From a virus, in the IMG/VR virus record IMGVR_UViG_3300029893_000005, positions 7,904 to 71,903 of that record: a stretch of 64,000 nucleotides of DNA; one strand, 5' to 3'. Within the stretch, counting starts at the first letter, position 1. Every line of letters begins with the position of its first letter. The position numbers and the translations under genes were made by a program. The notes beneath the pieces are model-generated. The model did no database searches, had not been told where the DNA came from, and worked only from the letters and a program-made list of their open reading frames with translations. Below are positions 1 through 64,000 of the stretch, piece after piece.

Positions 1-3000
1 TCGTTCGAGAACACCACGGACTTGATGAATGAGATCAAGTTCCGCGCCAACCAGGGGGACTCCACCGCTGCTGCGGTCTGGGAATACCTGCAGGCCCGCA
101 CGCCGCGAGCCTTCGAGATACTGCTGCGGACGGACAATATCGCAGCGGAGACGCTGCAGGCGGCCCTGGGGGAGGATACCTCTCTCTACGAGGAGTTGAT
201 GCGGGAGGACCGCACCCGCCGCGGTTCGGCGCTTCGCCGAACAGGGGACGGCCTGAACCCCGCTCTCCTGGAGGCGGCCGACATCCGGGCAGGGCAGACG
301 CCTCGTAGCAAGGGCGTGGTCGATGTGACCCCGCTGGAGGCGGGGCCCGCCCCGATCGGGATGGACCCGACGTTGGGGCGCCGTGTCACAGTACCGAACC
401 TGCCGAACAGATTCGGCACCGGGCTGCTTCCGGGCACCCCGCCGACGCCCGGGACGCGGCGCACTGCCGTACCGCCCGGGTTCCCCGACGCTTCCGAGGC
501 GTTTCGGTTTGATCGCCCCTTCGCGCATCTGGAGACGCTGGAGGGGCAGACGCGCAGCGGACTTCCACGCATTCTGGCGGCGATTCGCAGTGCGGCGGGC
601 CTGGAAGGCTTGAGTCCCTCCGACTTCTCCTTCTCGGAAGTCGCCCCAAGACTCCCCGACCCCGGCCAACTCCCTGGCGGCTATGCTCCGGAGTCCGCCG
701 AACTGGCGGAGTCCCCGGAGGATCGAGCACGTCGACTGCAGCAGAAGGCCCTCGCGAAGCAGGCTGACGCCCTCACCACCGACAAGTACAAGGGCAGCAC
801 CAAGTACCTGAAGGGTAAGCAGCAGGGCCGGTACAAGATGCGGACCGGCAACCGCGGCGGGACCTCGGATACGCTGCGGGGGCTGACCTATCTCGAACGC
901 CTGGGGCGGCTGGGGCCCGAAGGGGCCGCCGCGATCGACGAGGCGTTGGCCATGTCGGAAACCATGCGTTCGGGTCGACGCCCGTTTACCGAGGGTAGAC
1001 GCCCGGCGGTGCCGGAGTCGCTGCTGCGGGAGCGCGGCATCTTCGGGCCGGGCTTGTCCGAGAATACCCCGCTGTCGGCGTTGATCGCCCCTAAGCCCAC
1101 CACACCGGCCAACGCACAGATGGCGGAGCCCGGGCTGCGCAGCCCGATTTCTCCGGAGACGAGTGCCTTGCGGGCGGCACTGGACGGCATGGACGTACCG
1201 CCCCCGCCGTCGCCGCCGGATCCGTCCGAGGGGATCCGCAGAATCGAGCAGGCGGAGGACGCGCCTTCCCGCCGCACCGCACGGACGGGGCGGCCGGCTG
1301 CTCCGGTTGCGGAGGGCCCGGCGGCCGTCGTACCGGAGGTGGTTCCCCGTCTGTACTCGCCGTTCCCGTACACGTTTGCCGACGCGCATACACGGCTGGA
1401 GGTTCCGGTAACTGTGGGCTCCACCCGTCCGCAGTGGGCCATGGCGGAAGCGGCTGGTGGATCCCCTTACTCCGCGGTGATGGATGCCCCGTACCTGGAG
1501 ACGCAGCGGCAGGTGCTGGGGCGGACTAGCGGCCCCCAGGAAATCCCGGTACGAGAGGCCCCTCCGCTGGCGGAGGGTAGCCCGCGGCATCCCGCCTACG
1601 ACCCGAATCGGGCGTGGTTCGCCCCAGAGCGCCCGGCGGGGCCGTTGATGGAGGCCGGCTTTACCGATGCGCTGGGGCGCGGGGCGCTTCCGGGGCAGTA
1701 CAGCCCCGTCATTGGGCCGCGGATTGCTGCGAACCGAGCAAGGATGTCGGCAATCCGAGAGGCAATGCGGTCCCGCCCTGCGCCCCCTGTTTCGGTTGCG
1801 GAACGGGCTTTTGGTCGTGAGGTACGCCCGGGACCGCTTTACGACGGTGCGGCGATGCCGGGCGGGGCGGTTCAGTACGAAGGCCCCGCGGGACCTCGGC
1901 TACAGGGACTCGCAGGACTGCCTGCAGATCGCTTGGCCGCGACTTTGACGCGCACCGAGTTCGGTGCCGCCAGCCCCGTGGGTCCCCAGGCGCAAATCAT
2001 GGGCGGGAAGTTTCTCAATAACTTCCGCAAACCAGTTCCGCACGATCCTGCGGCTTACGGCAGTGTGTTCGCTCCTGGCCGTCAGTACGACATGGCCGCG
2101 GGGCCTGGGGGCAGCCCGTTGGAGGGTCTTTTTCCCAACGAGACAACCCCGCTTGGGCCGGAGGTGTCTGAGCCGCGGTTCCGCAGCGCCATGCGAACCG
2201 CGGCAGGCCTGGACCCGGCGGCGGGCGAGGAGTACGGGCGGCTGTTCAATCCTCGTGACTGGGCCCGACAGGACCGTTTCAGTCAGTTCATGGACCCGTA
2301 CCTCCCGAAGCGTGGCGGCATCCGTCCGGAGTTTGCCCAGCGGCTGGAACGGATCGCCAACCTCGGCTCGGGTACCAAGCCGTTTCCTATGACGGGACCG
2401 GCTGCGCTGGGACTGCTGGGTGTTGCGGATATGCGGCAGCGCGGGGGCGACTGGCTGACATCACTCGGAGTACCGCTCGGACTGCTTGGCGGGTATGCGG
2501 CGCTCCAGGCGGCAAGTGGGCTGCAGGGTGGGCCGGGCGGTACACTGCCCCCGATCAGCCGTCCGCTCAACGCGCTGAAGGGCGGCACCGGCATGGCGGC
2601 CCGCGGGGCGCTTCGCGCCCTGGGCCCTGTTGGAGGGGCGCTCGCCGGGCAGGAGGCCTTCACCAACGTCTTCGGCGACAATCCCTACAGCCGTGGCGCC
2701 GGCCTCGTGGGCGGGGGTCTGCTCGGGCTGGTCCCCGGTGCGGGTGGGATCATGGCCGGCGGGCAGATGGCCAGCCACGGGTTGGTGGACCCGATTGCCG
2801 AGAAGTTGGCGGCCGGCGAGGGCGTGCTCTCTGCCGCGAACGTCTTCGAGCCTCCCAAGCGTATTGCCGCGGCAGACGTCGACCCACGACGGGATTCGGC
2901 TATTGCGTACATCCGCGAGCAGATGCGGGGGCTGGCTCCGCCGGCCCCGTTCGCCAACCCGGCCAATCCTCTCGTGGATCGGTACCGTCAGCGGGCCGTT

Positions 3001-3177
3001 GACACGGCTCGGCACCTGCAGGGACTAGGCTACTCTCCGGATATTGTGGCGAACCTCTTCCAGCAGGCTACGGGATACAAGGACGCCGGGGCGCAGGCTG
3101 AGATGGGGGGCGTGACCTCCCGCGGTTCGGGGTCTCTCCTGCAGCGGGCGCTCCGAGAGGCTGCCCTTAGCCAGTAA
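1..3177 (+). CDS. Large Pro/Gly/Ala-rich protein, possibly a virion/ejected protein; may be 5'-truncated by the window edge
   Basis: The frame is open from base 1 to TAA at 3177 (track start 22). Low complexity with Gly-rich hydrophobic segments near the C-terminus. No enzyme motif recognised. Confidence 0.55.
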   Translation, partial: SFENTTDLMNEIKFRANQGDSTAAAVWEYLQARTPRAFEILLRTDNIAAETLQAALGEDTSLYEELMREDRTRRGSALRRTGDGLNPALLEAADIRAGQTPRSKGVVDVTPLEAGPAPIGMDPTLGRRVTVPNLPNRFGTGLLPGTPPTPGTRRTAVPPGFPDASEAFRFDRPFAHLETLEGQTRSGLPRILAAIRSAAGLEGLSPSDFSFSEVAPRLPDPGQLPGGYAPESAELAESPEDRARRLQQKALAKQADALTTDKYKGSTKYLKGKQQGRYKMRTGNRGGTSDTLRGLTYLERLGRLGPEGAAAIDEALAMSETMRSGRRPFTEGRRPAVPESLLRERGIFGPGLSENTPLSALIAPKPTTPANAQMAEPGLRSPISPETSALRAALDGMDVPPPPSPPDPSEGIRRIEQAEDAPSRRTARTGRPAAPVAEGPAAVVPEVVPRLYSPFPYTFADAHTRLEVPVTVGSTRPQWAMAEAAGGSPYSAVMDAPYLETQRQVLGRTSGPQEIPVREAPPLAEGSPRHPAYDPNRAWFAPERPAGPLMEAGFTDALGRGALPGQYSPVIGPRIAANRARMSAIREAMRSRPAPPVSVAERAFGREVRPGPLYDGAAMPGGAVQYEGPAGPRLQGLAGLPADRLAATLTRTEFGAASPVGPQAQIMGGKFLNNFRKPVPHDPAAYGSVFAPGRQYDMAAGPGGSPLEGLFPNETTPLGPEVSEPRFRSAMRTAAGLDPAAGEEYGRLFNPRDWARQDRFSQFMDPYLPKRGGIRPEFAQRLERIANLGSGTKPFPMTGPAALGLLGVADMRQRGGDWLTSLGVPLGLLGGYAALQAASGLQGGPGGTLPPISRPLNALKGGTGMAARGALRALGPVGGALAGQEAFTNVFGDNPYSRGAGLVGGGLLGLVPGAGGIMAGGQMASHGLVDPIAEKLAAGEGVLSAANVFEPPKRIAAADVDPRRDSAIAYIREQMRGLAPPAPFANPANPLVDRYRQRAVDTARHLQGLGYSPDIVANLFQQATGYKDAGAQAEMGGVTSRGSGSLLQRALREAALSQ

Positions 3178-3209
3178 TCTTCACAAACAAAGAAAGGGAA
3201 CACCCTATC

Positions 3210-3830
3210 GTGAGACGCACCGTGATCCTGGACGCGGACGGCACCCTGTACGATCTGGTCGGGGGGCTGATTCGCTCGATCCGCAACCACTTCGCCTACG
3301 TCATCCACCGCGAGGACGTCAGGAACCGGAATCTGCTGATGATGGCGCCGCCGGATCGCCCCGAGATCGGGGAGCACATCCTCAAGTGCCTGAAGGACCC
3401 GAAGTTCTTCTACAATCTCCAACCCTTCCCCGGTGTCGCGGAGGCCTTGCTCCCTCTGGCGGAGTACGGTAAACTGGTGGTGGTGACCGCCCGCGACCGC
3501 AGCATGGTGCGGGCCACCCAACTGGCCATGGCCAGAGATTTCCCCGGGGTCACCATCTCCGGGGTGGAGTGCCGCAAGGGAGACAACAAGGCATCCGTGA
3601 TACGCCTGATTCCCGACGCCCGCGTCGCCTTCGAGGACGACACCGAGGCCGCCCTGGAGTACGCCCGCAAGGGGCTGCGTACCTTCCTGATCGGGCCGCC
3701 CCAGGCGCCCTACACCACCCTGCCCTATGGCAGAATGCGGAATCTACACATCGCCGGCTCGTTCCCCGAGGCGGTGGAGAAGTTCCAGGCAACCAGGATT
3801 CCTGGGGTCGGCTCAGGAATCGCTTCCTGA
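3210..3830 (+). CDS. HAD-superfamily 5'(3')-deoxyribonucleotidase-like phosphatase
   Basis: N-terminal ILDADGTL (DxDGT) motif, VVTAR motif II, K...FEDD motifs III/IV. Confidence 0.8.
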   Translation: MRRTVILDADGTLYDLVGGLIRSIRNHFAYVIHREDVRNRNLLMMAPPDRPEIGEHILKCLKDPKFFYNLQPFPGVAEALLPLAEYGKLVVVTARDRSMVRATQLAMARDFPGVTISGVECRKGDNKASVIRLIPDARVAFEDDTEAALEYARKGLRTFLIGPPQAPYTTLPYGRMRNLHIAGSFPEAVEKFQATRIPGVGSGIAS

Positions 3831-3855
3831 TGAAAACGAACGGAGGTAGTTCCTG

Positions 3856-4578
3856 ATGCCCACTGCCGAACCCCTGGAGCGGTACTTCCACGGTATCCCC
3901 GATCTCCTGTGCGTCGACCGTCTCAACACGGACCGCACCCCGACCGCGGCCGGGCACGTCCGCGTCAACGCCACCGGAGACGTCTTCCAGTGGTGGGGCG
4001 ACACCGACAACGAGGTGAAGACGGCGCTGCATGTCGGCCGTGAGCAGACCAGCATCATCCGCCCCTTTCAACTGTCGGCTCTCGACATCGTGTCGACGGC
4101 GGCCATGCCGGTCCTCACCCGCGCCGCTGCCGGACTCTGGTACTGGGAGCGCATCGCGACCGGTGCTGAGACCCTCTACTTCAGCGGACTGGTGCCGTAC
4201 AAGATCGAGACGGCCAGCCGGGGCGCGAAACTGACCGGGCTGGAGATCGCCTACGAACTGGCCACGGCCAACCTGACCAGTCTCGACGTGCGGGTGGACA
4301 GCGTGGTCTACGCCCAGGCGACCAACCCCGTGGTCACCAACAGCCACGGCGGCGCCATCGTGGACGGTGACTACGACGCCGCACACGACACTGCGGCCGA
4401 GCGCATCGACTCCACCGTGGCCAACGGCGAGCACCTGCTCACCCTGACCCTGAACACCCCGGCCTACTACGTCACCGCCAACGGCGAGGTCCGCTTCGAG
4501 ATCGCCGTGGTGATGCAGAACACCGGCGTGTTCCGCCTGCGCACCGTCCACGGCATCTACACCGAGGCCCAGAACTAG
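3856..4578 (+). CDS. Hypothetical beta-rich protein, probably virion structural
   Basis: 240-aa ORF with GGAGG SD, Thr/Val/Ala-rich, upstream of the portal. Confidence 0.5.
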   Translation: MPTAEPLERYFHGIPDLLCVDRLNTDRTPTAAGHVRVNATGDVFQWWGDTDNEVKTALHVGREQTSIIRPFQLSALDIVSTAAMPVLTRAAAGLWYWERIATGAETLYFSGLVPYKIETASRGAKLTGLEIAYELATANLTSLDVRVDSVVYAQATNPVVTNSHGGAIVDGDYDAAHDTAAERIDSTVANGEHLLTLTLNTPAYYVTANGEVRFEIAVVMQNTGVFRLRTVHGIYTEAQN

Positions 4579-4607
4579 GCCCCGAGCACAGAAGGAGGTT
4601 TCTGATC

Positions 4608-5330
4608 GTGAAGATTCGCAATGCGTTCCTGCTCTCGCTGCTGCTGATCCTGTTCGGCATCGGCGGGCTGTTCCTCACCCTGCCGGCCACGCAGCCGGCC
4701 CAGGCCCAGACGACTCAGCAGTTCGGCTCGGCCAACATCGTGGACGGCTCCCTCGTCAACGCCGACATCAGCGCCTCGGCGGCTATCGCCTTCTCGAAAC
4801 TGGCGGCTCTGACCAGCGGACAACTGCTGGTGGGCAACGGATCCAACGTGCCGACAGCGGTGGCCATGTCCGGAGACATTACCATCTCCAACGCAGGCGT
4901 GACCGCCATCGGGGCGGGCAAGGTCACCAGCGCCATGCTCGAAGAGTCGGTGCTGCGCAAGACCACGACGGCACTGACCGCCCAGAACATTCTGGACATG
5001 TACGGCGCTCCGGTGCAACTGATCGCCGCGCCCGCGGCGGGCAAGGCCATCGTGGTGGAGAGCGTGGTGTGGGACTTCGCCTACAACACGACGCAGTTTG
5101 CCGGCGGTGGCAACGTCAGCGTGGAGTATGCGGACGGCACCGACGTGTGCGCCGTGATCGAGACGGCCAACGTGACCTCGGCTGTGGACTCCCTGGTGGT
5201 GCGTCCGGGTACGGGAGTGGCCATCGACGAGGCCGCGGCCATCCAGATCACCAACGCCACCGCCCCCTTCACCACGGGAAACAGCACGGCCAACGTGACC
5301 ATCTGGTATCACGTCTACACGTTGCCGTAA
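4608..5330 (+). CDS. Fibre/decoration-like protein with an N-terminal signal-peptide-like segment
   Basis: IVDGSLVNADISASAAIAFSKL resembles phage fibre repeats. The N-terminus MKIRNAFLLSLLLILFGIGG...AQA looks like a Sec signal. Strong AGGAGG SD. Confidence 0.55.
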   Translation: MKIRNAFLLSLLLILFGIGGLFLTLPATQPAQAQTTQQFGSANIVDGSLVNADISASAAIAFSKLAALTSGQLLVGNGSNVPTAVAMSGDITISNAGVTAIGAGKVTSAMLEESVLRKTTTALTAQNILDMYGAPVQLIAAPAAGKAIVVESVVWDFAYNTTQFAGGGNVSVEYADGTDVCAVIETANVTSAVDSLVVRPGTGVAIDEAAAIQITNATAPFTTGNSTANVTIWYHVYTLP

Positions 5331-5341
5331 GGAGCACCACA

Positions 5342-5860
5342 GTGCCCACCTACGAGTTCAAGTGCGGCGGGGGTCACTACCTGGAGTACACCTGCCCTAT
5401 GTCACAGAAGCCTGCTTCTGTGGAGTGCGAGTGTGGGGAGGAGGCCACCCAGGTCTTCGTGACCCCTCCCTACATCGATCGCACCCCCTGCCGCGAGTTC
5501 AGCGGCTTCGACGTCGGCCTCGGCCGCTCGTTCTCTTCCATGCGGGAGCGCAAGCAGTTCCTCAAGGAGAACGGGCTGCATGAATGGGGCCCGGAGCAGA
5601 GCGAGACCTACGACCGCAGGCTGCGTGATGAGCAGCAGAAGAAGAAGGATCTGGAGCGGTCGACCTACACGGACGGCACCATCAAGAAGCCCATGGGCCC
5701 GCTGCAGTTCGGCAACTTCCGCCTGGGGGCCATCAAGCCCGCCAAGCGGGACATCATGCCGGTCGAGGACCAGGGTAAGACCATTCGTCTCGACGAGCAG
5801 CCCCCGAAGGGGCAGCATCACCCGGCGCTGAAGCCGCGGGTGGCGAAGGCGATCAAGTAG
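5342..5860 (+). CDS. FmdB-family zinc-ribbon protein
   Basis: GTG start gives MPTYEFKC...H...CECG, the typical FmdB N-terminus. AAGGAG SD. Confidence 0.75.
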   Translation: MPTYEFKCGGGHYLEYTCPMSQKPASVECECGEEATQVFVTPPYIDRTPCREFSGFDVGLGRSFSSMRERKQFLKENGLHEWGPEQSETYDRRLRDEQQKKKDLERSTYTDGTIKKPMGPLQFGNFRLGAIKPAKRDIMPVEDQGKTIRLDEQPPKGQHHPALKPRVAKAIK

Positions 5861-5900
5861 CACGGCGGCGGCGCTCGACATAGGAAAGGGGGCTATACCC

Positions 5901-6417
5901 GTGGCGATACTGGTGCGGAATGCTCGTTACGTTGTGCCCGATCCTGTGTCTGGGTGCTGGAACTGGACCAGAAGCCTCAACGACCAGGGTTACGGACAGT
6001 TCACTTACGCTGGTAAGACGTATCGCGCCCACAGGGCGCTGTACGCCTACTACACAGGCGAGGACGTTCGGGGAAAAGTGCTCTGTCATCGTTGCGACAA
6101 CAGGGCTTGCTGCAATCCCGGGCATATCATTGCGGGCACACAGGCCGACAACCTTCGAGACATGGTGTCCAAGGGCCGCCACTGGACGGTCAACAATCCC
6201 GACAAGCGCCCACGGGGGGACGCGCACTGGACGAAGCGCACCCCCATCTCGGAACCATACGGGTTCTCGGAAGAAGCGGCTGACGGCGGAGCAGGTGCAG
6301 CAGGTAGAGGAGCGCATGGCGGAGGGGGCGTCTACTCTTCGCACACTGGCGGAAGAGTTCTCAGTGAGCATGTCCACCATTAACCGTATTCGCCGCAAGG
6401 CGGGGGCATACGCCTGA
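5901..6417 (+). pseudogene. HNH endonuclease with C-terminal HTH, split by a +1 frameshift
   Basis: Frame 5901 carries CWNW...GYG...RAHR...LCHRCDNRACCNPGH...DN. The HTH (LTAEQV...TLAEEFSVSMSTINRI) is in the +1 frame and ends at a TGA that overlaps the portal ATG. A C5 run lies at 6241-6245. Confidence 0.7.
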
Positions 6418-8408
6418 TGGCTGCCGCGTTGGATTATCTGGGCTACGTGAAGCAGAAGGGCCAGAACCAACTGGTCTCCCCTGTGACACGCCCGCACGAT
6501 GCCGATGGGTCGGGCGCCTACCTTTCCGATACCGCCCGCTTCGTCCTCGAACTGCTCGACGAAGCCACGCGCTACCGCAAGCCCTTCTCCGACCAGTGGA
6601 GCAAGTACTACAGCCGGTACCGCGGCAACACCTGGAAGCCCACCGACCTGCCTCGGGCGCAGCGGTGGAAGGCCTACCTGACGGTCAACTACTCCCAGTC
6701 CATCATCGAGACCATCCTGGCGGTGCTGTTCGGCAGCCCGCCCAAGATCGTCTTCAGTGCCACGGCACGGGAGCAACACCCCTACGTCGAGACCATTCAG
6801 GCGGCGATGGACAGCGTGTGGCGCCGCGCCAAGGGCTCCCGCCACACCCTCAATGCCTTCAAGAACGCTTGTATCTACGGTACCGGGTACCTGAAAATCT
6901 GGTGGGACGAGACGGCTGAGGACGGCAAAGGCGGTATCCGCTTCGATCTGGTGCCCACCGAGAACATCTGGGTGGACCCGATGGCGGACAACCTGGACCG
7001 GGCCGAATACGTCATCGAGGTCAAGCGGGTCCCGCTCTCCTACATCCGCCGCAACTACCCGGAGCGCGGCAAGTACGTGCGCACGGGTACCGCGAAGGAG
7101 CAGGCCTCCTACGCCGAGATGAAGGCGACCGGCATGTTCAGCCGCGACCCGCAGGGCCCAGCCACCCTGGTGTCGGCCACCTACGGGGTGCAGCCCCTCA
7201 TCAACTACGGCGAAGCCTTCGGCACCGCTACACCCTCGGTGGGCCAGTCGCAGGAGCAGTGGTGCGATCTCTACGAGGTGTGGTACCGGGATCACTCGAT
7301 GGTGACCGAGACCCTGCCTATCCAGATCGGCGTCGACCCGAACACCGGGCAGCCGCAGGTGATCATGCATACGGTCACCCGCAAGCGGTACCCCAACGGG
7401 CGGGTGTTCCACTATGCCGGCGGGGTGTGCCTCGACGACGGCCCGGCTCCGTACACCAAGTGGCCCTACGTCAAGTTCACCTTCAACCCGATGCCGGGTG
7501 AGTTCTACGGCCAGGGCGCTATGGAGATCCTGCGGGACCTCCAGATCGAACTCGACAAGCGGCGCTCCGACATCGTGAACCACGCCAACCTGATGAGCAA
7601 CGCGGTCTGGATCGTCGATCGCGGCTCCCAGGTGGACCGTCGCATGCTGACCAACGAGCCCGGCCTCGTCATCGAGAAGAACCAGGGCACCGAGGTGCGC
7701 CGCGAGTCCCCCATGCAGCTCCCCAACTGGATGCTGCAGGCGGTGGACATGACCATCCGCGACCTGCGCGAGGTCATCGGGGTGCCGGCCACGGCTTCCG
7801 GCCAGCCCCCTCGTGGCGTGCGCAGCGGCAGCGGCTTCGAGGCGGCCCAGCAGATCGCCAACACCCGCATCCACCTGCTCGGACTGTTGATGAAGGACTC
7901 CCTGGAGGACCTCGCGGGTATCTGCGTGGCCCTGATGCAGCAGAAGTACACCCGTCCCCGCATCGTGCGGCTGGTGGGCAGTAACGGCACGCCCTACTGG
8001 GTGCCATTCGACCAGCACGCCGCCCGCGGTGACTGGGACATCGAAGTCGAGGTCGACTCCATGAGCGCGTTCCTGCGGGCGGCCCGCGCCCAGCAGGCCA
8101 TCCAGCTCTACCAGTTGCAACTGCTCGACAAGCGGGGCGCCCTGGAGGGAGTGCAGTGGCCCAATCGTGAGGCGGTGCTGCGGCGCATGGGCGACATGAG
8201 CGGCAGCGGGATCGAGGATTACGATGGAAGTCCTGGAGTGCCCAACCGCGATCGCTCTGATCAGTCCGGGTACGCTCTGTCTGTTCGGAAGGCTGCTCCT
8301 GCAGGTCCCGGAGCCGCACCTCCGAGTCCTGCTGGAGCCATGCCTGCTTCGATTCCTCCCATCGGCGGAACCCCGGGTGGTTATCCTCCTCCGCCCGGTG
8401 GCGGATAA
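6417..8408 (+). CDS. Portal protein (P22-like/podovirus type) with a Pro/Gly-rich C-terminal tail
   Basis: 663 aa with W..YY..YRG, NAFKNACIYGTGYLKIWWD and P...FYGQG motifs; lies upstream of scaffold and capsid. Confidence 0.85.
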   Translation: MAAALDYLGYVKQKGQNQLVSPVTRPHDADGSGAYLSDTARFVLELLDEATRYRKPFSDQWSKYYSRYRGNTWKPTDLPRAQRWKAYLTVNYSQSIIETILAVLFGSPPKIVFSATAREQHPYVETIQAAMDSVWRRAKGSRHTLNAFKNACIYGTGYLKIWWDETAEDGKGGIRFDLVPTENIWVDPMADNLDRAEYVIEVKRVPLSYIRRNYPERGKYVRTGTAKEQASYAEMKATGMFSRDPQGPATLVSATYGVQPLINYGEAFGTATPSVGQSQEQWCDLYEVWYRDHSMVTETLPIQIGVDPNTGQPQVIMHTVTRKRYPNGRVFHYAGGVCLDDGPAPYTKWPYVKFTFNPMPGEFYGQGAMEILRDLQIELDKRRSDIVNHANLMSNAVWIVDRGSQVDRRMLTNEPGLVIEKNQGTEVRRESPMQLPNWMLQAVDMTIRDLREVIGVPATASGQPPRGVRSGSGFEAAQQIANTRIHLLGLLMKDSLEDLAGICVALMQQKYTRPRIVRLVGSNGTPYWVPFDQHAARGDWDIEVEVDSMSAFLRAARAQQAIQLYQLQLLDKRGALEGVQWPNREAVLRRMGDMSGSGIEDYDGSPGVPNRDRSDQSGYALSVRKAAPAGPGAAPPSPAGAMPASIPPIGGTPGGYPPPPGGG

Positions 8409-8442
8409 TCGGTGGAGCGAGAATTAGGGAGGTTGTGAAGAT

Positions 8443-8925
8443 ATGATGCCTGGAATGGGGATGCCCCCGCAGGGGGGCCCTCCCGGACAGCCCGACCCGC
8501 AGAAGATGATGGCGCTGATGGCGGCCATGCAGCAAATGCGCGGTGGCGGAGGCCCTCCCGGTGTGCCGGGCATGGGGGCTCCGCCCATGCCGCCCAACGC
8601 CCAGGGCCCCCCACCGATGGGGATGCCGGTGCCGAGCATGGGGGCTCCGATGGGGCCGCCGCCCGGTCCGCCCATCACCCGCCCCGGCATGTCGGACGGC
8701 CTCAACAAGGGGCTGCTGATGATGGTCAACATCGGTCAGCAGATCCTGCGGCAGATGGACCCCGCCTCGGAGCCCGCCGACCGGCTGGCTTCGGTGCTGC
8801 GCGACCTCGACGAGATTCTGGCCCGGATGAATTCCTCTTCGATGGGGTCGTTCGGGCCGGACGGACCGCTGCCGGACCGCGGGCTCCCCCGCGAGCCCGA
8901 CCAGCCGGCCATGAGTCCGCGATAG
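8443..8925 (+). CDS. Met/Pro/Gly-rich low-complexity protein with a short helical C-terminus
   Basis: 160-aa ORF with GGGAGG SD. Confidence 0.6.
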   Translation: MMPGMGMPPQGGPPGQPDPQKMMALMAAMQQMRGGGGPPGVPGMGAPPMPPNAQGPPPMGMPVPSMGAPMGPPPGPPITRPGMSDGLNKGLLMMVNIGQQILRQMDPASEPADRLASVLRDLDEILARMNSSSMGSFGPDGPLPDRGLPREPDQPAMSPR

Positions 8926-8934
8926 GAGATACGC

Positions 8935-9333
8935 ATGCGGCTTATCTTCGAGCATCACGACGGACACGGCCTGAACGACGCCATCACTATCACCTGCGAC
9001 GAGCAGGATCCGAACGGCGGCGGGGCATCGCATGCATACCGGGCGACAATCCAAGTGCATTCGGGTATCCCATTTGTAGAAGCGGCAGCAGAGCCGGTGT
9101 TGGACATTCAGTTCCAGCATGGCCCACGCCACGTCGAGGGCTCGAAACCCGGCGTCACCGAGGCGGTGCTGTACGCGATCCTCCTCGACCGCCTGAAGGC
9201 GTTCCAGGCCGGGCCGTTTCCACATCCCGAGAACGAGCGACAGATCGCGGCTCTGGAGGAGTGTCTCGCGTCCACCAAGCGCCGGGCAGACGAGCGGGCA
9301 GCCCGCGGCGTGCTCGGCAAGAACCTGAGATAA
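8935..9333 (+). CDS. tad1: Tad1-like anti-Thoeris/anti-CBASS signal-sponge protein
   Basis: GGASHAY...IQFQHGPR...GVTE...LLDRLKAFQAGPF..EN......EE.L....RR...R..RGVLG closely matches the Tad1 family pattern as recalled. Confidence 0.8.
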   Translation: MRLIFEHHDGHGLNDAITITCDEQDPNGGGASHAYRATIQVHSGIPFVEAAAEPVLDIQFQHGPRHVEGSKPGVTEAVLYAILLDRLKAFQAGPFPHPENERQIAALEECLASTKRRADERAARGVLGKNLR

Positions 9334-9393
9334 GTCGTGAAGAAAAGAATCAGGAGACGGCTCCTGCTCCTGAGAAGGAAAAGAGGAGCGTAC

Positions 9394-9422
9394 TATACAA
9401 TATGCTGCCCGTGTGGTAGTAT
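9394..9422 (+). promoter_or_regulatory. Putative sigma70-type promoter for scaffold/capsid
   Basis: TATACA (9394-9399), 17-bp spacer, TG-n-TAGTAT (9417-9422). Confidence 0.45.
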
Positions 9423-9439
9423 AGGTCCGGAGGCAAAAG

Positions 9440-10600
9440 ATGGGACTCATTGATCCGATCACGGGCGTGACCACCGTACAGGGCGTCACCCAGCCCGACA
9501 CCAGCAGCATGGGGGGCGCCAGCGCCGTCCCCGCCTCGGTCTCCGCGGGTAACGCGGGCGCCGGGTCGGTGATGTATCCGGGCGCTACGCCGGCCTCTCC
9601 CTCCCCGAGCCCCGAAGTGGCCGCCCACCTGGGTTCGTCCCAGGGTTCCATGCTCTACGGGCAGAACGCCCCGCCCCAGGGCGAGCCCGCCGTCAGCGGG
9701 GTGCAGATCCCGCACTCGAACGTCGAACAGACGCCGGCTTCTGGCTACCACCAGCCGCCCCCGCAGCAGGTGCCGGAGTCGCAGGTGCAGGGCGTGCAGT
9801 TCCAGCAGCCCTACGCCCAGCAGCCGCTGTACGGCCTGGACCCCTGGCAGGCGCAGATGGAAATCTACGCCCTGCAGCAGGCGGTCGACCAGTACGAGAA
9901 CTACTTCCGCCAGTACGGCGAGATCGACCGCATCCTGCGCTCCGACCCGAGCAAGATGCAGCGGGTCATGGAGGTCATCCGCGGCGGCGGTACCCCCGAG
10001 CAGGTGCAGGCCGCGGCGGCGGAGGAGGCGGCCAAGCCGCCCAGCCCCGAGGCTCAGGCCGCAGGCACCGCCCCGCCCGTCAACTTCGCTCGGACCCCCG
10101 AGTATCAGGCGCTGCAGCGGGAGATCCAGAGTCTCAAGCAGGAGACCGCTGCGGCCCGCCATCAGGCCGAGGTGCTGCGGTACCGCAACCAGATGGACGA
10201 CATGCAGGCTCGTTACGGCCCCGCCTTCGATCGTCGTGCCGTGGCGGCTCACGCCATGCGCATCGGGACCGACGATCTCGAACAGGCTTTCGCCAGCCTC
10301 ATCGGACAGACCGTGATCTCCGAGGGGATGAAGAGACGGCAGCAGGCTTGGGCACAGGCCCGGCAGCCGCAGTACGCCCCTCCCGCCGCTCCGGGACCCA
10401 ACGTCATTCCCCATCCCGCCATGGTCGCCCAGCAGGCGCCGGCTCCTGCCGCCCCTCCCGGGGTCAGGGTCGAGCCTCCGGGTGCTCGTGCCGGGGTGGC
10501 GCCTGCGGCTCCCGAGCCCGCCCCCCAGCGGTCGCGGGACTGGACGCAGGTGACCAACCGAGTGGCCGCCGGTCTTCGGGCCGGCTTCGGCGGCGCCTAG
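9440..10600 (+). CDS. Putative capsid scaffolding protein
   Basis: Pro/Ala/Gln-rich with a central coiled coil, directly upstream of the major capsid gene. Confidence 0.6.
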   Translation: MGLIDPITGVTTVQGVTQPDTSSMGGASAVPASVSAGNAGAGSVMYPGATPASPSPSPEVAAHLGSSQGSMLYGQNAPPQGEPAVSGVQIPHSNVEQTPASGYHQPPPQQVPESQVQGVQFQQPYAQQPLYGLDPWQAQMEIYALQQAVDQYENYFRQYGEIDRILRSDPSKMQRVMEVIRGGGTPEQVQAAAAEEAAKPPSPEAQAAGTAPPVNFARTPEYQALQREIQSLKQETAAARHQAEVLRYRNQMDDMQARYGPAFDRRAVAAHAMRIGTDDLEQAFASLIGQTVISEGMKRRQQAWAQARQPQYAPPAAPGPNVIPHPAMVAQQAPAPAAPPGVRVEPPGARAGVAPAAPEPAPQRSRDWTQVTNRVAAGLRAGFGGA

Positions 10601-10636
10601 CGTAGGCGACTCTAGCAGAAACAAAGGAGCACGGAT

Positions 10637-11587
10637 ATGTCTCTCGATACCCTCTCGTCGGTGACCTACCGGGAGATTCTCCCCTACGTCGTCGATCAGG
10701 TTCTCCTGAGCAACCCGACGCTGGCGCTGATGTTCCAGAACACCGTCTTCCTCGACGGCGGAACGCACATCTCGCAGCCCATCGTCATCAACAAGAACTC
10801 CACCCCGGCCTCGTACAGCGGTGCGGATCCGCTGAACATGGCCTTCGACGACGAACTCACCTCGTTCGAGTTCAACTGGGCTCAGTATTACGCGACCATC
10901 GCGTACACGGGCCTGGACGATCTGCGCAACGGCGGCGAGAACGCGGTGGCCAACCTGCTCAAGATCCGCTCCCAGATCGCGGAGTACAGCCTCCGCGAGA
11001 CCATGGGCTCGGACCTGCAGGGCGACGGCACCGGCAACTCCAACAAGGCCATGACGGGCCTGTCGGCCGCGATCGACGACTCCACCAACGTGGCGACCTA
11101 CGGCAACGTGTCGCGCACCACGGTCACCGCGATCCGCGCCCAGTACAGCGCCAACGGCGGCGTGGGCCGCGGGCTCACCATCCCGCTGCTCATCACCAAC
11201 TACCAGAACTGCAGCAAGGACAACGACCGGCCGACGCACCACGTCACCACGCCCGGCATGTTCAGCCGGTACGTCCAACTGCTGACGCCCACCATCCGCA
11301 CGGGCGACGACGCCACGGCCAACATGGGGCACCCCAACGTGCTGTTCATGATGCGTCCGGTGATCGCCGACGATCAGGTGGCGACCACGCCCAACCACCG
11401 CTGGTGGATGATCAACATGCGGCACTGGACCTTCTACGTCCACCGCGCCCGCAACTTCATGTTCGTGCCCTTCGCTCGCGTGACGGGCCAGGACGTGGCG
11501 CTGGCGCACATCCTGTTCGCGGGTCAGCCGATCTGCGACCAGCCCCGCCTGCAGGGCCAGATCCGCGATCTGGACCCGAACGCCTAG
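10637..11587 (+). CDS. Major capsid protein (HK97 fold)
   Basis: DQVLLSNPTL...DGGTHISQPI...YSGADPL...FNWAQYYATI...L.GDGTG...GL pattern; strongly biased codons; AAGGAG SD. Confidence 0.85.
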   Translation: MSLDTLSSVTYREILPYVVDQVLLSNPTLALMFQNTVFLDGGTHISQPIVINKNSTPASYSGADPLNMAFDDELTSFEFNWAQYYATIAYTGLDDLRNGGENAVANLLKIRSQIAEYSLRETMGSDLQGDGTGNSNKAMTGLSAAIDDSTNVATYGNVSRTTVTAIRAQYSANGGVGRGLTIPLLITNYQNCSKDNDRPTHHVTTPGMFSRYVQLLTPTIRTGDDATANMGHPNVLFMMRPVIADDQVATTPNHRWWMINMRHWTFYVHRARNFMFVPFARVTGQDVALAHILFAGQPICDQPRLQGQIRDLDPNA

Positions 11588-11613
11588 TCTCGTAACGGAA
11601 GGACGGTCCTGAC

Positions 11614-11856
11614 ATGCACGGTTCACATCACGGTGAGATCAGCGGCCTGTCCTTCTCCTTCGGGCTGATGGGTCTCGGGGGTGACGAGGAGCGCATGACG
11701 CCTCCCGGCACCCCTGGGATGCCAGCCCACCTGTGCATGAACGAATGCGGGGAAGACCTGCGGCAGGGCATGTACGGCAACCGAGTTCCAGGCCCGCAGG
11801 AGGGCATGTTCCGCCCCAACGGAATCTGGCACGGGACCGACCCCGAATACGTGTAG
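11614..11856 (+). CDS. Small Gly/Pro/Met-rich hypothetical protein
   Basis: 80-aa ORF with GGAAGGA SD directly after the capsid gene. Confidence 0.55.
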   Translation: MHGSHHGEISGLSFSFGLMGLGGDEERMTPPGTPGMPAHLCMNECGEDLRQGMYGNRVPGPQEGMFRPNGIWHGTDPEYV

Positions 11857-11868
11857 GAGGAAACGACA

Positions 11869-12117
11869 ATGGGATTCGAAGCAGTTCCCGGCGAGGTCAA
11901 CTGGAACGGCAGCATGCCGCCCCCCGGCCTCTGGGACCCGCAGCGCCTGACGCAGGACTACGAGGCGAAGATGCACACCGCGGGCGGCTCCCTCGGCAAC
12001 ATGCACTTCGAGGACGGCTACAGCCACCCCGGCAAGGGGCCGCTGCCGGCCGGCTGGACCCAGACCACCGGCGTCAAGAACGACCCCAACGGCCTCGGCC
12101 ACCTCTGTGGCGGCTAG
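11869..12117 (+). CDS. Small Gly/Pro-rich hypothetical protein
   Basis: 82-aa ORF with AGGAGG SD. Confidence 0.6.
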   Translation: MGFEAVPGEVNWNGSMPPPGLWDPQRLTQDYEAKMHTAGGSLGNMHFEDGYSHPGKGPLPAGWTQTTGVKNDPNGLGHLCGG

Positions 12118-12159
12118 GGTCAGAAGTCTTCACCTGAAGTAAAGGAGCGATTCTGAGAG

Positions 12160-12690
12160 ATGGCCTACTCCGATATTCTGGGGATGAACCCCGCGTTCGT
12201 CACCAAGACGACGTACAACGACAGCCGCTCGCTCACGGCCCTCCCCCGTCTGGAGGAGGACACCCTCGGGCTGCTCCGCTGGCAGATCGACCCGAGTCTG
12301 GGCATCCGCTGCCTGCGCTTCGTCGGGGTGGCGGCAAGTTCGACTGCCGACGTGGCGGACGGCGACGCCCTGGCGTTCGACGACAAGTACAAGCGGAGCG
12401 TCACCAACGACGTCTCCGACGCCGATCGCAACCAGCCGGCAGGCGTGGGCATCGGCGCCATCACCATCGGCAACAAGGGCTGGATCCAGTGCTACGGCTA
12501 CCACGACGCCATCAAGACCAGCGGTGGCGACAACATCGTGGACGGCGATTCCCTGATCCTGTCGGCCACCGACAGGACGGTGGAGCGTGTGGCCAGCGGC
12601 ACGGCCCCCACCCACAAGATCATCGGCGTGGCGGTCACGGACGACGTGGACGCGGCCAACACCGTCGAGGGCTTCATCGAGTGCCTGTAA
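12160..12690 (+). CDS. Putative capsid cement/decoration protein
   Basis: AGVGIGAI..G..GWIQ.YG...AI....GD.L...IIGVAV pattern typical of cement proteins that follow capsid genes. Confidence 0.6.
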   Translation: MAYSDILGMNPAFVTKTTYNDSRSLTALPRLEEDTLGLLRWQIDPSLGIRCLRFVGVAASSTADVADGDALAFDDKYKRSVTNDVSDADRNQPAGVGIGAITIGNKGWIQCYGYHDAIKTSGGDNIVDGDSLILSATDRTVERVASGTAPTHKIIGVAVTDDVDAANTVEGFIECL

Positions 12691-12736
12691 GGGCGCTCTG
12701 ACCTACACAGAAAAATAACGTCCGGGAGAGTACAAC

Positions 12737-13357
12737 ATGCCAGTCACGGTATCCAAGGAAATCGAAGAGGCGGCACAGGACATCGTGTCCGTGGTCAACG
12801 TCGGGAACAGGACGATTCGGGAACGCTACAACGGCCGACCCTACGTCTTCCCCGGCAAGGACAACCCCGACTACCCCAACGGCTCCGTCATGCACATCCC
12901 CGCGGGGCGTGCGTGGCTCTGGTTCGGCAACCCTGCCGAGCGAGACAATCCGAAGGACTGGAACAACGCCTGTCGGATGCTGGAGAACCGCGTGGGGCGA
13001 GACCACTGGGAGTACCTGCAGAGCGGAGACTTCTACGTCCGCGAGTGGGCCGAGGCCTACGGCAAGGGCAAGGACTTCTACCGCGGGGCGCTCCCGGACG
13101 AGTCGGAGATCGAAGTCACCGCAACCCCTCTCGATGAGGACTTCGTGGCAGGCGGGCTCTCCTTGGAGGACGCGCTGCGGCTGGCGGAGGCCGACAGCCA
13201 GCCGGTGACGGCGGACGACCTGCTCAACCAGCGCGTGCGGACCAAGGGCGTGGCCAAGCCGGCCAACGTCAAGGGCCCCGACCTGAACGACGCCGCGGAC
13301 ATCGCCGTGGCCAAGGCCGCCGGCATGGCGGAACTGGCCTCGGGCAAGCACAGGTAG
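12737..13357 (+). CDS. Hypothetical head-module protein
   Basis: 206-aa ORF with SD and biased codons. Confidence 0.55.
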   Translation: MPVTVSKEIEEAAQDIVSVVNVGNRTIRERYNGRPYVFPGKDNPDYPNGSVMHIPAGRAWLWFGNPAERDNPKDWNNACRMLENRVGRDHWEYLQSGDFYVREWAEAYGKGKDFYRGALPDESEIEVTATPLDEDFVAGGLSLEDALRLAEADSQPVTADDLLNQRVRTKGVAKPANVKGPDLNDAADIAVAKAAGMAELASGKHR

Positions 13358-13373
13358 AGAGGAGCACAGCGGT

Positions 13374-13496
13374 ATGGTCAAGGGCGGTTTCGTCCCCTTC
13401 GGTAAGGGCGACCCCAAGAAGGACGCCAAGAAGAAGGACAAGAAGGACGCCAAGAAGTCGGCGCGGACGGCTGTCAAGAAGTCGTACCGCAAGTAG
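13374..13496 (+). CDS. 40-aa Lys-rich basic peptide (MVKGGFVPFGKGDPKKDAKKKDKKDAKKSARTAVKKSYRK)
   Basis: Translated by hand (not in the track). GAGAGGAG SD 9 nt upstream; uses AAG codons like the neighbouring genes. Confidence 0.7.
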   Translation: MVKGGFVPFGKGDPKKDAKKKDKKDAKKSARTAVKKSYRK

Positions 13497-13541
13497 CGCC
13501 CGAGAGACACCGAAGCCTCGCGACGGTATCTCGGCAACCGG

Positions 13542-13566
13542 AGGGCGGCTCGCGAGGGCCGCCTTT
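13542..13566 (+). terminator. GC-rich hairpin with GCGA tetraloop and short T tract, between head and tail genes
   Basis: AGGGCGGCTC-GCGA-GGGCCGCCTTT; a second imperfect hairpin lies at 13500-13534. Confidence 0.45.
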
Positions 13567-13589
13567 CGCTATCTCCGCGGAGGAAGTAG

Positions 13590-14249
13590 ATGCCCGCAGC
13601 CCCCCAGCCGATTCGCCTCGTCGACCTGCGCCAGCGGGCGCTGGCGTTCATCAACGAGTCCGACACCGACAGCCACTACGCGGCGTCGGTCGTCAACGGC
13701 TACCTCAACGACGCCTACCAGGAGATGATTGCCACCAATCCCAACACCGCCATCGAGGATATCTGGACGTTCAAGACGCAGGTGGGGAAGCGGGAATACC
13801 CCCTGCCCACGGGCTTCTTGAAGATGGGGCGGCTGTTCTACGACGGGCATCGGGTGCAGCCGGGCAGCACGCGGGACATGACCTTCTGGACGTCGACCAA
13901 CGGCTGGGTGACGCTGTACGACATCTGGGGAGGGAACCTGCTGCTGGGCCCCTCCCCTCCCTCGGAGGCCAGGACGGTCACGGCCTACATCTTCCGCGAG
14001 CCGGCCTTGATGACCGACGATGATGACGAGCCCGAGGGCGTCCCTAACTTCTTGCGGCCGGGGCTGTACTACTACGCCATCGCCATGCTGGTGTCACACG
14101 AGGGGGACCCCACCGGCACCGACACCAAGATGATGGCTCGCTTCAAGGAGTACACCAAGCGGTACGTGGAGTGGCGCCTCTACAGCGGGCGGGACGAGTA
14201 CGCCGTGGTGCGGGACGTCCGCGACGTCAACGAGGACTGGTTCCTGTAG
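13590..14249 (+). CDS. Head-tail adaptor / tail tubular protein A-like
   Basis: L.DLRQR...YLNDAYQE...EYPLP.GF....L.YYA pattern; precedes the nozzle. Confidence 0.65.
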   Translation: MPAAPQPIRLVDLRQRALAFINESDTDSHYAASVVNGYLNDAYQEMIATNPNTAIEDIWTFKTQVGKREYPLPTGFLKMGRLFYDGHRVQPGSTRDMTFWTSTNGWVTLYDIWGGNLLLGPSPPSEARTVTAYIFREPALMTDDDDEPEGVPNFLRPGLYYYAIAMLVSHEGDPTGTDTKMMARFKEYTKRYVEWRLYSGRDEYAVVRDVRDVNEDWFL

Positions 14250-16604
14250 ATGAGGGGCGCATTCCGCGGGCCGCATCAACTCTGGGCTCTCTCGAACTTC
14301 ACGGGCGGGGAGACTTTCTTGCAGCGCGAGGATCGGGAAGCCGAGATCATGGTCAACTTCGAGTTGATGCGGGACGGCTACCTCACCAACCGCCTGGGTA
14401 CCACGCGGCTCAACGCCAATGATATCGGCGCCGAGATGATCGTGGGCATGGATTTGGTAGGGCAGACCAAGGTGCTGATCGCCAAGTCCGGCACCACCTT
14501 CTACTACGGAGACATCAACCCCACCATCACGTTCTCCTCGTTTACCGTGCCCAAGTCCCCAGGTAGCGATCCCGTGCGTTTCGCCAGCGCAGGCGATGCC
14601 CGAGCCTACTACATGGTGAACAAGAACTTCACCGGCGTAGTCAAGTGGGACGGAGCCAGTGGCTCCGCTTCGGTGGTTTCCGGCTCTCCTGTGGGGGAGT
14701 ACATCTCGCATTACAACAAAGTCATGTACGTTGCGGGGGACCCTGCGCATCCGAACCGCCTGTACCACAGCGACGCCGCTGCCTACGATTCGTGGCCGGC
14801 CCTCAATTACATCGACATCTCTCCGCGGCACGGCTTCATCACTGGCATGGTCAATCAGCCGGGCCAACTCATCGTTTTCTGTGAGCGGGCCATCCTGACG
14901 CTGCGGGGGCAGCCGCCTCTGCGCTACAACCTCGACGCGGTACATGAGTATGTCGGGTGCGACCATCCCGCCAGCCTCAGTTCCTTCGGCTCGGTCTCGG
15001 TGTTCCGCTTTCGTGGCAACCTGATTCAGTTATCCTCCACGGTGGAGGTTCTTTCCGATCAGGTCCGCGGGTACAGTCCGCACATCGCCGGGTCGACGGA
15101 CGTGAATCGTTCCTGGGGAGTGCTGACGCCGAACTACTACGTCCTGGCGCAGTCCACCAATCCGGGGAGTACGCGGTACGCTCCGTCTTCGACAAACCCG
15201 TTGCGGTTGTTCATCTACGACCGCACGCGGTACCAATGCTTCTACCGTTGGGCGTATCCGCCCGAATCCGCGGTAGGCCACTACGTCGGAGCGCAGGCGG
15301 TAGTGGCCGCTCCCGAGGGGCATGCCTTCTACATCGCAGGCGGGGACGGCAACGTGTATCGCCAGAGTCTGCGCCAGTGGTCCGCGGACTACAGTTACAC
15401 TACTTCTTCGGTATCTTTTACCAAGGACCGTGATATCTGGCTTGACGCATCCCAGGACGGTACCGGCCAGGGACCCACCCCGACTACGGAGGCGGCCTAT
15501 ACCGGGATTCTCGACGCTGACGAGTTGGTGGGGTTCACCATTACGACCGAGAATCGTTCGTGGTATGACCGCACCAACACGGGGCACGTCACCAGCGTGA
15601 CATTCAAGAAGACGGCCCCGAATGTCTGGGCCTACACCATCAACGGCATCGCCGCGGCCGGTGCCTGGGACGGCACCGTACCTTCGGCCAACGACACGGG
15701 TACCATCACCTTCACCGCGGGGGTGGTTTCGGATGTCAACGGCGGAGGAGCCGTGGCTTTCGACCTAGTGATCGGAGATGATACGGCGGGGGACCAGACG
15801 GTCAGCGTGGATTTCACGGCCCTGACACAGCCCAGCGCCGGTGGTACCGGCGACAGTACGGTGGACGCCGCGGATGCCACGTCCGCAGATGGGTCCGGCG
15901 CGATTTCGTTGGGGTTGACCACCGAGGCAGATTGGACCGGGGTGCTGGACTCCTCGGCCGCGGTGGCGGCTACCGCCGTGCAGTCGCTGGCTTGGTGGGA
16001 TCGCAGCGGAGTATCCCACCGTGTTGTCTTGACGTTGACCAAGACGGTGAACAACGCAGGGTTGGACGACACCTGGACCTACGCCATCACCGGGTTCACC
16101 GGGGGCGTATGGGTCGGCCTGACGTCGGGGGCGAGCACGGGTACGCTGACCTTCAACGCAGCGGGCGCCCAGACGTCTCCGGTCACTACCACCCTGGTGA
16201 TCGATGACGGGACCACGGGAGGGCAGAGCATCGACGTAGACTTGACCGGGATCACCAGCGTTGCGGGTGGCGGGGAAGACGTCATGGGGCAGTGGAGGTC
16301 GAGACGGCTGGATATGGGCAGTCCGTTAATCCAGAAGACCTATCGTCGCGTCCTGGTAGCGGGACAGGGTACGGCTACGCTGGCGACGCGGCAATATGGG
16401 GTTGACGGCACGCAGCGGCTCAACACCCTGTTCACCAACCAGAGCCTACCGCGGGACACGCGGCAGCCCGCCTTCAGCGGCGCCAGCGGATACCCCCGCT
16501 TCTCGGAAATCCAACTCGAACTGACCGGGACGGACTTGTGGGTGAAGGCCCTGGCCATGGAGTGGCGAGCCATTCGCTTGTCGGGAGGTAACGCACCGGC
16601 ATGA
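14250..16604 (+). CDS. Tail nozzle / tubular protein B-like with two inserted FlgE D2-like domains
   Basis: Beta-propeller-like body (NF...DG.L..R.G; YVAGD..HPNRLYHSD; ITGM...LIVF.E). The insertion at ~15483-16270 contains two flagellar-hook-like repeats. Confidence 0.7.
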   Translation: MRGAFRGPHQLWALSNFTGGETFLQREDREAEIMVNFELMRDGYLTNRLGTTRLNANDIGAEMIVGMDLVGQTKVLIAKSGTTFYYGDINPTITFSSFTVPKSPGSDPVRFASAGDARAYYMVNKNFTGVVKWDGASGSASVVSGSPVGEYISHYNKVMYVAGDPAHPNRLYHSDAAAYDSWPALNYIDISPRHGFITGMVNQPGQLIVFCERAILTLRGQPPLRYNLDAVHEYVGCDHPASLSSFGSVSVFRFRGNLIQLSSTVEVLSDQVRGYSPHIAGSTDVNRSWGVLTPNYYVLAQSTNPGSTRYAPSSTNPLRLFIYDRTRYQCFYRWAYPPESAVGHYVGAQAVVAAPEGHAFYIAGGDGNVYRQSLRQWSADYSYTTSSVSFTKDRDIWLDASQDGTGQGPTPTTEAAYTGILDADELVGFTITTENRSWYDRTNTGHVTSVTFKKTAPNVWAYTINGIAAAGAWDGTVPSANDTGTITFTAGVVSDVNGGGAVAFDLVIGDDTAGDQTVSVDFTALTQPSAGGTGDSTVDAADATSADGSGAISLGLTTEADWTGVLDSSAAVAATAVQSLAWWDRSGVSHRVVLTLTKTVNNAGLDDTWTYAITGFTGGVWVGLTSGASTGTLTFNAAGAQTSPVTTTLVIDDGTTGGQSIDVDLTGITSVAGGGEDVMGQWRSRRLDMGSPLIQKTYRRVLVAGQGTATLATRQYGVDGTQRLNTLFTNQSLPRDTRQPAFSGASGYPRFSEIQLELTGTDLWVKALAMEWRAIRLSGGNAPA

Positions 16605-17041
16605 GCAGCGGGCTGTATCCCCTTTTTAACCCCGGTCCCGGAGATTCCGATAAGGTGCGCATTGAGGGGTGCGAGCGGAATATCCTGGACCTCTACAAGA
16701 TCCTGGCAGGGCTATCCTTCGTTTCGATGGGAGAGGACGCCGAGTTCACCGCCCTTATGCAGGGCTCGGGGGCCGCTACTCGGGCGATGGTCACTTCTGC
16801 TGTTTCCGCGGTGGGAGACGCCTCGGCGATGGAGGCGCGGGGGGTCAGTCGCACTGAGGTACAACGGATGCTCGACGACCTGCGTAATGAAATTTCTCAG
16901 CAGGCCCGTGGAATCTCCCGCGCTGAAGCGCAGCGGATGGTTGAGGAGGCCGTTCAGGCGGCCTCTATGGTACAGGGGATCAGTCGCTCGGAGGTTCGTA
17001 AGATGATCGACGACGCCATGACCAGCGTCATCATGGATTGA
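16601..17041 (+). CDS. Coiled-coil tail protein with three G(V/I)SRxE(V/A)xxM repeats
   Basis: GVSRTEVQRMLDD / GISRAEAQRMVEE / GISRSEVRKMIDD. Confidence 0.55.
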   Translation: MSSGLYPLFNPGPGDSDKVRIEGCERNILDLYKILAGLSFVSMGEDAEFTALMQGSGAATRAMVTSAVSAVGDASAMEARGVSRTEVQRMLDDLRNEISQQARGISRAEAQRMVEEAVQAASMVQGISRSEVRKMIDDAMTSVIMD

Positions 17042-17051
17042 AGGAGGCAGC

Positions 17052-17378
17052 ATGGCCAACAGCCCGTATCTCGCATACGAAGGGTTTCTCCCCAACCCGG
17101 AGGCCAACATCGGCAGTGCGCTGCCGGCGGGATCTATCTACATCCTCAAGGAGATCGCCGTCAAGAACGACGGAGACGGCGTCAATCAGGCGGAGATCGG
17201 CACGAATACGCTGGCTACTCAGCCGTTAGTGGATGAGAGCCTGCCCCCCGCCGGTAGCGCCGGGAACTGGCAGGTGTACCCCTTCTCGACTGTCATGGCG
17301 GCGGGCACCCAGTTCCGCGGGTTAGCCACGACTGCGGCGGAGGTCTACGTCAGAATCTCGATGCAGCGGATCACGTAG
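17052..17378 (+). CDS. Small beta-rich tail structural protein
   Basis: 108-aa ORF with AAGGAGG SD in the tail module. Confidence 0.5.
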   Translation: MANSPYLAYEGFLPNPEANIGSALPAGSIYILKEIAVKNDGDGVNQAEIGTNTLATQPLVDESLPPAGSAGNWQVYPFSTVMAAGTQFRGLATTAAEVYVRISMQRIT

Positions 17379-17381
17379 ACC

Positions 17382-18029
17382 ATGGGCGCTTCCCCGCTGC
17401 AGCGGGCTTCTGTTGTCCTGGCGCAATGGCTGCATAACGCAGACCTCTGGTGGAGGTCGGGCACGAACTTCACCGGCAAGGCCGTTCACAACATCACCGC
17501 GGATCGAACCTGGACCTTCCAGAATCGTGACGGGACGATTGCCGATGATACGGATCTGGCTCTGAAGGCAGACGCTGTGGACAACGTAGTCCAGCGGGTC
17601 TTCAACTCCTTCGCGACCGTGGACACTGGCTCGACATTGATGGTGCAGGACAACACCATCCCGCAGAACGTCGAGGGCGACGAGTACTGTACGCTCTCCA
17701 TCACGCCCACGAGCGTCACGAACCGCCTGCGGATCCGAGCCAAATTCCATGTTTCGAGTTCGGTTACTAATAATATTATCATGGCGCTGTTCCAGGACAG
17801 CACGGCGAATGCGCTCGATGCGTCCTGGATCTCGCTTCCTTCAGACAATTCCTACGCCACACTGATTCTTGAGTACACCATGGTGGCTGGAACCACGTCG
17901 GCCACGACGTTCAAGATCCGCATCGGAGGTGTACTGGCAGGAACCACTACGATCAATGGCTTCTCGTCGGCGCAGAAACTCGGCGGAACCCTGCTCTCGA
18001 CCCTAGAGATCCTGGAGGAAGCCGTATGA
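17382..18029 (+). CDS. Short tail-fibre-like protein
   Basis: C-terminal VVQ...LSITPTS..N.L.I...TFKIR.G...TIN...S.L.I.E pattern typical of fibre tip domains. Confidence 0.6.
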   Translation: MGASPLQRASVVLAQWLHNADLWWRSGTNFTGKAVHNITADRTWTFQNRDGTIADDTDLALKADAVDNVVQRVFNSFATVDTGSTLMVQDNTIPQNVEGDEYCTLSITPTSVTNRLRIRAKFHVSSSVTNNIIMALFQDSTANALDASWISLPSDNSYATLILEYTMVAGTTSATTFKIRIGGVLAGTTTINGFSSAQKLGGTLLSTLEILEEAV

Positions 18030-18313
18030 TCCCCTGGGGCAAGCGCGTCAACATCCCCAAGATTGCTGAAGAACTCCGTGCGGTCGGGATCACGGGCCGC
18101 ATGAACGAGGAGGGATACCTCGCCCATCCGCACGGGCGCGACCTGACCCCGCAGGAGCGACAGGCCCTGCAAGCGGTTGTGGCCGCCCACGACCCCACGC
18201 CGCCTCCGGACAAGTGGAAGCAGCATCACGACCGCATCGACACTTACGGCCTGCCGGAAGTGAAGGCTCTCCTGAGGGAACTGCTGCGAGAGCGACTCCC
18301 TCCGCAGGAGTAG
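18026..18313 (+). CDS. Putative tail-fibre assembly chaperone
   Basis: Overlaps the fibre gene stop (ATGA); VVAAHDPTP motif. Confidence 0.5.
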   Translation: MIPWGKRVNIPKIAEELRAVGITGRMNEEGYLAHPHGRDLTPQERQALQAVVAAHDPTPPPDKWKQHHDRIDTYGLPEVKALLRELLRERLPPQE

Positions 18314-18319
18314 GGTTCC

Positions 18320-18349
18320 TCGACAGGGGGGCCGAAGCAGTGCTATACT
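18320..18349 (+). promoter_or_regulatory. Sigma70-type promoter for the ejection-protein operon
   Basis: TCGACA (18320-18325), 18-bp spacer, TG-C-TATACT (18344-18349). Confidence 0.6.
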
Positions 18350-18400
18350 GTAGCGGGCAGGAGACGGCTTCTGCGCCCGCGGAGGAGTAGGTCGACGAAG

Positions 18401-19060
18401 ATGGACAATCTGGCGGCGATGTACCAGAACCCCCTGCTGTACCTGATGCGGCAGCAACTCACGAACCAGGAGGGCATGGAGGGCCTCCTGCAGCGCCTGC
18501 TTTCCGAGCAGTTTCAGCAGGGGGGCGGGGGCTACCAGGAGGCCGTACCGCAGGTCACTTACAACACCTTCGAGGGCGCCACCTACAACTCCCAAGTCAC
18601 CAACCAGATGCCCGAGATCAAGTTCCCCGAGTTCCAGATGCCGGACTTCTCCAAGTTCCTGGCCAACATCCCGGCCCCCCAGGTCAACCTGACCTATGGT
18701 GCGAACAACCCGTCTCCGTCCGGGTACATCCCGCCGGTCACGGATCCGCGCACGGGGGCCCCGATGGGCAACCCCCCCTGGTCCGGAGGAGGGGGCCACC
18801 AGCAGGGCGGCGGAGGGGGAGGGGGAGGCCGGTCCTCTTACGGCGGTTGGAATCCCCCACAAGGGGGTCAGGGGGTGACGACCGAGCACGGGTTCGGGGG
18901 GTCTTCCTTCAATACGACGTCTCCCGTCAACGCCAAGGGCAGGTGGGCCCAGCCTTCGGGGTCAACCTTACCATCGTGGCAGCAGTCTTATTACGGGAAG
19001 CCCGTGACCCAGAACAAGCAGGGCAAGTACTGGGATCCGCGGACGGGGCAGTGGAGTTAG
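18401..19060 (+). CDS. Gly/Gln/Pro-rich putative internal virion protein
   Basis: Low complexity; first gene of the post-tail operon. Confidence 0.5.
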   Translation: MDNLAAMYQNPLLYLMRQQLTNQEGMEGLLQRLLSEQFQQGGGGYQEAVPQVTYNTFEGATYNSQVTNQMPEIKFPEFQMPDFSKFLANIPAPQVNLTYGANNPSPSGYIPPVTDPRTGAPMGNPPWSGGGGHQQGGGGGGGGRSSYGGWNPPQGGQGVTTEHGFGGSSFNTTSPVNAKGRWAQPSGSTLPSWQQSYYGKPVTQNKQGKYWDPRTGQWS

Positions 19061-19074
19061 GAGCGTAGCACAAG

Positions 19075-20346
19075 ATGCCGATGCAGATCATGCCGCAGGG
19101 GGTTGACCCCACGGTTTACTCGCAGAGCCCGTCGTGGCAGGGGTACAGCGACCCGCTGAGGCCCCTGATTGAATACCTGGGCGGCGACGCCGCGGGCGGG
19201 TTGCGGGGCAGCATCCTGGACACCCTGATGGGGCGCAACCAGTTCGACGCTGCCGGAGCCTTTGACGACGCGCACGATGCATGGTGGGCCGCCCAGCAGG
19301 ACATCATCAACCAGATCGGCAGCATGCGGGATCAGGCCTTGGACCCGAATGGCGTCTATGCGGGCTGGTTCAGAGACGTGCGGGACCGTACCTCCGGCAT
19401 CATGGACCAGACCATCGGGGCATGGCAGGACTACATGGGATCCATCATGGGAGGGCTTGGCAACTACGGCGGCCTTGACTTTTCGGTGCCTGGGCAGATT
19501 GCTCGCGCTGGTGGGCAGCAGGCCTTCGACGACATCACCAACCGGAACGTCGCGCAGATGGAGCAGAAACTGGCCCCCTATCTCGGCAACATCCGAGCAG
19601 GGTTGCTGGGGTCTGCTGGAGGCTCGGAATCGGCGCCATCGTCGGGGAGCGTCTCGCAGCAACTGAAGGCGGCGATGGCCCAGATCGGTGCCCCCATCAT
19701 TGCCAACACGGTGGCCCAGGGCCAGGGCTTCCTGCCCAACGTGGTGGGCACCGGGCTGGCCGCCGACTACGGGGCCCGCAACAGCATTCTCGGCGCCATG
19801 CTTGGGCTGGGCCAGTTCGGCGCCCAGGCCGCGGCTAATATGTTCGGGCAGAAGGCTGGCGTCATGGGCGCCCTGGCGCAGCAAGAGGGTGCCTTCGCCC
19901 CCCAGGTGTTTGGAGCGGAGGCGGCGTTGATGGGGAACGCGCTCAACACGAACTCGCGGGACAACTTGCTCAACAACATGGTGAATTCCTACCTCGCCAG
20001 TCAGGCTCCGCTGCAGCGGTTGGCGGCGCAATACGCTGCTACCATGTTCCAGCCTGACGCCCTCGTGCAGGTCGCGGGGACCGGCCGCGGCGGGACGAAC
20101 TACGGCCCCACGATGGGCGGGGAGTACAAGAACCCGCCAACGGGGATGGGCAAGAAGGACGAGAAAGAGGCGCCGGCAGGACCCCCGAAGCCCCCGGGGG
20201 GTTCTCCGCCGGGATATGACCCTGGCAGCAGCAACAATACGGCGGCGCTGGCTGCTGCGGACCAGATGCTTTACGATAGCATGGGGAGCGCAAGTTACAC
20301 GGGTCCTGGGATGGTGGTCACGGACGCCTGGGGCCCAGGCTGGTAA
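19075..20346 (+). CDS. Putative DNA ejection (pilot) protein
   Basis: Ala/Gly/Gln-rich helical 423-aa ORF in the position of podovirus ejection genes. Confidence 0.5.
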   Translation: MPMQIMPQGVDPTVYSQSPSWQGYSDPLRPLIEYLGGDAAGGLRGSILDTLMGRNQFDAAGAFDDAHDAWWAAQQDIINQIGSMRDQALDPNGVYAGWFRDVRDRTSGIMDQTIGAWQDYMGSIMGGLGNYGGLDFSVPGQIARAGGQQAFDDITNRNVAQMEQKLAPYLGNIRAGLLGSAGGSESAPSSGSVSQQLKAAMAQIGAPIIANTVAQGQGFLPNVVGTGLAADYGARNSILGAMLGLGQFGAQAAANMFGQKAGVMGALAQQEGAFAPQVFGAEAALMGNALNTNSRDNLLNNMVNSYLASQAPLQRLAAQYAATMFQPDALVQVAGTGRGGTNYGPTMGGEYKNPPTGMGKKDEKEAPAGPPKPPGGSPPGYDPGSSNNTAALAAADQMLYDSMGSASYTGPGMVVTDAWGPGW

Positions 20347-20366
20347 CACGGAAAGGATTGCGGAAG

Positions 20367-21029
20367 ATGACTGAGGCAGAGCGCCAGCAGTTTTTGCAGG
20401 CCTACGGGGTACTGAATAACCCCGTACCGATCAATCCGGCGGGGCAGCGCCGTCTCTTCTTTGCGGCGCCGTCTGCTGCTCCACAGCAGCCCCAGGCGCA
20501 GCGGCCGGCCAGCGCTCCGCAGGCCCAGCCCACGCCTACGGTTCCTGCGGCAGACCCCCGCGTCAGCGCCAACAACCCGGTCAACCTGGGGCAGTTGTAC
20601 TATGCCGGGCTGGAGGACCTCTACAAGGCGCAGGTGGCCGCCCAGCAGTTCGCACTGCAGCAGATGATCGAGCAGGCGGCAGCGGGTAACCCGAACCTGA
20701 TGAACATGCTTGGGCTGCTGCAATACAGCCTGAACGAGGACCAGTTGCCGCAGCCGGAGCGACAGGCCCTGGCCGCGCAGCGGGAGCGGAACCTTCAGGC
20801 GTCCTTCGGTGACATGACACCGGCGCAGAAGGCACAGATGTCCACCCTCTCTTCGGCGCAGATTCCGCAGCAGATGCGGGCCTACGAGCAGCAGGAGCGA
20901 GAGCAGAACAAGTACGCCCAGCAGTGGGCTGCCAACCGACAGAACCGTCAGATGCTGGAGGCCCGCCCCAACACGATGGCGCAGGGCCGCGTTGGCGGCT
21001 CCTACAACATGGACAACTACAAGAAGTAG
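20367..21029 (+). CDS. Gln/Ala-rich putative internal virion protein
   Basis: ATG at 20367 with GGAAAGGA SD. Confidence 0.5.
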   Translation: MTEAERQQFLQAYGVLNNPVPINPAGQRRLFFAAPSAAPQQPQAQRPASAPQAQPTPTVPAADPRVSANNPVNLGQLYYAGLEDLYKAQVAAQQFALQQMIEQAAAGNPNLMNMLGLLQYSLNEDQLPQPERQALAAQRERNLQASFGDMTPAQKAQMSTLSSAQIPQQMRAYEQQEREQNKYAQQWAANRQNRQMLEARPNTMAQGRVGGSYNMDNYKK

Positions 21030-21038
21030 GGACCTGAC

Positions 21039-22514
21039 ATGGACGCCCTCGTAAAGGCTACCCAGACCCTGGCGGACACTACCTCGGCTATTCAGCGCCA
21101 GCAGCGCATGGCGCAGCAGGAGGCTGCCCAGCGCCGCCGCGAGGCTGACGTCGATCGCCGCATCGAACTGCAGGAGTGGAATGCGCTGCAATCGGCACGG
21201 CGGCAGCAGTTCAGCCAGGGCGTGCAACTCTATCAGTTGCGGCGGCAGGCGGAGCAGGACTACGAGAGCCAACTCCAGCAGGCCGTTCAGTTGATCCTGG
21301 GACGGCTGGACAAGGCCAATGCCGCGGGGATGGACGTCTCCCGTATGCGACAGCAGGCGCTGGAGAAGTTGATCCCCTCCGTACAGCAGGCGGAGCAGAA
21401 CCGTCGAATCAGCGCCGCATTGACCGAGGCGGCGGCGGCTTTCGACTACCGATACGGTGACGAGTCGTTCCTCGCGTCGGATCCGGCAGGCGCCCAGAAG
21501 TTCCAGCACTTCATCAATTATGGGGCCAACCCGAAGACCAACAACAATGTTGCGGACCTGAAGGAATCGCTGGGCCCCTATGCGGTCTACTTTGACCGCT
21601 TCATACGGGACTACGCCGCCCTGCCCGCGGCTTCGCGCTCGGGGGCAGTACAGGCGTTCATGGACAAAAACGGCGTCCAGGAGGCGTTGAACCCCGCTCA
21701 GATTCAGCCGCTGCTGCAGGAGATCGCATCGATCCAACTCCCCGGGGAGGACCCTCGCGAGAAAGCGTTGTTGGCCCAGGCCACGAGCGTCTTTCAATAT
21801 CCCAGCAAGGACGCCTACGTGCAGGAGAAACTGGGTCCCTACGCCCAGTACGCAGGCGGAGCCCCGTCCGGCGGGGGCGTCCCCGCGGGGGGAGGTGCTG
21901 CGCCTCCGCAGCCGTCCCCCGGGCACCAGCAGTACCCGCTGACGCAGGAGACCAGCGGTGAGATCACCGGCCCGGTCATGAAGACGGGCGAGGGGACCTA
22001 CACCAACATCCTGTCGGGGCCGGTCGAGGGCGTCAACCAGAAGTACCTGGAGAAGTACCAGTCCCTGGTCGACCTGACCAACAAGTTGCAGGGCGCGGAA
22101 CCGGCCGCAGCCCCCGCGCCGCAACCCACCACTGTCGGCAAGTTCGACCCGGACAACACCGCGGCACCTCGGGGCGGCCTCGGCCTGGGCGGGCGCGACA
22201 TCGGGTCGGTCGACGTCACGGGCACGGGGGCGCCCCCGCCTGCGGATTACTCTTCGAAGTTGGCGACCTGGACGCAGACGCCCGGCTTCAAGAACGTCAT
22301 GCTCGACGTGCTGACCGGCGCCGTCGATGCGAATGACGTCATGGAGCGGGTCTACGCAGCGGCTGAAGCGGTCTACAAGGCCAGCGGCCAGCCCATGGAC
22401 CCGTCCGCGGTCAAGAACACGGCCTCGCTCATGTTCTCGGCGGTTAAGAATACCGGACTCCTCAACGAGCGCGGCTTCCCCAACCCGCAGCGGAACCTGA
22501 TGAGGGCGCCGTAG
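21039..22514 (+). CDS. Putative ejection protein with an N-terminal coiled coil
   Basis: 491 aa; Gln/Arg-rich N-terminal coiled coil. Confidence 0.5.
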   Translation: MDALVKATQTLADTTSAIQRQQRMAQQEAAQRRREADVDRRIELQEWNALQSARRQQFSQGVQLYQLRRQAEQDYESQLQQAVQLILGRLDKANAAGMDVSRMRQQALEKLIPSVQQAEQNRRISAALTEAAAAFDYRYGDESFLASDPAGAQKFQHFINYGANPKTNNNVADLKESLGPYAVYFDRFIRDYAALPAASRSGAVQAFMDKNGVQEALNPAQIQPLLQEIASIQLPGEDPREKALLAQATSVFQYPSKDAYVQEKLGPYAQYAGGAPSGGGVPAGGGAAPPQPSPGHQQYPLTQETSGEITGPVMKTGEGTYTNILSGPVEGVNQKYLEKYQSLVDLTNKLQGAEPAAAPAPQPTTVGKFDPDNTAAPRGGLGLGGRDIGSVDVTGTGAPPPADYSSKLATWTQTPGFKNVMLDVLTGAVDANDVMERVYAAAEAVYKASGQPMDPSAVKNTASLMFSAVKNTGLLNERGFPNPQRNLMRAP

Positions 22515-25500
22515 TGGCGCCCCGCCTCCCCGCCCTCGACGACTTCTCGTATTTCGAGGACGCAGTTCGCTCGGTGGTGCGCACGCCGGGGATTGGCCCT
22601 GCGTCCAATACTTTGGCTGTACAGCCAAACCCACCACCAAACGAGTTCGAAGGGTTTGAGGCCGCGGTGCGGGGGCTTCCCTTTGCGCAGCAGCCCGTCG
22701 AGCAGCCGTCTGCGACGCTCCCCGAGTTTGCCCCCTTTGAACAGGCGGCTCGTGAGGGTATCCAGTCCCTGCGGCGGGCCCGCCTCGAACGCGGCGAGCA
22801 GGAGGCCGCGGCTGCCTACGACTCCTCGCGAGATATCTTCGCGGCCGGGCGCCCGCTGCTGGAGACTCCGATGCGGGCCTGGAACGCGCTGAAGGGCGCT
22901 GATCTCGTGGGCGGCTACGTCCGCGACATGCAGGACGAGAGCGTGCCGTTGTGGGCCCGTGCGCTGCAGGGTACCTTCGGCGTGCCGCATGGAACCGCGA
23001 TCAAGTTGGCCACTTCGGGCATCGGTATCCGGCCCACCCCGCATGCGGATGAACTGGCGGAACGGGTGGCCCGCTTCGGCCCCGCGGGCGAGGGGGGCGC
23101 CGTCTTCGGCGGAGTGCCCGGCGCCTTCTACGACTTCTTGTTCGCCCTGGCGTCGGACCCGCTGATACTGGCTAGCGCCCCGGAGAAGGGTGTCGCCAAG
23201 ATCGGACGGCAGATGGCCCGCGAGGGGATCGAGACCGGCGGCGGTACGGCCCTGGCGGGAGTGCGCCCCGGCATCGAACTCCGCGGCTACCGCAAGGGGC
23301 CCGGCGTGAGCATCCCCGACATGATGCGGGGCAAGTTCGTGCCCGACGAGTATGTGGACCGGGTACTGGCCCCCGAGATGCTGCGCCGCGAGATCGAGAA
23401 GGCCGCCGCCCAGGCGGACCCCGCCGTCTTCGAGCCGAAGGGGCTGCGGGAGGCGCTGGGGCTGGGCACCTTCGACGCGGACAGGTCCGTGCTGGCCGCC
23501 ACGGGGGCGCTGCCTCCGCCCGTGGCTGCGCTACGGGAAACTCTGGAGAACGTGCAGGGACGAGGGCCGGCCTTCCCGGACTACGTGCGGGCGCGAGACG
23601 AGTTCCGCAAGATGCCCTACGAATCAACCGAGCAGTTGGTCCCTCGCAGCATCCGCCAGTCCCCGTTGGGGCAGCGGCTGGGCTTCCAGCAGAATATCCT
23701 GTCGGACCTGGAAAAGGGCCCCACCGCGGCCAACACCAAGTACCGCACCCTCAACCCGTTGTGGGACCCGGACGTCCCCCTGGCGGAGCGGGCTCGCCTC
23801 TACGCCATGGAGGAGGCCAAGATCGCCCGCGGCATCAAGGAAGGCGGCCCGAAACTACGCTTCGCCGGTATCAAGACGCCGCTGACCTCCCCCGTTCCCG
23901 TGGCCGCCAGTCTCGTGGGCCGCGCCTTCGGCAACTGGCTCGATAAGGGGCAGGAACTGCGGGTTCCGTTGGCCGAGCGGGTGGTGACGCCCGCGGGCGA
24001 GTCGGGGCACGCCTACGTGGCGGGGCGGCAGTGGACCGACCCGGCCAGCGGAACGACCCGTGACTGGAGCACAGCAGCGCCCGCACCCTTTGCCGGGGGC
24101 TCGGCGCTCGACGTGGCCAAGGACGTGATGCCCGGCCTGATCTCCGATACCACGGATCTGTCCAACCTGGAGAAGGCGGTTCGCATCTACCAGACCGGCG
24201 CAGCCGCCCTGGCTCGCGGCTTCGAGCGGACCTACCGCTCGGCCGCCAGCGCTATTCACCGTGGGGGCATCCTGACCGCAGCCAGCCGGGCACCGGGCGA
24301 GGCCTCGGTGTCCAAGCCCATCTTCCGGGACTGGCTGACGCGCACCCTGAAGTCCTACTCACAGGCGGAGCGGGGCGTGAAGTTCGACCAGTGGCGCAGC
24401 ATCTACCAGTTGCTGCACGACGTCAAGGCGGCCAACCCCGAGTTGAAGTTGTCGGTGGAACTGCCGGACCTGAAGGAGACCCTCGACGAGTTCGACCGGC
24501 TGGCGAGGGACGAGAAATTCTGGCAGCCGCTGGTGCCGGATACGGTGGGCCCGATGCCCGTCCGCGCCTTCCAGCAGGAACTGTGGGCCCGCGTTAACAC
24601 CTTCCAGGAGCGCATGGCGACGCTGATGGATCGCCCGCTGGACGAGATGTCCATCGATGCATCGAGCCCCAACGTGGTCGGACAACTCGACCGCATGACG
24701 CAGAACGCAGCGAAGTTCTTCGACAGCCCCGAAGGAAAGGACGAGATCGCGGGGCTGTTCGGGGCGCTCGACGAGTGGCTGCAGGCCATGGTACCGGCTG
24801 ATGTGGCGGCCACCAACTACAATCAGGTCCATCAGGCCGTCGAGGTTGCGGGACGGCGGGCTGCGGAATCCGCCCGCATGCAGTCGGTGTTCGAGAGCAT
24901 GCTGGACGCCTCGCTGCGCCAGCCCATGAGCGGGCTGGAGTTGACCGCCAAGTTGCTGGCCGGGCAGAGGTGGAACAACCCGGTGCGCCGGGCGCTGCGC
25001 GAGATGGTCAAGACCCAGCGGAAGACCGTCCCCGAACTGGACCTGAGCGCCATCACGCCCGAGGAGGTGGCGGCGCAGAAGGACGCCATGATCGAGGCCA
25101 TCGACAAGGCGCAGACCGCGGGGCGCCTCACCGATCCGGAAGTCTCCAACCTCGTGGGCTTCCTCGACGAGGTAAGCGCGAACACCGCCGCCTGGGGCGG
25201 CTACATGCGGCTGATGAAGAACGTCTCCGACCTGACCAACTACGAGATGGCGGTGGCTTCGGTCACCAAGCGTGTGTTCGAGCCGCTCAAGCGGGTGTAC
25301 CAGCGGGCGGACAACGCCGCCCGGGAGTTGTCCCGCAAGACCATGAACGACCTCGTGCAGCAGTTGTCGTCGGAGCAGGTGATCTACCAGCCCCACGGGC
25401 CCGGCAAGTGGGCATGGGTGAAGGCAGCCCTCAACCGCCTCGACGATACCCAGGCCCAGATCATGCGCTTCGCGGGCGTGCCCGAGGCCTTGGCTCGTAC

Positions 25501-27655
25501 CGTCCGAGAGAACGATGACGCCCTGCTCTACGCCGACCGAGAGGCGGAGGGGTGGGTGCTGCGCGACTTCCTGCGGGATGAAGTGGAGGCCTCCATCCAG
25601 GAAGTGAAGGGCTTGCCCAGAGAGGCCCTCATTTCGCGGCGGGAACTGACCGACCTCAATGAAGGCTACATGAAGATCGCTGCCAACGAAGGAGCGGACG
25701 CCTTCACCCATGCCGACCCCGCCGTGCAGACGTGGGTGCGACAGCGGGGCGCGGACCGCATCGCCGAAGGATGGCGGCTGCTGGAAGCCCACTTCGGCGA
25801 CCGTGCCGGTGCCGAGACGTGGTTCCGGAACATGCAGGCCCGCTTGAACCGCGTCAACGAGGAGATGTTCAACTTCGAGCGCGAGATGGGCATGGTGGAC
25901 GTGCGCCGCAAGAACTACGTCCCCCACCTGCTCTCGGGCTCCTACGCCGACCAGGATCGTTTCTGGCGGTGGATGGCGGGCAAAGAGGTAGACGAGTGGG
26001 CGCTGGGGCAGCGCCCCCTGGTGAGCGAGAAGTTCGCCCCGGGCCTGACCCGCGACATGAAGACCATGGCGGAGTTGGAGTATTACCTGGGGGTGCTGAA
26101 GGAAAACCTCAAAGGCAGCCAGCCTCTCGACCTCGACACCGCCTACCACCTGACCGCGGCCATGGGGCACCGCCGCCTGCTGCACAACCGTGCGGTCGGG
26201 GTGCGCAAGTTCGTCACCCAGTTGCAGTCGGTGATGCCCGGCCACCTGCTCCCAATGGGGCTGGCGCGGCCGGACTCGAAGATGGCGCAGGCCTTCGCCA
26301 AGGCGCAGTTCCGCAACCTCGGAGACCTGATTCCCTCGCTGCGGGACTGGTGGGCGCATCAGGACATCTACACCTTCCTGGAGTCGCGAGTGGCCAAGAA
26401 CGCCACCATGCTCGACTTCGAGGGCGAGGTGTTCGGGCCGTGGCGTTTCCTCCGCGAACTGCAGCGATCGCTGAAGTGGCTCAACACCACCTTCGACATC
26501 TACCACATCAAGAACATCATCGCCCTGGGCCTGTTCTCGGACACCGACCTGGGCCGTGCCGTGAACATCATGAGCCGCGCCTGGAAGAACCGCGGCACCG
26601 GGCTGGGGGCGGCGCACGAGCGGCGGCTGGCTCCCATCGAAGCCTGGGTGGAGGGCCTGGAGAAGGACCCGATGTATCAACTCGGGCTCAAGCACGGCCT
26701 CACCCCGTTCCGCGGTCACGAGTATCAGGTCCCCCTGGTGGACCGCATCATGTCCGAGATGCGCCCCATCGAAGGCAACCGGCAGGCAGCCGCCGCCATC
26801 GTGCGGGACTACCGCCTGCGGGGTGGGCCGGGCTCGAAGGTCACCTTCGACATCATGGACCAAGCGGTGAAGCAGGCCAAGTTCGAGGAGATGCTGGAGC
26901 AGGGCATCCCCGCCCACCACGCCGCGGATCTGGCCAACCACTATCTCATCGACTACTCGCTGCGGTGGATGAACCCGAACCTGCGCAACACCGCCTACGC
27001 CATCTTCCCCTTCTTCGCCTGGAAGATCGGCAACTGGGCCGTCCACCCCACCCAGTTCCTGGAGCGGCCGGGGCGGTACATGGTGTGGAACCATCTGCGT
27101 GAGGCAGTCACGAATTTCTTCACAGGAGACCAGTCCGGGGAATACTACGACGCCCTGACCGAGATGGCGGCCGGCGGCATGATCATCCCGCTGGAGGACC
27201 CGGTGACCGGCAACCAGATGGTCTTCGATCTGGCCCTGCCTTCGGATTCCATCTTCGCTCCCTTCCGCCGCATGTCGCAGGAACACCCGTTCGAGTGGCC
27301 GGTGGAGTTCACACGGTACTTCATGGGCAACATCTGGGACATGCCGTACAGGTGGCTGGCCCAGACCGACAACCAACGCCGCTATGAGATCACCCAGCAG
27401 ATCGCCCAGCAGGGCTGGCAGGAGTGGCTCAAGACCGGCGTCTTCGGCACCCCCGAGCAGGAGGGCTGGGCGTCCAGCCTGACCTGGGGCATCCAGCCCT
27501 GGAAGGACCTCGGGGGGCTGATGATCGACCCCAGCAAATGGCAGAACTGGGACTTCTACATCTGGAAGTTCACCATGGAGAACTTCGGCAACACCACGCA
27601 GATGGTGCCCAGCAGTATCACGGGCAAGCCCAGGAGAGCGCCTCTGTCCCCGTAG
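22514..27655 (+). CDS. Very large (1713-aa) putative internal virion/ejection protein
   Basis: Size, helical composition, NYVPH motif and a C-terminal IFPFFAW segment typical of large ejected phage proteins. Confidence 0.6.
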   Translation: MAPRLPALDDFSYFEDAVRSVVRTPGIGPASNTLAVQPNPPPNEFEGFEAAVRGLPFAQQPVEQPSATLPEFAPFEQAAREGIQSLRRARLERGEQEAAAAYDSSRDIFAAGRPLLETPMRAWNALKGADLVGGYVRDMQDESVPLWARALQGTFGVPHGTAIKLATSGIGIRPTPHADELAERVARFGPAGEGGAVFGGVPGAFYDFLFALASDPLILASAPEKGVAKIGRQMAREGIETGGGTALAGVRPGIELRGYRKGPGVSIPDMMRGKFVPDEYVDRVLAPEMLRREIEKAAAQADPAVFEPKGLREALGLGTFDADRSVLAATGALPPPVAALRETLENVQGRGPAFPDYVRARDEFRKMPYESTEQLVPRSIRQSPLGQRLGFQQNILSDLEKGPTAANTKYRTLNPLWDPDVPLAERARLYAMEEAKIARGIKEGGPKLRFAGIKTPLTSPVPVAASLVGRAFGNWLDKGQELRVPLAERVVTPAGESGHAYVAGRQWTDPASGTTRDWSTAAPAPFAGGSALDVAKDVMPGLISDTTDLSNLEKAVRIYQTGAAALARGFERTYRSAASAIHRGGILTAASRAPGEASVSKPIFRDWLTRTLKSYSQAERGVKFDQWRSIYQLLHDVKAANPELKLSVELPDLKETLDEFDRLARDEKFWQPLVPDTVGPMPVRAFQQELWARVNTFQERMATLMDRPLDEMSIDASSPNVVGQLDRMTQNAAKFFDSPEGKDEIAGLFGALDEWLQAMVPADVAATNYNQVHQAVEVAGRRAAESARMQSVFESMLDASLRQPMSGLELTAKLLAGQRWNNPVRRALREMVKTQRKTVPELDLSAITPEEVAAQKDAMIEAIDKAQTAGRLTDPEVSNLVGFLDEVSANTAAWGGYMRLMKNVSDLTNYEMAVASVTKRVFEPLKRVYQRADNAARELSRKTMNDLVQQLSSEQVIYQPHGPGKWAWVKAALNRLDDTQAQIMRFAGVPEALARTVRENDDALLYADREAEGWVLRDFLRDEVEASIQEVKGLPREALISRRELTDLNEGYMKIAANEGADAFTHADPAVQTWVRQRGADRIAEGWRLLEAHFGDRAGAETWFRNMQARLNRVNEEMFNFEREMGMVDVRRKNYVPHLLSGSYADQDRFWRWMAGKEVDEWALGQRPLVSEKFAPGLTRDMKTMAELEYYLGVLKENLKGSQPLDLDTAYHLTAAMGHRRLLHNRAVGVRKFVTQLQSVMPGHLLPMGLARPDSKMAQAFAKAQFRNLGDLIPSLRDWWAHQDIYTFLESRVAKNATMLDFEGEVFGPWRFLRELQRSLKWLNTTFDIYHIKNIIALGLFSDTDLGRAVNIMSRAWKNRGTGLGAAHERRLAPIEAWVEGLEKDPMYQLGLKHGLTPFRGHEYQVPLVDRIMSEMRPIEGNRQAAAAIVRDYRLRGGPGSKVTFDIMDQAVKQAKFEEMLEQGIPAHHAADLANHYLIDYSLRWMNPNLRNTAYAIFPFFAWKIGNWAVHPTQFLERPGRYMVWNHLREAVTNFFTGDQSGEYYDALTEMAAGGMIIPLEDPVTGNQMVFDLALPSDSIFAPFRRMSQEHPFEWPVEFTRYFMGNIWDMPYRWLAQTDNQRRYEITQQIAQQGWQEWLKTGVFGTPEQEGWASSLTWGIQPWKDLGGLMIDPSKWQNWDFYIWKFTMENFGNTTQMVPSSITGKPRRAPLSP

Positions 27656-27677
27656 GGAGGCGTCCGGCGGGGGCTTG

Positions 27678-27686
27678 TGGTATACT
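27678..27686 (+). promoter_or_regulatory. Extended -10 promoter element
   Basis: TG-G-TATACT in the gap before 27716. Confidence 0.5.
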
Positions 27687-27715
27687 GGGCAGGAGAAGAC
27701 TTCTGGAGGTAGGCC

Positions 27716-28426
27716 ATGGAGCCCTACGGCCTGGACAACGCAGCCCTGCAGACTCTATTCAACGAGTACATGGCGCAAGACCCCGGCAGGCTGCTTCGCG
27801 ATGAGAACGCACTGCGGGGCCATCTGGTGGCCGCAGCCCAGGCAGGAGGAATGCCGGCGGTCTACGCGATTTCCAACCGCCTGGAGCCGCTGCTGGGGAG
27901 GGAGCGCCTTCTGGAACTGCTGGAGAAGTCCCTCGGGATCAGGAACCCGGCTCCGTCCGTTGCGGCCCGTGGCGCTCCTGCGCGGGCGGCCACGAACACC
28001 TCCGCATTCGCCTTCTCCGCTCCGCCCGCCGATGATCAGGCCAAGCAGTGGGACCTACTGGGGCGGAACGGACTGCTTCCCGGGCGGCAGCAGACCCTGT
28101 TCGACAGCGTGAGCGGCACCATAGAGTACCCCAGCGGTCTCGAGGGCGGATTGCCGGGAGAGCGGGCAGTGTTCCGTAAGCCCCGGTACGAGCCCGCCAT
28201 CCAGGTCTTCGATTTCCTCGGTCCGGAGATCGCGGCTTACGGTCCCGGGTCTCCGGAGGCGGAGGCGCTGCAACAAGGGCGCCTGCAGCGCAACTCGCTG
28301 TACGAGAACGTCCTGGGGCCGGGCGGGGCTCCCACGCCTGGAGGCCTCAACCACGGGTACCCGACGCGGCAGTCCCCAAAAGGACTGCCTGGGGGGCGGG
28401 TCTCCGCCTCGTACTATCAGCCGTAG
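27716..28426 (+). CDS. Hypothetical protein
   Basis: 236-aa ORF with GGAGG SD. Confidence 0.55.
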   Translation: MEPYGLDNAALQTLFNEYMAQDPGRLLRDENALRGHLVAAAQAGGMPAVYAISNRLEPLLGRERLLELLEKSLGIRNPAPSVAARGAPARAATNTSAFAFSAPPADDQAKQWDLLGRNGLLPGRQQTLFDSVSGTIEYPSGLEGGLPGERAVFRKPRYEPAIQVFDFLGPEIAAYGPGSPEAEALQQGRLQRNSLYENVLGPGGAPTPGGLNHGYPTRQSPKGLPGGRVSASYYQP

Positions 28427-28435
28427 GAGATCAGC

Positions 28436-28834
28436 ATGAGCCTCACGACCCTTACAGTCGGTCCCAGCAGCGGCGGCTTCGGCACCATGACCTTCGAGGC
28501 GTTCCTCGACTTCAAAAGCGCCAGCCAGGGCAACCAGGGCTTCGTCCTGCCCAAGTGCTCATGCGCCTTCAGCCGCTTCAGCCAGCAGCGAGTCGACCTC
28601 GTGAACGGAGCCAACACCACCGACGTCCCCGCCAACTCGGCGGGGCTGTGGTTCCAGCCCCCCACCGACAACACCACGGTCACGCTGACCATGAAGGGCG
28701 TGACCGGGGACACAGGGACTCGTATCAGCAAGACGGCTCCACTCATCGTCTTCTGGGACACAGCGTCGGTCCCGTCTGAGATCACCATCACAGCCAGTGG
28801 GGCTCTTAACGGGTGCCTGCTGACATGGCTGTAG
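28436..28834 (+). CDS. Hypothetical beta-rich (Thr-rich) protein, possibly structural
   Basis: 132-aa ORF with AGGAG SD. Confidence 0.5.
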   Translation: MSLTTLTVGPSSGGFGTMTFEAFLDFKSASQGNQGFVLPKCSCAFSRFSQQRVDLVNGANTTDVPANSAGLWFQPPTDNTTVTLTMKGVTGDTGTRISKTAPLIVFWDTASVPSEITITASGALNGCLLTWL

Positions 28835-28844
28835 GAGGCCTGAG

Positions 28845-29528
28845 ATGAGTTTCAGAAGGCCGAACCCGGGGGAACGGGGCTATGAGCGGTACCTGGAGTG
28901 GGAACGGCAGAACAGGGATATAGCCCTGCAGGAGCGGGAGAGGAGAAAGCGGGGCGAGGGCCGCCCTGGCCCCAGTCCGTACACAGGCCTGAACCCGGAG
29001 CAGGCCGAGCGGATGCGTCAGATCCTGGAGAACGGGGGGGTTCAAGCCACAAGCGGGGGTAACACAGGCTCCAGCACGGACGCTCTGCGGGAAGCGGTAG
29101 AACTCTACACAGGCGGACAGGGGCTGCCGAACCGCCCGAGCGGGGAGTTGCCGCCCTTCCGCCCCACGAACCGCCCCGCGAACAGCAACTACTACACCAA
29201 CCCGGCGACCGGGCAGACCATGTACAAGCCCGGTGGGATGAACTCGCCCTATCAAGTCGAGCCCACGTCGCAGCAGACACAGACGTACCGGCAAGCGCCC
29301 CAGCAACAGACCCAGATGTACCAGCCAACAGGAAGCAGCGGAGGAGCCACTTACTGGGGAGGGGGCGAGGGTACCAGCGATCTGCAGCAACAGCAGATGC
29401 GGCAGCGCCAGCAGAAGCCGGCGGCAGGGGGCCAGGGCTTTGCTGCAGCGGGTAGCAACCTGTACGGAGACAACGCCGGCTACAGCCAGTCGTCAGCCCC
29501 GGATCTCGCCGCGTGGGGGGTGCTCTGA
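28845..29528 (+). CDS. Low-complexity Gln/Gly/Arg-rich hypothetical protein
   Basis: 227-aa ORF with AGGAGG SD; coupled to the next gene by TGATG. Confidence 0.55.
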   Translation: MSFRRPNPGERGYERYLEWERQNRDIALQERERRKRGEGRPGPSPYTGLNPEQAERMRQILENGGVQATSGGNTGSSTDALREAVELYTGGQGLPNRPSGELPPFRPTNRPANSNYYTNPATGQTMYKPGGMNSPYQVEPTSQQTQTYRQAPQQQTQMYQPTGSSGGATYWGGGEGTSDLQQQQMRQRQQKPAAGGQGFAAAGSNLYGDNAGYSQSSAPDLAAWGVL

Positions 29529-30202
29529 TGTTGGTCAACCCCATCCAGGGCAGCACCCGGCAGAAGAACAACATGGCGTACTCCGCCGATAGCGGGGCGG
29601 ATATCGGCTGCGCCGTAGGCACGCCGGTGGTGGCCGCTGCTCCGGGGACCGTCCTCTACAGCGAGTGGGGCCACACGATCTGGGGCACCACCAAGAATCC
29701 CGGCGTCGACACTCCTTTCAGCATCCTGATCGAACTGGACCGCCCCCTGGTCGTAAACGGGAAGTCGTACTACTACCACTGGTACACGCACCTGAAGGCG
29801 CTGCGCTTCAGCGTGCCCGACGACGGGCGTACCGGGCCGCACGTCGAGGCCGGCACCCTGCTGGGGTACAGCGGCGTCGGCAACCGGGTGCCCCACCTTC
29901 ATTTCGGCATCCTCAGCGACCGCAGACAGAGGGGGCCTTCTGACTGGCTGGCGCCGGCGAAGGTCGTCGATCTGTTGTGGCCGGACAAGCCGACCGGCGA
30001 GGCGGACGTCGGGCTGCACGAGAACGCCGAGGTCCACGGGCCGCCGGTCCTGCTGACCGGCAAGATATTCCAGCGGGGGAAGAAACTCACCGTCATCCTG
30101 GACGGGCGGACCTACGTCTGCGTGGGCGTCAAGGAACGCCACCCGGACGGCTCGCTGCGCCCTTGGGATGGTTCCGAGATCATCTTCCGCTACAGGCCGT
30201 GA
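29528..30202 (+). CDS. M23-family peptidase (putative endolysin)
   Basis: G.DIG...GTPVVAAAPG.V, WYTHL, V.AG..LGYSG, PHLHFGI motifs. The first zinc motif reads DSGAD instead of HxxxD. Confidence 0.8.
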   Translation: MLVNPIQGSTRQKNNMAYSADSGADIGCAVGTPVVAAAPGTVLYSEWGHTIWGTTKNPGVDTPFSILIELDRPLVVNGKSYYYHWYTHLKALRFSVPDDGRTGPHVEAGTLLGYSGVGNRVPHLHFGILSDRRQRGPSDWLAPAKVVDLLWPDKPTGEADVGLHENAEVHGPPVLLTGKIFQRGKKLTVILDGRTYVCVGVKERHPDGSLRPWDGSEIIFRYRP

Positions 30203-30213
30203 GGTAGCGGGAG

Positions 30214-33200
30214 ATGACCCTGAACGACGTCCTTGCAGAGTGGATCCGTCAGAATTTAATCGCGGAGGGGGTACAGGAACACTTCGCCGCGTGGTACGCT
30301 CATGATCTGGCGTTCGGCGGCGAGGAGGCTGTTTCCCTCTGGGATGATCTGCCGCCCGAGCAGCAAGTCGTCGCGGAGCGTTACGCAGGCATCTTGAACG
30401 GTGTGTACGCCGGGAAGGACATGACGACTGCAGCCCAGGCCGTTCCCATTCCTCCGCAGGCCGTTGGGCTTGACTGGGAGGGGCTACAGGCGTCAGTGTT
30501 AGGACTTGACGACCCTCCCGACTTCCTAGAGTTCGATGACGTCACCGACGAGCAGGTTGGCAAGATAAACGCGCTTGCCCAGGCGGCTGAGGTCGGGCCC
30601 TTTGCGGCTATCGTGGGTACGCCAGTTCCTGCGGGGAGCCTGTCGGCACCCGCCAGCACGGAGGCGCTGCTGGCTGCAGTTCCCGATCAGGATCTGCAGA
30701 TGCTGCACTACAAGGCCCTGGTTCTCGCCAACGGCGGGGCCATGCCGGCCCCCTACATCAGCGGCAAGAACTACAGCAAAGAAATCCTCGCCCTCAGTCA
30801 GAAGTACCAGAGTCAAGGAATCGGAGATGCCTCGGACAACTTCAGCGACCTGTACGGCAAAATTTTGCAAACGATCATCGGCCACACCCCGTTTACCCCG
30901 GACCACAATTATTTCGACGACTATTACGATCACGTCAAGATGCTGGCGGATCAGATCACTACGGGTATCGTGTACCCAGATACAGCCCTCGCCGAGGTAA
31001 ATGGAGAAATTGCGCTGCAAGAACTCGAAGGCTGGAACGCGCCTGCCGCGCAGTTGGTGAAAGACCTCGTGTTCCAGTGGGGGGAAGACCACGGAGTCGC
31101 AACCCCGCTCAGCGTCGCCCCCTCTGCAGAAGATCATCTGGAGGTCGCCGTCAAGAATATTGTATTGCAAGACGTCGGACTGGGGAACGCGGCTACAATC
31201 GTTGGCGATATCATGGATGCTGTCATTTACGGTGACGGAAGTTGGCATCAGGCGACTGAAAGCCTCAGCCCGCAAGCAAAACTGGCTCTGCACAAAGTCG
31301 TACAGGACTACGGTGCGGGGGCCTACGAGCCGGCAGCCCTGACGCAGAAAGTCACGTCCCCCACACCCGCGTTTCAGAATCCTCTGTCGGAAGCAGCCGG
31401 CCTCCCGAGGCCGTCCCGTATCCAGGAGGCGCTGTCGGACTACAGCGATTTGGACCTGACGCAGCGCATCCTGGATCCCCAGGCCCTCAGCCTGTTGTAC
31501 GAGGAGGGGTACGTGGACGAGACGGAGCCGACTCCGCGGAATCGGCTGCCCTACCTCCCCACAGCCACGCTGGAGTACGCCCGTAAAGGGGCGCTCAATG
31601 AGCCCTCGAAGTACAAGGACGAGGGGCTCAATCTGCTCAACCGTATCCTCACCGGGCAGGGGGGTCGTGCGACTCCGCCGCAGATCCCGTGGGAGACGGT
31701 GCGATCCGGCATCGAGAAAGAAGCCGACAAGTTCCATATCCCCGCCTATCAGGCCCTCTTCGCTGACCTGGATGCGCTGCAGGAACAACACCCCGGCATT
31801 CACGAGGCATTCCTCCTGCGGGACATGGAGAAAGCCTATCCCGCTCGTCTCGCCCAGTTGCGGGCACGGGGCGTCAAGAACCCCGAACGGTTCGTCCACC
31901 CCGTCAACTTCAACCGGACGCTGCGGGACCTGACGACCCCCGGTGGCAGTCACGACTACGACACGATGGCGCGATACCTGCGGCTACACCACCCCGAGTT
32001 CATGGCGGCCCCGCACTGGGTCTTCGTCGACTCGGGGTACAGCGGCACCATCCCTAGCCGCATCATGGAGATGAACGAGGCGTTGAACCTCGGCAAAAAC
32101 ATCGACGTGCGGATGTTGAGCAGCAGCAGTGCGCCGTGGCAGGCGCCTTCGGTGCTCGACATTGGGATTCCCCGCGACGACATCGTAGAGAAGATCGAAC
32201 ACACCGCTCACCGCCGCGGCACCATCGAGGGGCTGGATCCGGCTACGCTGCAGCCCTACGCACCGCCGGTCACGCCTCCGGAAGAGGCCATGGTCAGTTA
32301 CATGGAGCGGTACATCCGCAACGCATTCGAGGGGGAGCCCTTCCGCTACACCCCCCGCGTGTTCGCGGAACCGAGAAGTCTTGTCGGCCAGTTGGCGGCG
32401 TTGGCGGAGGCTATGAACCTCTCGCGGCAGTCGCCGGAGTGGGCCCCCGGATTCCCCGACCTGCTCATGTACGACACGGAGCATGGGCCCTACGGCTGGT
32501 ACGACCTGGACGGCGGGAGGAACGCGGTCGACGTCAGCCGCTGGGAACCGCATCCCGACTACACGGCTCCGCATTCGAACGAGAATCCCGCCATCGTGTT
32601 GCAGCACCCCGAGACGGGGCAGCCCTTCTTCGTCAAGAGCACTCGTAACCCGATGATCGAGGCACTGGGCAGCAATCTGTACCGTGCGACGGGGCTGCCC
32701 TCCCCGGAGATCGCCCTGGCAAAGGGGATGCCGGGAGCCCGTCATCAGCAGCAACTCATCACCCCGTACCTACCGGGTATGAAGACGCTGAAGGAAGTGG
32801 CGAAGCGCGGTTCCGGCGACTGGCGGAACGTCCCTGCCATGGACCACCTGTCGACCATCGGGGCGGATTCCTGGCTGCTCAACCAGAGCCAGCACGGGAA
32901 GCAGTTCCTGCTGCCCGAGAATTTCGACTCGCTCGCGGGACTCGAAGGCCCAGGTTACAACAGCCTGATGCCGGGCAGGCAGGTAACCCCAACCCACATC
33001 GACTTCGGGGAGACGTTCTCCACCCGCCTGCCGTGGGCCAGCGAGACATGGTGGGAGCAGCAGCCATTCCACCCCGGTAATCCGGCCAGTCGGAACCTGT
33101 ATGACCAGATGCTTGGGCGCACAGGAGGGTTGTTAGATCCGAAACTCACCCGCTCCGACTTCCTGAAAACAGGGCGCCTCCATATTATCCCCGAACTTAG

Positions 33201-34071
33201 TACAGACGAGGGGCGTACTAAGTTCGCCGAAAGCCTGGAACGCCCGTCGACCATCCCCGCCCCGCTGATTCACAGTCTTGTGAAGAATCACGGCTTCTCC
33301 CCCGAGATGGCGCAGCAACTGGTACGTCGAGCCCAGGCCATGGCAGGGACCGCCCAACGGATCCGCCAGAACGCACTGCCCGGATTCAGCGGACAGGTCA
33401 TCCCCGGAATGGCCGGCGGGCTGGCGGCGCTGGCGCTCCTGGGCCTGCCCGCAGAAGCCGCGACGCCCGAGGATGCCGCACTGGCGGAAGCGGCCGGCGG
33501 GCCGAACCCCCTGCTGTACGGAGCGGGCGCGGCTCTCTTCGCCCTCGACCCAAAGGATTGGCGGGGCGGGGTCCCGGCGGTACAGCCCGCTCCGCTGGAG
33601 GACCAACTCCGCATGTACCGTGCGGGGGCGACGAAGTTGCCGGCTACGCCGGGTGCCGCGGGCGGCGGCTTCCGTCCTGACCCGAACATGGTGCGCATCA
33701 ACCCGGCCCCCACCTTCCGCGAAGGGCTGGGCAACCTGTTCCGCGGCGCTGCATCTCGCCTGGGCGGCGGCACAGGCCCGCACGGACTCAACGCCGGGCT
33801 GGCTGGGCTCGACCTCGCGCTCAACCCCCAGCACTACCAGGAAGCCCTGGAGCAGACCCCGCTGATCGGGTCGATCATCCGCGGGGGTCGGGAGTGGGGC
33901 GAGGCCGTGGACCGTGCGCGGGCCGAGGCACGTGAGGACGACCTGCGGCGGGCCGCCCTGTCGGAGGCCGCCTATCAGCGGTACCACGCTCGTAAGTACC
34001 CGGGGCTCCGTGGGGGCTATACCCCCGAGGGTGTCTTCGACTACGCCGGCAGTAGCGGGGGCTCGTGGTGA
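30214..34071 (+). CDS. 1285-aa multidomain (polyvalent-type) protein: helical N-terminus, FLLRD/VDSGYSGT domain, HipA/PI3K-like kinase-fold domain, hydrophobic C-terminus
   Basis: Motifs visible in the translation: FFVK...EALGSNLY..TGLPSP, DSWLLNQSQH..QFLL, HIDFG. Confidence 0.6.
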   Translation: MTLNDVLAEWIRQNLIAEGVQEHFAAWYAHDLAFGGEEAVSLWDDLPPEQQVVAERYAGILNGVYAGKDMTTAAQAVPIPPQAVGLDWEGLQASVLGLDDPPDFLEFDDVTDEQVGKINALAQAAEVGPFAAIVGTPVPAGSLSAPASTEALLAAVPDQDLQMLHYKALVLANGGAMPAPYISGKNYSKEILALSQKYQSQGIGDASDNFSDLYGKILQTIIGHTPFTPDHNYFDDYYDHVKMLADQITTGIVYPDTALAEVNGEIALQELEGWNAPAAQLVKDLVFQWGEDHGVATPLSVAPSAEDHLEVAVKNIVLQDVGLGNAATIVGDIMDAVIYGDGSWHQATESLSPQAKLALHKVVQDYGAGAYEPAALTQKVTSPTPAFQNPLSEAAGLPRPSRIQEALSDYSDLDLTQRILDPQALSLLYEEGYVDETEPTPRNRLPYLPTATLEYARKGALNEPSKYKDEGLNLLNRILTGQGGRATPPQIPWETVRSGIEKEADKFHIPAYQALFADLDALQEQHPGIHEAFLLRDMEKAYPARLAQLRARGVKNPERFVHPVNFNRTLRDLTTPGGSHDYDTMARYLRLHHPEFMAAPHWVFVDSGYSGTIPSRIMEMNEALNLGKNIDVRMLSSSSAPWQAPSVLDIGIPRDDIVEKIEHTAHRRGTIEGLDPATLQPYAPPVTPPEEAMVSYMERYIRNAFEGEPFRYTPRVFAEPRSLVGQLAALAEAMNLSRQSPEWAPGFPDLLMYDTEHGPYGWYDLDGGRNAVDVSRWEPHPDYTAPHSNENPAIVLQHPETGQPFFVKSTRNPMIEALGSNLYRATGLPSPEIALAKGMPGARHQQQLITPYLPGMKTLKEVAKRGSGDWRNVPAMDHLSTIGADSWLLNQSQHGKQFLLPENFDSLAGLEGPGYNSLMPGRQVTPTHIDFGETFSTRLPWASETWWEQQPFHPGNPASRNLYDQMLGRTGGLLDPKLTRSDFLKTGRLHIIPELSTDEGRTKFAESLERPSTIPAPLIHSLVKNHGFSPEMAQQLVRRAQAMAGTAQRIRQNALPGFSGQVIPGMAGGLAALALLGLPAEAATPEDAALAEAAGGPNPLLYGAGAALFALDPKDWRGGVPAVQPAPLEDQLRMYRAGATKLPATPGAAGGGFRPDPNMVRINPAPTFREGLGNLFRGAASRLGGGTGPHGLNAGLAGLDLALNPQHYQEALEQTPLIGSIIRGGREWGEAVDRARAEAREDDLRRAALSEAAYQRYHARKYPGLRGGYTPEGVFDYAGSSGGSW

Positions 34072-34436
34072 ACGAGGAGGCGCAGGCGGCGCGGGACCGT
34101 TTCGACACCCGCAAGCAGGCAGAAGACCACTTCTTGGCGAGACCGCTGCGCCCGGCCCCGCCCATCGACTTCACTCGCGTGAGCGAGCGGGAGTACAAGA
34201 AAGCGATGAAGGGGGTGAGCAAGAGCATGGCAACCTTCAAGATCCTGGGCTCCGAACCGGCCGACGAGCCGAACGCGGTGGACGTCACGATCCGCATCGG
34301 CAACCTGAAGGGCAAGGACGCCCGCAAGGCCCTGATGGGCTTCCGGATCATCGAGCAGGTGCTGGCGGACGACAGAGTGACGTTCGACGAGTACTTCCTG
34401 CTGGGGTCGGCGGTCGCGTCCATCACCCGAGCGTAG
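34065..34436 (+). CDS. Hypothetical protein
   Basis: 123-aa ORF overlapping the upstream stop codon. Confidence 0.6.
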   Translation: MVNEEAQAARDRFDTRKQAEDHFLARPLRPAPPIDFTRVSEREYKKAMKGVSKSMATFKILGSEPADEPNAVDVTIRIGNLKGKDARKALMGFRIIEQVLADDRVTFDEYFLLGSAVASITRA

Positions 34437-34451
34437 AGGAGGCGAAGTCCC

Positions 34452-34550
34452 GTGAACGAGGTGCTCTACGGCTGGCGCTACGGTCACCGCATCGTGGTCG
34501 TCCACCCGGAAGGCGACAAGTGGCGCTGCACCTACTTCTCGAACCAGTAG
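34452..34550 (+). CDS. 32-aa peptide (MNEVLYGWRYGHRIVVVHPEGDKWRCTYFSNQ)
   Basis: GTG start with GAGGAGG SD; ends just before the terminator. Translated by hand. Confidence 0.5.
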   Translation: MNEVLYGWRYGHRIVVVHPEGDKWRCTYFSNQ

Positions 34551-34790
34551 AAAGCAAGAAGCCCGCACTCCCGAGAGAGGCGGGCTTCTTCACGCCATCC
34601 GCGTTCACCGCTACCCGCCAGTTTCCTGGTTTCACGGTCAGGGCTGCGCCACCCTGGGTATGCTACTCGCGGCTGTAGGGGCGAGGCTTCGTACCTACCA
34701 AGCACGGTCGACCGGCAGAGCCGGCGTTCCTATACCCTCGCCCAACCCACTGAGTCTCTGCAGCGACACTCGGTGCTAGGGTTACTACGC
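34551..34790 (-). ncRNA. Candidate ~240-nt structured ncRNA of unrecognised class
   Basis: Bounded by a TTGACA-17-TAAGAT promoter and the terminator. No credible ORF. Multiple stems: GGGCGAGG/CCUCGCCC, CAGGGU/GCCCUG, CCAG-GAAA-CUGG, UACCC/GGGUA. Confidence 0.6.
34556..34590. terminator. Bidirectional intrinsic terminator at the junction of the convergent arms
   Basis: AAGAAGCCCGC...GCGGGCTTCTT 11-bp inverted repeat. Confidence 0.75.
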
Positions 34791-34795
34791 AGGAT

Positions 34796-34842
34796 ATCTT
34801 ACACCGACTCCTCGGACTTGTCAACCCCTTCTTGTGAAGAAG
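34796..34842 (-). promoter_or_regulatory. Sigma70 promoter with an adjacent operator-like palindrome
   Basis: -35 TTGACA (34819-34824), 17 bp, -10 TAAGAT (34796-34801); CTTCTT-GTG-AAGAAG at 34828-34842. Confidence 0.7.
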
Positions 34843-35164
34843 TTCGGGGGATGGGCATGGAGTCCACCTTTCCCCCGGGCGTGAGGCGGAAACGAGCCTC
34901 GGCCCCCTTCTCCTCGTCGAAGAACCAGATTTCCCCGGGGGGCACGTTCTTGCTGCGCCGCACCACGGTCCCGCCCAGGGCGGACAGGAACTGGCTGGCG
35001 GTGCAGCAAGGGATGGTGTCGGCGAAGTCCCAGATCGACTCGGCCGGGATCTGACTCCAGCATCGGTAGTGGGCCACCCCCTTCGGGATGACCACCATCT
35101 GGGTCTCCGCAGGGTCCTCGGGACCTCCGCACACGCAGCAGGGACGGGGGAAGCCGACCGACAT
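34799..35164 (-). CDS. Hypothetical Cys-rich protein
   Basis: 121-aa ORF with CCxC and H.C motifs; GAGG SD. Confidence 0.55.
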   Translation of the reverse strand: MSVGFPRPCCVCGGPEDPAETQMVVIPKGVAHYRCWSQIPAESIWDFADTIPCCTASQFLSALGGTVVRRSKNVPPGEIWFFDEEKGAEARFRLTPGGKVDSMPIPRTSSQEGVDKSEESV

Positions 35165-35165
35165 G

Positions 35166-35399
35166 CTACAGTCCTCTCTTCTCGAACTTCAGCGGCCCGC
35201 CGCCATGGGCTTGGCGCTTCATGGTGACAAAGGCCTCCATTTGCTGCTCGATGATCTTGCGGCACTTCTGGCACACCAGGATCTCCAGGTGCGCCAGGGT
35301 GATGATGCCGAGCAGGGAGGGGGCGGCCTTGTAGTCGGCGCAGCAGGTGCGGCACTTCGTGCCCTCCCACGGTTTCTCGTCAACAGGGATGATGCTCAT
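35166..35399 (-). CDS. Small zinc-finger-like protein
   Basis: MSIIPVDEKPWEGTKCRTC...CQKC; start refined by SD. Confidence 0.55.
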   Translation of the reverse strand: MSIIPVDEKPWEGTKCRTCCADYKAAPSLLGIITLAHLEILVCQKCRKIIEQQMEAFVTMKRQAHGGGPLKFEKRGL

Positions 35400-35761
35400 G
35401 TTACCACCGCCACCTCGTAGTTGTGGGGCAGGTTCCCGCGAATTCCGAGGGTCTCTCGCTCCATGCGAACGAGAAGTTGATCCCCGACCCCCGCGATTTC
35501 CTTGATGCGCCCGTACTGAAAGCACGGGAAGTCGAGTTGGTTGGTGATGGGCCATGTGAACGGGTCGTCCATCTCTGAGTACCGCAGCCCGTGGTCGAGG
35601 GCGACACCCGGCCAGTCCCAGCCATCCGGGCCCGCTCGTTCCTTCGCCTCGGTCATGTTCTGGATGTGGGCCCCGTCCTGTTCGTAGTAGGGCTGCCGCG
35701 GGCTCCTGCTGCCGTTGCACGACGGGACGGGGAAGTAGTTGACGGGGCGGGGGTCTTTCAT
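35396..35761 (-). CDS. Hypothetical protein
   Basis: MKDPRPVNYFPVP...; overlapping start and stop with its neighbours. Confidence 0.55.
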   Translation of the reverse strand: MKDPRPVNYFPVPSCNGSRSPRQPYYEQDGAHIQNMTEAKERAGPDGWDWPGVALDHGLRYSEMDDPFTWPITNQLDFPCFQYGRIKEIAGVGDQLLVRMERETLGIRGNLPHNYEVAVVT

Positions 35762-36003
35762 CTCAGCACGTCCTTTGCGATTCGGGTATGGTCTTCTTCC
35801 AGTGATGTCCGCTTGCGGGCTGGGCGGGCACCGTTGGCGTAGGTCTTCAACTGCTGCTCCACCTGCCGGTACATGCGCGTGTTGCCGGCCTCCTTGTAGA
35901 GGCGCATCCACTCCCGCGCTAACTTGACCCACTCGATCTGCTCGGAACGAGACAGACCGTAGCCGTTCTTCAGCCGCTGCAGGTACCGTTGATATTTGTT
36001 CAT
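35758..36003 (-). CDS. Small basic hypothetical protein
   Basis: MNKYQRYLQRLKNG...; ATGA overlap with the next gene. Confidence 0.55.
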   Translation of the reverse strand: MNKYQRYLQRLKNGYGLSRSEQIEWVKLAREWMRLYKEAGNTRMYRQVEQQLKTYANGARPARKRTSLEEDHTRIAKDVLR

Positions 36004-36016
36004 GTCGCCGCCCACG

Positions 36017-36196
36017 TCACGGCTCCTTCGGGGAGAGAAGTACGACCTCTGACGTAAGCCCGTTGGCCCGACACATGCACTGAAACCCCAGCGCACCGTG
36101 TTCTCGGGCGCTGGAGATGTCCTCCTCGGACAGGATGTGGTCCCTACGGCAGGAGACACATCGGTACAAGCCGGGCACCAAGTCCTCGATCTTCAT
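36017..36196 (-). CDS. Small Cys-containing protein
   Basis: MKIEDLVPGLYRCVSC...CMC; ATGA overlap. Confidence 0.5.
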   Translation of the reverse strand: MKIEDLVPGLYRCVSCRRDHILSEEDISSAREHGALGFQCMCRANGLTSEVVLLSPKEP

Positions 36197-36483
36197 AGGG
36201 CTCCACCACCGTGCTCGGTCTCCTGTTGTTCCCGCTTGTAGTCGGCCACCTTCAGCCACAACTCGAAGGCCTCGCGCAAGATGTCGGGCCGCGAGATGTT
36301 GAGGTAGCGCACGTACCCTTCGATGCGGTCGAGTGTCTTCTTCGGCACCACCACGATGACCTTGACACCGTTCTTGATCTGGCGGCAGCGCAGGCACATG
36401 CAGGTGGTCTTGTGGTCGTACTGCTTGCCGCGGCTGGCAACGCAGGAAACGCACTTGCAGTCGGGGCGGGGCAGGTGGCTCAT
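36193..36483 (-). CDS. Ribbon-helix-helix (CopG/Arc-like) regulator with N-terminal Cys/His zinc motifs
   Basis: KVIVVVPKKTLDRIEGYVRYLNISRPDILREAF is an RHH pattern; it is preceded by H....CKCVSC and H...CMCLRC. Confidence 0.7.
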   Translation of the reverse strand: MSHLPRPDCKCVSCVASRGKQYDHKTTCMCLRCRQIKNGVKVIVVVPKKTLDRIEGYVRYLNISRPDILREAFELWLKVADYKREQQETEHGGGAL

Positions 36484-36570
36484 GGGGGCTCAACTCCTCT
36501 GGGGCTGAAGGCTAGTTAGTCCTATTCAGCAACAGGTTCAGAAGTTCCTTCCTGATCGTACGAAAAGGCC

Positions 36571-36599
36571 TGGACAGGCCGTTCCGGGCGTGCTATGGT
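36571..36599 (+). promoter_or_regulatory. Sigma70 promoter for the isolated + strand cassette
   Basis: TGGACA, 17 bp, TG-C-TATGGT. Confidence 0.6.
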
Positions 36600-36634
36600 G
36601 TTGGCAGAAACCGGCTCCTGAGAGGTTCACAAGA

Positions 36635-37591
36635 ATGGCTGCCTCGACTGCCAACGACAAGTTCAGCCACCTGAGCCCCACCACCGTCTACGCCCTGCAA
36701 AGTGCCGCGGACGCCAACGGGAACGGCAACGCCCTGGACGTAGGGGGCACCCCCTACGTCGGTGTTCAAGTGGTGGGCGACGCCTTCAACGGCACCGTCA
36801 ACTTCGAGGGCTCGATCGACGGGGACAACTGGGTGTCAGTCCAGGCCCTCAATGTGGCGACAGGCGCCGTGGTTACCACGACCACAGCAGACGGGGTGTT
36901 CAACATCCCCACCGGCGTGCTGTCGAAGGTGCGAGCCCGCATCTCGGGGTATGTTGCCGGCACGGTTACCGTCACGGCCCGGGCCGCGGTTCACGGCAGC
37001 CGCGACATCGCGTCAGTTGGCGGCGGTACGGTTGACACGGAGTTGGGGGCGGCGATTGCCGCAGCCGACAACATGGCCAACCCCACGGCGCCTCAAGTGC
37101 TCGCGCACGAGATGGTCTGGGACGGCGCCACCTGGGACCGGCAAACGCAGCCGCTGACCGACGCTCAGTTACGGGCCGCGGATGTCCCGGTCACAGCATC
37201 TCAGGCGACGCATGACGGCCTGAACGCCAACGCCAACCTCCAGGTGGCCGATGCGGATGTGTCGAACACGAACCCCGTCCCCACGAAGGGTACTACTGTC
37301 GCTACGCTCAACACGCAGAAGACGGTCACGGTGGACACCACGGCCAACGGCATTGAGATCCTGGCGGCCAATGCCGACCGCAAGGGGTTCATCATCACGA
37401 ACAACGGCGCCACCGATTGCTACCTCGGGGACACCACCCTCACCTCCGGGGCGGCGCCCGCTGCTAATGGCGGTATCATCTGCAAGGCCGGTGGCGGTGC
37501 CGTTTCGGGCAGCCAGATGGACGGCTACACAGGCGCCATTCACGGTATCACAGAGGCGGGAAGTACGGTAGTGGGGGTGTGGGAATGGTAG
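36635..37591 (+). CDS. Beta-rich virion-like structural protein
   Basis: Thr/Ala/Gly/Val-rich; F.GTV.FEGSIDG.NW and I..ITNNG....YLG modules typical of phage structural proteins. Confidence 0.55.
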   Translation: MAASTANDKFSHLSPTTVYALQSAADANGNGNALDVGGTPYVGVQVVGDAFNGTVNFEGSIDGDNWVSVQALNVATGAVVTTTTADGVFNIPTGVLSKVRARISGYVAGTVTVTARAAVHGSRDIASVGGGTVDTELGAAIAAADNMANPTAPQVLAHEMVWDGATWDRQTQPLTDAQLRAADVPVTASQATHDGLNANANLQVADADVSNTNPVPTKGTTVATLNTQKTVTVDTTANGIEILAANADRKGFIITNNGATDCYLGDTTLTSGAAPAANGGIICKAGGGAVSGSQMDGYTGAIHGITEAGSTVVGVWEW

Positions 37592-37872
37592 TTTCCAACC
37601 CAAGCGGAGGAGCCGCAGCCGTTTATCCCTGGGTCATTGACGTCAATCCGGTTCTGACGCCCTCAGCGAACACGAACTGGAGCACGCTGAACCTCCCATC
37701 CGTCTACGGCAACGACTCGGCCGGCAATGCCCTGTTGTACGCCGCTATTGACAGTGCGGGTACTCAGAACGACGACTACTCTCTGGTAACGCTACGGATG
37801 GCGTCCAAGAACGCCTCAGCATCGTCGTATCAGGGCACGCTACAGTGGATACGCTTCCGGAGGACTGCGTAG
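37585..37872 (+). CDS. Small beta-rich protein, possibly a shortened fibre-tip domain
   Basis: Overlaps the previous gene; ends in LQWIRFRRTA. Confidence 0.4.
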   Translation: MVVSNPSGGAAAVYPWVIDVNPVLTPSANTNWSTLNLPSVYGNDSAGNALLYAAIDSAGTQNDDYSLVTLRMASKNASASSYQGTLQWIRFRRTA

Positions 37873-37874
37873 GG

Positions 37875-38096
37875 ATGAACTTCGACATCAAATGGCTGGA
37901 CTATGGGGCCCTGGGAGCCGCCTTCGGGGTGCTGGCTTACGCTCTCCACATGCTGAACAAGGTCATCCGCATGCACGAACAGTACATGGACCGGCTGATC
38001 GGAGTCGTCGACAAGAACGCTACGGCCAACACCAAACTCTCGGTCGGGGTGAACAATCTGGTTGAGGCGCATCTGCGCCAGGACCGGGAGGAGTGA
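37875..38096 (+). CDS. Putative holin (single TM, BhlA/UviB-like)
   Basis: N-terminal hydrophobic helix YGALGAAFGVLAYAL followed by a charged helix with ..KN..A.T.L. Confidence 0.6.
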   Translation: MNFDIKWLDYGALGAAFGVLAYALHMLNKVIRMHEQYMDRLIGVVDKNATANTKLSVGVNNLVEAHLRQDREE

Positions 38097-38102
38097 TACG
38101 TC

Positions 38103-38282
38103 ATGCTGCGGCTATTCTTGAACGGGGGCAGCAAGCGGCTGGAGGAGGCTCTGGAGCGGTACGAGAAATCTACCGAGGAGAAGGAGGACGTCTGCCGCCG
38201 GGTTCAGGCCTGCGTACGGGTGCGTGCTCCTCGACGCAAGAAGGAGGCACCCCATGACACAGCAGCCCCTGACCGACGCTGA
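38103..38282 (+). CDS. 59-aa basic/helical peptide after the holin
   Basis: Translated by hand: MLRLFLNGGSKRLEEALERYEK...; GGAG SD. Confidence 0.45.
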   Translation: MLRLFLNGGSKRLEEALERYEKSTEEKEDVCRRVQACVRVRAPRRKKEAPHDTAAPDRR

Positions 38283-38883
38283 GATATCCCTGCTCCTGGC
38301 GAAGGAGAGCCTGGAGAGCCCGGCCGCAGCCAAGATCGGCCCCACCTCTGACCTGCGGCAGAGCGTGACCGACGCCTTCACAGCCGCCGCGGACATGCTG
38401 AAGGACTGCCCCATCACGGTCCGTGGTCGGGACGAATTCCACAGCAAGGAACTCGTCTACCACCCGCACACCGGGCTCCAGGTCTGCGAGCGCAACGGCG
38501 GGGGCGTACCCTGGCAGAAGACCCCCGAGACGGTGCTGGCCGCATGTATGCCGCTGCTGGAGCGCCTCAAGCGGATGCATGCGGAACTGGTCCCCAAGCA
38601 TCAGACTCAGGTGCTGGTCAACATCTCCCAGGCGGTGATCGATACCGCGGCGCTGGACGCCAAGCCGGCCGAGCCGGTGCTGGAGGAGCCGAAGGAGGAG
38701 CCCGCCCCCAAGAAGGTGGCGGTGGAGGCTCCCAAGGAGGACGACGTGCCAGAGGTTCCGGAAGTCCTCACCCTCGACGACGCCCTGTCGAAGGCAGCCA
38801 AGACCCAGACCACCGGCCGCGCCGCTGTCGGCAAGAAGCCGAAGGCCCCCCGAGGCGGGGGTGCGAAGGGCGGTCGTCGCTAG
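38254..38883 (+). CDS. Hypothetical protein with an acidic/Pro linker and Lys-rich tail
   Basis: ATG at 38254 with AAGGAGG SD. Confidence 0.6.
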   Translation: MTQQPLTDAEISLLLAKESLESPAAAKIGPTSDLRQSVTDAFTAAADMLKDCPITVRGRDEFHSKELVYHPHTGLQVCERNGGGVPWQKTPETVLAACMPLLERLKRMHAELVPKHQTQVLVNISQAVIDTAALDAKPAEPVLEEPKEEPAPKKVAVEAPKEDDVPEVPEVLTLDDALSKAAKTQTTGRAAVGKKPKAPRGGGAKGGRR

Positions 38884-38920
38884 AAACCTTTCCCCGGACC
38901 CAATCACAGATCACGGGAAG

Positions 38921-39163
38921 TCAGCCCTCTCCTGGAAACGGGAGGGGGTTCTTTTTCTCCTGGGTGAAGCGGATGTTCAAGTCCTGGATGGCGCTCATCG
39001 TGCTGCGTAGTGCGTCCTGCATGTCCCACAGGTCCTGCTGTGTGATGTCGAGCCCGACGCGGGCCTCGTACTCCTCTGGACCGTCCTCGGGGACGCCCCC
39101 GAGTTCGGTATAGCACTCCCGGCAGAACAGCATCTTGCTGGTGCCGTGCTCACAGGTCCTCAC
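38921..39163 (-). CDS. Small hypothetical protein with Cys/His N-terminus
   Basis: 80-aa ORF with CEH...CREC and GAGG SD. Confidence 0.5.
   Translation of the reverse strand: MRTCEHGTSKMLFCRECYTELGGVPEDGPEEYEARVGLDITQQDLWDMQDALRSTMSAIQDLNIRFTQEKKNPLPFPGEG
38923..38956 (+). terminator. Intrinsic terminator closing the + cassette
   Basis: AGCCCTCTCCTG-GAAA-CGGGAGGGGGTT then CTTTTT. Confidence 0.75.
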
Positions 39164-39462
39164 TTCCGCTTGGTCGCCTTCTTCTTGGTGGGGGCGGCTC
39201 TGCGCTTCGGCTTGGCCACCACCTTCGGGGCTTGGGCAGCTCTCGACGACCGCTTGCGGGGGGCGGGCCTGGGGGCGCCTTCGTCTACGACGAGCTGCTC
39301 GGTGGGGTTGGCCTTCATGTAGGCGACGCCCAGGCTATTGACGAAGCGCGACAGCGACAGCCCGCGGGCACGGGCATCCATCTTCAGCCGTGCGTGTACC
39401 TCCGCGTCCAGGAAGACGGTGGCGCACACGCCCTTGTTCGAGTAGATCGGACCACGACCCAT
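39160..39462 (-). CDS. Ribbon-helix-helix protein with a Lys/Arg-rich tail
   Basis: ATVFLDAEVHARLKMDARARGLSLSRFVNSL is an RHH pattern; the tail reads KPKRRAAPTKKKATKRK. Confidence 0.7.
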   Translation of the reverse strand: MGRGPIYSNKGVCATVFLDAEVHARLKMDARARGLSLSRFVNSLGVAYMKANPTEQLVVDEGAPRPAPRKRSSRAAQAPKVVAKPKRRAAPTKKKATKRK

Positions 39463-39495
39463 TCCTTATGAACCTCCGGGATTCCCCACCCGCCT

Positions 39496-39525
39496 AGTAT
39501 ACCACGATTGTGAAGAAACCGTCAA
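39496..39525 (-). promoter_or_regulatory. Sigma70 promoter with a half-operator in the spacer
   Basis: TTGACG, 18 bp, TG-G-TATACT; TTGTGAAGA at 39508-39516. Confidence 0.75.
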
Positions 39526-39953
39526 ACGACTTTCTTCGCCCGCGCCCGCTTTCGTGGTTTCTCACAGCCTGGGTAGAGGTCCAGTCGAACCCGAATCCCG
39601 GGCGTGTCGGAGTACCCCTTACGGGCGACCAGTTCCACGATCTGGCGGTCGTCCTTGAAAACCACCTTGTTCAGGGCGTCGGTCACCAGCTTGGCGTAGT
39701 TGTCGACGTCCCCGCGGCCGGGTTCCTTGCCTTCCCACCAGTCCTTTGGCTTGTCAATCAGTGCCGTGACCTCGGCGGTAAGGGGGCCGTCCCATGGCTG
39801 GCTCATCCCGTTGCGCTGCATCCACCGCATAGCGGTAGCGCGGATGACCGCCTCCTCGTCCTGGGTACGCTTCGGGGTGTAAGCATGGCCGGTGGCCTTG
39901 GCGAATCGGGGGCGGGCCTTCGGCTTTGCCTCTCCGGGGACGAAGAACTCCAT
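39510..39953 (-). CDS. rusA: RusA-family Holliday junction resolvase
   Basis: PGEAKPKARPR, DVDNYAKLVTDAL, FKDDRQIV motifs. Confidence 0.9.
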
Positions 39954-40018
39954 GGTAAACTCCGCGCATACCAACCCGCTCCAGCAGCGGCGGGTCAGAA
40001 GGGCGCTCATGTCCACCT

Positions 40019-41773
40019 TCATGCCCCGTAACTCCTCAACTCCGAGAATCCCTCGGCGTCCTTGACCGCCAGCAGCGCCCGGTCGTAAGGCACCGCCACC
40101 TCCTGCGGCAGGGTGACGAAGACCTGATCGAACTCCTCGGACAGGGCGCGGATGGTCTCCACGATGTTCTCCACCCCTACTTCGTCCACGCTGCCCGAGC
40201 AGGGGTCGTCGAGCACCAGGAAGTTCAATGGGGTGGTGCGGGTGTACTGTAAGGTTTTGCGCAGCGCCATCAGCACCGCGATGTTGGCCCGCCACACCTC
40301 GCCCTTGCTGAAGCACTCCACGCTGACCGGGCCGTCCTCCGTCTCCAGCACGATGGCGAAACCGCTCTTGCTGGGCGGGAAGGTCACGCGGAAGGCGTGG
40401 CCCACCAGCCGCAGCATGTACTGGTTGACGTGGTGCTGCATCATGACCCGCACCCGGTCGAGCATAATGGTACGCAACCCCTTGCTGCCAAAGGCCTCCA
40501 CCATGAAGGTGTAGTCCTCGACATCCTGCTTGGCCGCCTTCAGGCCGTCCTCCGCTACGGCTTGCCCTGCCTGAACTACGCACAGGTTCTTGCGGGCTTC
40601 CGCCACCGTAGCCCGGAGGGCTTCGCGGGTGATGTCGGCAGGAGGCTCGTTCAGCCCCTCGTACTCCGTCTTTAGGCTCTTGATCTGCCTACGCAGGGAC
40701 TCGACAGTGAACTCCGCCCGCTCTGCTTCACGACGCTCGGCTCGGGCTGCCTGCAGCTTCTGACCGGTCTCTCGCCATCGCTTCTCTGCCTCGTTGAGTT
40801 CCTTGCGGATCTTCTTCAGGTCCCGGATGGCCGCCTTCAGGCCGTCCTCCGCTACGGCTTGCCCACATGTGGGGCACGGCTGCCCGGCCCTCAGTTCCGA
40901 CAGCCGACGCAACGTAGCCTGCTCCGCTTCAGCCACCGCCATCTTGCGCTGCCAGGACGCCTCCTGGTGTTCGAGGGACTTGACCTCCTCCGCAGCGTCG
41001 TTAGCCTTCGCCGCCAGAGCCTTGGCCGAGGCCAGTTGCTGGCGCAGGTCCTGCAGCGTCGTCTCGATCTCCTGACGGCGGGTGGCCCGCTTCTGCTCCG
41101 CGGCGGCCACGCGCTCGTCGTACTCCGCCAGGGCGGCTGCCGCCCGCTCGTACCGGGCCTGCTCCCGCTCCTTCTGCGCCATGAGCGAGTCAATCTCGGC
41201 CGTGTGCTTCGCCCGCCGTTCCTTTGCCTCGGTGAGGGTGTCGCTGGCGATCTTGCGGGTGCGGGCGAACAGGTCCGCCGCCAGCAATCCTTCGAGGATT
41301 TCCATGCGTTGGGCGTCCTCGGCAAAGAGGAACTGGACGGTCTTGCTCTCCCCGTCAATCCACAGGCTGTTGTAGAACAGGGCGTTGTCTATTCCCAGGA
41401 TACGGGACAACTCCCGCTGCACCTCGGCGAGGTCGCCTTTCCCCTCGTCGGCCCCCGCCCTGAAGTACAGGGACTCGGGGTAGCCCCGCTTCTTACTGCG
41501 CCGCACCAGCAGCCGGTCGAAGGCGACCTCCACGAAGCACTCGTCGGACTGGCGGTTGATCACCTCGTCCTTCTTCACCTTCATGGGCAGCCGCCCGGTC
41601 AGGCACCAGCACAGCGCCATGAACACCGTGCTCTTGCCGGCCGCGTTGCTGCGGAACTTCTCCGGGTCCTTTTCGTTCTTGCCGAACAGGAATAGCGGCC
41701 CCTTGTCGAACTCCAGCGAAAATTCATCGAAGAATGAGCGGAAGCCTCGCAAGGTCAGGCTCTGCAGGTTCAT
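40019..41773 (-). CDS. SbcC/Rad50-like recombination ATPase (gp46-like)
   Basis: Walker A NAAGKST, coiled coils with a CPTCG zinc hook, signature FSKGE, Walker B LVLDDP. Confidence 0.85.
   Translation of the reverse strand: MNLQSLTLRGFRSFFDEFSLEFDKGPLFLFGKNEKDPEKFRSNAAGKSTVFMALCWCLTGRLPMKVKKDEVINRQSDECFVEVAFDRLLVRRSKKRGYPESLYFRAGADEGKGDLAEVQRELSRILGIDNALFYNSLWIDGESKTVQFLFAEDAQRMEILEGLLAADLFARTRKIASDTLTEAKERRAKHTAEIDSLMAQKEREQARYERAAAALAEYDERVAAAEQKRATRRQEIETTLQDLRQQLASAKALAAKANDAAEEVKSLEHQEASWQRKMAVAEAEQATLRRLSELRAGQPCPTCGQAVAEDGLKAAIRDLKKIRKELNEAEKRWRETGQKLQAARAERREAERAEFTVESLRRQIKSLKTEYEGLNEPPADITREALRATVAEARKNLCVVQAGQAVAEDGLKAAKQDVEDYTFMVEAFGSKGLRTIMLDRVRVMMQHHVNQYMLRLVGHAFRVTFPPSKSGFAIVLETEDGPVSVECFSKGEVWRANIAVLMALRKTLQYTRTTPLNFLVLDDPCSGSVDEVGVENIVETIRALSEEFDQVFVTLPQEVAVPYDRALLAVKDAEGFSELRSYGA
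40531..40864. repeat. Exact 37-bp direct repeat (40531-40567 and 40828-40864), 297 bp apart and in frame
   Basis: TGGCCGCCTTCAGGCCGTCCTCCGCTACGGCTTGCCC occurs twice and encodes GQAVAEDGLKAA twice. Confidence 0.9.
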
Positions 41774-41940
41774 ACGATCCCCGTTCCCTTGCAGTCACGA
41801 CAGCGGGTATGGCGGTCTTGAGGTTCCCCGAGGTAGCCACGGCCCTCGCAGGGCGCACAGGGGCGTGTCCGGCACATCCAAGCAACCCAGGCGTAAGTGA
41901 CTACCAGCACCAATCCGATCAACGCCAGCACGAGCGACAT
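41770..41940 (-). CDS. 56-aa membrane-anchored protein with a DnaJ-type zinc finger
   Basis: Translated by hand: MSLVLALIGLVLVVTYAWVAWM...CAPCEGRG...CRDCKGTG. GGAG SD; its stop overlaps the ATG of the SbcC-like gene. Confidence 0.7.
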   Translation of the reverse strand: MSLVLALIGLVLVVTYAWVAWMCRTRPCAPCEGRGYLGEPQDRHTRCRDCKGTGIV

Positions 41941-41941
41941 G

Positions 41942-43003
41942 CTACGACTCCCTCGCCTTCTTTAGCAGCGCCAGCCCGATGGACTTCAGGCGGCTCTTGG
42001 ACTTCTTGTCGACCTTCTTCAGGTCCAGGTACTTCTCGATCAGCGCCGGGTAGTCGTCGATCAGATCCTCCGAGATTCGCTCGTCGCTGTCGGCGATCTG
42101 CACGGAGGTGCGGATGGGCAGTACCTCAGCCTCCGGGTACATGCGCCGCACCCGCTCGTACAGTTCGGGGGCGCACTCGATCTTGGTGTAGTTGTCCTTC
42201 TTGTATGGCACCGTGATGCCAGCCGCGGAGTCGATGACGAAACGGTCGAACTTCGGGAACCTGTCGCCGATGCGGATAGGAGAGATGTGGCCGCCGTTCG
42301 GGTCGCACTGTAGTACCCAGAAGCCGACGTTCCCTTCGTCTCCGAAGGTGTGGGGGATGGGGGCGCCCAGGTACATGGCGTTGTCCGCCACCCTCTGGTG
42401 CATGTGGTAATCGCCCATCAGCACCAGATCCCACAGGTCCGGCTCGATGTCGGTGACGGACACTCGTTGCGGGGGCTGGAAGTTCGACAGGCTGGGCTTG
42501 CCTTCGCTCAGACCGACATGGGTTAGCAGGATGACCCGTTGCCCGCTGTCCCTCTCCTTGCGGGCGATCTGCTTGACTTCGGCCAGCCGCTCCTTGTACG
42601 TGTCAGCCTCGTACCAAGGCAGGAAGAAAAGAGAGGCCTGCGCTTCCCGCAGAGGGGTTATCCGCGGAGTGCTGATGATCTGAGCGAGGCCGCTGTTGAA
42701 GATGCGCAACAGGCTGTGGTTCTCTTCCCCCGGACGGAAGACGTCATGGTTCCCCAGCAGGATGACCACTCGCAACTTCTTCTCGCGGGCCCGTTCCAGA
42801 AACTCGTACACCATCAGCACGACTTCGGGAGACGGGTGCTTGGCGTGCCACACATCCCCGAGCAGAATGATGTGGGAGCACTGGTGCGTCTCCGCCTCCT
42901 CGATCAGGGCGTCGAACAGGCGGCGGCAAACCGGCTGCCGGGGCTTGCCCAGGATCGTGCCGTCGCGGGCGTGGAGGTCACTCCCCAGGAGGGCTCGGAA
43001 CAT
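41942..43003 (-). CDS. SbcD/Mre11-like metallophosphoesterase nuclease (gp47-like)
   Basis: SDLH, LLGDVWH, LGNHD, LLTH, MGDYH motifs. Confidence 0.9.
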   Translation of the reverse strand: MFRALLGSDLHARDGTILGKPRQPVCRRLFDALIEEAETHQCSHIILLGDVWHAKHPSPEVVLMVYEFLERAREKKLRVVILLGNHDVFRPGEENHSLLRIFNSGLAQIISTPRITPLREAQASLFFLPWYEADTYKERLAEVKQIARKERDSGQRVILLTHVGLSEGKPSLSNFQPPQRVSVTDIEPDLWDLVLMGDYHMHQRVADNAMYLGAPIPHTFGDEGNVGFWVLQCDPNGGHISPIRIGDRFPKFDRFVIDSAAGITVPYKKDNYTKIECAPELYERVRRMYPEAEVLPIRTSVQIADSDERISEDLIDDYPALIEKYLDLKKVDKKSKSRLKSIGLALLKKARES

Positions 43004-43184
43004 CCCGTGCCTCCAACGCGGCGATACGAGCCTCAAGCCCCGCCACTCGATCGACCATCTTGTTGTGGGCTCGGGCCAGCGGCTTGTGCCGCTGTTCCAC
43101 CCAGTCCTCGAACTCCCCGCAAGTGAGTTTCATTACGCGCTTGGCCGTGCCCATCAACTTGTTCACGAAGTCGTCTTTGTTCAT
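42978..43184 (-). CDS. Small coiled-coil hypothetical protein
   Basis: 68-aa ORF directly downstream of a consensus promoter. Confidence 0.5.
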   Translation of the reverse strand: MNKDDFVNKLMGTAKRVMKLTCGEFEDWVEQRHKPLARAHNKMVDRVAGLEARIAALEARDVPSPPGE

Positions 43185-43193
43185 TGTGAATCT

Positions 43194-43222
43194 ATTCTAC
43201 ACAATCTTGTGAAGATTGTCAA
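43194..43222 (-). promoter_or_regulatory. Sigma70 promoter with a 19-bp palindromic operator in the spacer
   Basis: TTGACA, 17 bp, TAGAAT; ACAATCTT-GTG-AAGATTGT at 43201-43219. Confidence 0.8.
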
Positions 43223-44121
43223 CGCTTCTTCTGAAGTGCCCAGAAATAGGAATGAAAACGCCGCAGGTGCTGCTGCTTGCTGTGGTTGTGCCCGGTGATT
43301 CGCCGCTTGGCGGCCAGGATAGCGAGATCCTTAGCGTAGTAATCGAGGCTGATTACAGCGTGGTACCACACATGGCAGTGGGTCCACACCTGCTTGCCGC
43401 TTTCCACGATATCCTGACACTTGAAAACCAGGATACCCCCGGGTGTAAGAATTCGCTTGAACTCCCGCAGAGCGCCCCAGTACAATTCCTGCAACTCCTT
43501 CTGGCTGGGATAGGAGTCGAAGCGGTTACCGATAATGGAGTCCTTCCCGCCGGCGTGGATGAATGGGAGGTCGCACAGTATACTGGATTCGGAATCATCC
43601 AGGAGCGGCAGGTCACGACAGTCGGCCTTGATCACCCCCTCAGCCCGGGGGCTGATATCGAACTTCCACTTCGGTTGCGGAATCTTCCCGCTCTTGTAGA
43701 AACCCCCCGTGCTGTACGTTGGGTCAACGCCCCACCGTTCGATCTTGTGAACTTTCATCAAAGCCAGCAACAAGTCGTCCTGGCTATGGAAAATCGTGGG
43801 CTCGGGCTTCGACTCTGGGAGGTTGTCCCAGGGTGCCTCACCGGGCGTGGGCGGGTCGTTGACGCGAGCGGCGCGAAGGCAGGCCCACATCTCTACTCCG
43901 TCATGCTCTGTGATGGGCTCGCGGCACCACGGACAGTCAGCGGTGATCTCGCGCAGTCCTTTTTCCAGCGCGAGATACGCACGGGCGAGGACGGGGTACG
44001 ACTGCTGCAACACTCGCCACTTGTCCATGTCGGCAAACGAACGAGCGCCGCCTCGCTCCTCGAAGGCGAGTACCTCCTCCGCGATTGCGCGGGCGTCAGT
44101 GGGGGTGGTGGGGTCAGTCAT
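43219..44121 (-). CDS. SAM-dependent (amino) DNA methyltransferase-like domain fused to an unrelated N-terminal module
   Basis: VDPTYSTGGFY, DCRDLPL, CDLPF, RILTPGGILVFKCQD motifs. The MTase half is visibly AT-richer than the N-terminal half. Confidence 0.75.
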   Translation of the reverse strand: MTDPTTPTDARAIAEEVLAFEERGGARSFADMDKWRVLQQSYPVLARAYLALEKGLREITADCPWCREPITEHDGVEMWACLRAARVNDPPTPGEAPWDNLPESKPEPTIFHSQDDLLLALMKVHKIERWGVDPTYSTGGFYKSGKIPQPKWKFDISPRAEGVIKADCRDLPLLDDSESSILCDLPFIHAGGKDSIIGNRFDSYPSQKELQELYWGALREFKRILTPGGILVFKCQDIVESGKQVWTHCHVWYHAVISLDYYAKDLAILAAKRRITGHNHSKQQHLRRFHSYFWALQKKR

Positions 44122-44776
44122 GGGGGGCCTCCTTGGTGGGGTAGACGCTACCTCGATAGGCGTCGAGGTGTCGGAGGGCGGCGAGAAGGGCGGCGTTCAG
44201 GTCCTCCGCTTTGCCCAACACATACTCCAGCAGGGCATGCTCTGCTTCGAGCGCCCCCTCCAACGCCGCGATCCGCCTGTCCTGGGCATTGGCACGAGCC
44301 TCCACAAGCGGCACGTCGCGAGCCGCCACGAGCGCAGAACCGAACGACTCGTACCCCAGGGCGTTGATCAACTGAATCAGGCGCACCTCGAACTCACGCT
44401 TCTCTCTCGTCAGGCGCTCGTTCTCCGACTGCAACGCCGCGATGGTGGCGAGGAGGCGGGGGATGTCGGTGCGGGCGTGGGCAATGAAGGCGGCGTCGGG
44501 CTCGTCTATCACCGCGCTGTGGTAGGCCAGGAGGTCGTCCGTTGGGTCGATCCCGTGGACGGTCGTCACGACGGGCGCCGGGCCCCTCAATTGGCCGTGC
44601 TCCCAAGCGGTGTGAATGCCCCGTGCGCACCGCATGAGCAAGCCGTCGCCACGGTGGCACACTCGCTGCTGGCCGTCGCGCCAGACCCACCATTCGACTT
44701 GCCACGGTCCCGGCGTAGCAGCCTCCGCCCGCGCCGCAACCTCGCGGAGTTCGTCGGGGGTCAGGGGGTCAGTCAT
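44114..44776 (-). CDS. Ead/Ea22-like phage protein
   Basis: ELR..AEAATPGPW ... DAAFIAHARTDIPRLLA motif followed by a coiled coil. Confidence 0.75.
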   Translation of the reverse strand: MTDPLTPDELREVAARAEAATPGPWQVEWWVWRDGQQRVCHRGDGLLMRCARGIHTAWEHGQLRGPAPVVTTVHGIDPTDDLLAYHSAVIDEPDAAFIAHARTDIPRLLATIAALQSENERLTREKREFEVRLIQLINALGYESFGSALVAARDVPLVEARANAQDRRIAALEGALEAEHALLEYVLGKAEDLNAALLAALRHLDAYRGSVYPTKEAPHD

Positions 44777-45108
44777 CGATTCTTCCTCCTTACGACACGG
44801 CGGTCTCCGGTATCCGTCAGCCGCGGTGTCCACTGGTTCCGTACCCGCCCGCGACGAGCCGTGTCCTGGTTATTCTGCTTTCGAGTACCCTCTGCGAGGT
44901 GCTGTCCGTTTTCACAACGACGGTAGCTGCAGACGACGTGACGGGCAACGTATCCTCGACGAATTCTGCGCCCCAGTCGTTTCTCCAGCGCACGACGATG
45001 CGCCAACACTTTCTTCTTCTCGTCCGGGCAGTACATCGTGGGATACCCGCTCTCATTGACCGGGTGCGACAGATCGACGATGCAGTCAGGAAGCGGCTGA
45101 ACTTCCAC
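44773..45108 (-). CDS. HNH endonuclease (zinc-binding, HNH_3-like)
   Basis: GTG start with AGGAG SD; GYP...LAHR...VARH..C..RRC.N.QHL.EGT..QN. Confidence 0.7.
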   Translation of the reverse strand: MEVQPLPDCIVDLSHPVNESGYPTMYCPDEKKKVLAHRRALEKRLGRRIRRGYVARHVVCSYRRCENGQHLAEGTRKQNNQDTARRGRVRNQWTPRLTDTGDRRVVRRKNR

Positions 45109-45292
45109 TCTCTTGCTCCTTCTTCGTCCCCCAGAACGCCGACTTAGGGGCGCAGGCCCACCCTGGGCTGTGCCATTCTTCGCACACGTCGCAGAGCCGC
45201 ATAGTAGACAACTCCTTACGGCAGAAATAGCAGCCGCACGCGGCGCAGAGGCGGCACTTACAGGTCTTGCTGTGCCCAAACGAAGGAGTCAT
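45086..45292 (-). CDS. Cys-rich small protein
   Basis: HSKTCKCRLCAACGCYFC...CDVCEEWH. Confidence 0.5.
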   Translation of the reverse strand: MTPSFGHSKTCKCRLCAACGCYFCRKELSTMRLCDVCEEWHSPGWACAPKSAFWGTKKEQESGSSAAS

Positions 45293-46137
45293 TCGTCCGC
45301 CTTCGTTGGGGGCCATTCGTAACCGCGACACTCCCCCGGCAACGTCTTTCGGTACTGCTCCCAGCCGTAAAAGTTCCCGGAGAAAAAGTTCCCGGAGAAA
45401 AATCTGCTGGGCCGTGCCTGATGCTCGAACGGGCTCATGTGCCCAGACGCCAGGAGACGATCATGAAGTTCGAGGTCCTTTAGGACGTCGGGAGCGGTTC
45501 CGTCGTGGTTATTGTAGGACACCCGAGCGCATCGAGCCACGGAGCATCTTACGGCTTCGTTATCTGTCAGATCCACGTTCGGTTGTCCCGGGAAGTCCAC
45601 CAGTGGTACGTGCCACTGCCCCCAGGCCTTGGCCTCGGGAGTAGAAGCATAGTACGCATCTCGCATCATCTCTGCGATATGCCGCATCTCGGGCTGGGCG
45701 TCCGGATGACAGCGCAGTGCAAAGAAGTTTCCCCACGAAGTTGCGGTAATAATGCCGGTAACGTAGGTGAACGGCTCCAGAATGCGGTTAGCGAGTTGCT
45801 TGTGGACGCCCAGATCCGCCAACTCTTTGGCCCAGTAAATTGCATCTTGTATGGCATTTACCCACACTGACTCTGCCGCCTTTGGGTCATCCGCTTCTTC
45901 TGTCGCCTGCATCCCAGGTCGGTTTTTCCCGAACGCCATGGGAATCACCGGGTCTTGACGGACCATCTCAATGCGCCTGCTTACCGGAATGGCTCGCGAG
46001 GATGCGTAGTTGCGGCTGAACATGCGATGTGTATTCATCTCTGCCAGAATGAAGCGGGGAAACTCGACCTCCATGGTAGTCAGGCGAACGTCAATAGGGC
46101 TGATACTATCGGCCAAGATCCTTACTCGATACGGCAT
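45289..46137 (-). CDS. thyX: Flavin-dependent thymidylate synthase
   Basis: AEMNTHRMFSRNYASSRAIP, NRILEPF, FFALRCH...QPEM, H.SPFEH motifs. Confidence 0.9.
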   Translation of the reverse strand: MPYRVRILADSISPIDVRLTTMEVEFPRFILAEMNTHRMFSRNYASSRAIPVSRRIEMVRQDPVIPMAFGKNRPGMQATEEADDPKAAESVWVNAIQDAIYWAKELADLGVHKQLANRILEPFTYVTGIITATSWGNFFALRCHPDAQPEMRHIAEMMRDAYYASTPEAKAWGQWHVPLVDFPGQPNVDLTDNEAVRCSVARCARVSYNNHDGTAPDVLKDLELHDRLLASGHMSPFEHQARPSRFFSGNFFSGNFYGWEQYRKTLPGECRGYEWPPTKADE

Positions 46138-46138
46138 A

Positions 46139-46951
46139 TTACATCATCTCCCTCGACACCCACTGATGGGCCTGTTCCAAGAACCTGCAACCACACTCGC
46201 TCGGCTCCACGTACCGGGGCTCGAACGGAGGAGCGGCTGGTCTGCGGCACTCGTGACGGATGATGCGGGTGCGGCAGCCCGCCCCCCGCAGGATGTGCTC
46301 GATCTCGCCCTCGGCCTTTCGCCCGGCCAGATCCGCGTCCAGGAAGATCGCCACGTTCGTCCAGCCGCGGCGCAGGATGCCGGTGACGTGGGCCTGCGAC
46401 ATCTGCGTCCCTAACAGCGAGACCGCTCCGTGCCCGATGCACATGGCGTCCCACACGCCCTCCACCAGGATGACGCGGGGCCCCGGCCACAGCACCGGCT
46501 CGTACCAGTACGACGCCTTGTTGGTGCCGGGCAGCACCACCCAGCCGCCGTCCCGAATGCTGCGGCGGTGCCAGGACGGGTGGTACCCCGCCAGCGGGGA
46601 TGTGATCCGCACGTATAACATCTGCTGGCTCGGGGCGTAGCGGATATCCGGGTGATCGACGGGCACGCCCTTCTGCTCCAGGAACTCCTCCGCCTCCGGG
46701 TACAGACTGGGTTCGTATAGGTCGGGGATCTGCGCCAGGATGCCGGGCTGCTTCTTCGGCCTGAAGGTCAGGTCCAACTTGTCGAACTCCCGAGAGCCGG
46801 CGCGGATTTTGTGGTGGCAAAAGAAGCACCACGCCGCCTTCTTGTCAGGGTTGCAGTGGAACTTCTCGTGCCCGCACCTGGGGCACGGCACCACGATCTC
46901 GGTGCCACCCTCCACCAGTTTCCCGCGGCGCAGGAGATTCTTAATCCCCAT
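46139..46951 (-). CDS. DNA primase (zinc finger + TOPRIM)
   Basis: CPRCGH...CFFC; ILVEGVWDA; FLDAD.AG. Confidence 0.8.
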   Translation of the reverse strand: MGIKNLLRRGKLVEGGTEIVVPCPRCGHEKFHCNPDKKAAWCFFCHHKIRAGSREFDKLDLTFRPKKQPGILAQIPDLYEPSLYPEAEEFLEQKGVPVDHPDIRYAPSQQMLYVRITSPLAGYHPSWHRRSIRDGGWVVLPGTNKASYWYEPVLWPGPRVILVEGVWDAMCIGHGAVSLLGTQMSQAHVTGILRRGWTNVAIFLDADLAGRKAEGEIEHILRGAGCRTRIIRHECRRPAAPPFEPRYVEPSECGCRFLEQAHQWVSREMM

Positions 46952-47150
46952 CTTGCGGCTCCTCGCTTTCGTGAGTCAGGCGGGCCCCTTTAAGCCACCG
47001 ACTCGTAACCTCCGATGGATAGAAGTAGACGACATAGCACTGAGGGCAATACCACAGGATTGGGCCCAGGAAGGGGGCGGTCTCCCGTACTACAATATCG
47101 CAGCGGGCACACTTCAGTCCGATGGCTTCCGCCAGTTTGTCACTGTTCAC
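46941..47150 (-). CDS. Small zinc-ribbon protein
   Basis: CARC...CPQC; GTG start. Confidence 0.5.
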   Translation of the reverse strand: MNSDKLAEAIGLKCARCDIVVRETAPFLGPILWYCPQCYVVYFYPSEVTSRWLKGARLTHESEEPQDGD

Positions 47151-47362
47151 ACCATCACCTCGGGGATATACATCGTCCCGCAGCGCGTGCAGGCGTAGAC
47201 ACCCAGGCCGTTCAGCCAACCGAACAACTGCGTGCTCGGCCGGCAACATATCTGGCACTTGAACTCCCCAGTCCAGCCGCGCCCCAGGCATGGCTGACAG
47301 AGACGGGCGGAGTTCCCGTCGTACCGGCTGCCGTTGCAGGCTTCGCACTTCTCGATGCTCAC
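47147..47362 (-). CDS. Small DnaJ-type zinc-finger protein
   Basis: CEACNGS, CQPCLGRG, CQIC, CTRCG. Confidence 0.55.
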   Translation of the reverse strand: MSIEKCEACNGSRYDGNSARLCQPCLGRGWTGEFKCQICCRPSTQLFGWLNGLGVYACTRCGTMYIPEVMV

Positions 47363-47976
47363 GCCGCACCCTCCAGCGCCGCGTAGAAGTCGTCGTGGGC
47401 TCGAAGGAATTCCCGCATCCGCTCCTCCGTTGCGGGGATCATCAGCGACCCCGGCCACGCCGGCGACAGTTCCCAGCGCACCGCCTTCGCTGCCCAGTCA
47501 TCTCCGAAGTAGAGCAGCATGGTCGGGAATGGGGCGCTGCCCTTCGGGTCCGGCTCCCCGCCGGGCTTGATGAAGCGGATGCGTCTCTTCATAAAGACGG
47601 TGAAGCCGGCCCGCACCAACCCGTGCTCGTGCTGGTACTTGGCCTCGGTACGAGCCGGCACGATGGCCCAGATGCGGGCACCCGCGTCAGCCTCCTCGGA
47701 CATCTTCTGCATGAATTTCGACAGTAGATCCCCGTACGGGGGATTCACCCATACCAGCGGGACCGTGCGGGTCATGACCCCCGTCCACGGTAGTGCGAGA
47801 CCGTCGTGCTCGGGGTAAGTGTAGTGGACATCCGCAGGGATGTTCTTCTCCGAGCAGCAGGGGTCCAGGTCGAACTCCGTCCGGCCCTCGAACTCCAGCA
47901 GAGCGTTGACGAGTTCGGGCGGGGTCATCCAATCATCGCGTTCGGACGAATATAGCCCCGGGTTTATCTTACTCAC
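47359..47976 (-). CDS. Phage N6-adenine DNA methyltransferase (Dam_phage type)
   Basis: SS..DDWMTP, FDLDPC, VWVNPPYG, VPART motifs; GTG start with GAGGAG SD. Confidence 0.9.
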   Translation of the reverse strand: MSKINPGLYSSERDDWMTPPELVNALLEFEGRTEFDLDPCCSEKNIPADVHYTYPEHDGLALPWTGVMTRTVPLVWVNPPYGDLLSKFMQKMSEEADAGARIWAIVPARTEAKYQHEHGLVRAGFTVFMKRRIRFIKPGGEPDPKGSAPFPTMLLYFGDDWAAKAVRWELSPAWPGSLMIPATEERMREFLRAHDDFYAALEGAA

Positions 47977-48014
47977 GTCTTTGCTCCTCTGCTGGAATCC
48001 GATCAGGACCTTGG

Positions 48015-48329
48015 TCACGACTTCACGGGCCCGCCGTCGAATGCGTGAAAGCACATCATCTGCCCACTCAGGGGGTGGATCATGGTGAAGGTGTTGACGT
48101 GCTTGGTCAGGGGTACGTGAACGTCCACCTCCAGCCCATCCGGAATCATGTAGATGCGGTGCGGCTTGCGATCCCGCTCGGGCACCGGGTTGACCGCGGC
48201 CCACGCCACGATGTAGTGCGTCATCGGCAGTACATCGACGTGCAGTATCTTGAGTACCCGGTCCATCAGCAGGTCGCAGAAGTGTCCCTCCGGGTCCGGT
48301 GGGGGGAGTTGATACTTCATGATCTTCAC
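48015..48329 (-). CDS. Hypothetical protein
   Basis: 104-aa ORF in a coupled operon. Confidence 0.55.
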   Translation of the reverse strand: MKIMKYQLPPPDPEGHFCDLLMDRVLKILHVDVLPMTHYIVAWAAVNPVPERDRKPHRIYMIPDGLEVDVHVPLTKHVNTFTMIHPLSGQMMCFHAFDGGPVKS

Positions 48330-48685
48330 GTCAGGCCGGCCTCCTTCAGGGTCTCGTAGGCCTCCTGCTGGTCCTGGACGTCGGCAGCCTCCAGGACGTG
48401 GCCGAGCAGCAGCAGGCTGTAGAGGATGACGTCCCGCAGCCGGTCCTCGATCGCCTCGCTCTCCGTCTGCCCCTGCCGGCAGTAGTTGAGGATGGCGTCC
48501 CAGTGCTTGTTGGCGTACACGGCCCAGACCTGCTGAGGCGTCAGGCCGAGCGAGGTTGCCGTGCGCTTGAAGTTGGCGAAGGCGTCGTCCTCCCCCCGCC
48601 GGTAGTCCGCACCCTTCGTCTTGTTCAGGACGCGGATGCGCTCGAACTCCTCTTCGAGCAGGGCTCGGAATTCTGCGACTTTCAC
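48326..48685 (-). CDS. DUF1599/nucleotide-modification-associated helical domain protein
   Basis: KGADY...D.FANF...V.....KH.D.I...E.IEDRLRD.I.Y..LL pattern. Confidence 0.65.
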   Translation of the reverse strand: MKVAEFRALLEEEFERIRVLNKTKGADYRRGEDDAFANFKRTATSLGLTPQQVWAVYANKHWDAILNYCRQGQTESEAIEDRLRDVILYSLLLLGHVLEAADVQDQQEAYETLKEAGLT

Positions 48686-48689
48686 AGGC

Positions 48690-48905
48690 TCACTCCTCGT
48701 ACACGTTGTCGTAGCACTCCTCGGCCAGCGACACCAGGGTAGGGTACCAGTCGGGGTTGCTGATGCTCCAAACCTTCTCACCGGGACCCCAGTCCCGGTC
48801 CTCGGGTGGAATCTCCTTCAGGCCCTCCACGAACTGCTTGTTGAAGTCAGACCTGATCTCGAACGTCCCGTCCGGGTTGCTGAAGAAGCGGGCTGTGCTA
48901 CTCAT
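48690..48905 (-). CDS. Stand-alone HARP-like domain protein
   Basis: F..F...FVE.LK.IP...R.W....K.W pattern seen at SNF2/annealing-helicase N-termini. Confidence 0.45.
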   Translation of the reverse strand: MSSTARFFSNPDGTFEIRSDFNKQFVEGLKEIPPEDRDWGPGEKVWSISNPDWYPTLVSLAEECYDNVYEE

Positions 48906-49578
48906 CGGCGATCGCCCTCATGATGGTGCTGTCCGCGGGCGGGCGCTGCGGGACCTCGACGCTCGGGGGAGGATAGTCGTCCGGCAGGCCCTCCGCCTCA
49001 TAGGCTTCGTCAGGTACGTCCTTCAAAGCCTCGGCGGCAGCCTCCCGCTCGGCCTGCATCTTGGCGGCCAGGGCCGCCCCGCGCTCGCTGTTGTTGCTGC
49101 CCTGCGGCTCGCCGGTGTTGGGGTCGAACCACTCCATGTCGACCCGGGTGCCGGGCATGCGGAACTGGGCGGGGATCTGCTGCAGCGCCTGGGCGTACTG
49201 CTGGGCGTAGTGCTCGGCGCCGGCGATCATGTACTCCAGCACCACCTGCACCACCGACGCTGCGAAGGCGATCTCCAGGTGCGGGATGTTGTCCGGCTGC
49301 AGCGGAGCGAAGCCACGAGACACCCCCAGTTTGGCGACAAGCCCGTTGATCTGACCGACCGCGACTTCGTAGTCGGGGGTGCCCGGCTCCAGCCCCTCGA
49401 ACAGCGCCCGCATCGCCGAGGCGTACAGGCGCTGCGTCAGGTCGTGCGCCGACTTCAGGGCGCCCAGGTGGGGGTAGAGTTCCTCCAGCGTGGTGCCGCG
49501 GGGGACGGTGCCGAACACGCCCACCAGTCTCCGCAGTCTCTCGATCGTGGCCGCATCCGGCTGTGTCGTCTGTTCCAT
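48898..49578 (-). CDS. Hypothetical protein
   Basis: 226-aa ORF with AAGGAG SD. Confidence 0.6.
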   Translation of the reverse strand: MEQTTQPDAATIERLRRLVGVFGTVPRGTTLEELYPHLGALKSAHDLTQRLYASAMRALFEGLEPGTPDYEVAVGQINGLVAKLGVSRGFAPLQPDNIPHLEIAFAASVVQVVLEYMIAGAEHYAQQYAQALQQIPAQFRMPGTRVDMEWFDPNTGEPQGSNNSERGAALAAKMQAEREAAAEALKDVPDEAYEAEGLPDDYPPPSVEVPQRPPADSTIMRAIADE

Positions 49579-49587
49579 TGTATGATA

Positions 49588-49956
49588 CTACTCCTTCGAA
49601 CGGGGTGAGGTGGTCGGGGGATGCTCCTGTCCGCAGACCGGGCAGGGCCCCTGCCCGTCGTACTCGACGAGCCGAAGCATGTCCTTGATGGTGGCCGCGC
49701 ACAGCAGGTAGACCGCGGCGTTGCGCACGTTGGTGGTACGGGTCCACTCCTCCAGCATGGTAGCCAGTTTCTGGGCTGCGTCCCTGGCCTCTCGCTGCAC
49801 GCTCTCGACAGTGCGCTCTTTGCCCGACATCTCGGCATCATAGGCCACGAGCGCCTGGGCCGACGCGAGGCACCATTCGCGGATGCTCTGCATCTGGGCG
49901 TAACTCTGCACCACCTTCTCGTGTACGAGGTGAAACAGCAGTTCATCCTTGTCCAT
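49588..49956 (-). CDS. Hypothetical protein with a C-terminal CPVCG knuckle
   Basis: 122-aa ORF. Confidence 0.55.
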   Translation of the reverse strand: MDKDELLFHLVHEKVVQSYAQMQSIREWCLASAQALVAYDAEMSGKERTVESVQREARDAAQKLATMLEEWTRTTNVRNAAVYLLCAATIKDMLRLVEYDGQGPCPVCGQEHPPTTSPRSKE

Positions 49957-51458
49957 TATTCTGGCGCCTCCGGTGGCGCGTCCCCGTCAGCGGGGTACGC
50001 TTGATATTTTCTCTGGGGCCTGTCCCATTCTACCGCACTCTTCCTGCCCGAGTCAATATCTTGTGAAGATTTCTTTCCGTTGTTGCGACGGCGGGACTCG
50101 CGATCCTCACGGACTTCCTTCTCCCGCTCCAACTGCTCGGCCAGGACCTTGGCGATGTTGCGCTGCCGCCCCTCGGGGTCCTCCCGCAGGTCGGCGTTTC
50201 CCCAGTCAGCAATGAAGGGGAGTTCAACTCCCACCCGTCCTCGCTTGTTCTTGAGGGCCGCCAGCCGGCAGCGGGGGGGCTCCATGGCCATCTCGGTCGG
50301 GGTCTGACACAGCGCCAGCCAGAGCGCCGCCGGCCACGTCTTGATGTAGCCCTCAGCCACCTTCTTCAGGGACAGGATCTCCTGCTCCAGGCCGTCCCGG
50401 TTGGTCTGGGTGGCGGTCAGGACCAGGGCGTTGTGAAGTTTGCCCATACGCCTCAGACCCTCGAAGACGTCGCCCAGCCGCAGGTGGTGCTTCTCCTGGG
50501 GGTTGGAGGCCTCCAGCAGGTCCCCGTAGTCCACCACGATGACGTCGACCGGGCCGCCGTCCCGCTCCATCATCCCGACGTAGCCGCGGATGGTACCCAC
50601 CGTCAGCCGCTCCGCCACCAGGGAGGTGAGCACGAGGTTGTTCGGGTTGATGTTGCGCTCCCTCATCCACTCCAGCAGCGCCTCGTGGCGCTCCTGCTTG
50701 GTGTAGGGACGGTCGAGCCCGACACGAGAGGCTCGCCCCAGGAAGCGGCGATCCACTTCGGTCTGGGTGTCGTCGAGGGTGAAATACGCCACTCGCAAGC
50801 CCTGCTCCACGAAGTTGGCCGTGAAGTTGAGGAGGATGTGGGACTTGCCCGCATTGGTGGGGGCCATCACCACCATCAACTCGCCTCGCCCCATACCGCG
50901 GTTGCGCAGCAGGGAGTCGATGGACGGGTACCCAGTGGAGATGACCTCCTCGTCGTCGTCCACCTCCAGGAGTTTCTCCAGGTACTCCGTGCGCAGGGGG
51001 TAGATCAACTTGGTGGCGTCTCGCGCCGACACCAGAGGCTCGATGCGGTCCACCACCGAGCGGGCCTGCTCCAGCAGCCCTACCACGTCGCCTTCGCCGG
51101 CCGACACCGTGTCCGCCAGCCCGGTCAACTCCCGCAGGGCGACGTACTCGGCCACTTCCAGGTAGGACGCCTCGGTCACGTCGAGGGTGTAGAGGTGATC
51201 GACGGCTGCCGTGACGCCGGCCAGGGTCTCTACCGGCTCCCCCACCGGCAGGCGGGAGGACACCAGCGCCAGCAGTTCGTCCCGAGTAGGGGGGCGCTTC
51301 AGTTTCTTGTAGAGGGGGCGGGCCAGCCGGTAGATGACGGCATAGAAGGGGTGCTCGATGTAGTCCGGCTTCAGGACGTCGAGCAGAGCCCCGAAGGCGT
51401 CGGCGTCCCGCAGGACGTATGCCAGCGCACGCTCCTCTCGCGTGACGGTCTCGATCAT
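49956..51458 (-). CDS. Replicative SF4 (DnaB-like) helicase
   Basis: MAPTNAGKS Walker A, VIVVDYGDLL Walker B, TATQTNR, KNKRG. Confidence 0.85.
   Translation of the reverse strand: MIETVTREERALAYVLRDADAFGALLDVLKPDYIEHPFYAVIYRLARPLYKKLKRPPTRDELLALVSSRLPVGEPVETLAGVTAAVDHLYTLDVTEASYLEVAEYVALRELTGLADTVSAGEGDVVGLLEQARSVVDRIEPLVSARDATKLIYPLRTEYLEKLLEVDDDEEVISTGYPSIDSLLRNRGMGRGELMVVMAPTNAGKSHILLNFTANFVEQGLRVAYFTLDDTQTEVDRRFLGRASRVGLDRPYTKQERHEALLEWMRERNINPNNLVLTSLVAERLTVGTIRGYVGMMERDGGPVDVIVVDYGDLLEASNPQEKHHLRLGDVFEGLRRMGKLHNALVLTATQTNRDGLEQEILSLKKVAEGYIKTWPAALWLALCQTPTEMAMEPPRCRLAALKNKRGRVGVELPFIADWGNADLREDPEGRQRNIAKVLAEQLEREKEVREDRESRRRNNGKKSSQDIDSGRKSAVEWDRPQRKYQAYPADGDAPPEAPE
50027..50070 (-). 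promoter_or_regulatory. Internal promoter with operator at the helicase 3' end
   Basis: TTGACT (50051-50056), 18 bp, TAGAAT (50027-50032); ATCTTGTGAAGAT at 50058-50070. Confidence 0.7.
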
Positions 51459-51467
51459 GGGGCGGGC

Positions 51468-52490
51468 CTAACTCTCTTTGAAGTAGGCTTCGCGGGCCTT
51501 GGCTCGGACAGCCTCGTACAGCGCCGCATCTCCCCGCATGGCGGTGCGCAGCGCGGCCCGGGTGTACTTCTTGCCGTCCCACTCCACCGTCTGGTCAGTG
51601 GGCTTCTTCAGCACCTTCTGCTGCTCCAGGAAGTAGATGAGGCCGAGGGCGTTGTCGATGCCTGTCTTGAAGAAGATAGGAAAGTCGGCGGTCAGGTACG
51701 GCGTGGCCACCTTGTTTTTCACCGCCTTCGACACGAGGAAGGCCCCCGCCGGCTTGGCCCCTTCCTTCGCCGGCTTCATCATCTTCAGGCGGGCGATCTT
51801 GATGCGCACACTGGAATAGAAGCGGAGGGAACGCCCGCCTGGGGTGGTCTCGTCGTCGCCGTACCCGAAGCCGCCGATCTTGGAGCGGACCTGATTGATG
51901 AACAGCAGGGTCACCATGCTGCCGTTGATGCGTCGCAGCACCCCCCGCTTGAAGAACCAGGACAGCAGGCCCGCCTCTCCGCCGATGCGGGGCACATCTT
52001 TCACCATGGTCTTCTTGCCGTCCATGCCGCTCTCGGCCGCCACGCTGGCCGCCACGCTGTCGAGCACGATGAGGGTAGGCACCGGGAGGTTGGCGCTACC
52101 GGCCGCCACGGTCTCGATGCTGTCGAGCGCCTCCTCCATGGAGTCGGGCTGGCGTGGGATGAAGTGCTTGGTCTCCTCTTCGGGCAGCCCCAGGTCCTTG
52201 CACCGCTGTGGCGTCAGTGCCGGCTCGGTGTCGAAGTACCAGACGAACCCTCCTGCCCGCAGGCACTGCTTGGCGGCCGACAGGGCGATCAGGGACTTGC
52301 CTGTGCTCTCGCCCCCGTACATCTCGGTGAGCCGCCCGCCGGGCAGCCCCCCTCCGATGCTCCAGTCCAGTAGGTCGCAGCCGGTGGGCATCCAGTACGA
52401 GACGGGAAACATCCCCTTCCCTCGGGAGAGGATGCGATCGACTTGATCTACGAGATCGAGTTCGTCGAGGTTGACTTTTCTGCGCGCCAC
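51468..52490 (-). CDS. recA: RecA/UvsX-like recombinase
   Basis: GGLPGGRLTEMYGGESTGKS, LIVLDSVAA, FINQVR, TTPGGRSLRFYSSVRI. Confidence 0.9.
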   Translation of the reverse strand: MARRKVNLDELDLVDQVDRILSRGKGMFPVSYWMPTGCDLLDWSIGGGLPGGRLTEMYGGESTGKSLIALSAAKQCLRAGGFVWYFDTEPALTPQRCKDLGLPEEETKHFIPRQPDSMEEALDSIETVAAGSANLPVPTLIVLDSVAASVAAESGMDGKKTMVKDVPRIGGEAGLLSWFFKRGVLRRINGSMVTLLFINQVRSKIGGFGYGDDETTPGGRSLRFYSSVRIKIARLKMMKPAKEGAKPAGAFLVSKAVKNKVATPYLTADFPIFFKTGIDNALGLIYFLEQQKVLKKPTDQTVEWDGKKYTRAALRTAMRGDAALYEAVRAKAREAYFKES

Positions 52491-52514
52491 GACAGGGGTA
52501 CCTCCGAAGGAAAG

Positions 52515-52581
52515 TCGGGGCTCGGCTGCGGTTTTTCGCGGACGGAGGGTGTTGTGATGGTTACCCGCAGCCGAGCCCCGA
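52515..52581. repeat. Perfect 17-bp inverted repeat with a 33-nt loop between ssb and recA
   Basis: TCGGGGCTCGGCTGCGG (52515-52531) / CCGCAGCCGAGCCCCGA (52565-52581). Confidence 0.85.
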
Positions 52582-52589
52582 ACGGTTAT

Positions 52590-53552
52590 CTAGTCGTCGC
52601 CCCAGGGCGACTCGTCATCGTCGTCCTCGTCGACCACGCGCTGCTTCTTCGAGGCCGTGGCCTTCGCGGGGACCGGCTTGGCCTTCTTCTTGGGCGGCGG
52701 GGGCTCGTCGTCCTCATCCTCGTCCTCGATCTCCGCCACCTCGTCGTCCTCGTCTTCGTCGTCCTCTTCCCCGAGGCCGGCGTCGTCGAGGTCCTCCCAG
52801 TTGACGATCTTGCTCCACCAGCACCCCTGAAGCAGTTCGAGTAGGTCCTCCCCGTCCATCTTCTTGGTGTTCTTGAACAGCATCTCGTCGAGTTTCGGGT
52901 ACTTCTCGGCGGTGTAGAGGTCGGGGGTGCCGAGCGGCCTGGGTGCTCCGGGCTCGGAGAAGGAGTAGCCGTTGTTGCCCTCCTTCTCCAACTTCAGGTA
53001 GCGGCCTTCCTCGACATCGGACAGGTCGGGGTACTTCTCGAACTTCGCGAGGATGTTCGACATGATGCCGTCCGCCTGGACGATGAGCAGGATGCCCTTC
53101 TCCACCGACTTGTCCGGCACCCACTGCGGGTACTTGGCCGAGCCCTTCGGGTCCGGCTGGGCGCCGATGGCGATCGGGAAGTAGTACCGCTCCCAGGGGT
53201 TCATGATCTTGAGCGCATCCTTCTTCGGGTCGCTCAGTTCGTCGAGCCGCGGCTCCATCATCAGCAGGAGCCGGCAGATCAGGCACTCCTTCCCGTTGCA
53301 CTGCACCCGCATCGGGTCCTTACCCATCTTGATCTCGACGCTGTGGGTGACGACGCGCACGGGGATGCGCTTGGCGTGTCCGGGGAACGGGGGGAGGAAG
53401 CGGATGCGGTACACGCCGGGGCTGAGTTGGGAGGTCTTGACGAACTGGAATTCGTACTTACCCTTCCCCTTGCCGTAGGTCTGTCGCAGGCTCTTGAGCC
53501 TGTCGTCCGCCAGGGACGCCTTCACGGTTGCGGCGTCGAACAACTTGGCCAT
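52590..53552 (-). CDS. Single-stranded DNA-binding protein (gp32-like)
   Basis: RIRFLPP...H...C...C.IC core, DVEEGR.LK.EK, and a very acidic C-terminal tail ending PWGDD; lies next to recA. Confidence 0.75.
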   Translation of the reverse strand: MAKLFDAATVKASLADDRLKSLRQTYGKGKGKYEFQFVKTSQLSPGVYRIRFLPPFPGHAKRIPVRVVTHSVEIKMGKDPMRVQCNGKECLICRLLLMMEPRLDELSDPKKDALKIMNPWERYYFPIAIGAQPDPKGSAKYPQWVPDKSVEKGILLIVQADGIMSNILAKFEKYPDLSDVEEGRYLKLEKEGNNGYSFSEPGAPRPLGTPDLYTAEKYPKLDEMLFKNTKKMDGEDLLELLQGCWWSKIVNWEDLDDAGLGEEDDEDEDDEVAEIEDEDEDDEPPPPKKKAKPVPAKATASKKQRVVDEDDDDESPWGDD

Positions 53553-53612
53553 AGGGCCGTCCTCGCTTTCTTGTCCCCGGCCAGGGGACGTTAGTTCGCC
53601 CCGAGGGGCTTC

Positions 53613-54041
53613 TTACTTGGAGAGGCGGCGCTCCGTCGCCAGCGCGGTCGCCAGCGAGTTCACGCACCGCTCCATGATCCGGAGGGCTTCGAGGCGGCCC
53701 TGCTGGACAACCTCCGCCAACTCCAGACGGTTCACTTCTGCGCAGGCCTCCTGGTACCCTTCGTCGGACTTGATCTTGGCCGAGATAGTGTCCTCGGTCA
53801 GGGTCTTGTCCCCTTCGTCCTTTTGCCGCCGGTACTCCAGGTACAGGTCGACGCGGATCCTCTCGGCATCCTTGTCCGCATCGTTGCGCATCTGCGCCAG
53901 TCCGGCCTTGCGCTGCACCTGCCGCATGAACTCGGCGGGCAGGGTGCGCAGTTTCTCTTCGACGGTGCTCGGATCCCCGTCGATCTCCAGGTACTGTGCG
54001 AACCGCTCACGCTCGTTGTCCTTCCCGTTCTTCGAAGCCAT
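53613..54041 (-). CDS. UvsY-like recombination mediator
   Basis: Helical; LTEDTISAKIKSD..Y motif; located next to ssb and recA. Confidence 0.6.
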   Translation of the reverse strand: MASKNGKDNERERFAQYLEIDGDPSTVEEKLRTLPAEFMRQVQRKAGLAQMRNDADKDAERIRVDLYLEYRRQKDEGDKTLTEDTISAKIKSDEGYQEACAEVNRLELAEVVQQGRLEALRIMERCVNSLATALATERRLSK

Positions 54042-54068
54042 GTCGCTCCTCCTTTTCTTGTGAACTAA

Positions 54069-54097
54069 ATTATATCTTGTGAAGATTTGGCCGTCAA
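54069..54097 (-). promoter_or_regulatory. Near-consensus sigma70 promoter with the operator in the spacer
   Basis: TTGACG, 17 bp, TATAAT; ATCTTGTGAAGAT at 54074-54086. Confidence 0.85.
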
Positions 54098-54100
54098 CCC

Positions 54101-54367
54101 CTACGAGAGGTCCTTCACCTTCACGATGAACTTCTCGCCGAGGGCTTCGACGATGGCGTTGACCTGGGCGCGGGTCACCCGCTTGAACTCGGGTACCTCC
54201 AGGCTGGGCCGATAGACCCAGCGCCCGTCGTGGCTGTCGAGCGGCCACAGGAACTGGAGCACCGCTCCCTTCCGCCGCTTCAGGCTGCGCTCGGTGCAGA
54301 AGTCGACATACTGTCCCTGCCGCACCTCGATCTTCTGGCTGTTGATCTTCAGGATCGCCTGTCTCAC
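54101..54367 (-). CDS. Hypothetical protein
   Basis: GTG start overlapping the polymerase stop codon. Confidence 0.55.
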   Translation of the reverse strand: MRQAILKINSQKIEVRQGQYVDFCTERSLKRRKGAVLQFLWPLDSHDGRWVYRPSLEVPEFKRVTRAQVNAIVEALGEKFIVKVKDLS

Positions 54368-56898
54368 GCTGCTTCCTCCCTCATGGTGTCGAGCCACTCA
54401 CGGTAGCCCATGTGGTACACGCCCTGCTTGTCGGTGTATCCGTTGGGCCCCATCAACTCTCCGAGGCTGGGCCCCAGCATCCCCTCGACGTCGAGGGGCA
54501 CGGGGATCTTGAAGGGGTAGTCCATCTCCCGCATCAGGGCCTCCTGCTTCTCGGCCACGACCTCGGCCACGCCCAGCGGGATTTCCGCCCAGATAGCGTC
54601 GTGAACCACGTTGACCGGGATGAGGCGCTGGTTGTCGCGAAAGGTGCGGATCAACTTCCACAGGGTGCAGTCGCTGGCCGTGCTCTGCACGGGGAAGTTA
54701 GCCACCTGATTCTCAACGTGCCAGTCCGCCCGTCCCGTGAACTCGAAGGACCGCTGCCGCCCCCAGGGAGTGGTGATGAGGTCACCGCGGTAGGCCGCCT
54801 CGATCAGCGACTCCTGCCACGCCTTCAGTTCGGGGAACCGCCTGTGGAACTTCTTGTGGAAGTCCTCGGCTTCATGCAGCGACAACTTGTTGCGGCTGGC
54901 AAAGGTCTTCGGGGTCTCGCGATAGATCATCGCCAGCACTCCGACCTTCATCATTTCACGCTTCTTGGTGCCCTTCTTGCACTCTTCCAGCGGCAGCCCC
55001 CACAGGTCGGAGGCCATCACCTGATAGATGTCGCCGGCGAGGCAGGCCTTGATGAGGTTGCGGCTGTCGCACAGCCACGCCGCGATGCGCACCTCCACCT
55101 GGGCGAAGTCGAACTCGGCGAAGGCGTAGCCCGGCTGGGCTTGGAAGAGTTTACGGAAGGTGGGGTCCTTCTTCAGGTTCTGGATATTGGGGCGGGTGGA
55201 CGACAGGCGGCCGGTGACGGCGCCCTCCTCCCCGCTGTCCCCCTCACCGCGGTCCGTCTTGCACAACTGGTACTCGGTGTGGATCCGTCCGTCCACGATG
55301 TGGTGCTGCAACGGGGTGAGGAACTTGTTGCCGAGGTTGTCCCACTCCTTGAAGGCGACGAGGTACTTCCAGGCCTTGTGCCCGGCTGCCAGTTCGGGCA
55401 AGACCTCCTTCTTGTCGAGTTGCGGCTTGCCCGTCTTGGTGCGGCGGTGGACGATGGCGCCCGTGGTCTTGACCAGGGCGTACTGGCAGATGGGGGAGTT
55501 GGGGGAGAACACCCCGCCGAACCGCTTAGGCAGGTCCCGCTCCACCGCCTTCACCTCGGGCATCCGCCGCATCTTCTGCAGGATCTCCCCGGCCCATCGC
55601 TTGCTGGCGGTCTCCAGCGCACGGCAGTAGTGAGCGTCTGCCGGCAGCCCGTTGAGGGTGGTCTGCCCCAGCGCCACGATGGCGTCCCGCAGCAGCGTCT
55701 CGTAGACCGGCGGGGCCTGGACGTGCTTGATAGCATACTCCCGCAGCAGCATGGTGTTCCACACATCCCGCCCGTTCATGTCCGCTACCAGTTGAATGGG
55801 GACGTCCGCCAGCGAGGCGACGGGCTTCTGCTTGAGGGATCGCAGTCGCTCGTTCTCGGCCTCCACTGCTTCCCAGGCTGCGCCCTTCCAATTCTCGATG
55901 CCGAGCAGGTGATCGCACAGGGACTCCAGGCTGTTGCCGATCTTACCCAGGTCGAGCGAGGCGAAGGTCATCATGGTGTCGTGGACGCCCTTGAGCATCC
56001 AGTACAGGTTGGGCTCGAAGTAGTGGGCGAGGCAGGAGACGTCGACGTGGACGTTGTGCCCGTCGAGGATCTTGCCCTTCAGGCACGACAGGAACTCCCG
56101 CGTCATGAGCCGTTTCGGCACCACCCACACCGGCTCGTCCAGGCTGGTGCCGAAGCCGACGCACACGAAGGGTACCTTCGGCATCCAGTAGGTGAGCATG
56201 TCGGGGGCGTGCTCCTTCGCCTTCTTCGGGCTGCCCCACTCGCAGTCGAAGGTCACGACCTCGGCCCGCAGGATCTGCTTGCGCAGGGTGGCGAGGTCCT
56301 CCCCGCCGGTCACCAGCCGGATGTCAGGCTCCCGCTCCTGCACGCCCTCGATGATCTCGGCGGCGCGGGTGAAGATGCGGGTGTACTCCTCCGTGCAGTC
56401 GTTGCCCCGGATGTGGTACGACGGGTGGTAGGTGGTGAGCAGGTGGTAGGGGCCGGCGTTGTAGGTGCGCTTGCGGGCCTCGTTGACGGTTTTGGGGCCC
56501 TCCGGCCACAGCGCCTGCAGGGCGATAGCGCCCAGGGCGACCACGACCTTCGGCTTCAGCCGAGCGATGTCCCGGGCCAGATACTGCCGGCACAGAGCGA
56601 TCTGGTCTTCGTCGGGCTTGCCGGTACGGCAGCGCACGGCGTTGGACAGGGCGTAGGTCCCGCCCCAGGCGTCTAGCCAGGGCTGCAGCACGGCGCCGGG
56701 GTCGCCGCTGAAGGGGAAGCCCTCCTCGTCGTCCACCTCGTCGGGGGCTCCCCCCACCAGGAGGATGTCGACCTGGGTGCTGGTTGTGGAGATGGTGGGG
56801 ACCTTCCAAGTCGTACACCCGGCCTTCAGGCCGCAGGCGTCGCACAGCCGTGGATCGTACTCTCCCCGTCCAATGGGGTAGAAGGTGGGCTCGCTCAT
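54364..56898 (-). CDS. polA: Family A DNA polymerase with an N-terminal family-4 uracil-DNA-glycosylase-like domain and 3'-5' exonuclease
   Basis: UDG-like: CDACGL...C, NAVRC, TYHPSY. Exonuclease: FDCE, GHN...D. Polymerase: TGRLSSTRPNIQN, FDFAQVEVRI, R.MMKVGVLAMIY, NFPVQSTASD, VHDAIW. Confidence 0.9.
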   Translation of the reverse strand: MSEPTFYPIGRGEYDPRLCDACGLKAGCTTWKVPTISTTSTQVDILLVGGAPDEVDDEEGFPFSGDPGAVLQPWLDAWGGTYALSNAVRCRTGKPDEDQIALCRQYLARDIARLKPKVVVALGAIALQALWPEGPKTVNEARKRTYNAGPYHLLTTYHPSYHIRGNDCTEEYTRIFTRAAEIIEGVQEREPDIRLVTGGEDLATLRKQILRAEVVTFDCEWGSPKKAKEHAPDMLTYWMPKVPFVCVGFGTSLDEPVWVVPKRLMTREFLSCLKGKILDGHNVHVDVSCLAHYFEPNLYWMLKGVHDTMMTFASLDLGKIGNSLESLCDHLLGIENWKGAAWEAVEAENERLRSLKQKPVASLADVPIQLVADMNGRDVWNTMLLREYAIKHVQAPPVYETLLRDAIVALGQTTLNGLPADAHYCRALETASKRWAGEILQKMRRMPEVKAVERDLPKRFGGVFSPNSPICQYALVKTTGAIVHRRTKTGKPQLDKKEVLPELAAGHKAWKYLVAFKEWDNLGNKFLTPLQHHIVDGRIHTEYQLCKTDRGEGDSGEEGAVTGRLSSTRPNIQNLKKDPTFRKLFQAQPGYAFAEFDFAQVEVRIAAWLCDSRNLIKACLAGDIYQVMASDLWGLPLEECKKGTKKREMMKVGVLAMIYRETPKTFASRNKLSLHEAEDFHKKFHRRFPELKAWQESLIEAAYRGDLITTPWGRQRSFEFTGRADWHVENQVANFPVQSTASDCTLWKLIRTFRDNQRLIPVNVVHDAIWAEIPLGVAEVVAEKQEALMREMDYPFKIPVPLDVEGMLGPSLGELMGPNGYTDKQGVYHMGYREWLDTMREEAA

Positions 56899-56916
56899 TG
56901 CATCCTCCGGGAATAG

Positions 56917-57028
56917 TACACGACGAGACTGTGGAGTCGAACCACCACCCCGCCCTGGGGTATTGCAGGACTCGAACCTGCGTCAGGGTGCTACCCTGCC
57001 GGTAACCCGCCGTTATCCTCGTCGTGTA
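56917..57028 (-). ncRNA. Structured RNA module with two tRNA T-arm-like hairpins inside an 11-bp closing stem
   Basis: UACACGACGAG/CUCGUCGUGUA; GCAGG-UUCGAGU-CCUGC; GUGG-UUCGACU-CCAC; CAGGGU/ACCCUG. Confidence 0.65.
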
Positions 57029-57031
57029 TCT

Positions 57032-57163
57032 TGGTGGGGCGAGCAGGACTTGCACCTGCCTATTGGAGGGGAGGTAAGCAAGTGTTGCCGACTCTGCCTC
57101 CCGCCCGCTCCCCGACTCATCGCCGGACGGTTTCGGGCTCTGCCGCCTAGTGGTATCCGCCCC
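57032..57163 (-). ncRNA. 132-nt tRNA-like RNA with acceptor stem, T-arm and encoded ACCA end, but no canonical D or anticodon arm
   Basis: GGGGCGG/UCGCCCC 7-bp stem plus A-CCA; GCAGG-UGCAAGU-CCUGC; long arm GGGAGG...CCUCCC. Confidence 0.65.
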
Positions 57164-57166
57164 GGA

Positions 57167-57370
57167 GGTCCCGCAAGGCACGTCCTTGTTGCCCGCCCGA
57201 CGAGCCCGCCGAAGCGGCTTGAGGGCTCGTCAGGTGTCGGAACCCCACAGAGCGAATCGGAGTCGCCTCCCCGCAGTCCCGCCGCTCGTACCGCTCAAGC
57301 GGCGCTCGGCGGTACGAACTCGCTCGGGCCGGGGCGTATGTTCAGTAGCCCGGTCCGAACTTGCGGGACC
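57167..57370 (-). ncRNA. ~205-nt multibranch structured RNA module
   Basis: Closing stem GGUCCCGCAAG/CUUGCGGGACC; internal stems GUUCGUACCGC/GCGGUACGAGC and UGACGAGCCC/GGGCUCGUCG; GNRA and UUCG tetraloops. Confidence 0.65.
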
Positions 57371-57385
57371 ACGGGAGGGCGAACG

Positions 57386-58204
57386 CTAGTCGTCGTCCTC
57401 CTCGGTGACGGAGAACAGGCCTTCCTTGGCGTCGAGGATGCGGATGCCGTTCTCCTCCAGGAGCCCCTGCACCCGGGACGGGGTGGCCACGTCCGGGCCG
57501 AACTTGTCCTGCACGAGGTCCACCACCGACTTCAGGCCGTACTTCTTGCCCGGCCTGAGTTTCCGGTAGAGGGTAGCCACGTACTTGGTGAGCGCCGCCC
57601 GCTGCTCCTCCGTCAGCCCCGACTTCTTGGCGGAGGTCTCCTCGGACTTCTTGGCCGCGGCCTCGGCGTCACCCGACTTCGGCGGAGCCGGCTCGGGGGG
57701 CAGGGCGCCCTCCAGGTAGGTGTGCAGACGGCTGACCTGCTGCCCCACCTTCTCGATGGCGGTCTCCAGTTCGCCCAGCCGCCCCTCGATCTTGGCGATC
57801 TGATCGCTGGTCACGGCCGACACCGCTTTCGGGACCTTCGTCTCCAGCCCCTTCAGCGCCTCGAACACCGGCCCCAGGTCGACCTCGGCGGGCGCCGCCT
57901 TCTCGGCCTTCGCCTTCTTCTCGGGCAGCGGCTCGGACTTGACGCCCTTCTTGGGGGCGCTGCGCAGGGCGTCCTCGACGAACTCCTGCGGCAGGTTCAT
58001 GTCCTCGTCGTCCTCCTCGACGTCGGGGATCTCGTCCACGTCGTCGACGTCCGGAACTTCGTCCTCGTCGCCGTCATCGTCGTCGTCCAGCCCGTCGTCG
58101 TCGTCGTCCAGCCCGTCGTCGATGACCGGGGCGGGCGCCGCCTTCGGCTTGTTCTTGCTGCCCTTCGGGCGGCCCGGACCCTTCTTCGTTGCCGTCACTC
58201 CCAT
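57386..58204 (-). CDS. AT-hook + long acidic tract protein with coiled coil and a C-terminal helical domain
   Basis: KKGPGRPKGSKNK AT-hook followed by an Asp/Glu tract; ATG at 58204 with GGAGG SD. Confidence 0.7.
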   Translation of the reverse strand: MGVTATKKGPGRPKGSKNKPKAAPAPVIDDGLDDDDDGLDDDDDGDEDEVPDVDDVDEIPDVEEDDEDMNLPQEFVEDALRSAPKKGVKSEPLPEKKAKAEKAAPAEVDLGPVFEALKGLETKVPKAVSAVTSDQIAKIEGRLGELETAIEKVGQQVSRLHTYLEGALPPEPAPPKSGDAEAAAKKSEETSAKKSGLTEEQRAALTKYVATLYRKLRPGKKYGLKSVVDLVQDKFGPDVATPSRVQGLLEENGIRILDAKEGLFSVTEEDDD

Positions 58205-58244
58205 GTGCTTTCCTCCTGGAGTTGGGATATTCGCTCGCTCACCC

Positions 58245-58273
58245 ATCCTAGCAAATCTTGTGAAGATTGTCTA
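58245..58273 (-). promoter_or_regulatory. Sigma70-type promoter with the operator in the spacer
   Basis: TAGACA, 17 bp, TAGGAT; ATCTTGTGAAGAT at 58255-58267. Confidence 0.7.
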
Positions 58274-58504
58274 GGGGTTAGTCGAGGGAATTTCTTTCGT
58301 TTGCGTGATACCTCCCCGATTTTTCTGGTCAACCAGGGAGTCCATCACCATTCGCTGCATCGCCGACATCGCCTGCGGCATCTCCCACCCAAGAAACTTT
58401 CGGTGGGCCACCTTCCGCCCTTCGGGCCCGTCCTCGATCTCGTAGGTGTCGAGGCGGAAGGAACCGTCGTCGCACTGGTAGAGGTGGCCGCGGAACTTCT
58501 TCAT
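58271..58504 (-). CDS. Small hypothetical protein
   Basis: 77-aa ORF; ATGA overlap. Confidence 0.55.
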   Translation of the reverse strand: MKKFRGHLYQCDDGSFRLDTYEIEDGPEGRKVAHRKFLGWEMPQAMSAMQRMVMDSLVDQKNRGGITQTKEIPSTNP

Positions 58505-58827
58505 CCCGAGTACCGCTCCCGCCTCCGGCGCTCGGTGCCGGGCTGTGCCTTCAGCCAGTCAGCGGAGGGGAGGGCGGGGCGACGGACCCCCTCCTGCTTG
58601 TCGCTGTCCTCCCGCATCATGCGGTCGATGAGGTAACGCAGGACGTGGATAGGCTTGACTGCCCGTCCCGTAAGGTCCCGTTCTGCCATCTCCCCCGCTT
58701 TGCGCGCCAGCCACGCGAACTGCTCCTTCGTAAAGGTGGCCCAGATACGATGCTCGTAGATCGTCCCACGAGCCACCGCGTCCTCCGGGAAGTCCTTCCA
58801 GGTGGCGAGGTCGTGCTTACCCGGCAT
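58501..58827 (-). CDS. Hypothetical protein, possibly RHH-like
   Basis: RIWATFTKEQFAWL...IHVLRYLIDRMM pattern. Confidence 0.45.
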   Translation of the reverse strand: MPGKHDLATWKDFPEDAVARGTIYEHRIWATFTKEQFAWLARKAGEMAERDLTGRAVKPIHVLRYLIDRMMREDSDKQEGVRRPALPSADWLKAQPGTERRRRERYSG

Positions 58828-59152
58828 GGCGCACCTCGAACCCCGACCCACCCCGCACTCCGCGAGGCGGTCCTCCGTGACCGGGAGAACGTGGAACCGG
58901 GGCGCCCCCGTCGTCGCGCTGCGGCGGACGCTCCCTCCCGTCCTCGCCGAAGAACTTCCCCCCGACCCAGGTGCCCAGCAGGCGGGGGTCGGAGTGGTCG
59001 GCGTAGTCCACGATGGACAGCACCAGCCCGAACTCGGCGTGCAAGCCCTCAGCAATGCGCAGGGCATGCTTCTCGTCTCGTGCCGTGGCGACCGGCAGGA
59101 TGTCCGTCTGGTGGGAGTTCGGCTCCAGGAGCCTGAACCTCATGCTGCTCAC
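58817..59152 (-). CDS. Hypothetical protein
   Basis: GTG start with AAGGAGG SD. Confidence 0.5.
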   Translation of the reverse strand: MSSMRFRLLEPNSHQTDILPVATARDEKHALRIAEGLHAEFGLVLSIVDYADHSDPRLLGTWVGGKFFGEDGRERPPQRDDGGAPVPRSPGHGGPPRGVRGGSGFEVRHAG

Positions 59153-59454
59153 GTCAGGGTGGCCTCCTTCTCGTGGCAGGCGGGGCAGATGAAGCCCGCC
59201 TCCCTCATCTCCTCGGCCAGCACCGAGGGCTTGCGTTTGCGAAGTTCGTACAGGCAGTCTCGGATCAGTCTGCGGTCGAGGCGGGTCTGGTCCCGGTTGA
59301 TGACGGGAGCGGGCAGCAGCCCGTTCACCTGCCCCCAGGCCAGCACCTCGTTGTAGTCGACGGTCTCCTGGGCACCGCACTCGGTACACTCCACGTCGAC
59401 CGGGATGGGTTCCGCCTCCAGCCGGCGGCGCTGCTTCTTCAACTTGGGATGCAC
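59149..59454 (-). CDS. Zinc-ribbon protein
   Basis: CTECG and CPACH pairs. Confidence 0.6.
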   Translation of the reverse strand: MHPKLKKQRRRLEAEPIPVDVECTECGAQETVDYNEVLAWGQVNGLLPAPVINRDQTRLDRRLIRDCLYELRKRKPSVLAEEMREAGFICPACHEKEATLT

Positions 59455-59458
59455 GCCC

Positions 59459-60262
59459 TCAGCCCAGCCCCTTTCTTCGTGTCAGCCCCTCAGCCAGGAC
59501 CTCCTCGGTCTGGTGGTCGTCACAGAGAGGAACGATCTCTACGGATTCCTGAAGGGAGGACAGCGCCCCGTAGGGGGACCGGCAGGCGTGGTACATATCC
59601 TCCCGGGACAGCCGTATACGCATGTTCAGGAGAACCTGCTGCAGCGTGGTCCCCGCAAGCCGGCCGCAGACGTAGCAGGGAAGTGTAACCGGAACCGGCT
59701 CGGCTGCAGCCTCCTCCATCTCCTCTATGCTGGGGGGAGGGTCGAGGGACTCCTCGTCAGCCGGCGGCGGTGCTATCGCAGGCTCTCGCCGCTGTCGGGG
59801 GGGCTCCTCCCCATAACGGTAGCGGCGATTGGTGACACGCTTGGCCCACGACCGAATCGACTGCGCCAGATCCGCAGTAAGGTGGAGCATCGCATCTCGG
59901 ACGAAAGTCAACGGGTTCTCGCCGCGGGCGGCGCACCAGTCCAGGAACTTCCGGATGCGGGCGCCAGCGTTGGACTTGAACAGGGCCATGTGCTCGATGT
60001 TGACGCACCACGCCCGATCGCACATGGCGTAGAGGTGGTACCCCTCGGGGATCGGGCCGTGGGCTGCCTCCCACAAGACGATCTTGGCTTGCCGACCGTA
60101 CTGCTTACGGACTCCGTTCTTGACGAACGGGCGCCCCCCTCGATGGGTGAGCAGGCAATAACGACACTTCGACATCCCCGGCTGCTCGGTCTTGGCCGAC
60201 TCGCGGGTCCGTTCTTGAACGACGTGGAGATCGTACTCCGCAGGGCTCAAAATGAATGACAC
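59459..60262 (-). CDS. Degenerate HNH-like domain + Pro/Glu linker + C-terminal zinc finger
   Basis: WEAAHGPIPEG...CDRAWCVN.EH; the expected catalytic His is absent (YAMC). CYVC...C...CDDH at the C-terminus. Start may be 60262 or 60301. Confidence 0.55.
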   Translation of the reverse strand: MSFILSPAEYDLHVVQERTRESAKTEQPGMSKCRYCLLTHRGGRPFVKNGVRKQYGRQAKIVLWEAAHGPIPEGYHLYAMCDRAWCVNIEHMALFKSNAGARIRKFLDWCAARGENPLTFVRDAMLHLTADLAQSIRSWAKRVTNRRYRYGEEPPRQRREPAIAPPPADEESLDPPPSIEEMEEAAAEPVPVTLPCYVCGRLAGTTLQQVLLNMRIRLSREDMYHACRSPYGALSSLQESVEIVPLCDDHQTEEVLAEGLTRRKGLG

Positions 60263-60426
60263 CCCCTTGAATCCTCTTGGCGGCCAAACAAGCCACGACA
60301 CTCATTCGCCCATAGAACATACCGGGGGTGCCAAACGAAAGATTGATTGTTCTTCTATGTTTGGCTCGCCACTTAGATGGGAAGTATGTCCTATAGCCTA
60401 TAGGTGTGTGTTCGTGGCTGAACACC

Positions 60427-60455
60427 ATTATATCCGACAGCCCTCTCCCTGTCAA
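60427..60455 (-). promoter_or_regulatory. Perfect-consensus sigma70 promoter
   Basis: TTGACA (60450-60455), 17 bp, TATAAT (60427-60432). Confidence 0.85.
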
Positions 60456-60498
60456 GAGGGGTAGAGGGCTTCTTCATGACTTTTTTCCGCCGAGGGAC

Positions 60499-60526
60499 TT
60501 GTCCACAAGTTATCCACATACCCACA
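60499..60526 (+). promoter_or_regulatory. Tandem DnaA boxes (candidate replication origin)
   Basis: TTGTCCACA (60499-60507), TTATCCACA (60510-60518), degenerate ATACCCACA (60518-60526), in a ~500-bp non-coding gap. Confidence 0.6.
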
Positions 60527-60715
60527 TCCCAGCCGAAGAAGGCTCCTGCCGAGGGAGGGGTGAGCAATCGTTTGCAGTCCCCTGGACGTAATAGGGCAAG
60601 TGATTTGATCGTAGGGGTCGGCCTGCGCTTGACGCTTGGCCTCCCCCCGAGATCCAAAAGTCCTCGGCTATTCAATCATCCCCGGCCGAACACTCGTTCG
60701 ACAGGGCCGGAGGGC

Positions 60716-60755
60716 AAAAAGAAAGGCCCCCCGCGTCCGTCGACACGAGAGGCCT
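60716..60755 (-). terminator. Intrinsic terminator
   Basis: 14-bp stem AGGCCUCUCGUGUC-GACG-GACGCGGGGGGCCU followed by UUCUUUUU. Confidence 0.8.
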
Positions 60756-60801
60756 CTCCCCTACACGAAAGGAACAGGATGCAATGAACCTGTCGGGACT
60801 T

Positions 60802-61263
60802 CTACGGAGCCTCGGCTGACTCCTCCTTCTCTCGGGACTGCTTGACCGCTTCTTCCCACCACTCGGGTAACCCGCGGTCTTGCAGGTCGATGTAGCAGGT
60901 GGGGTGGTAGGATGCAAAGGGCGTAGTCGGCGGATCCTGCCCAGGCACCGGGGCGTCGGGGTTGTGCCCATCAAGCAGAGCGCAGCAGTACCGGCAGGCC
61001 GTACCCGGCCAGTGGAAGCCGTACCCGTAGTCAGTGGCGATCTCCACCTTCTCGGGCGGCTGCCCGCAGGCGCAGCAGCGGAAGCGGTCGGCGTGCCCCT
61101 GCTCGTTGGGTGGGGCGTTGTAGTAGGAGCGCCCCTCGGTACCCCATGCTTCGCCGATGGTGCCGACGAGGCGGGTCCAACAGACGTCGACCGTACCGTT
61201 GTAGAGGAAGTAGGCGAAGGAGCCGTCGCTCTCGAAGCGGACGATGCCCGTGGCTCGACTCAT
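60802..61263 (-). CDS. Cys-rich hypothetical protein
   Basis: G.VRF.DG..A.F.Y.GTVD N-terminus; CCAC and CRYCC; GGAGG SD. Confidence 0.6.
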   Translation of the reverse strand: MSRATGIVRFESDGSFAYFLYNGTVDVCWTRLVGTIGEAWGTEGRSYYNAPPNEQGHADRFRCCACGQPPEKVEIATDYGYGFHWPGTACRYCCALLDGHNPDAPVPGQDPPTTPFASYHPTCYIDLQDRGLPEWWEEAVKQSREKEESAEAP

Positions 61264-62069
61264 GGCGTAGCCGCCTCCTTCGCGGCGATCTTCTGCTGAG
61301 CCAGGACCTCCCGGGCCTTCTGCGCCATCTGCCCCAAGACTCGGAAGACGGCGGTGCCGGTGCAGCAGGGCACCTCCCAGACCCCCAGCGCCGGGCTGTC
61401 GAGTCGCCACCCCTCCTCGGCTGCGTAGCCGTCCTTGGTGTAGCGGGTCAGGGTCGGCCAGCCCCCCTTCAGGTTCCGCAGGGGCTTGGTGTAGTGGTCC
61501 CATGACTCCCGCACCCGCTCCAGGGCGGCGTGGAGTTCTTCGAAGGTGCGGGTGTCCGGCTTCAGGAGCCGCTCCGCCAGGGCGAACTCGATCATGCGGC
61601 GGGCCTGCGCCTCGTCGGCGGCGCGGAGCGTGGCTCTGATCGTCACTCCATCGGAGTGGGTCTGCACGTCGTAGTCGAGCAGCCCGTACTCATCCCCCAG
61701 GCGGTTGGCGATCTCCTGGTAGTGGCTGTAGGCGACGGCGGCCTTGCGGCTGGCGCGGGTCTTCTCGATCTCTCGCTGTACGTAGTTGTAGACGTACTCC
61801 ACGATGGCGTCGTAGTCGAAGCCGCCCTTCTTGCGGTCATGGAACTTCTCGCCCCGCCAGCCTCCTACACGGATGTAGAGGCGCTGGTTGGGCTTGTTCC
61901 GGGCGCTTCCCCAGACGTCGACACGGATGTAGAGCCCCACCTTCGGCACGTCCTCCAGGCCGGTCAGGACCGTCCAGGTATCGCCCTCGAAGGTCAGGCC
62001 CTTCGCCTCCAGCCGCTTGCGGATTTCCGCCAGGGCTTCCTGCTTGCGCTCGTTGCTGATGTCTCCCAT
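61260..62069 (-). CDS. Hypothetical early protein
   Basis: 269-aa ORF with biased codons. Confidence 0.6.
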   Translation of the reverse strand: MGDISNERKQEALAEIRKRLEAKGLTFEGDTWTVLTGLEDVPKVGLYIRVDVWGSARNKPNQRLYIRVGGWRGEKFHDRKKGGFDYDAIVEYVYNYVQREIEKTRASRKAAVAYSHYQEIANRLGDEYGLLDYDVQTHSDGVTIRATLRAADEAQARRMIEFALAERLLKPDTRTFEELHAALERVRESWDHYTKPLRNLKGGWPTLTRYTKDGYAAEEGWRLDSPALGVWEVPCCTGTAVFRVLGQMAQKAREVLAQQKIAAKEAATP

Positions 62070-62086
62070 GTCGCTCTCGTTCCTTT

Positions 62087-62506
62087 CTATCTCAGGTCGT
62101 TGAGGCAGCGGCCGCAAGTCACCTCGCCCGCGTCCTCGGTGGCCGGCTGCTCCGCCTTCAGCCAGTAGCCGCACAGGCTGAGGCGCCCCCCGGCTCGGTT
62201 GGTGCTGTGCAGGTAGTGGGTCTTGTACTGGTAGACGGCCGGGGTGACGTCCTCCGGCTCCGCCCTCTCGGCGTCCTGCTCCTGGTCCGCCACGACCACG
62301 GCGAGGGGCGTCTCCTCCGCCGCTCGTCGCTCCTGGTCGGCCCGCTCCCAGCCGGCCCGCAGTTGCAGGACGTGTTCCCGCAGGGTGGTCTCGATGTAGG
62401 TGGCCAGGGCCACTTCCCTCTCGACCGCGGCTCGGGTCAGGTCGGTAGCGATGGTCTTGCGCAGGGTGAGGGTGAATTGCGTGGATTCGGTTCGGGGGTC
62501 GCTCAT
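62087..62506 (-). CDS. RHH-like N-terminus + C-terminal H...CG...TC..C zinc module
   Basis: TQFTLTLRKTIATDLTRAA...LATYIETTLREHV; HYL...LCG...VTCGRC. Confidence 0.5.
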   Translation of the reverse strand: MSDPRTESTQFTLTLRKTIATDLTRAAVEREVALATYIETTLREHVLQLRAGWERADQERRAAEETPLAVVVADQEQDAERAEPEDVTPAVYQYKTHYLHSTNRAGGRLSLCGYWLKAEQPATEDAGEVTCGRCLNDLR

Positions 62507-62537
62507 TGCTTCTCGTTGTCCTTTCGTTTCCGTAGTA

Positions 62538-62885
62538 TCAGGCGAACCAGGGGTCCCGTGCCCAGGCCATCCAGGCTTCCCGATGGTTGGTATCCCAGAC
62601 GTTCAGGGCCCGGCCGAGGTCGAAGGGGAAGCGGCAGTAGTTCCAGACGTGCAGCACGAAGTCGGTGGCCACCTGACTGCCGCTGCTGGTGTTGTACTTG
62701 CTGTGCTGCCACTCCAGCATCTCGTCGACATCCCAGGGCTGCCCGTCGAAGCGGGACCGCAGGGTGGGGAAGGAGTCACGCAGGGCGGCCATGCGCCGCT
62801 CGGTGCGGAGGTGATGCGCAACCAGGGTGGGCTCGTTGATCGGGAAGCCGGGGGTACCGGGGGAGGGGGTTCGTGTATCGTTCAT
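62538..62885 (-). CDS. Trp-rich hypothetical protein
   Basis: FVLHVWN...FDL..AL.VWD..HR.AW.AW...PW pattern. Confidence 0.6.
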   Translation of the reverse strand: MNDTRTPSPGTPGFPINEPTLVAHHLRTERRMAALRDSFPTLRSRFDGQPWDVDEMLEWQHSKYNTSSGSQVATDFVLHVWNYCRFPFDLGRALNVWDTNHREAWMAWARDPWFA

Positions 62886-64000
62886 CGCATCTTCAGTCCT
62901 TTCTTGAGGGCTGCCATCAGCCCGTCTCGTGTCATCGATTCCGTGATACCAGAGGAGGACGGGACCCCCGTCATGATCTCCTCGTCCTGGCGCTTGCTGG
63001 TGAGTAGGTTCCACACGTACTCGTCGATGGTGTCCTGCCCCAGCAGCACCACGATCTCCACCCGCCGGGTCTGCCCGATGCGGTGGAGCCGCTTCATGCT
63101 CTGGGCGTGGCGCTCGTAGGCCCACGTCAGGTCGTAGTAGATAGCCAGCCGACAGTTCTCTTGGAGGTTCAGGCCCTGGCCGAAGGCCGACACGGAGAAG
63201 CACCCGAGGGTGCAGGAGGGGTCGTTGTTGAAGCGGTCCTTCTCGTCGTTCACCCACCTGTCACTCTTGCCGGTCTGCCCGTGCAGCACGACCGGGTTGC
63301 GGTCGGGGTGAGAGAAGCCGATGCTGCTGAGAATCTCCGGGTGGCGGCTCCAGATCACCACCTTCTCGTCGCCAGCCTCTTCGAGGATCTCCCGCACGAC
63401 CTGCATACGGGTGAGGTAGGCGTCGTTCAGGCTGTCCCCGAGCAGGCCTGGGTGGGAGGACAGTTGCAGCAGACGGGTGATCTGGGACAGGCCACTCTTG
63501 GCCCGCACCGTGAACTCCCTGTCGTCCATGCCCTGCAGGGTGGCGTAGAACTCCTGCGCCATCTGGGTGTACTTGGTGCGCTGGCTGGTGGCCAGGGGTA
63601 CCGTCACCAGCCGCACCCGAGGCGGCGGCAGGTCCAGCCCGAGTTCGGCCTCCGCCTTTCGGTAGCCGATGGCGTTGAAGATGGGGGCGAACTCTTCGAG
63701 GTTCTTGTACCGCTTGGTCCCGTTGGGGTAGAGCCGCTCCGGGAACTTGCGGCTGAACTGCTGCTCGGTGAGCACCGCGCCGGTGGTCAGGTGGTAGATG
63801 GGCAGGAAGGACAGAGGCCGGTTGCGCACCGGCGTCCCCGTCATAGGCAGGACGAAGCGGCAGAGGTCAGCCACTGCGGAGACCCCTTCCGCCTGCTGGG
63901 ATGTGGCATTGGCGATGTTGTGCGCCTCGTCGGGCACCAGCATCACCTTTCGGTTTCCTATGAAGGAACGAATCTCGTCGAGCCCCTTGGTGGTACGCAG
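62882..64000 (-). CDS. SNF2-family (SF2) helicase, 5'-partial
   Basis: DEAH, MTGTP, GQGLNLQ and QSMKRLHRIGQ motifs; the frame is open to the window end. Confidence 0.9.
   Translation of the reverse strand: MRTTKGLDEIRSFIGNRKVMLVPDEAHNIANATSQQAEGVSAVADLCRFVLPMTGTPVRNRPLSFLPIYHLTTGAVLTEQQFSRKFPERLYPNGTKRYKNLEEFAPIFNAIGYRKAEAELGLDLPPPRVRLVTVPLATSQRTKYTQMAQEFYATLQGMDDREFTVRAKSGLSQITRLLQLSSHPGLLGDSLNDAYLTRMQVVREILEEAGDEKVVIWSRHPEILSSIGFSHPDRNPVVLHGQTGKSDRWVNDEKDRFNNDPSCTLGCFSVSAFGQGLNLQENCRLAIYYDLTWAYERHAQSMKRLHRIGQTRRVEIVVLLGQDTIDEYVWNLLTSKRQDEEIMTGVPSSSGITESMTRDGLMAALKKGLKMR

Follow-up and report, generated by a model that had tools for sequence, protein, structure and literature searches.

A tRNA-derived structured RNA cluster in the replication operon of an uncultivated phage

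The 487-nt gap that separates an unknown 286-aa gene from the UDG-PolA (polymerase) gene of an uncultivated phage (56899-57385, - strand) holds a real cluster of tRNA-derived structured RNAs, as is evident from three T-arm hairpins of tRNA type and several highly stable helices within this untranslated stretch. The source record measures 79 kb with 65% G+C, is estimated to be 74% complete and stems from subsurface and rock metagenomes; the window referred to below is the 64,000-nt stretch of it that was analysed. The gap is contained in a - strand operon within the replication module of the phage, and its features are collected in Table 1. The 132-nt tRNA-like RNA flagged by an earlier note on this DNA, here called M1, is the least certain part of the cluster.

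Table 1. Features of the structured gap and of the adjoining polymerase start
Feature	Position	Strand	Basis or remark
Module 3a: multibranch RNA, ~19-bp closing helix around a 16-bp hairpin and an imperfect hairpin	57263..57382	-	z -7.2
Module 3b: 19-bp closing helix, 12-bp hairpin with UUCG-capped tip, small hairpin	57155..57262	-	z -4.6
M1: proposed 7-bp acceptor, non-canonical centre, GGAGG/CCUCC long arm, T arm, discriminator A, CCA	57032..57163	-	sequence; fold of piece alone
M1 T arm GCAGG-UGCAAGU-CCUGC, G at T-loop position 55	57043..57059	-	sequence; T-arm count
M1 encoded ACCA (discriminator A57035, CCA 57034-57032), directly 3' of acceptor 3' strand	57032..57035	-	sequence
M2: closed tRNA-like module, 112 nt	56917..57028	-	z -3.6
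M2 closing stem, 12 bp	57028-57017 with 56928-56917	-	
M2 D-like hairpin	57012-57000	-	
M2 extra hairpin, 15 nt	56998-56984	-	
M2 T arm 1, in anticodon-arm position	56981-56965	-	
M2 small hairpin	56960-56948	-	
M2 T arm 2	56945-56931	-	
Shine-Dalgarno GGAGG (56908-56904) and ATG (56898-56896), UDG-PolA gene	56896..56908	-	9-21 nt downstream of M2

Fold and T arms of the gap

In the minimum-energy fold about 70% of the gap is paired, which bears out the earlier description of a heavily paired array. The fold reaches z = -6.4 on the - strand versus -3.4 on the + strand, on which its 21 G-U pairs would turn into A-C. M1 had been placed at the centre of this array; it turns out to be the least structured part (z about -1.7), whereas the structural signal sits in its neighbours (z -7.2, -4.6 and -3.6). 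None of 300 shuffles folds as well as module 3a. Module 3b is closed by pairing of 57257-57238 with 57173-57155, ten tabulated pairs of which (57257-57248 with 57164-57155) have probabilities of 0.91-0.9999. The only informative relative among the sequencing runs, a single 177-nt contig from soil, carries two C-to-U changes in this module (57229 and 57225), which turn C-G into U-G and keep pairing only on the - strand, as well as one loop change (57181).

T-arm-like hairpins number six in the window, where 2.2 would be expected (both strands, 128 kb), and three lie within 113 nt on one strand, all inside the gap, which is far beyond chance. Two of these three, GGTTCGAGTCC and GGTTCGACTCC, both in M2, exactly match GGTTCRANYCC, the T-arm motif by which plant mitochondrial t-elements, signals for processing with a tRNA-like fold, are recognised (Forner et al., 2007, PMC1920247); the T arm of M1, GGTGCAAGTCC, has one mismatch to it. 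Between the second and third T arms of the cluster the loops differ at one position and the stems differ with pairing kept, a near-constant loop on changing stems that speaks for an RNA pattern rather than a protein-site pattern.

Might the gap act at the level of DNA, being an origin of replication, a site for packaging or a series of repeated palindromes to which a protein binds ahead of the polymerase gene? Its location in the replication module, two copies of GCAGG-N7-CCTGC 78 bp apart and a + strand that also beats shuffles would be in line with such a role. Yet the G-U pairs can function on the - strand only, the helix changes of the soil relative preserve pairing only in - strand RNA, and the three T arms have in common not their stems but their loops, which match the universal tRNA T-loop. 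We consider a DNA-level function very improbable.

Module M1 and its competing partners

The T arm of M1 and its encoded ACCA are real. As the earlier note had it, a 5-bp T arm with loop UGCAAGU adjoins the acceptor 3' strand with zero spacer, and a discriminator A and CCA follow that strand; T arm, 3' strand and ACCA have the exact geometry of a tRNA top half in sequence. The T arm agrees with T arm 1 of M2 at 15 of 17 positions, and its 17-mer recurs both among genuine phage tRNAs and within long tRNA-like RNAs from other phages. The long arm claimed for the centre of M1 is likewise seen, as GGAGG/CCUCC, when the piece is folded alone. An internal 18-nt direct repeat (57147-57130 and 57101-57084) is 78% alike.

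The 7-bp acceptor is a different matter. It can pair as claimed, GGGGCGG (57163-57157) with UCGCCCC (57042-57036), giving six G-C pairs and one G-U. However, when the G-rich sequence upstream is dinucleotide-shuffled, 25% of the shuffles provide a 7-bp partner for UCGCCCC, the proposed pairs have a probability of ~1e-4 in the whole-gap ensemble, and forcing them there costs 6.8 kcal/mol. In the same ensemble the GGGGCGG strand is held at a probability above 0.9 in the 19-bp closing helix of module 3b, and for the M1 3' strand it is one candidate among possible upstream partners. Only the CCA, expected at a fixed place by chance with p ~0.018, adds weight. M1 alone is not unusually stable (z -1.4 to -1.7; z -0.5 without the GGGGCGG strand).

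A further partner is conceivable for the M1 3' strand, and it bears on the possibility that the gap is mainly a cis-acting 5' leader which tunes translation or stability of the polymerase message, its tRNA-like shapes binding a protein or the ribosome or giving protection, with nothing cut out. Once the polymerase flanks are included, the extended fold predicts a helix between 57044-57039 and codons 2-4 of the polymerase gene (56894-56889), for which a single reported pair has a probability of 0.92. M2 moreover ends 9 nt before the Shine-Dalgarno sequence, and a consensus scan of the gap reveals neither promoter nor terminator, both as expected of a leader. Against this, 6-bp G+C-rich pairings are cheap in such a composition, the Shine-Dalgarno sequence and ATG are not stably sequestered in the ensemble with flanks, and two sister phages carry 73-75% identical polymerases behind unrelated, unstructured leaders. 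A mainly cis-acting leader appears unlikely. A long-range helix hiding the polymerase ribosome-binding site had been another candidate and was unsupported after the flanks were added.

M1 is not simply a tRNA with one insert in the eyes of ARAGORN, for 0 of 1875 single deletions of 25-74 nt produce a tRNA call. A small reading frame running through it, read by hand, was judged non-coding; its third-position G+C is ~0.59, against 0.73-0.95 for coding ORFs, and it has no Shine-Dalgarno sequence.

Known RNA families and relatives in other phages

With default settings, ARAGORN finds no tRNA, no tmRNA and no tag in the window, and Rfam yields nothing there at gathering thresholds. On the gap at E <= 10, Rfam returns a weak tRNA-Sec match on M2 as its only hit (23.7 bits, E 0.049; gathering score 47), M1 having no tRNA match in cmscan, and at an 80% threshold ARAGORN makes only inconsistent partial calls. 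The objection that the array might belong to a known family, which the earlier note had itself raised, accordingly does not apply at the normal thresholds of either tool. Canonical tRNAs are entirely missing from the phage record (ARAGORN on the window; RF00005 on the whole record, even at E 10).

M1 is like the tRNA-like domain of tmRNA in its 7-bp acceptor starting with GGGG, its T arm, its encoded CCA and a long helix in place of the anticodon stem, but its pair 3-70 is G-C and not G-U, it has no tag frame, resume codon or pseudoknots, and it comprises 132 nt only. A tmRNA, including a permuted one, was rejected on that pair and on the lack of a default ARAGORN call and of an Rfam match at E 10; a permuted-tmRNA call appears solely at the 70% ARAGORN threshold, with an implausible tag ending in LPAG. 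M2, for its part, recalls the YrlA Y RNA, in which a tRNA-like module with a T arm is embedded in an RNA closed by a long stem. Unlike YrlA with Ro60/Rsr (Chen et al., 2014, PMC4201824), it is accompanied by no Ro60/TROVE gene (PF05731) in the 79-kb, 74% complete record, control genomes being positive, and it has no Rfam Y RNA match at E 10; a bacterial Y RNA was rejected on both counts. The earlier note, which had likened the layout to tmRNA or Y RNA, was right about the missing G3-U70 pair and tag frame.

Several further candidates fell away. For M2, a tRNA-Sec or allo-tRNA (acceptor/T-stem lengths of 8/4, 9/3 or 9/4; Mukai, 2017, PMC5389517) is contradicted by a score of half the gathering value and by a closing stem and T stem that sum to 16 bp with a 2-nt bulge, where an acceptor and T branch of 12-13 bp with a 7-nt anticodon loop would be expected. 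GOLLD, ROOL and other large phage RNAs give no match at gathering thresholds (window) or at E 10 (gap), whereas the same models find GOLLD in L049, the positive control. A host tRNA fragment or attachment site was rejected as well, because the M1 3' end is unmatched in cellular genomes (0 matches to its 24-mer and a degenerate 25-mer in 185,579 GTDB species genomes) and the record lacks integrase domains, with neither a tyrosine-integrase domain (PF00589) nor the Recombinase domain of large serine recombinases (PF07508).

Could the gap be a tRNA gene cluster in decay, with M1 as a relic that lost its D and anticodon arms and M2 as a relic, or even a working tRNA-Ser(CGA), with an extra hairpin? 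In line with this, the fold of M1 does not surpass those of shuffles, 27% of the phage's Ser codons are UCG, the weak tRNA-Sec-type match covers M2, and ARAGORN calls both an analogue of M2 in phage L136 and M2 itself, after in silico removal of the 15-nt extra hairpin, tRNA-Ser(CGA). The deletion test proves permissive, however: 77 of 1386 deletions of M2 give an ARAGORN tRNA, 51 of them as tRNA-Ser(CGA), a number that 13 of 200 interior-shuffled controls (6.5%) also reach, and for this reason M2 as a tRNA-Ser(CGA) with an inserted hairpin is a weak rival only. Its "anticodon loop" UUCGAGU has the sequence of a T loop, with a G37 and a U38 that set it apart from the usual anticodon loop of tRNA-Ser. 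Decay would further explain neither the exceptional stability of 3a, 3b and M2 nor why the 7-bp stem, T arm and CCA should be intact when the whole body has been replaced, and the sister phages have no tRNA at the corresponding place. We regard such a history as improbable.

Elements of comparable design recur in other phages. The closest match to M1 is a 126-nt element (L009 7092-7221, 31.8 bits), which takes up precisely the interval from one tRNA gene to the next within a phage array of 35 tRNAs. The T arms of M1 and this element are identical and five of the seven 3'-strand bases agree, with one acceptor pair changed from G-C to C-G; at 128 versus 126 nt the lengths are close, and both have UA-NCAN-UAGG after the stem, although the 5' similarity is no outlier by alignment score. 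Unlike the large tRNA-Leu-shell family, M1 is without a class II D arm. The layout of M2, namely a closing stem, a D-like hairpin, a T-loop hairpin at the anticodon position and a second T arm beside the 3' strand, is shared with L136, L124, L157, L156 and L158. Across M2 and these elements, paired cells amount to 93.7% and both sides vary in 22 of the 33 pairs, a likeness that is partly built in, since the analogues were found through exact T-loop words. The centres of the other-phage elements do not align with those of M1 and M2, and a stand-alone promoter and terminator for the L136 analogue found no support in a consensus scan.

How unique, then, is the locus itself? It is an orphan, with no homologue in GTDB genomes, IMG/VR, JGI metagenomes, cultured phages or the two sister phages. 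Against cultured phages, blastn with the gap and tblastn with the upstream 286-aa protein return no match, and tblastn with the polymerase returns only matches of ~25% identity; the polymerase protein finds nothing in IMG/VR. A large protein search led to three relatives, whose contigs are without the array. In the two closest sister phages the corresponding gaps are unrelated and unstructured, which implies that the cluster is dispensable in this phage group or was acquired very recently. Exact and degenerate word scans with 3b, M1 and M2 of JGI metagenomes, GTDB and IMG/VR gave nothing or unrelated tRNA contexts, and a word match in L151 was dismissed as chance, being inside a gene. Three Logan runs contain near-identical copies of the phage, with zero variation in the gap; the sequencing runs that hold the phage are DNA only.

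Proposed processing and tRNA mimicry

What might such a cluster do? The reading that we tentatively favour is that non-decoding tRNA-derived RNAs and long-helix modules are cut from the operon transcript by host tRNA-processing enzymes. We envision two tRNA-like modules (M1 and M2) and two long-helix-closed modules (3a and 3b), none of them decoding, all four of which would be transcribed on the - strand within the replication operon that runs from the 286-aa gene to UDG-PolA. Their T arms and the helices stacked on them may imitate the top half of tRNA, so that host tRNA-maturation enzymes would cleave at these points, with RNase P acting on the 5' side and RNase Z or RNase E, together with trimming, on the 3' side; RNase III may in addition target the closing helices of 12-19 bp. 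Cutting would split the upstream message from the polymerase message, each keeping a structured, protected end, and would also free stable tRNA-shaped RNAs, whose own role, if any, is left aside in this scheme. The polycistronic precursor proposed earlier is supported to the extent that a gap inside a - strand operon, with no consensus promoter or terminator, fits processing from a longer transcript; the cutting itself, like its consequences, is inferred. The original observation is hence partly confirmed and its interpretation partly supported.

In favour of such processing are the crowding of T arms and the match of two of them to the t-element motif, the strand bias of the fold together with the substitutions in the soil relative, the position of the polymerase ribosome-binding site directly after M2 in a gap devoid of consensus promoter and terminator, and the M2-layout elements and the L009 match of M1, the latter between tRNA genes, in other phages. 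On the other side stand the missing array in the sister phages, the outcompeted and undistinctive M1 acceptor, a bulged M2 closing stem that departs from the 7+5-bp geometry measured by RNase P, the unexceptional 5' likeness of M1 to L009 and the selection of the analogues by T-loop words.

The closest functional parallel is offered by the t-elements. Their ends coincide with RNase P and RNase Z cut sites and, once excised, the element can be stable and acquire additions of CCA type (PMC1920247). Like them, the gap modules are non-canonical tRNA-like folds in an untranslated stretch beside protein genes, and the GGTTCRANYCC T arm occurs in such a fold here, a likeness of functional class and not of homologous family. 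In contrast to t-elements, the modules belong to a phage of an unknown high-G+C host, measure 112-132 nt and are joined to long-helix modules without tRNA features, and the M1 loop UGCAAGU is one base off the motif. A phage parallel is provided by RNAC and RNAD of T4 (species 1 and 2 RNAs), small RNAs from the phage tRNA region whose biological role is unknown (PMC3014915). No Rfam model for RNAC or RNAD appears among the matches, and these RNAs are made beside eight real tRNAs, whereas the present phage has none. RNAC and RNAD are about the size of M1 and have tRNA-type paired ends.

Alternatively, the released tRNA-shaped RNAs may be the very point of the locus and cutting a mere production route, the RNAs acting in trans as mimics: decoys for nucleases or toxins that attack tRNA, or sponges or ligands of tRNA-binding proteins. 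A record without canonical tRNA nevertheless keeps mimics of the tRNA top half in which T arm, stem and CCA are intact; other phages repeatedly have uncalled tRNA-like RNAs of a comparable kind; and the L009 element and L156 lie between tRNA genes, where no mRNA needs punctuation. Set against these points are the lack of a nameable target, the absence from M1 of an anticodon-type loop with which to copy a specific tRNA, the missing conservation in sister phages and a record in which no partner gene was found, neither Ro60 nor a CCA-adding enzyme, RtcB or any other tRNA-related enzyme. Mimicry in trans is possible, if rather unlikely. Decoy and ligand roles for the array RNAs, as already suggested by the earlier note, are offered purely as conjecture. 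In their most specific form, private tRNA mimics would be cut by host enzymes from an early replication transcript and would serve as a decoy or sponge for some host factor with specificity for the elbow or the acceptor end of tRNA, such as a defence nuclease that cleaves tRNA, a scenario that we rate as decidedly improbable.

Codon usage, or the replacement of tRNAs destroyed by host defences, is the usual explanation for phage tRNA genes. Here a phage without decoding tRNA keeps tRNA-shaped RNAs inside an mRNA and, if these are real, phage tRNA mimicry would serve ends other than translation, such as the processing and stability of messages or the binding of host factors that recognise tRNA. 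Were the mimic-decoy reading true, non-decoding tRNA-shaped RNAs might constitute a general counter-defence tool of phages, and the uncalled array elements would be further examples. Many such elements in the contigs of phages escape Rfam 15 and the standard tRNA finders, and phage non-coding RNA content may therefore be undercounted. Whereas the gap described here has no called tRNA genes around its modules, at least the L009 element, L156 and L126, a looser match to M2, lie between called tRNA genes.

A folded RNA array in the replication operon

The IMG/VR record of the phage is 79,468 bp long, and the window, its bases 7904-71903, has a G+C content of 65%. Structural genes occupy the + strand, and the - strand carries a replication module (a UDG-PolA fusion, RecA, DnaB, Dam, primase and SbcCD). 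Within this module, the untranslated gap separates a gene without known identity from the UDG-PolA gene, in which a uracil-DNA-glycosylase-superfamily domain is fused to a family A polymerase. A consensus scan of the gap found neither promoter nor terminator, so that the gap is most simply regarded as part of the operon transcript. The phage recurs in several metagenome runs from subsurface and rock, differing at 0-2 positions over 8.5 kb; none of the runs that contain it is an RNA run.

An earlier note had described a heavily paired array, and about 70% of the gap bases are indeed paired. The - strand fold has z = -6.4, with 0 of 100 shuffles as good, and the + strand z = -3.4; the fold contains 21 G-U pairs, at which the opposite strand would have A-C. 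Scanning the window for T arms (stem of at least 4 bp, G53-C61 pair, loop U[U/G]CRANN) yielded six sites vs 2.2 expected from shuffles, three of them lying within 113 nt on the - strand of the gap, a cluster that cannot be due to chance. T arms 1 and 2 are identical at 15 of 17 bases, and T arms 2 and 3 have the loops UUCGAGU and UUCGACU and different stems with pairing kept; judged from sequence, these similarity patterns are RNA-type signatures. Closing helices span about 19 bp in module 3a, 19 bp in 3b and 12 bp in the two-T-arm module M2, and that of 3b fits the common building plan. The stability signal comes from these three modules, and M1, the flagged tRNA-like module, is thus not the centre of the array that it was thought to be.

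Coordinates and fold scores of the array, its flanking genes and elements in other phage contigs (L-numbers)
Feature	Position	Strand	Remark
Gene without known identity	57386-58246	-	286 aa; stop borders gap
Gap	56899-57385	-	487 nt
UDG-PolA gene	54364-56898	-	844 aa; ATG borders gap
Module 3a	57263-57382	-	fold z -7.2
Module 3b	57155-57262	-	fold z -4.6
9-bp core of 12-bp helix in 3b	57231-57223 with 57207-57199	-	carries both soil-contig helix changes
M1 as first drawn	57032-57163	-	fold z -1.7
M1 minus GGGGCGG strand	57029-57154	-	fold z -0.5
Module M2	56915-57031	-	fold z -3.6
144-254-nt RNAs	L003, L004, L007, L011, L017, L019, L025, L037, L047, L085, L087		around GCAGGTGCAAGTCCTGC match in each
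Minis	L071 ~6932-6985; L038 ~1500-1560; L092 ~760-800		directly after reading frames
126-nt element	L009:7092-7221		
Permuted element	L049 ~1500-1545		
M2-layout elements	L156:2269-2362; L157:5275-5367; L158:4398-4501; L136:574-679; L124:5308-5413; L126:4635-4722		

Identity of the array and its possible processing

ARAGORN called 0 tRNAs and 0 tmRNAs in the window, and no Rfam 15 family reached its gathering threshold there. The tRNA family RF00005 was not matched anywhere in the record, even with E relaxed to 10. At E <= 10, the only Rfam match was tRNA-Sec on M2 (23.7 bits vs a threshold of 47), with none on M1. The array is real and unusual, claimed by no Rfam 15 family or tRNA finder at normal threshold, and it is notable mainly because it lies in a phage without a real tRNA. 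It is not categorically new; rather, it is an orphan new variant of tRNA-like, t-element-like RNAs. Relaxed ARAGORN thresholds gave calls that contradict one another, including a permuted tmRNA that was rejected for its implausible tag. The record, estimated to be 74% complete, encodes no Ro60/TROVE, CCA-adding enzyme or RtcB, nor a tyrosine-integrase domain or the Recombinase domain of large serine recombinases.

In the best-supported reading, the gap codes for tRNA-derived RNAs that are non-decoding and joined to long-helix modules, all within an operon transcript. In plant mitochondria, t-elements, non-canonical tRNA-like folds with GGTTCRANYCC, direct RNase P and RNase Z cuts, by which mRNA ends arise and stable pieces are set free (PMC1920247). 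By analogy, we envision that host tRNA-maturation enzymes might cut at the module borders of the gap. Intercistronic hairpins in the early mRNA of phage T7 are cut by RNase III. Cutting of the gap would place the upstream gene and the polymerase on separate messages with structured ends, with conceivable effects on stability. The released RNAs might even act in trans, a possibility for which T4 RNAC and RNAD, small RNAs from the phage tRNA region with unknown biological roles, provide a precedent (PMC3014915).

The M1 acceptor and its competing partners

How well does M1 qualify as a tRNA-like module? All the sequence elements listed for it in the earlier note are present: GGGGCGG (57163-57157) and UCGCCCC (57042-57036) are able to form 7 bp, and the T arm GCAGG-UGCAAGU-CCUGC (57059-57043) adjoins the 3' strand without a spacer, followed by A and CCA. 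The stated differences from tmRNA also hold, pair 3-70 being G-C and ARAGORN finding no tag, and the 132 nt folded alone display the proposed layout of acceptor, T arm and long arm. When the G-rich upstream sequence is dinucleotide-shuffled, however, a full 7-bp partner for UCGCCCC (at most one G-U) occurs in 25% of cases, and the real sequence offers six other 6/7 partners; only the CCA is distinctive (p about 0.018). In the whole-gap ensemble, the proposed acceptor pairs have a probability of about 1e-4, and GGGGCGG is instead paired at 0.91-0.9999 in the 19-bp closing helix of 3b (57257-57238 with 57173-57155); forcing the acceptor costs 6.8 kcal/mol. The 3' strand can alternatively form 5 bp with GGCGG (57147-57143). 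Moreover, GCUCGC at 57039-57044, comprising the last two T-stem and first four 3'-strand bases, is perfectly complementary to GCGAGC at 56889-56894, polymerase codons 2-4, and with the polymerase flanks included one reported pair of this helix is predicted at 0.92. This pairing could represent a translational link or a chance product of G+C-rich sequence. Given these alternatives, thermodynamics cannot assign a partner to the C-rich 3' strand; tertiary contacts, proteins or prior cleavage, all ignored by the energy model, could favour the tRNA-like fold. M1 as drawn is thus only partly supported, in its sequence elements and stand-alone fold, but not in a distinctive acceptor or in unusual stability.

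Two other origins for M1 were rejected. A tRNA with one insert would become callable upon its removal, and single deletions of 25-74 nt yielded 0 callable tRNAs. An attachment-site copy of a host tRNA end is ruled out, because the M1 3' end has 0 exact or degenerate matches in 185,579 species genomes. Within M1, 57130-57147 and 57084-57101 form an 18-nt direct repeat (78% alike), which suggests that the centre of the module was enlarged through a duplication of about 46 nt.

Relatives and look-alikes in other phages

A search of 5.8 billion proteins returned only three useful relatives of the polymerase (75%, 73% and 37% identity), implying that this phage lineage is very sparsely sampled. Their contigs are syntenic and differ upstream of the polymerase, with about 210 nt of unrelated sequence and a small called gene, 281 unrelated nt, and no gap, respectively. 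These upstream stretches have nothing in common with the gap, fold like shuffles (z -0.9 and -0.16) and lack tRNAs, Rfam families and convincing T arms. Modules 3b, M1 and M2 were also sought by word scans of IMG/VR, JGI metagenomes and cultured phages, without a match.

The only variant of the array comes from a soil run, as a 177-nt contig that covers 57151-57283 with four differences and is given little weight because it is short and shallow. On the - strand, C57229->U and C57225->U turn C-G into U-G pairs, and G57181->A falls within a hairpin loop; these three changes fit a - strand RNA, and the two helix changes would be mismatches in DNA or + strand RNA. Below 57151, 13 nt into M1, the contig diverges, which fits GGGGCGG as part of 3b and equally a tRNA-like shell with a relative-specific centre.

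The M1 T-arm 17-mer occurs at more than 111 IMG/VR loci, of four kinds. The first comprises ordinary phage tRNAs, several with a CAU (Met-type) anticodon by eye. The second is a large group of 144-254-nt RNAs with a 7-bp acceptor, a tRNA-Leu-type D arm (UGGCGGAA...GACGC) that M1 lacks, the UGCAAGU T arm and unrelated long centres; they stem from uncultivated phage contigs, many from seemingly human-gut samples, and the loci tested were called by neither ARAGORN nor Rfam 15. Their D and T loops recur in an 83-nt tRNA of the first kind (L069), read by eye as Leu(CAA). The third kind consists of acceptor/T-arm minis of about 45 nt. Their 5-bp stem, in which copies differ by a C-G to U-A swap, is joined through the 12-nt linker ACUAGCAGACAG to the UGCAAGU T arm, and AC(CA) comes last.

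The fourth kind is the 126-nt L009 element, which takes up precisely the interval separating tRNA-Thr(GGT) from tRNA-Arg(ACG) in the 35-tRNA array of a 137-kb phage. It is single-copy in its record, and cultured phages gave no match to it. Among non-self sequences, it scores best against a model built from M1 (31.8 bits). Five of seven acceptor pairs are alike, one pair is swapped from G-C to C-G, and pairing is kept through two single-sided changes; a UA-NCAN-UAGG stretch after the stem is common to both, and total length is nearly equal. By plain alignment score, its 5' similarity to M1 is not an outlier among 63 loci, all pre-selected on the T arm. Homology with M1 is no more than possible on this sequence evidence. 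L049, a phage contig of 283 kb that also carries a GOLLD RNA and a tRNA array, has the M1 T arm too, here continuing into TCACCCC-GCCA, then a loop of 10 nt, then GGGGTGA. ARAGORN does not call this element, whose acceptor strands are permuted as they are in two-piece tmRNA genes.

A model built from M2 finds its layout in L136/L124, L157, L156 and L158: closing stem, D-like hairpin, sometimes an extra hairpin, a T-loop hairpin at the anticodon-arm position, a spacer, and T arm 2 beside the 3' strand. Each element has two T-loop hairpins, and the closing stems, of 6-13 bp, covary; L156 and a looser match, L126, sit between called tRNA genes inside phage tRNA arrays. In the model-fitted alignment of six sequences, 93.7% of cells pair vs 38-51% with partners slid, and 22 of 33 pairs (11 of 12 in the closing stem) change on both sides. 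Because this alignment leans towards the model and its members were found through T-loop words, it shows that the six share a tRNA-like architecture and stops short of proving common descent. ARAGORN calls none of these elements except L136, as tRNA-Ser(CGA), since taking the T loop as anticodon loop gives CGA. M2 might likewise be a tRNA-Ser with an extra hairpin: without that 15-nt hairpin, it is called as tRNA-Ser(CGA) at default threshold. As many calls arise from 13 of 200 interior-shuffled sequences, making this just a weak rival, to which the share of UCG among phage Ser codons (27%) is neutral.

Within 15-40 nt after many phage tRNA genes, in L118 (542-656) and most of L117-L145, comes a long hairpin, separate from the tRNA, with a perfect T-loop cap; it resembles an acceptor/T-arm minihelix. 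In L125, the T arm of a tRNA-Thr and the one trailing behind it match the two M2 T arms base for base.

Follow-up and report, generated by a model that had tools for sequence, protein, structure and literature searches.

Two tandem Y-shaped RNA domains predicted in the spacer before the DNA polymerase gene of an uncultivated groundwater phage

Introduction

RNase III cuts the polycistronic early transcript of phage T7 at five sites, and the idealized substrate of the Escherichia coli enzyme is 22 bp long, with a minimum of about 11 bp (PMC3867540). Cleavage of processing stems of this kind, in T7 and in rRNA operons, separates messages and leaves behind a protective hairpin at the 3' end (PMC3867540). 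In T4-type phages, short conserved stem-loop cassettes called PeSLs lie in the spacers and mediate modular shuffling (Arbiol et al. 2010, PMC2839356), which leaves a conserved structure-forming sequence around the swapped content (PMC2839356). The pRNA of phi29 (RF00044), which lies at the genome end, is a phage three-way junction of ~120 nt with a long helix formed by its 5' and 3' ends and two hairpin arms. T4 also has two orphan structured RNAs of ~100-140 nt beside its tRNA cluster, species 1 (rnaC) and species 2 (rnaD), which tRNA-processing enzymes cut out of a transcript shared with tRNA-type elements, and whose function is unknown.

Spacers in phage operons are usually treated as promoters, terminators, or junk. 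The DNA analyzed here (the window) is a 64-kb stretch of the IMG/VR virus record IMGVR_UViG_3300029893_000005, a 79.5-kb record (~74% complete, ~65% GC) of an uncultivated phage from groundwater, and its polymerase spacer holds the most stable predicted fold of the genome. The fold consists of two domains, D1 and D2. Like the T7 signals and the processing stems of rRNA operons, these have helices of about two turns that lie between phage cistrons or close a branched interior, but each T7 signal is one irregular hairpin of ~60 nt that contains an internal loop, whereas D1 and D2 are predicted three-way junctions of 100-120 nt that are putatively cleaved. The element resembles the PeSLs in that the D1 helix is found in two contexts and that the spacers of two relatives, L038 and L049, differ by a swap; however, PeSLs have a strong promoter and a terminator stem-loop and occur many times per genome, whereas the element has no promoter or U-tract and occupies one locus, and what is swapped is a non-coding interior rather than genes. 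The general layout of phi29 pRNA, with its long end-to-end helix and two arms, is also that of D1 and D2, but the element has no Rfam match, shows no complementary loop pair for ring formation, and consists of two tandem copies in a replication operon. With the T4 species 1 and 2 RNAs it shares no sequence or covariance-model similarity, and unlike them it has non-decoding tRNA look-alikes as neighbors and a polA leader as its setting. The element is closest in behavior to the T7 RNase III signals and the PeSL cassettes but belongs to neither; it is a predicted structured phage RNA, orphan and lineage-specific, and its twin-Y, cassette-like organization is unusual.

Results

Genomic setting of the spacer

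The structured stretch sits within an untranslated spacer of 487 nt (56899-57385, minus strand), with the gene for an AT-hook-like protein upstream and polA downstream. The surrounding features are as follows.

57386..58246, minus strand: upstream gene for an AT-hook-like protein, 286 aa, no Pfam family
54364..56898, minus strand: downstream gene polA, a fusion of a UDG domain with a family A DNA polymerase, 844 aa (Pfam PF03167 and PF00476), ATG at 56898
56904..56911, minus strand: ribosome-binding site region of polA, CCCGGAGG, from the sequence
58245..58273, minus strand: sigma-70-like promoter match before the AT-hook gene, 9/12 matches plus an extended -10

The surrounding minus-strand arm is a replication/recombination module (SNF2 helicase, RecA, DnaB, Dam, Toprim, ThyX, SbcCD-like proteins, and RusA), and none of the 26 neighboring proteins scanned is an RNA-processing enzyme. 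No conserved ORF was found in the spacer, which is accordingly non-coding, and directly downstream of D2, before polA, it contains non-decoding tRNA look-alike modules. The match at 58245..58273 is the sole promoter-like site near the element, and no promoter-like or terminator-like sites were found inside the spacer (the terminator scan covered both strands of 56500-58700). A preliminary description of this DNA, made from its letters alone, had placed the structured RNA in the same operator-controlled transcript as the AT-hook gene. The position of the spacer downstream of the lone promoter-like site, with no promoter or terminator of its own, fits such co-transcription but does not show it. 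A 27-nt motif containing ATCTTGTGAAGATTGTC occurs in two copies that are 85% identical, at 43194-43220 and 58245-58271 of the window; the second copy overlaps the promoter-like site, and the motif is probably what had been called the operator.

Strength and strand preference of the fold

The minus strand of 57167-57370, the piece originally singled out, folds with an MFE of -122.5 kcal/mol (z -5.85), which none of 200 dinucleotide shuffles equaled, and the plus strand with an MFE of -104.8 kcal/mol (z -3.56). A separate shuffle set gave z-scores of -7.0 for the same piece and -7.8 for 57152-57383 on the minus strand, and the entire spacer (56899-57385, minus) has an MFE of -257.5 kcal/mol and a z-score of -6.38. 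After regression on GC, 57152-57383 stood out at -5.5 sd from 1110 windows (230 nt each) of the same genome, with the next at -3.2, a contrast that is somewhat inflated because these limits were picked after the fold was known. By these predictions the structure is real and exceptional, and no other piece of the 64-kb window is as strongly structured. The claim of a non-coding, strongly structured RNA is thus borne out, with z-scores far beyond those of shuffles.

Over 57152-57383 the sense (minus) strand reaches -147.0 kcal/mol versus -117.3 kcal/mol for the antisense strand, an advantage of 30 kcal/mol, and the sense fold contains 13 G.U pairs versus 2 A.C single mismatches. Because decaying DNA palindromes should yield G.U and A.C about equally, this ratio favors selection on the minus-strand transcript, the strand to which G-U pairs had already pointed in the preliminary description. 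The G.U count is to be read as supporting evidence and not as proof, since MFE folding itself prefers such pairs.

Two domains in place of one junction

All the helices named at the outset are present at their minus-strand places: the 11-bp closing helix of GGUCCCGCAAG (57370-57360) with CUUGCGGGACC (57177-57167), also seen as a self-match; the CCGGG/CCCGG hairpin with its UUCGG/CCGAG extension; the 11-bp GUUCGUACCGC/GCGGUACGAGC; GGAG-GCGA-CUCC; and UGACGAGCCC/GGGCUCGUCG, capped by CCGC-UUCG-GCGG. Their assembly into a single multibranch RNA of ~205 nt closed by the 11-bp helix, however, is lost once the natural flanks are added. When the 204 nt are folded alone, this helix has a pair probability of 0.9-1.0, but in contexts of 351, 487, and 801 nt this value falls to a mean of 0.0; with 15 nt added upstream and 17 nt downstream (57150-57385) the MFE is -147.3 kcal/mol, and forcing the helix raises it to -134.1, at a cost of 13 kcal/mol. 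The predicted structure is instead two tandem Y-shaped three-way junctions, each with a closing helix of ~20 bp and two hairpin arms, and with limits (57382/57263 and 57257/57155) unlike those first given. The parts of the two domains are listed below.

57263..57382, minus strand: domain D1, 120 nt; MFE -81.5 kcal/mol, z -7.07, 0/200 shuffles as good
57363..57382, minus strand: 5' strand of the D1 closing helix (UCGCC, C, UCCCGUGGUCCCGC), paired with 57263-57282
57263..57282, minus strand: 3' strand of the D1 closing helix (GCGGGACUGCGGGG, A, GGCGA), from the helix list and pair probabilities
57322..57360, minus strand: arm P2 of D1, GUUCGG/CCGAGC plus CCGGG/CCCGG, with a 12-15 nt loop starting CUA
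57284..57319, minus strand: arm P3 of D1, the 11-bp GUUCGUACCGC/GCGGUACGAGC plus CGAGC/GCUUG, from the predicted fold
57258..57262, minus strand: linker CUCCG between D1 and D2, unpaired in the local fold
57155..57257, minus strand: domain D2, 103 nt; MFE -63.7 kcal/mol, z -4.81, 0/200 shuffles as good
57196..57234, minus strand: arm P5 of D2, CCUGACGAGCCC/GGGCUCGUCGGG with the cap GCCG-CUU-CGGC, the same as the UUCG-capped helix named above
57176..57194, minus strand: arm P6 of D2, GGGCA/UGCCU with a purine-rich loop, from the predicted fold
57161..57168, minus strand: CCUCCGGG in the 3' strand of the D2 closing helix, an exact complement of the polA ribosome-binding site

D1 begins 3 nt past the stop codon of the AT-hook gene. 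Its closing helix has 19 bp, 5 and 14 on either side of a single C.A mismatch, includes three G.U pairs, and has a pair probability of 0.92-0.98 in three sequence contexts. That of D2, formed by AUUCGCUCUG/CGGGGCGGAU and GGGGUUCCG/CGGGACCUC, comprises 10 + 9 + 2 bp (21 bp) with two 1-nt bulges and has a pair probability of 0.99-1.0. The 5' closing strand of D1 includes GGUCCCGC, which had previously been paired with 57167-57174, and the GGAG-GCGA-CUCC hairpin is lost from the flanked fold because its 5' half forms the 3' strand of the D1 closing helix. The 3' closing strands of D1 and D2 are alike (GCGGGA-CUGCGGGGAGG and GCGGGACCUCCGGGGCGG, respectively; 2 of 2000 shuffles score as high), so that the 5' strand of D1 can pair with either, and this is why the 11-bp helix exists. 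The similarity between the domains is significant for these 3' strands only, and a D1 covariance model does not recover D2; on the basis of this short similarity, D1 and D2 are probably paralogous. The basal 10 bp of P2 and P3 share the form GUUCG[G/U]ACCG ... CGG[C/U][C/A]CGAGC and differ by one compensatory swap of G-C to U-A and one repair of A.C to A-U; the two arms are paralogues. In the part of the gap that lies upstream of the stem of the tRNA-like module itself, no 8-nt complement of 56904-56911 other than CCUCCGGG occurs, and in the MFE structure of the whole gap the linker CUCCG, too, is paired with the polA ribosome-binding site.

Comparison with relatives

The clade is tiny, and searches with PolA and the AT-hook protein gave four other distinct gaps (L003, L002, L038, and L049). 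The metagenome scan yielded L036, L037, and L038, the first two being identical to L002 and L003, and the protein searches with the AT-hook protein and the N-terminus of PolA added L049 alone. PolA by itself found no related loci in IMG/VR, and with an alignment only relatives of 28% identity or less were found. The loci compared, including one that lacks the spacer, are as follows.

L003 (= L037): PolA 73% identity; gap before polA 281 nt
L002 (= L036): PolA 75% identity; gap before polA about 209-420 nt
L038: PolA ~60% identity; gap before polA 513 nt
L049: partial contig
L004: PolA 37% identity; no spacer before polA

The spacer of the window is 206 nt longer than that of L003, in which an AT-hook orthologue of 43% identity holds the equivalent position. 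The gaps of the relatives barely align with that of the window and fold no better than shuffles (z -0.3 to -2.0), the closing helices in the closest relatives are shorter (6-12 bp), and covariance models of the element do not match these gaps. D1 and D2 as such are thus lineage-specific. The inner P2 hairpin, with a loop that starts CUA or UA, is found in the syntenic gap of all five sequences (the window, L003, L002, L038, and L049). In the relatives both partners differ in two of its four stem pairs, and of the cells in its alignment 94% are paired versus 29-67% when the partner strand is slid, although these values come from a small sample and are reached by 28-66 of 500 shuffles. The preliminary description had rested its case on exceptional shuffle z-scores and on homologs that keep the pairings; the z-scores are indeed exceptional, but the closest relatives keep only the one hairpin, P2.

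The spacer flanks of L038 and L049, both from groundwater phages that are close relatives of each other, are ~95% identical and enclose a middle of ~120 nt (about 105-130 nt; L038:725-853 and L049:1337-1442) that is unrelated between the two and is closed in each by a helix of its own. This is a cassette replacement within the spacer. Two other hairpins are shared by L003, L038, and L049 (L003:4865-4900, L038:~845-890, and L049:1440-1480). One, CCCUC-GCAA-GAGGG, is invariant, and in the other, CCAAUA..ACA-GCG-UGU..UUGG, a C-G pair of L003 is replaced by A-U in L038 and L049. By eye, arm P6 may be at most a degenerate counterpart of this conserved CCAAUA...UUGG hairpin. A small called ORF lies between the spacer and polA in L002 (242-463, 73 aa) and L038 (1082-1291, 69 aa); the two are not visibly similar, and the window and L003 have no such ORF before polA.

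Metagenome contigs and a second context for D1

Logan contigs of four runs were compared with the window. Contigs of runs X3 and X5 that span the stretch show almost no variation in the phage, and X6 agrees over the part that it covers; the single difference among these contigs is one coding SNP at 57555, and the stretch is identical across at least three subsurface/rock metagenome studies. A separate contig of 1339 nt from X3, with a depth of 8, matches the window only at 57356-57385 (one mismatch) and 57264-57289 (exact). Where the window has 66 nt between these matches, the contig has 65 other letters, and on either side it continues into unrelated sequence of lower GC. The matched pieces correspond to both strands of the D1 closing helix together with the bases of P2 and P3, and the homology begins right after the window's AT-hook stop codon and stops at the last pairs of D1. 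Because the match is limited to the closing-helix strands, the ends of D1 can be taken as real module boundaries, and D1 itself emerges as a discrete module whose closing helix is conserved and whose interior can be replaced. The 3' strand of the 11-bp helix is missing from this contig. On the sense strand, its D1-type helix leads into GCAUUUUUGG, a U-run of the kind typically seen at intrinsic terminators. In X8, a run from a rock metagenome, contigs identical to the flanking genes end at 56702 and 57355, both edges of the spacer region, which could be due to low coverage or to a strain whose spacer differs.

Searches for known families and further copies

Rfam 15 gave no matches in the whole window at gathering thresholds, and with E up to 10 over 56700-57600 the only match across 57155-57382 was a 12.9-bit chance match to a human lncRNA model; nothing relevant was found in L002, L038, or L049. 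The classes for which the result was negative include RNase P, 6S, SRP, tmRNA, Y RNA/YrlA, pRNA, GOLLD/ROOL/HEARO, riboswitches, and self-cleaving ribozymes. The initial impression that RNase P, SRP, 6S, and ribozyme cores are missing therefore extends to every family searched. No match was obtained when the whole gap was compared by BLASTN with 50,697 phage records, and exact-motif scans of IMG/VR, with two blocks conserved in the relatives and a 26-mer of D1, returned nothing. A 20-mer scan of GTDB genomes gave nine chance matches in unrelated high-GC genomes, none with the partner strand. A gapped pattern of the closing helix had four matches in IMG/VR, of which the one inspected (L051) lies inside an ORF of 675 aa with a fold z-score of +0.4, and was put down to chance. 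A covariance model of the whole element (R1), run on 21 sources, and one of D1 (R2), run on 13, detected no further copy there or in the full virus record. The 10-mer GCTCGTACCG occurs five times in the window, as do 103 other 10-mers, in unrelated contexts, and is thus not enriched.

Several identities were considered and rejected. ARAGORN finds no tRNA or tmRNA gene in the window with default settings, and with lowered thresholds and introns its calls are mutually overlapping, contradictory, and implausible. An intrinsic terminator would require a U-run, which is absent: D1 is followed by CUCCGAUUCGC and D2 by ACCACUAGG. A mobile palindrome of the MITE or REP type does not agree with the occurrence of the element at one locus only across the 79-kb record and all fetched loci, or with the strand-asymmetric G.U pairs. 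A retron msr-msd was set aside because the reverse transcriptase family PF00078 is absent from the phage record, where positive controls worked, and because the neighbors are the AT-hook gene and polA. A Y RNA or YrlA acting with Ro60 was rejected since it has no Rfam match and the TROVE domain of a Ro60-type partner (PF05731) is absent from the phage record. The spacer has no repeats and no promoter-like or terminator-like site, so that only its shuffling behavior is similar to that of a PeSL-type cassette. For a phi29-type pRNA, the loops CUACUGAACAUACG, GCC, CUU, and ACAAGGACG contain, by inspection, no mutually complementary 4-mers, and RF00044 is not matched. The words CUGACGAG and CGAAAC do not fit the layout of a hammerhead, again by inspection.

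Discussion

We tentatively propose, with a probability of roughly 0.4, that the element is a co-transcribed intercistronic processing and stability element with helices of RNase III length and swappable cassettes. The predicted closing helices of D1 and D2, 20-21 positions long, fall within the range of RNase III substrates (about 20-22 bp, with a minimum of about 11 bp). The spacer would be transcribed along with the flanking genes of the replication operon and would act in cis. RNase III would cut both closing helices, the length of which matches, and enzymes of the RNase P/Z type would cut at the downstream tRNA-like modules; together these cuts would separate the AT-hook message from the polA message, leave the upstream message with a stable and protective 3'-terminal structure, and set the Y-shaped cores free. 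In their distribution, D1 and D2 behave as exchangeable cassettes in which the closing helix is kept and the interior is free to vary. The analysis shows the fold with its strand bias, where the domains begin and end, that no family matches, and this cassette-like distribution; transcription, cleavage, and any effect on polA expression are what we infer from the predicted structure and its setting. The main weakness of this reading is that the relatives lack helices of RNase III length, so that such a helix is not a conserved requirement of the spacer; L004 even does without a spacer before polA, and the insignificant folds of the relatives' gaps also speak against a role in processing. If D1 and D2 are processing and stability elements, they would offer a simple, testable case of how the level of the polymerase message is set in uncultivated high-GC phages, and in any event later work can start from a corrected structure of two domains with defined ends rather than one junction of 204 nt.

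D1 and D2 could instead be small, stable, trans-acting RNAs of ~100-120 nt that are released from the operon transcript, much as species 1 and 2 are from the tRNA cluster of T4, and serve as decoy, protein scaffold, or antisense regulator, which we regard as unlikely. Extremely stable, closed folds with defined ends and tRNA-like modules directly downstream agree with such a role, and the recurrence of the closing helix in a second genomic context is as expected of a self-contained RNA gene, but the domains have no promoter or terminator of their own and no evident partner protein, and they are absent from the nearest relatives. The 5' strand of D1 also holds a 17-nt exact complement to the tail-nozzle mRNA (BLAST E 0.003). 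The sequence GCCCUCCCGUGGUCCCG at 57364-57380 (minus) is identical to the minus strand at 16208-16224, within a plus-strand ORF for a 784-aa tail (nozzle-like) protein, and the RNA would therefore be perfectly complementary to that late mRNA. The segment is, however, buried in the closing helix, and the complementarity could be chance or an antisense target.

It is rather unlikely that D1, D2, and the element of the X3 contig represent an undescribed family of self-contained structured-RNA cassettes that subsurface phages exchange horizontally and that are stacked here in the leader of a polymerase gene. Such a family may be defined by a conserved helix of ~20 bp (5' UUCGC..GUGGNYCCG and 3' GCGGGAC..CGGGG..GG) with a replaceable two-arm interior, and the helix may be a recognition site for a nuclease or for recombination, or the mark of trans-acting small RNAs such as a decoy in defense or a primer of replication. 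Either as exchangeable RNA cassettes or as small RNAs set free from the transcript, the domains would form a new class of mobile non-coding module.

Regulation of polA in cis, either by an attenuator or terminator that lacks a U-tract and closely follows the AT-hook stop codon, or through masking of the ribosome-binding site over a long range, seems distinctly unlikely to us. The start of D1 only 3 nt past the stop codon and the U-run GCAUUUUUGG after the D1-type helix of the X3 contig would suit an attenuator, but in the window no U-tract follows D1 or D2 and the terminator scan is empty, and since no promoter follows the element, expression of polA needs read-through. Masking would draw on CCUCCGGG, the complement of the polA ribosome-binding site, and on the linker CUCCG, which pairs there in the whole-gap MFE structure; this anti-SD segment is, however, locked in the D2 closing helix with a probability of 0.99, and an 8-nt complement is only weakly improbable in a GC-rich spacer of 487 nt.

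An element acting at the DNA level, with the duplicated palindromes as a recombination hot spot, cruciform, origin element, or mobile insertion and the RNA fold as a by-product, is improbable. The reverse strand also folds, with a z-score of -3.6, and matches the D1 model at 42.7 bits, but the 13 G.U versus 2 A.C and the sense advantage of 30 kcal/mol are unexpected for DNA palindromes. Long, nearly perfect helices, duplicated hairpin stems, the 206 nt by which the gap exceeds that of L003, modules that are swapped between relatives and present in a second context, and the location within a replication gene cluster would all be natural for such an element. Neither the 79-kb record nor any fetched locus contains a second copy, though, the 10-mer half-site is not enriched elsewhere, and no transposase or reverse transcriptase was found.

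That the hairpins have no function and represent a neutral, recent expansion in a permissive spacer is very improbable: the spacer does vary from 0 to about 513 nt among relatives, is mostly unalignable, and is not significantly structured in their versions, but the sequence is identical in at least three subsurface/rock studies despite a nearby coding SNP, the compensatory changes, like the strand-specific bias toward G.U, speak for selection, and the fold is the most extreme in the genome. Least probable is a single five-way-junction RNA of ~204 nt closed by 57360-57370/57167-57177, since the helix that forms at 0.9-1.0 in the isolated piece (z -5.9) drops to 0.0 in all contexts with natural flanks and is 13 kcal/mol less stable, the D1 helix forms first in transcription, and the X3 contig keeps the D1 partner strand without the 3' strand of that helix.

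The tRNA look-alikes, at which the processing and stability element would undergo its second type of cleavage, invite two further remarks. In the window, GGGGCGG (within 57155-57164) is engaged in the D2 closing helix with a predicted probability of 0.99, which weakens the proposed closure of the tRNA-like module at 57032-57163, where these letters would be the 5' strand of the acceptor stem. L038 carries a tRNA-like module of its own before polA (~990-1055), with the T-arm GAGGGUUCGAACCCCUC and the 3' end GCCGGCGCCA, so that tRNA look-alikes in this spacer recur across the clade.
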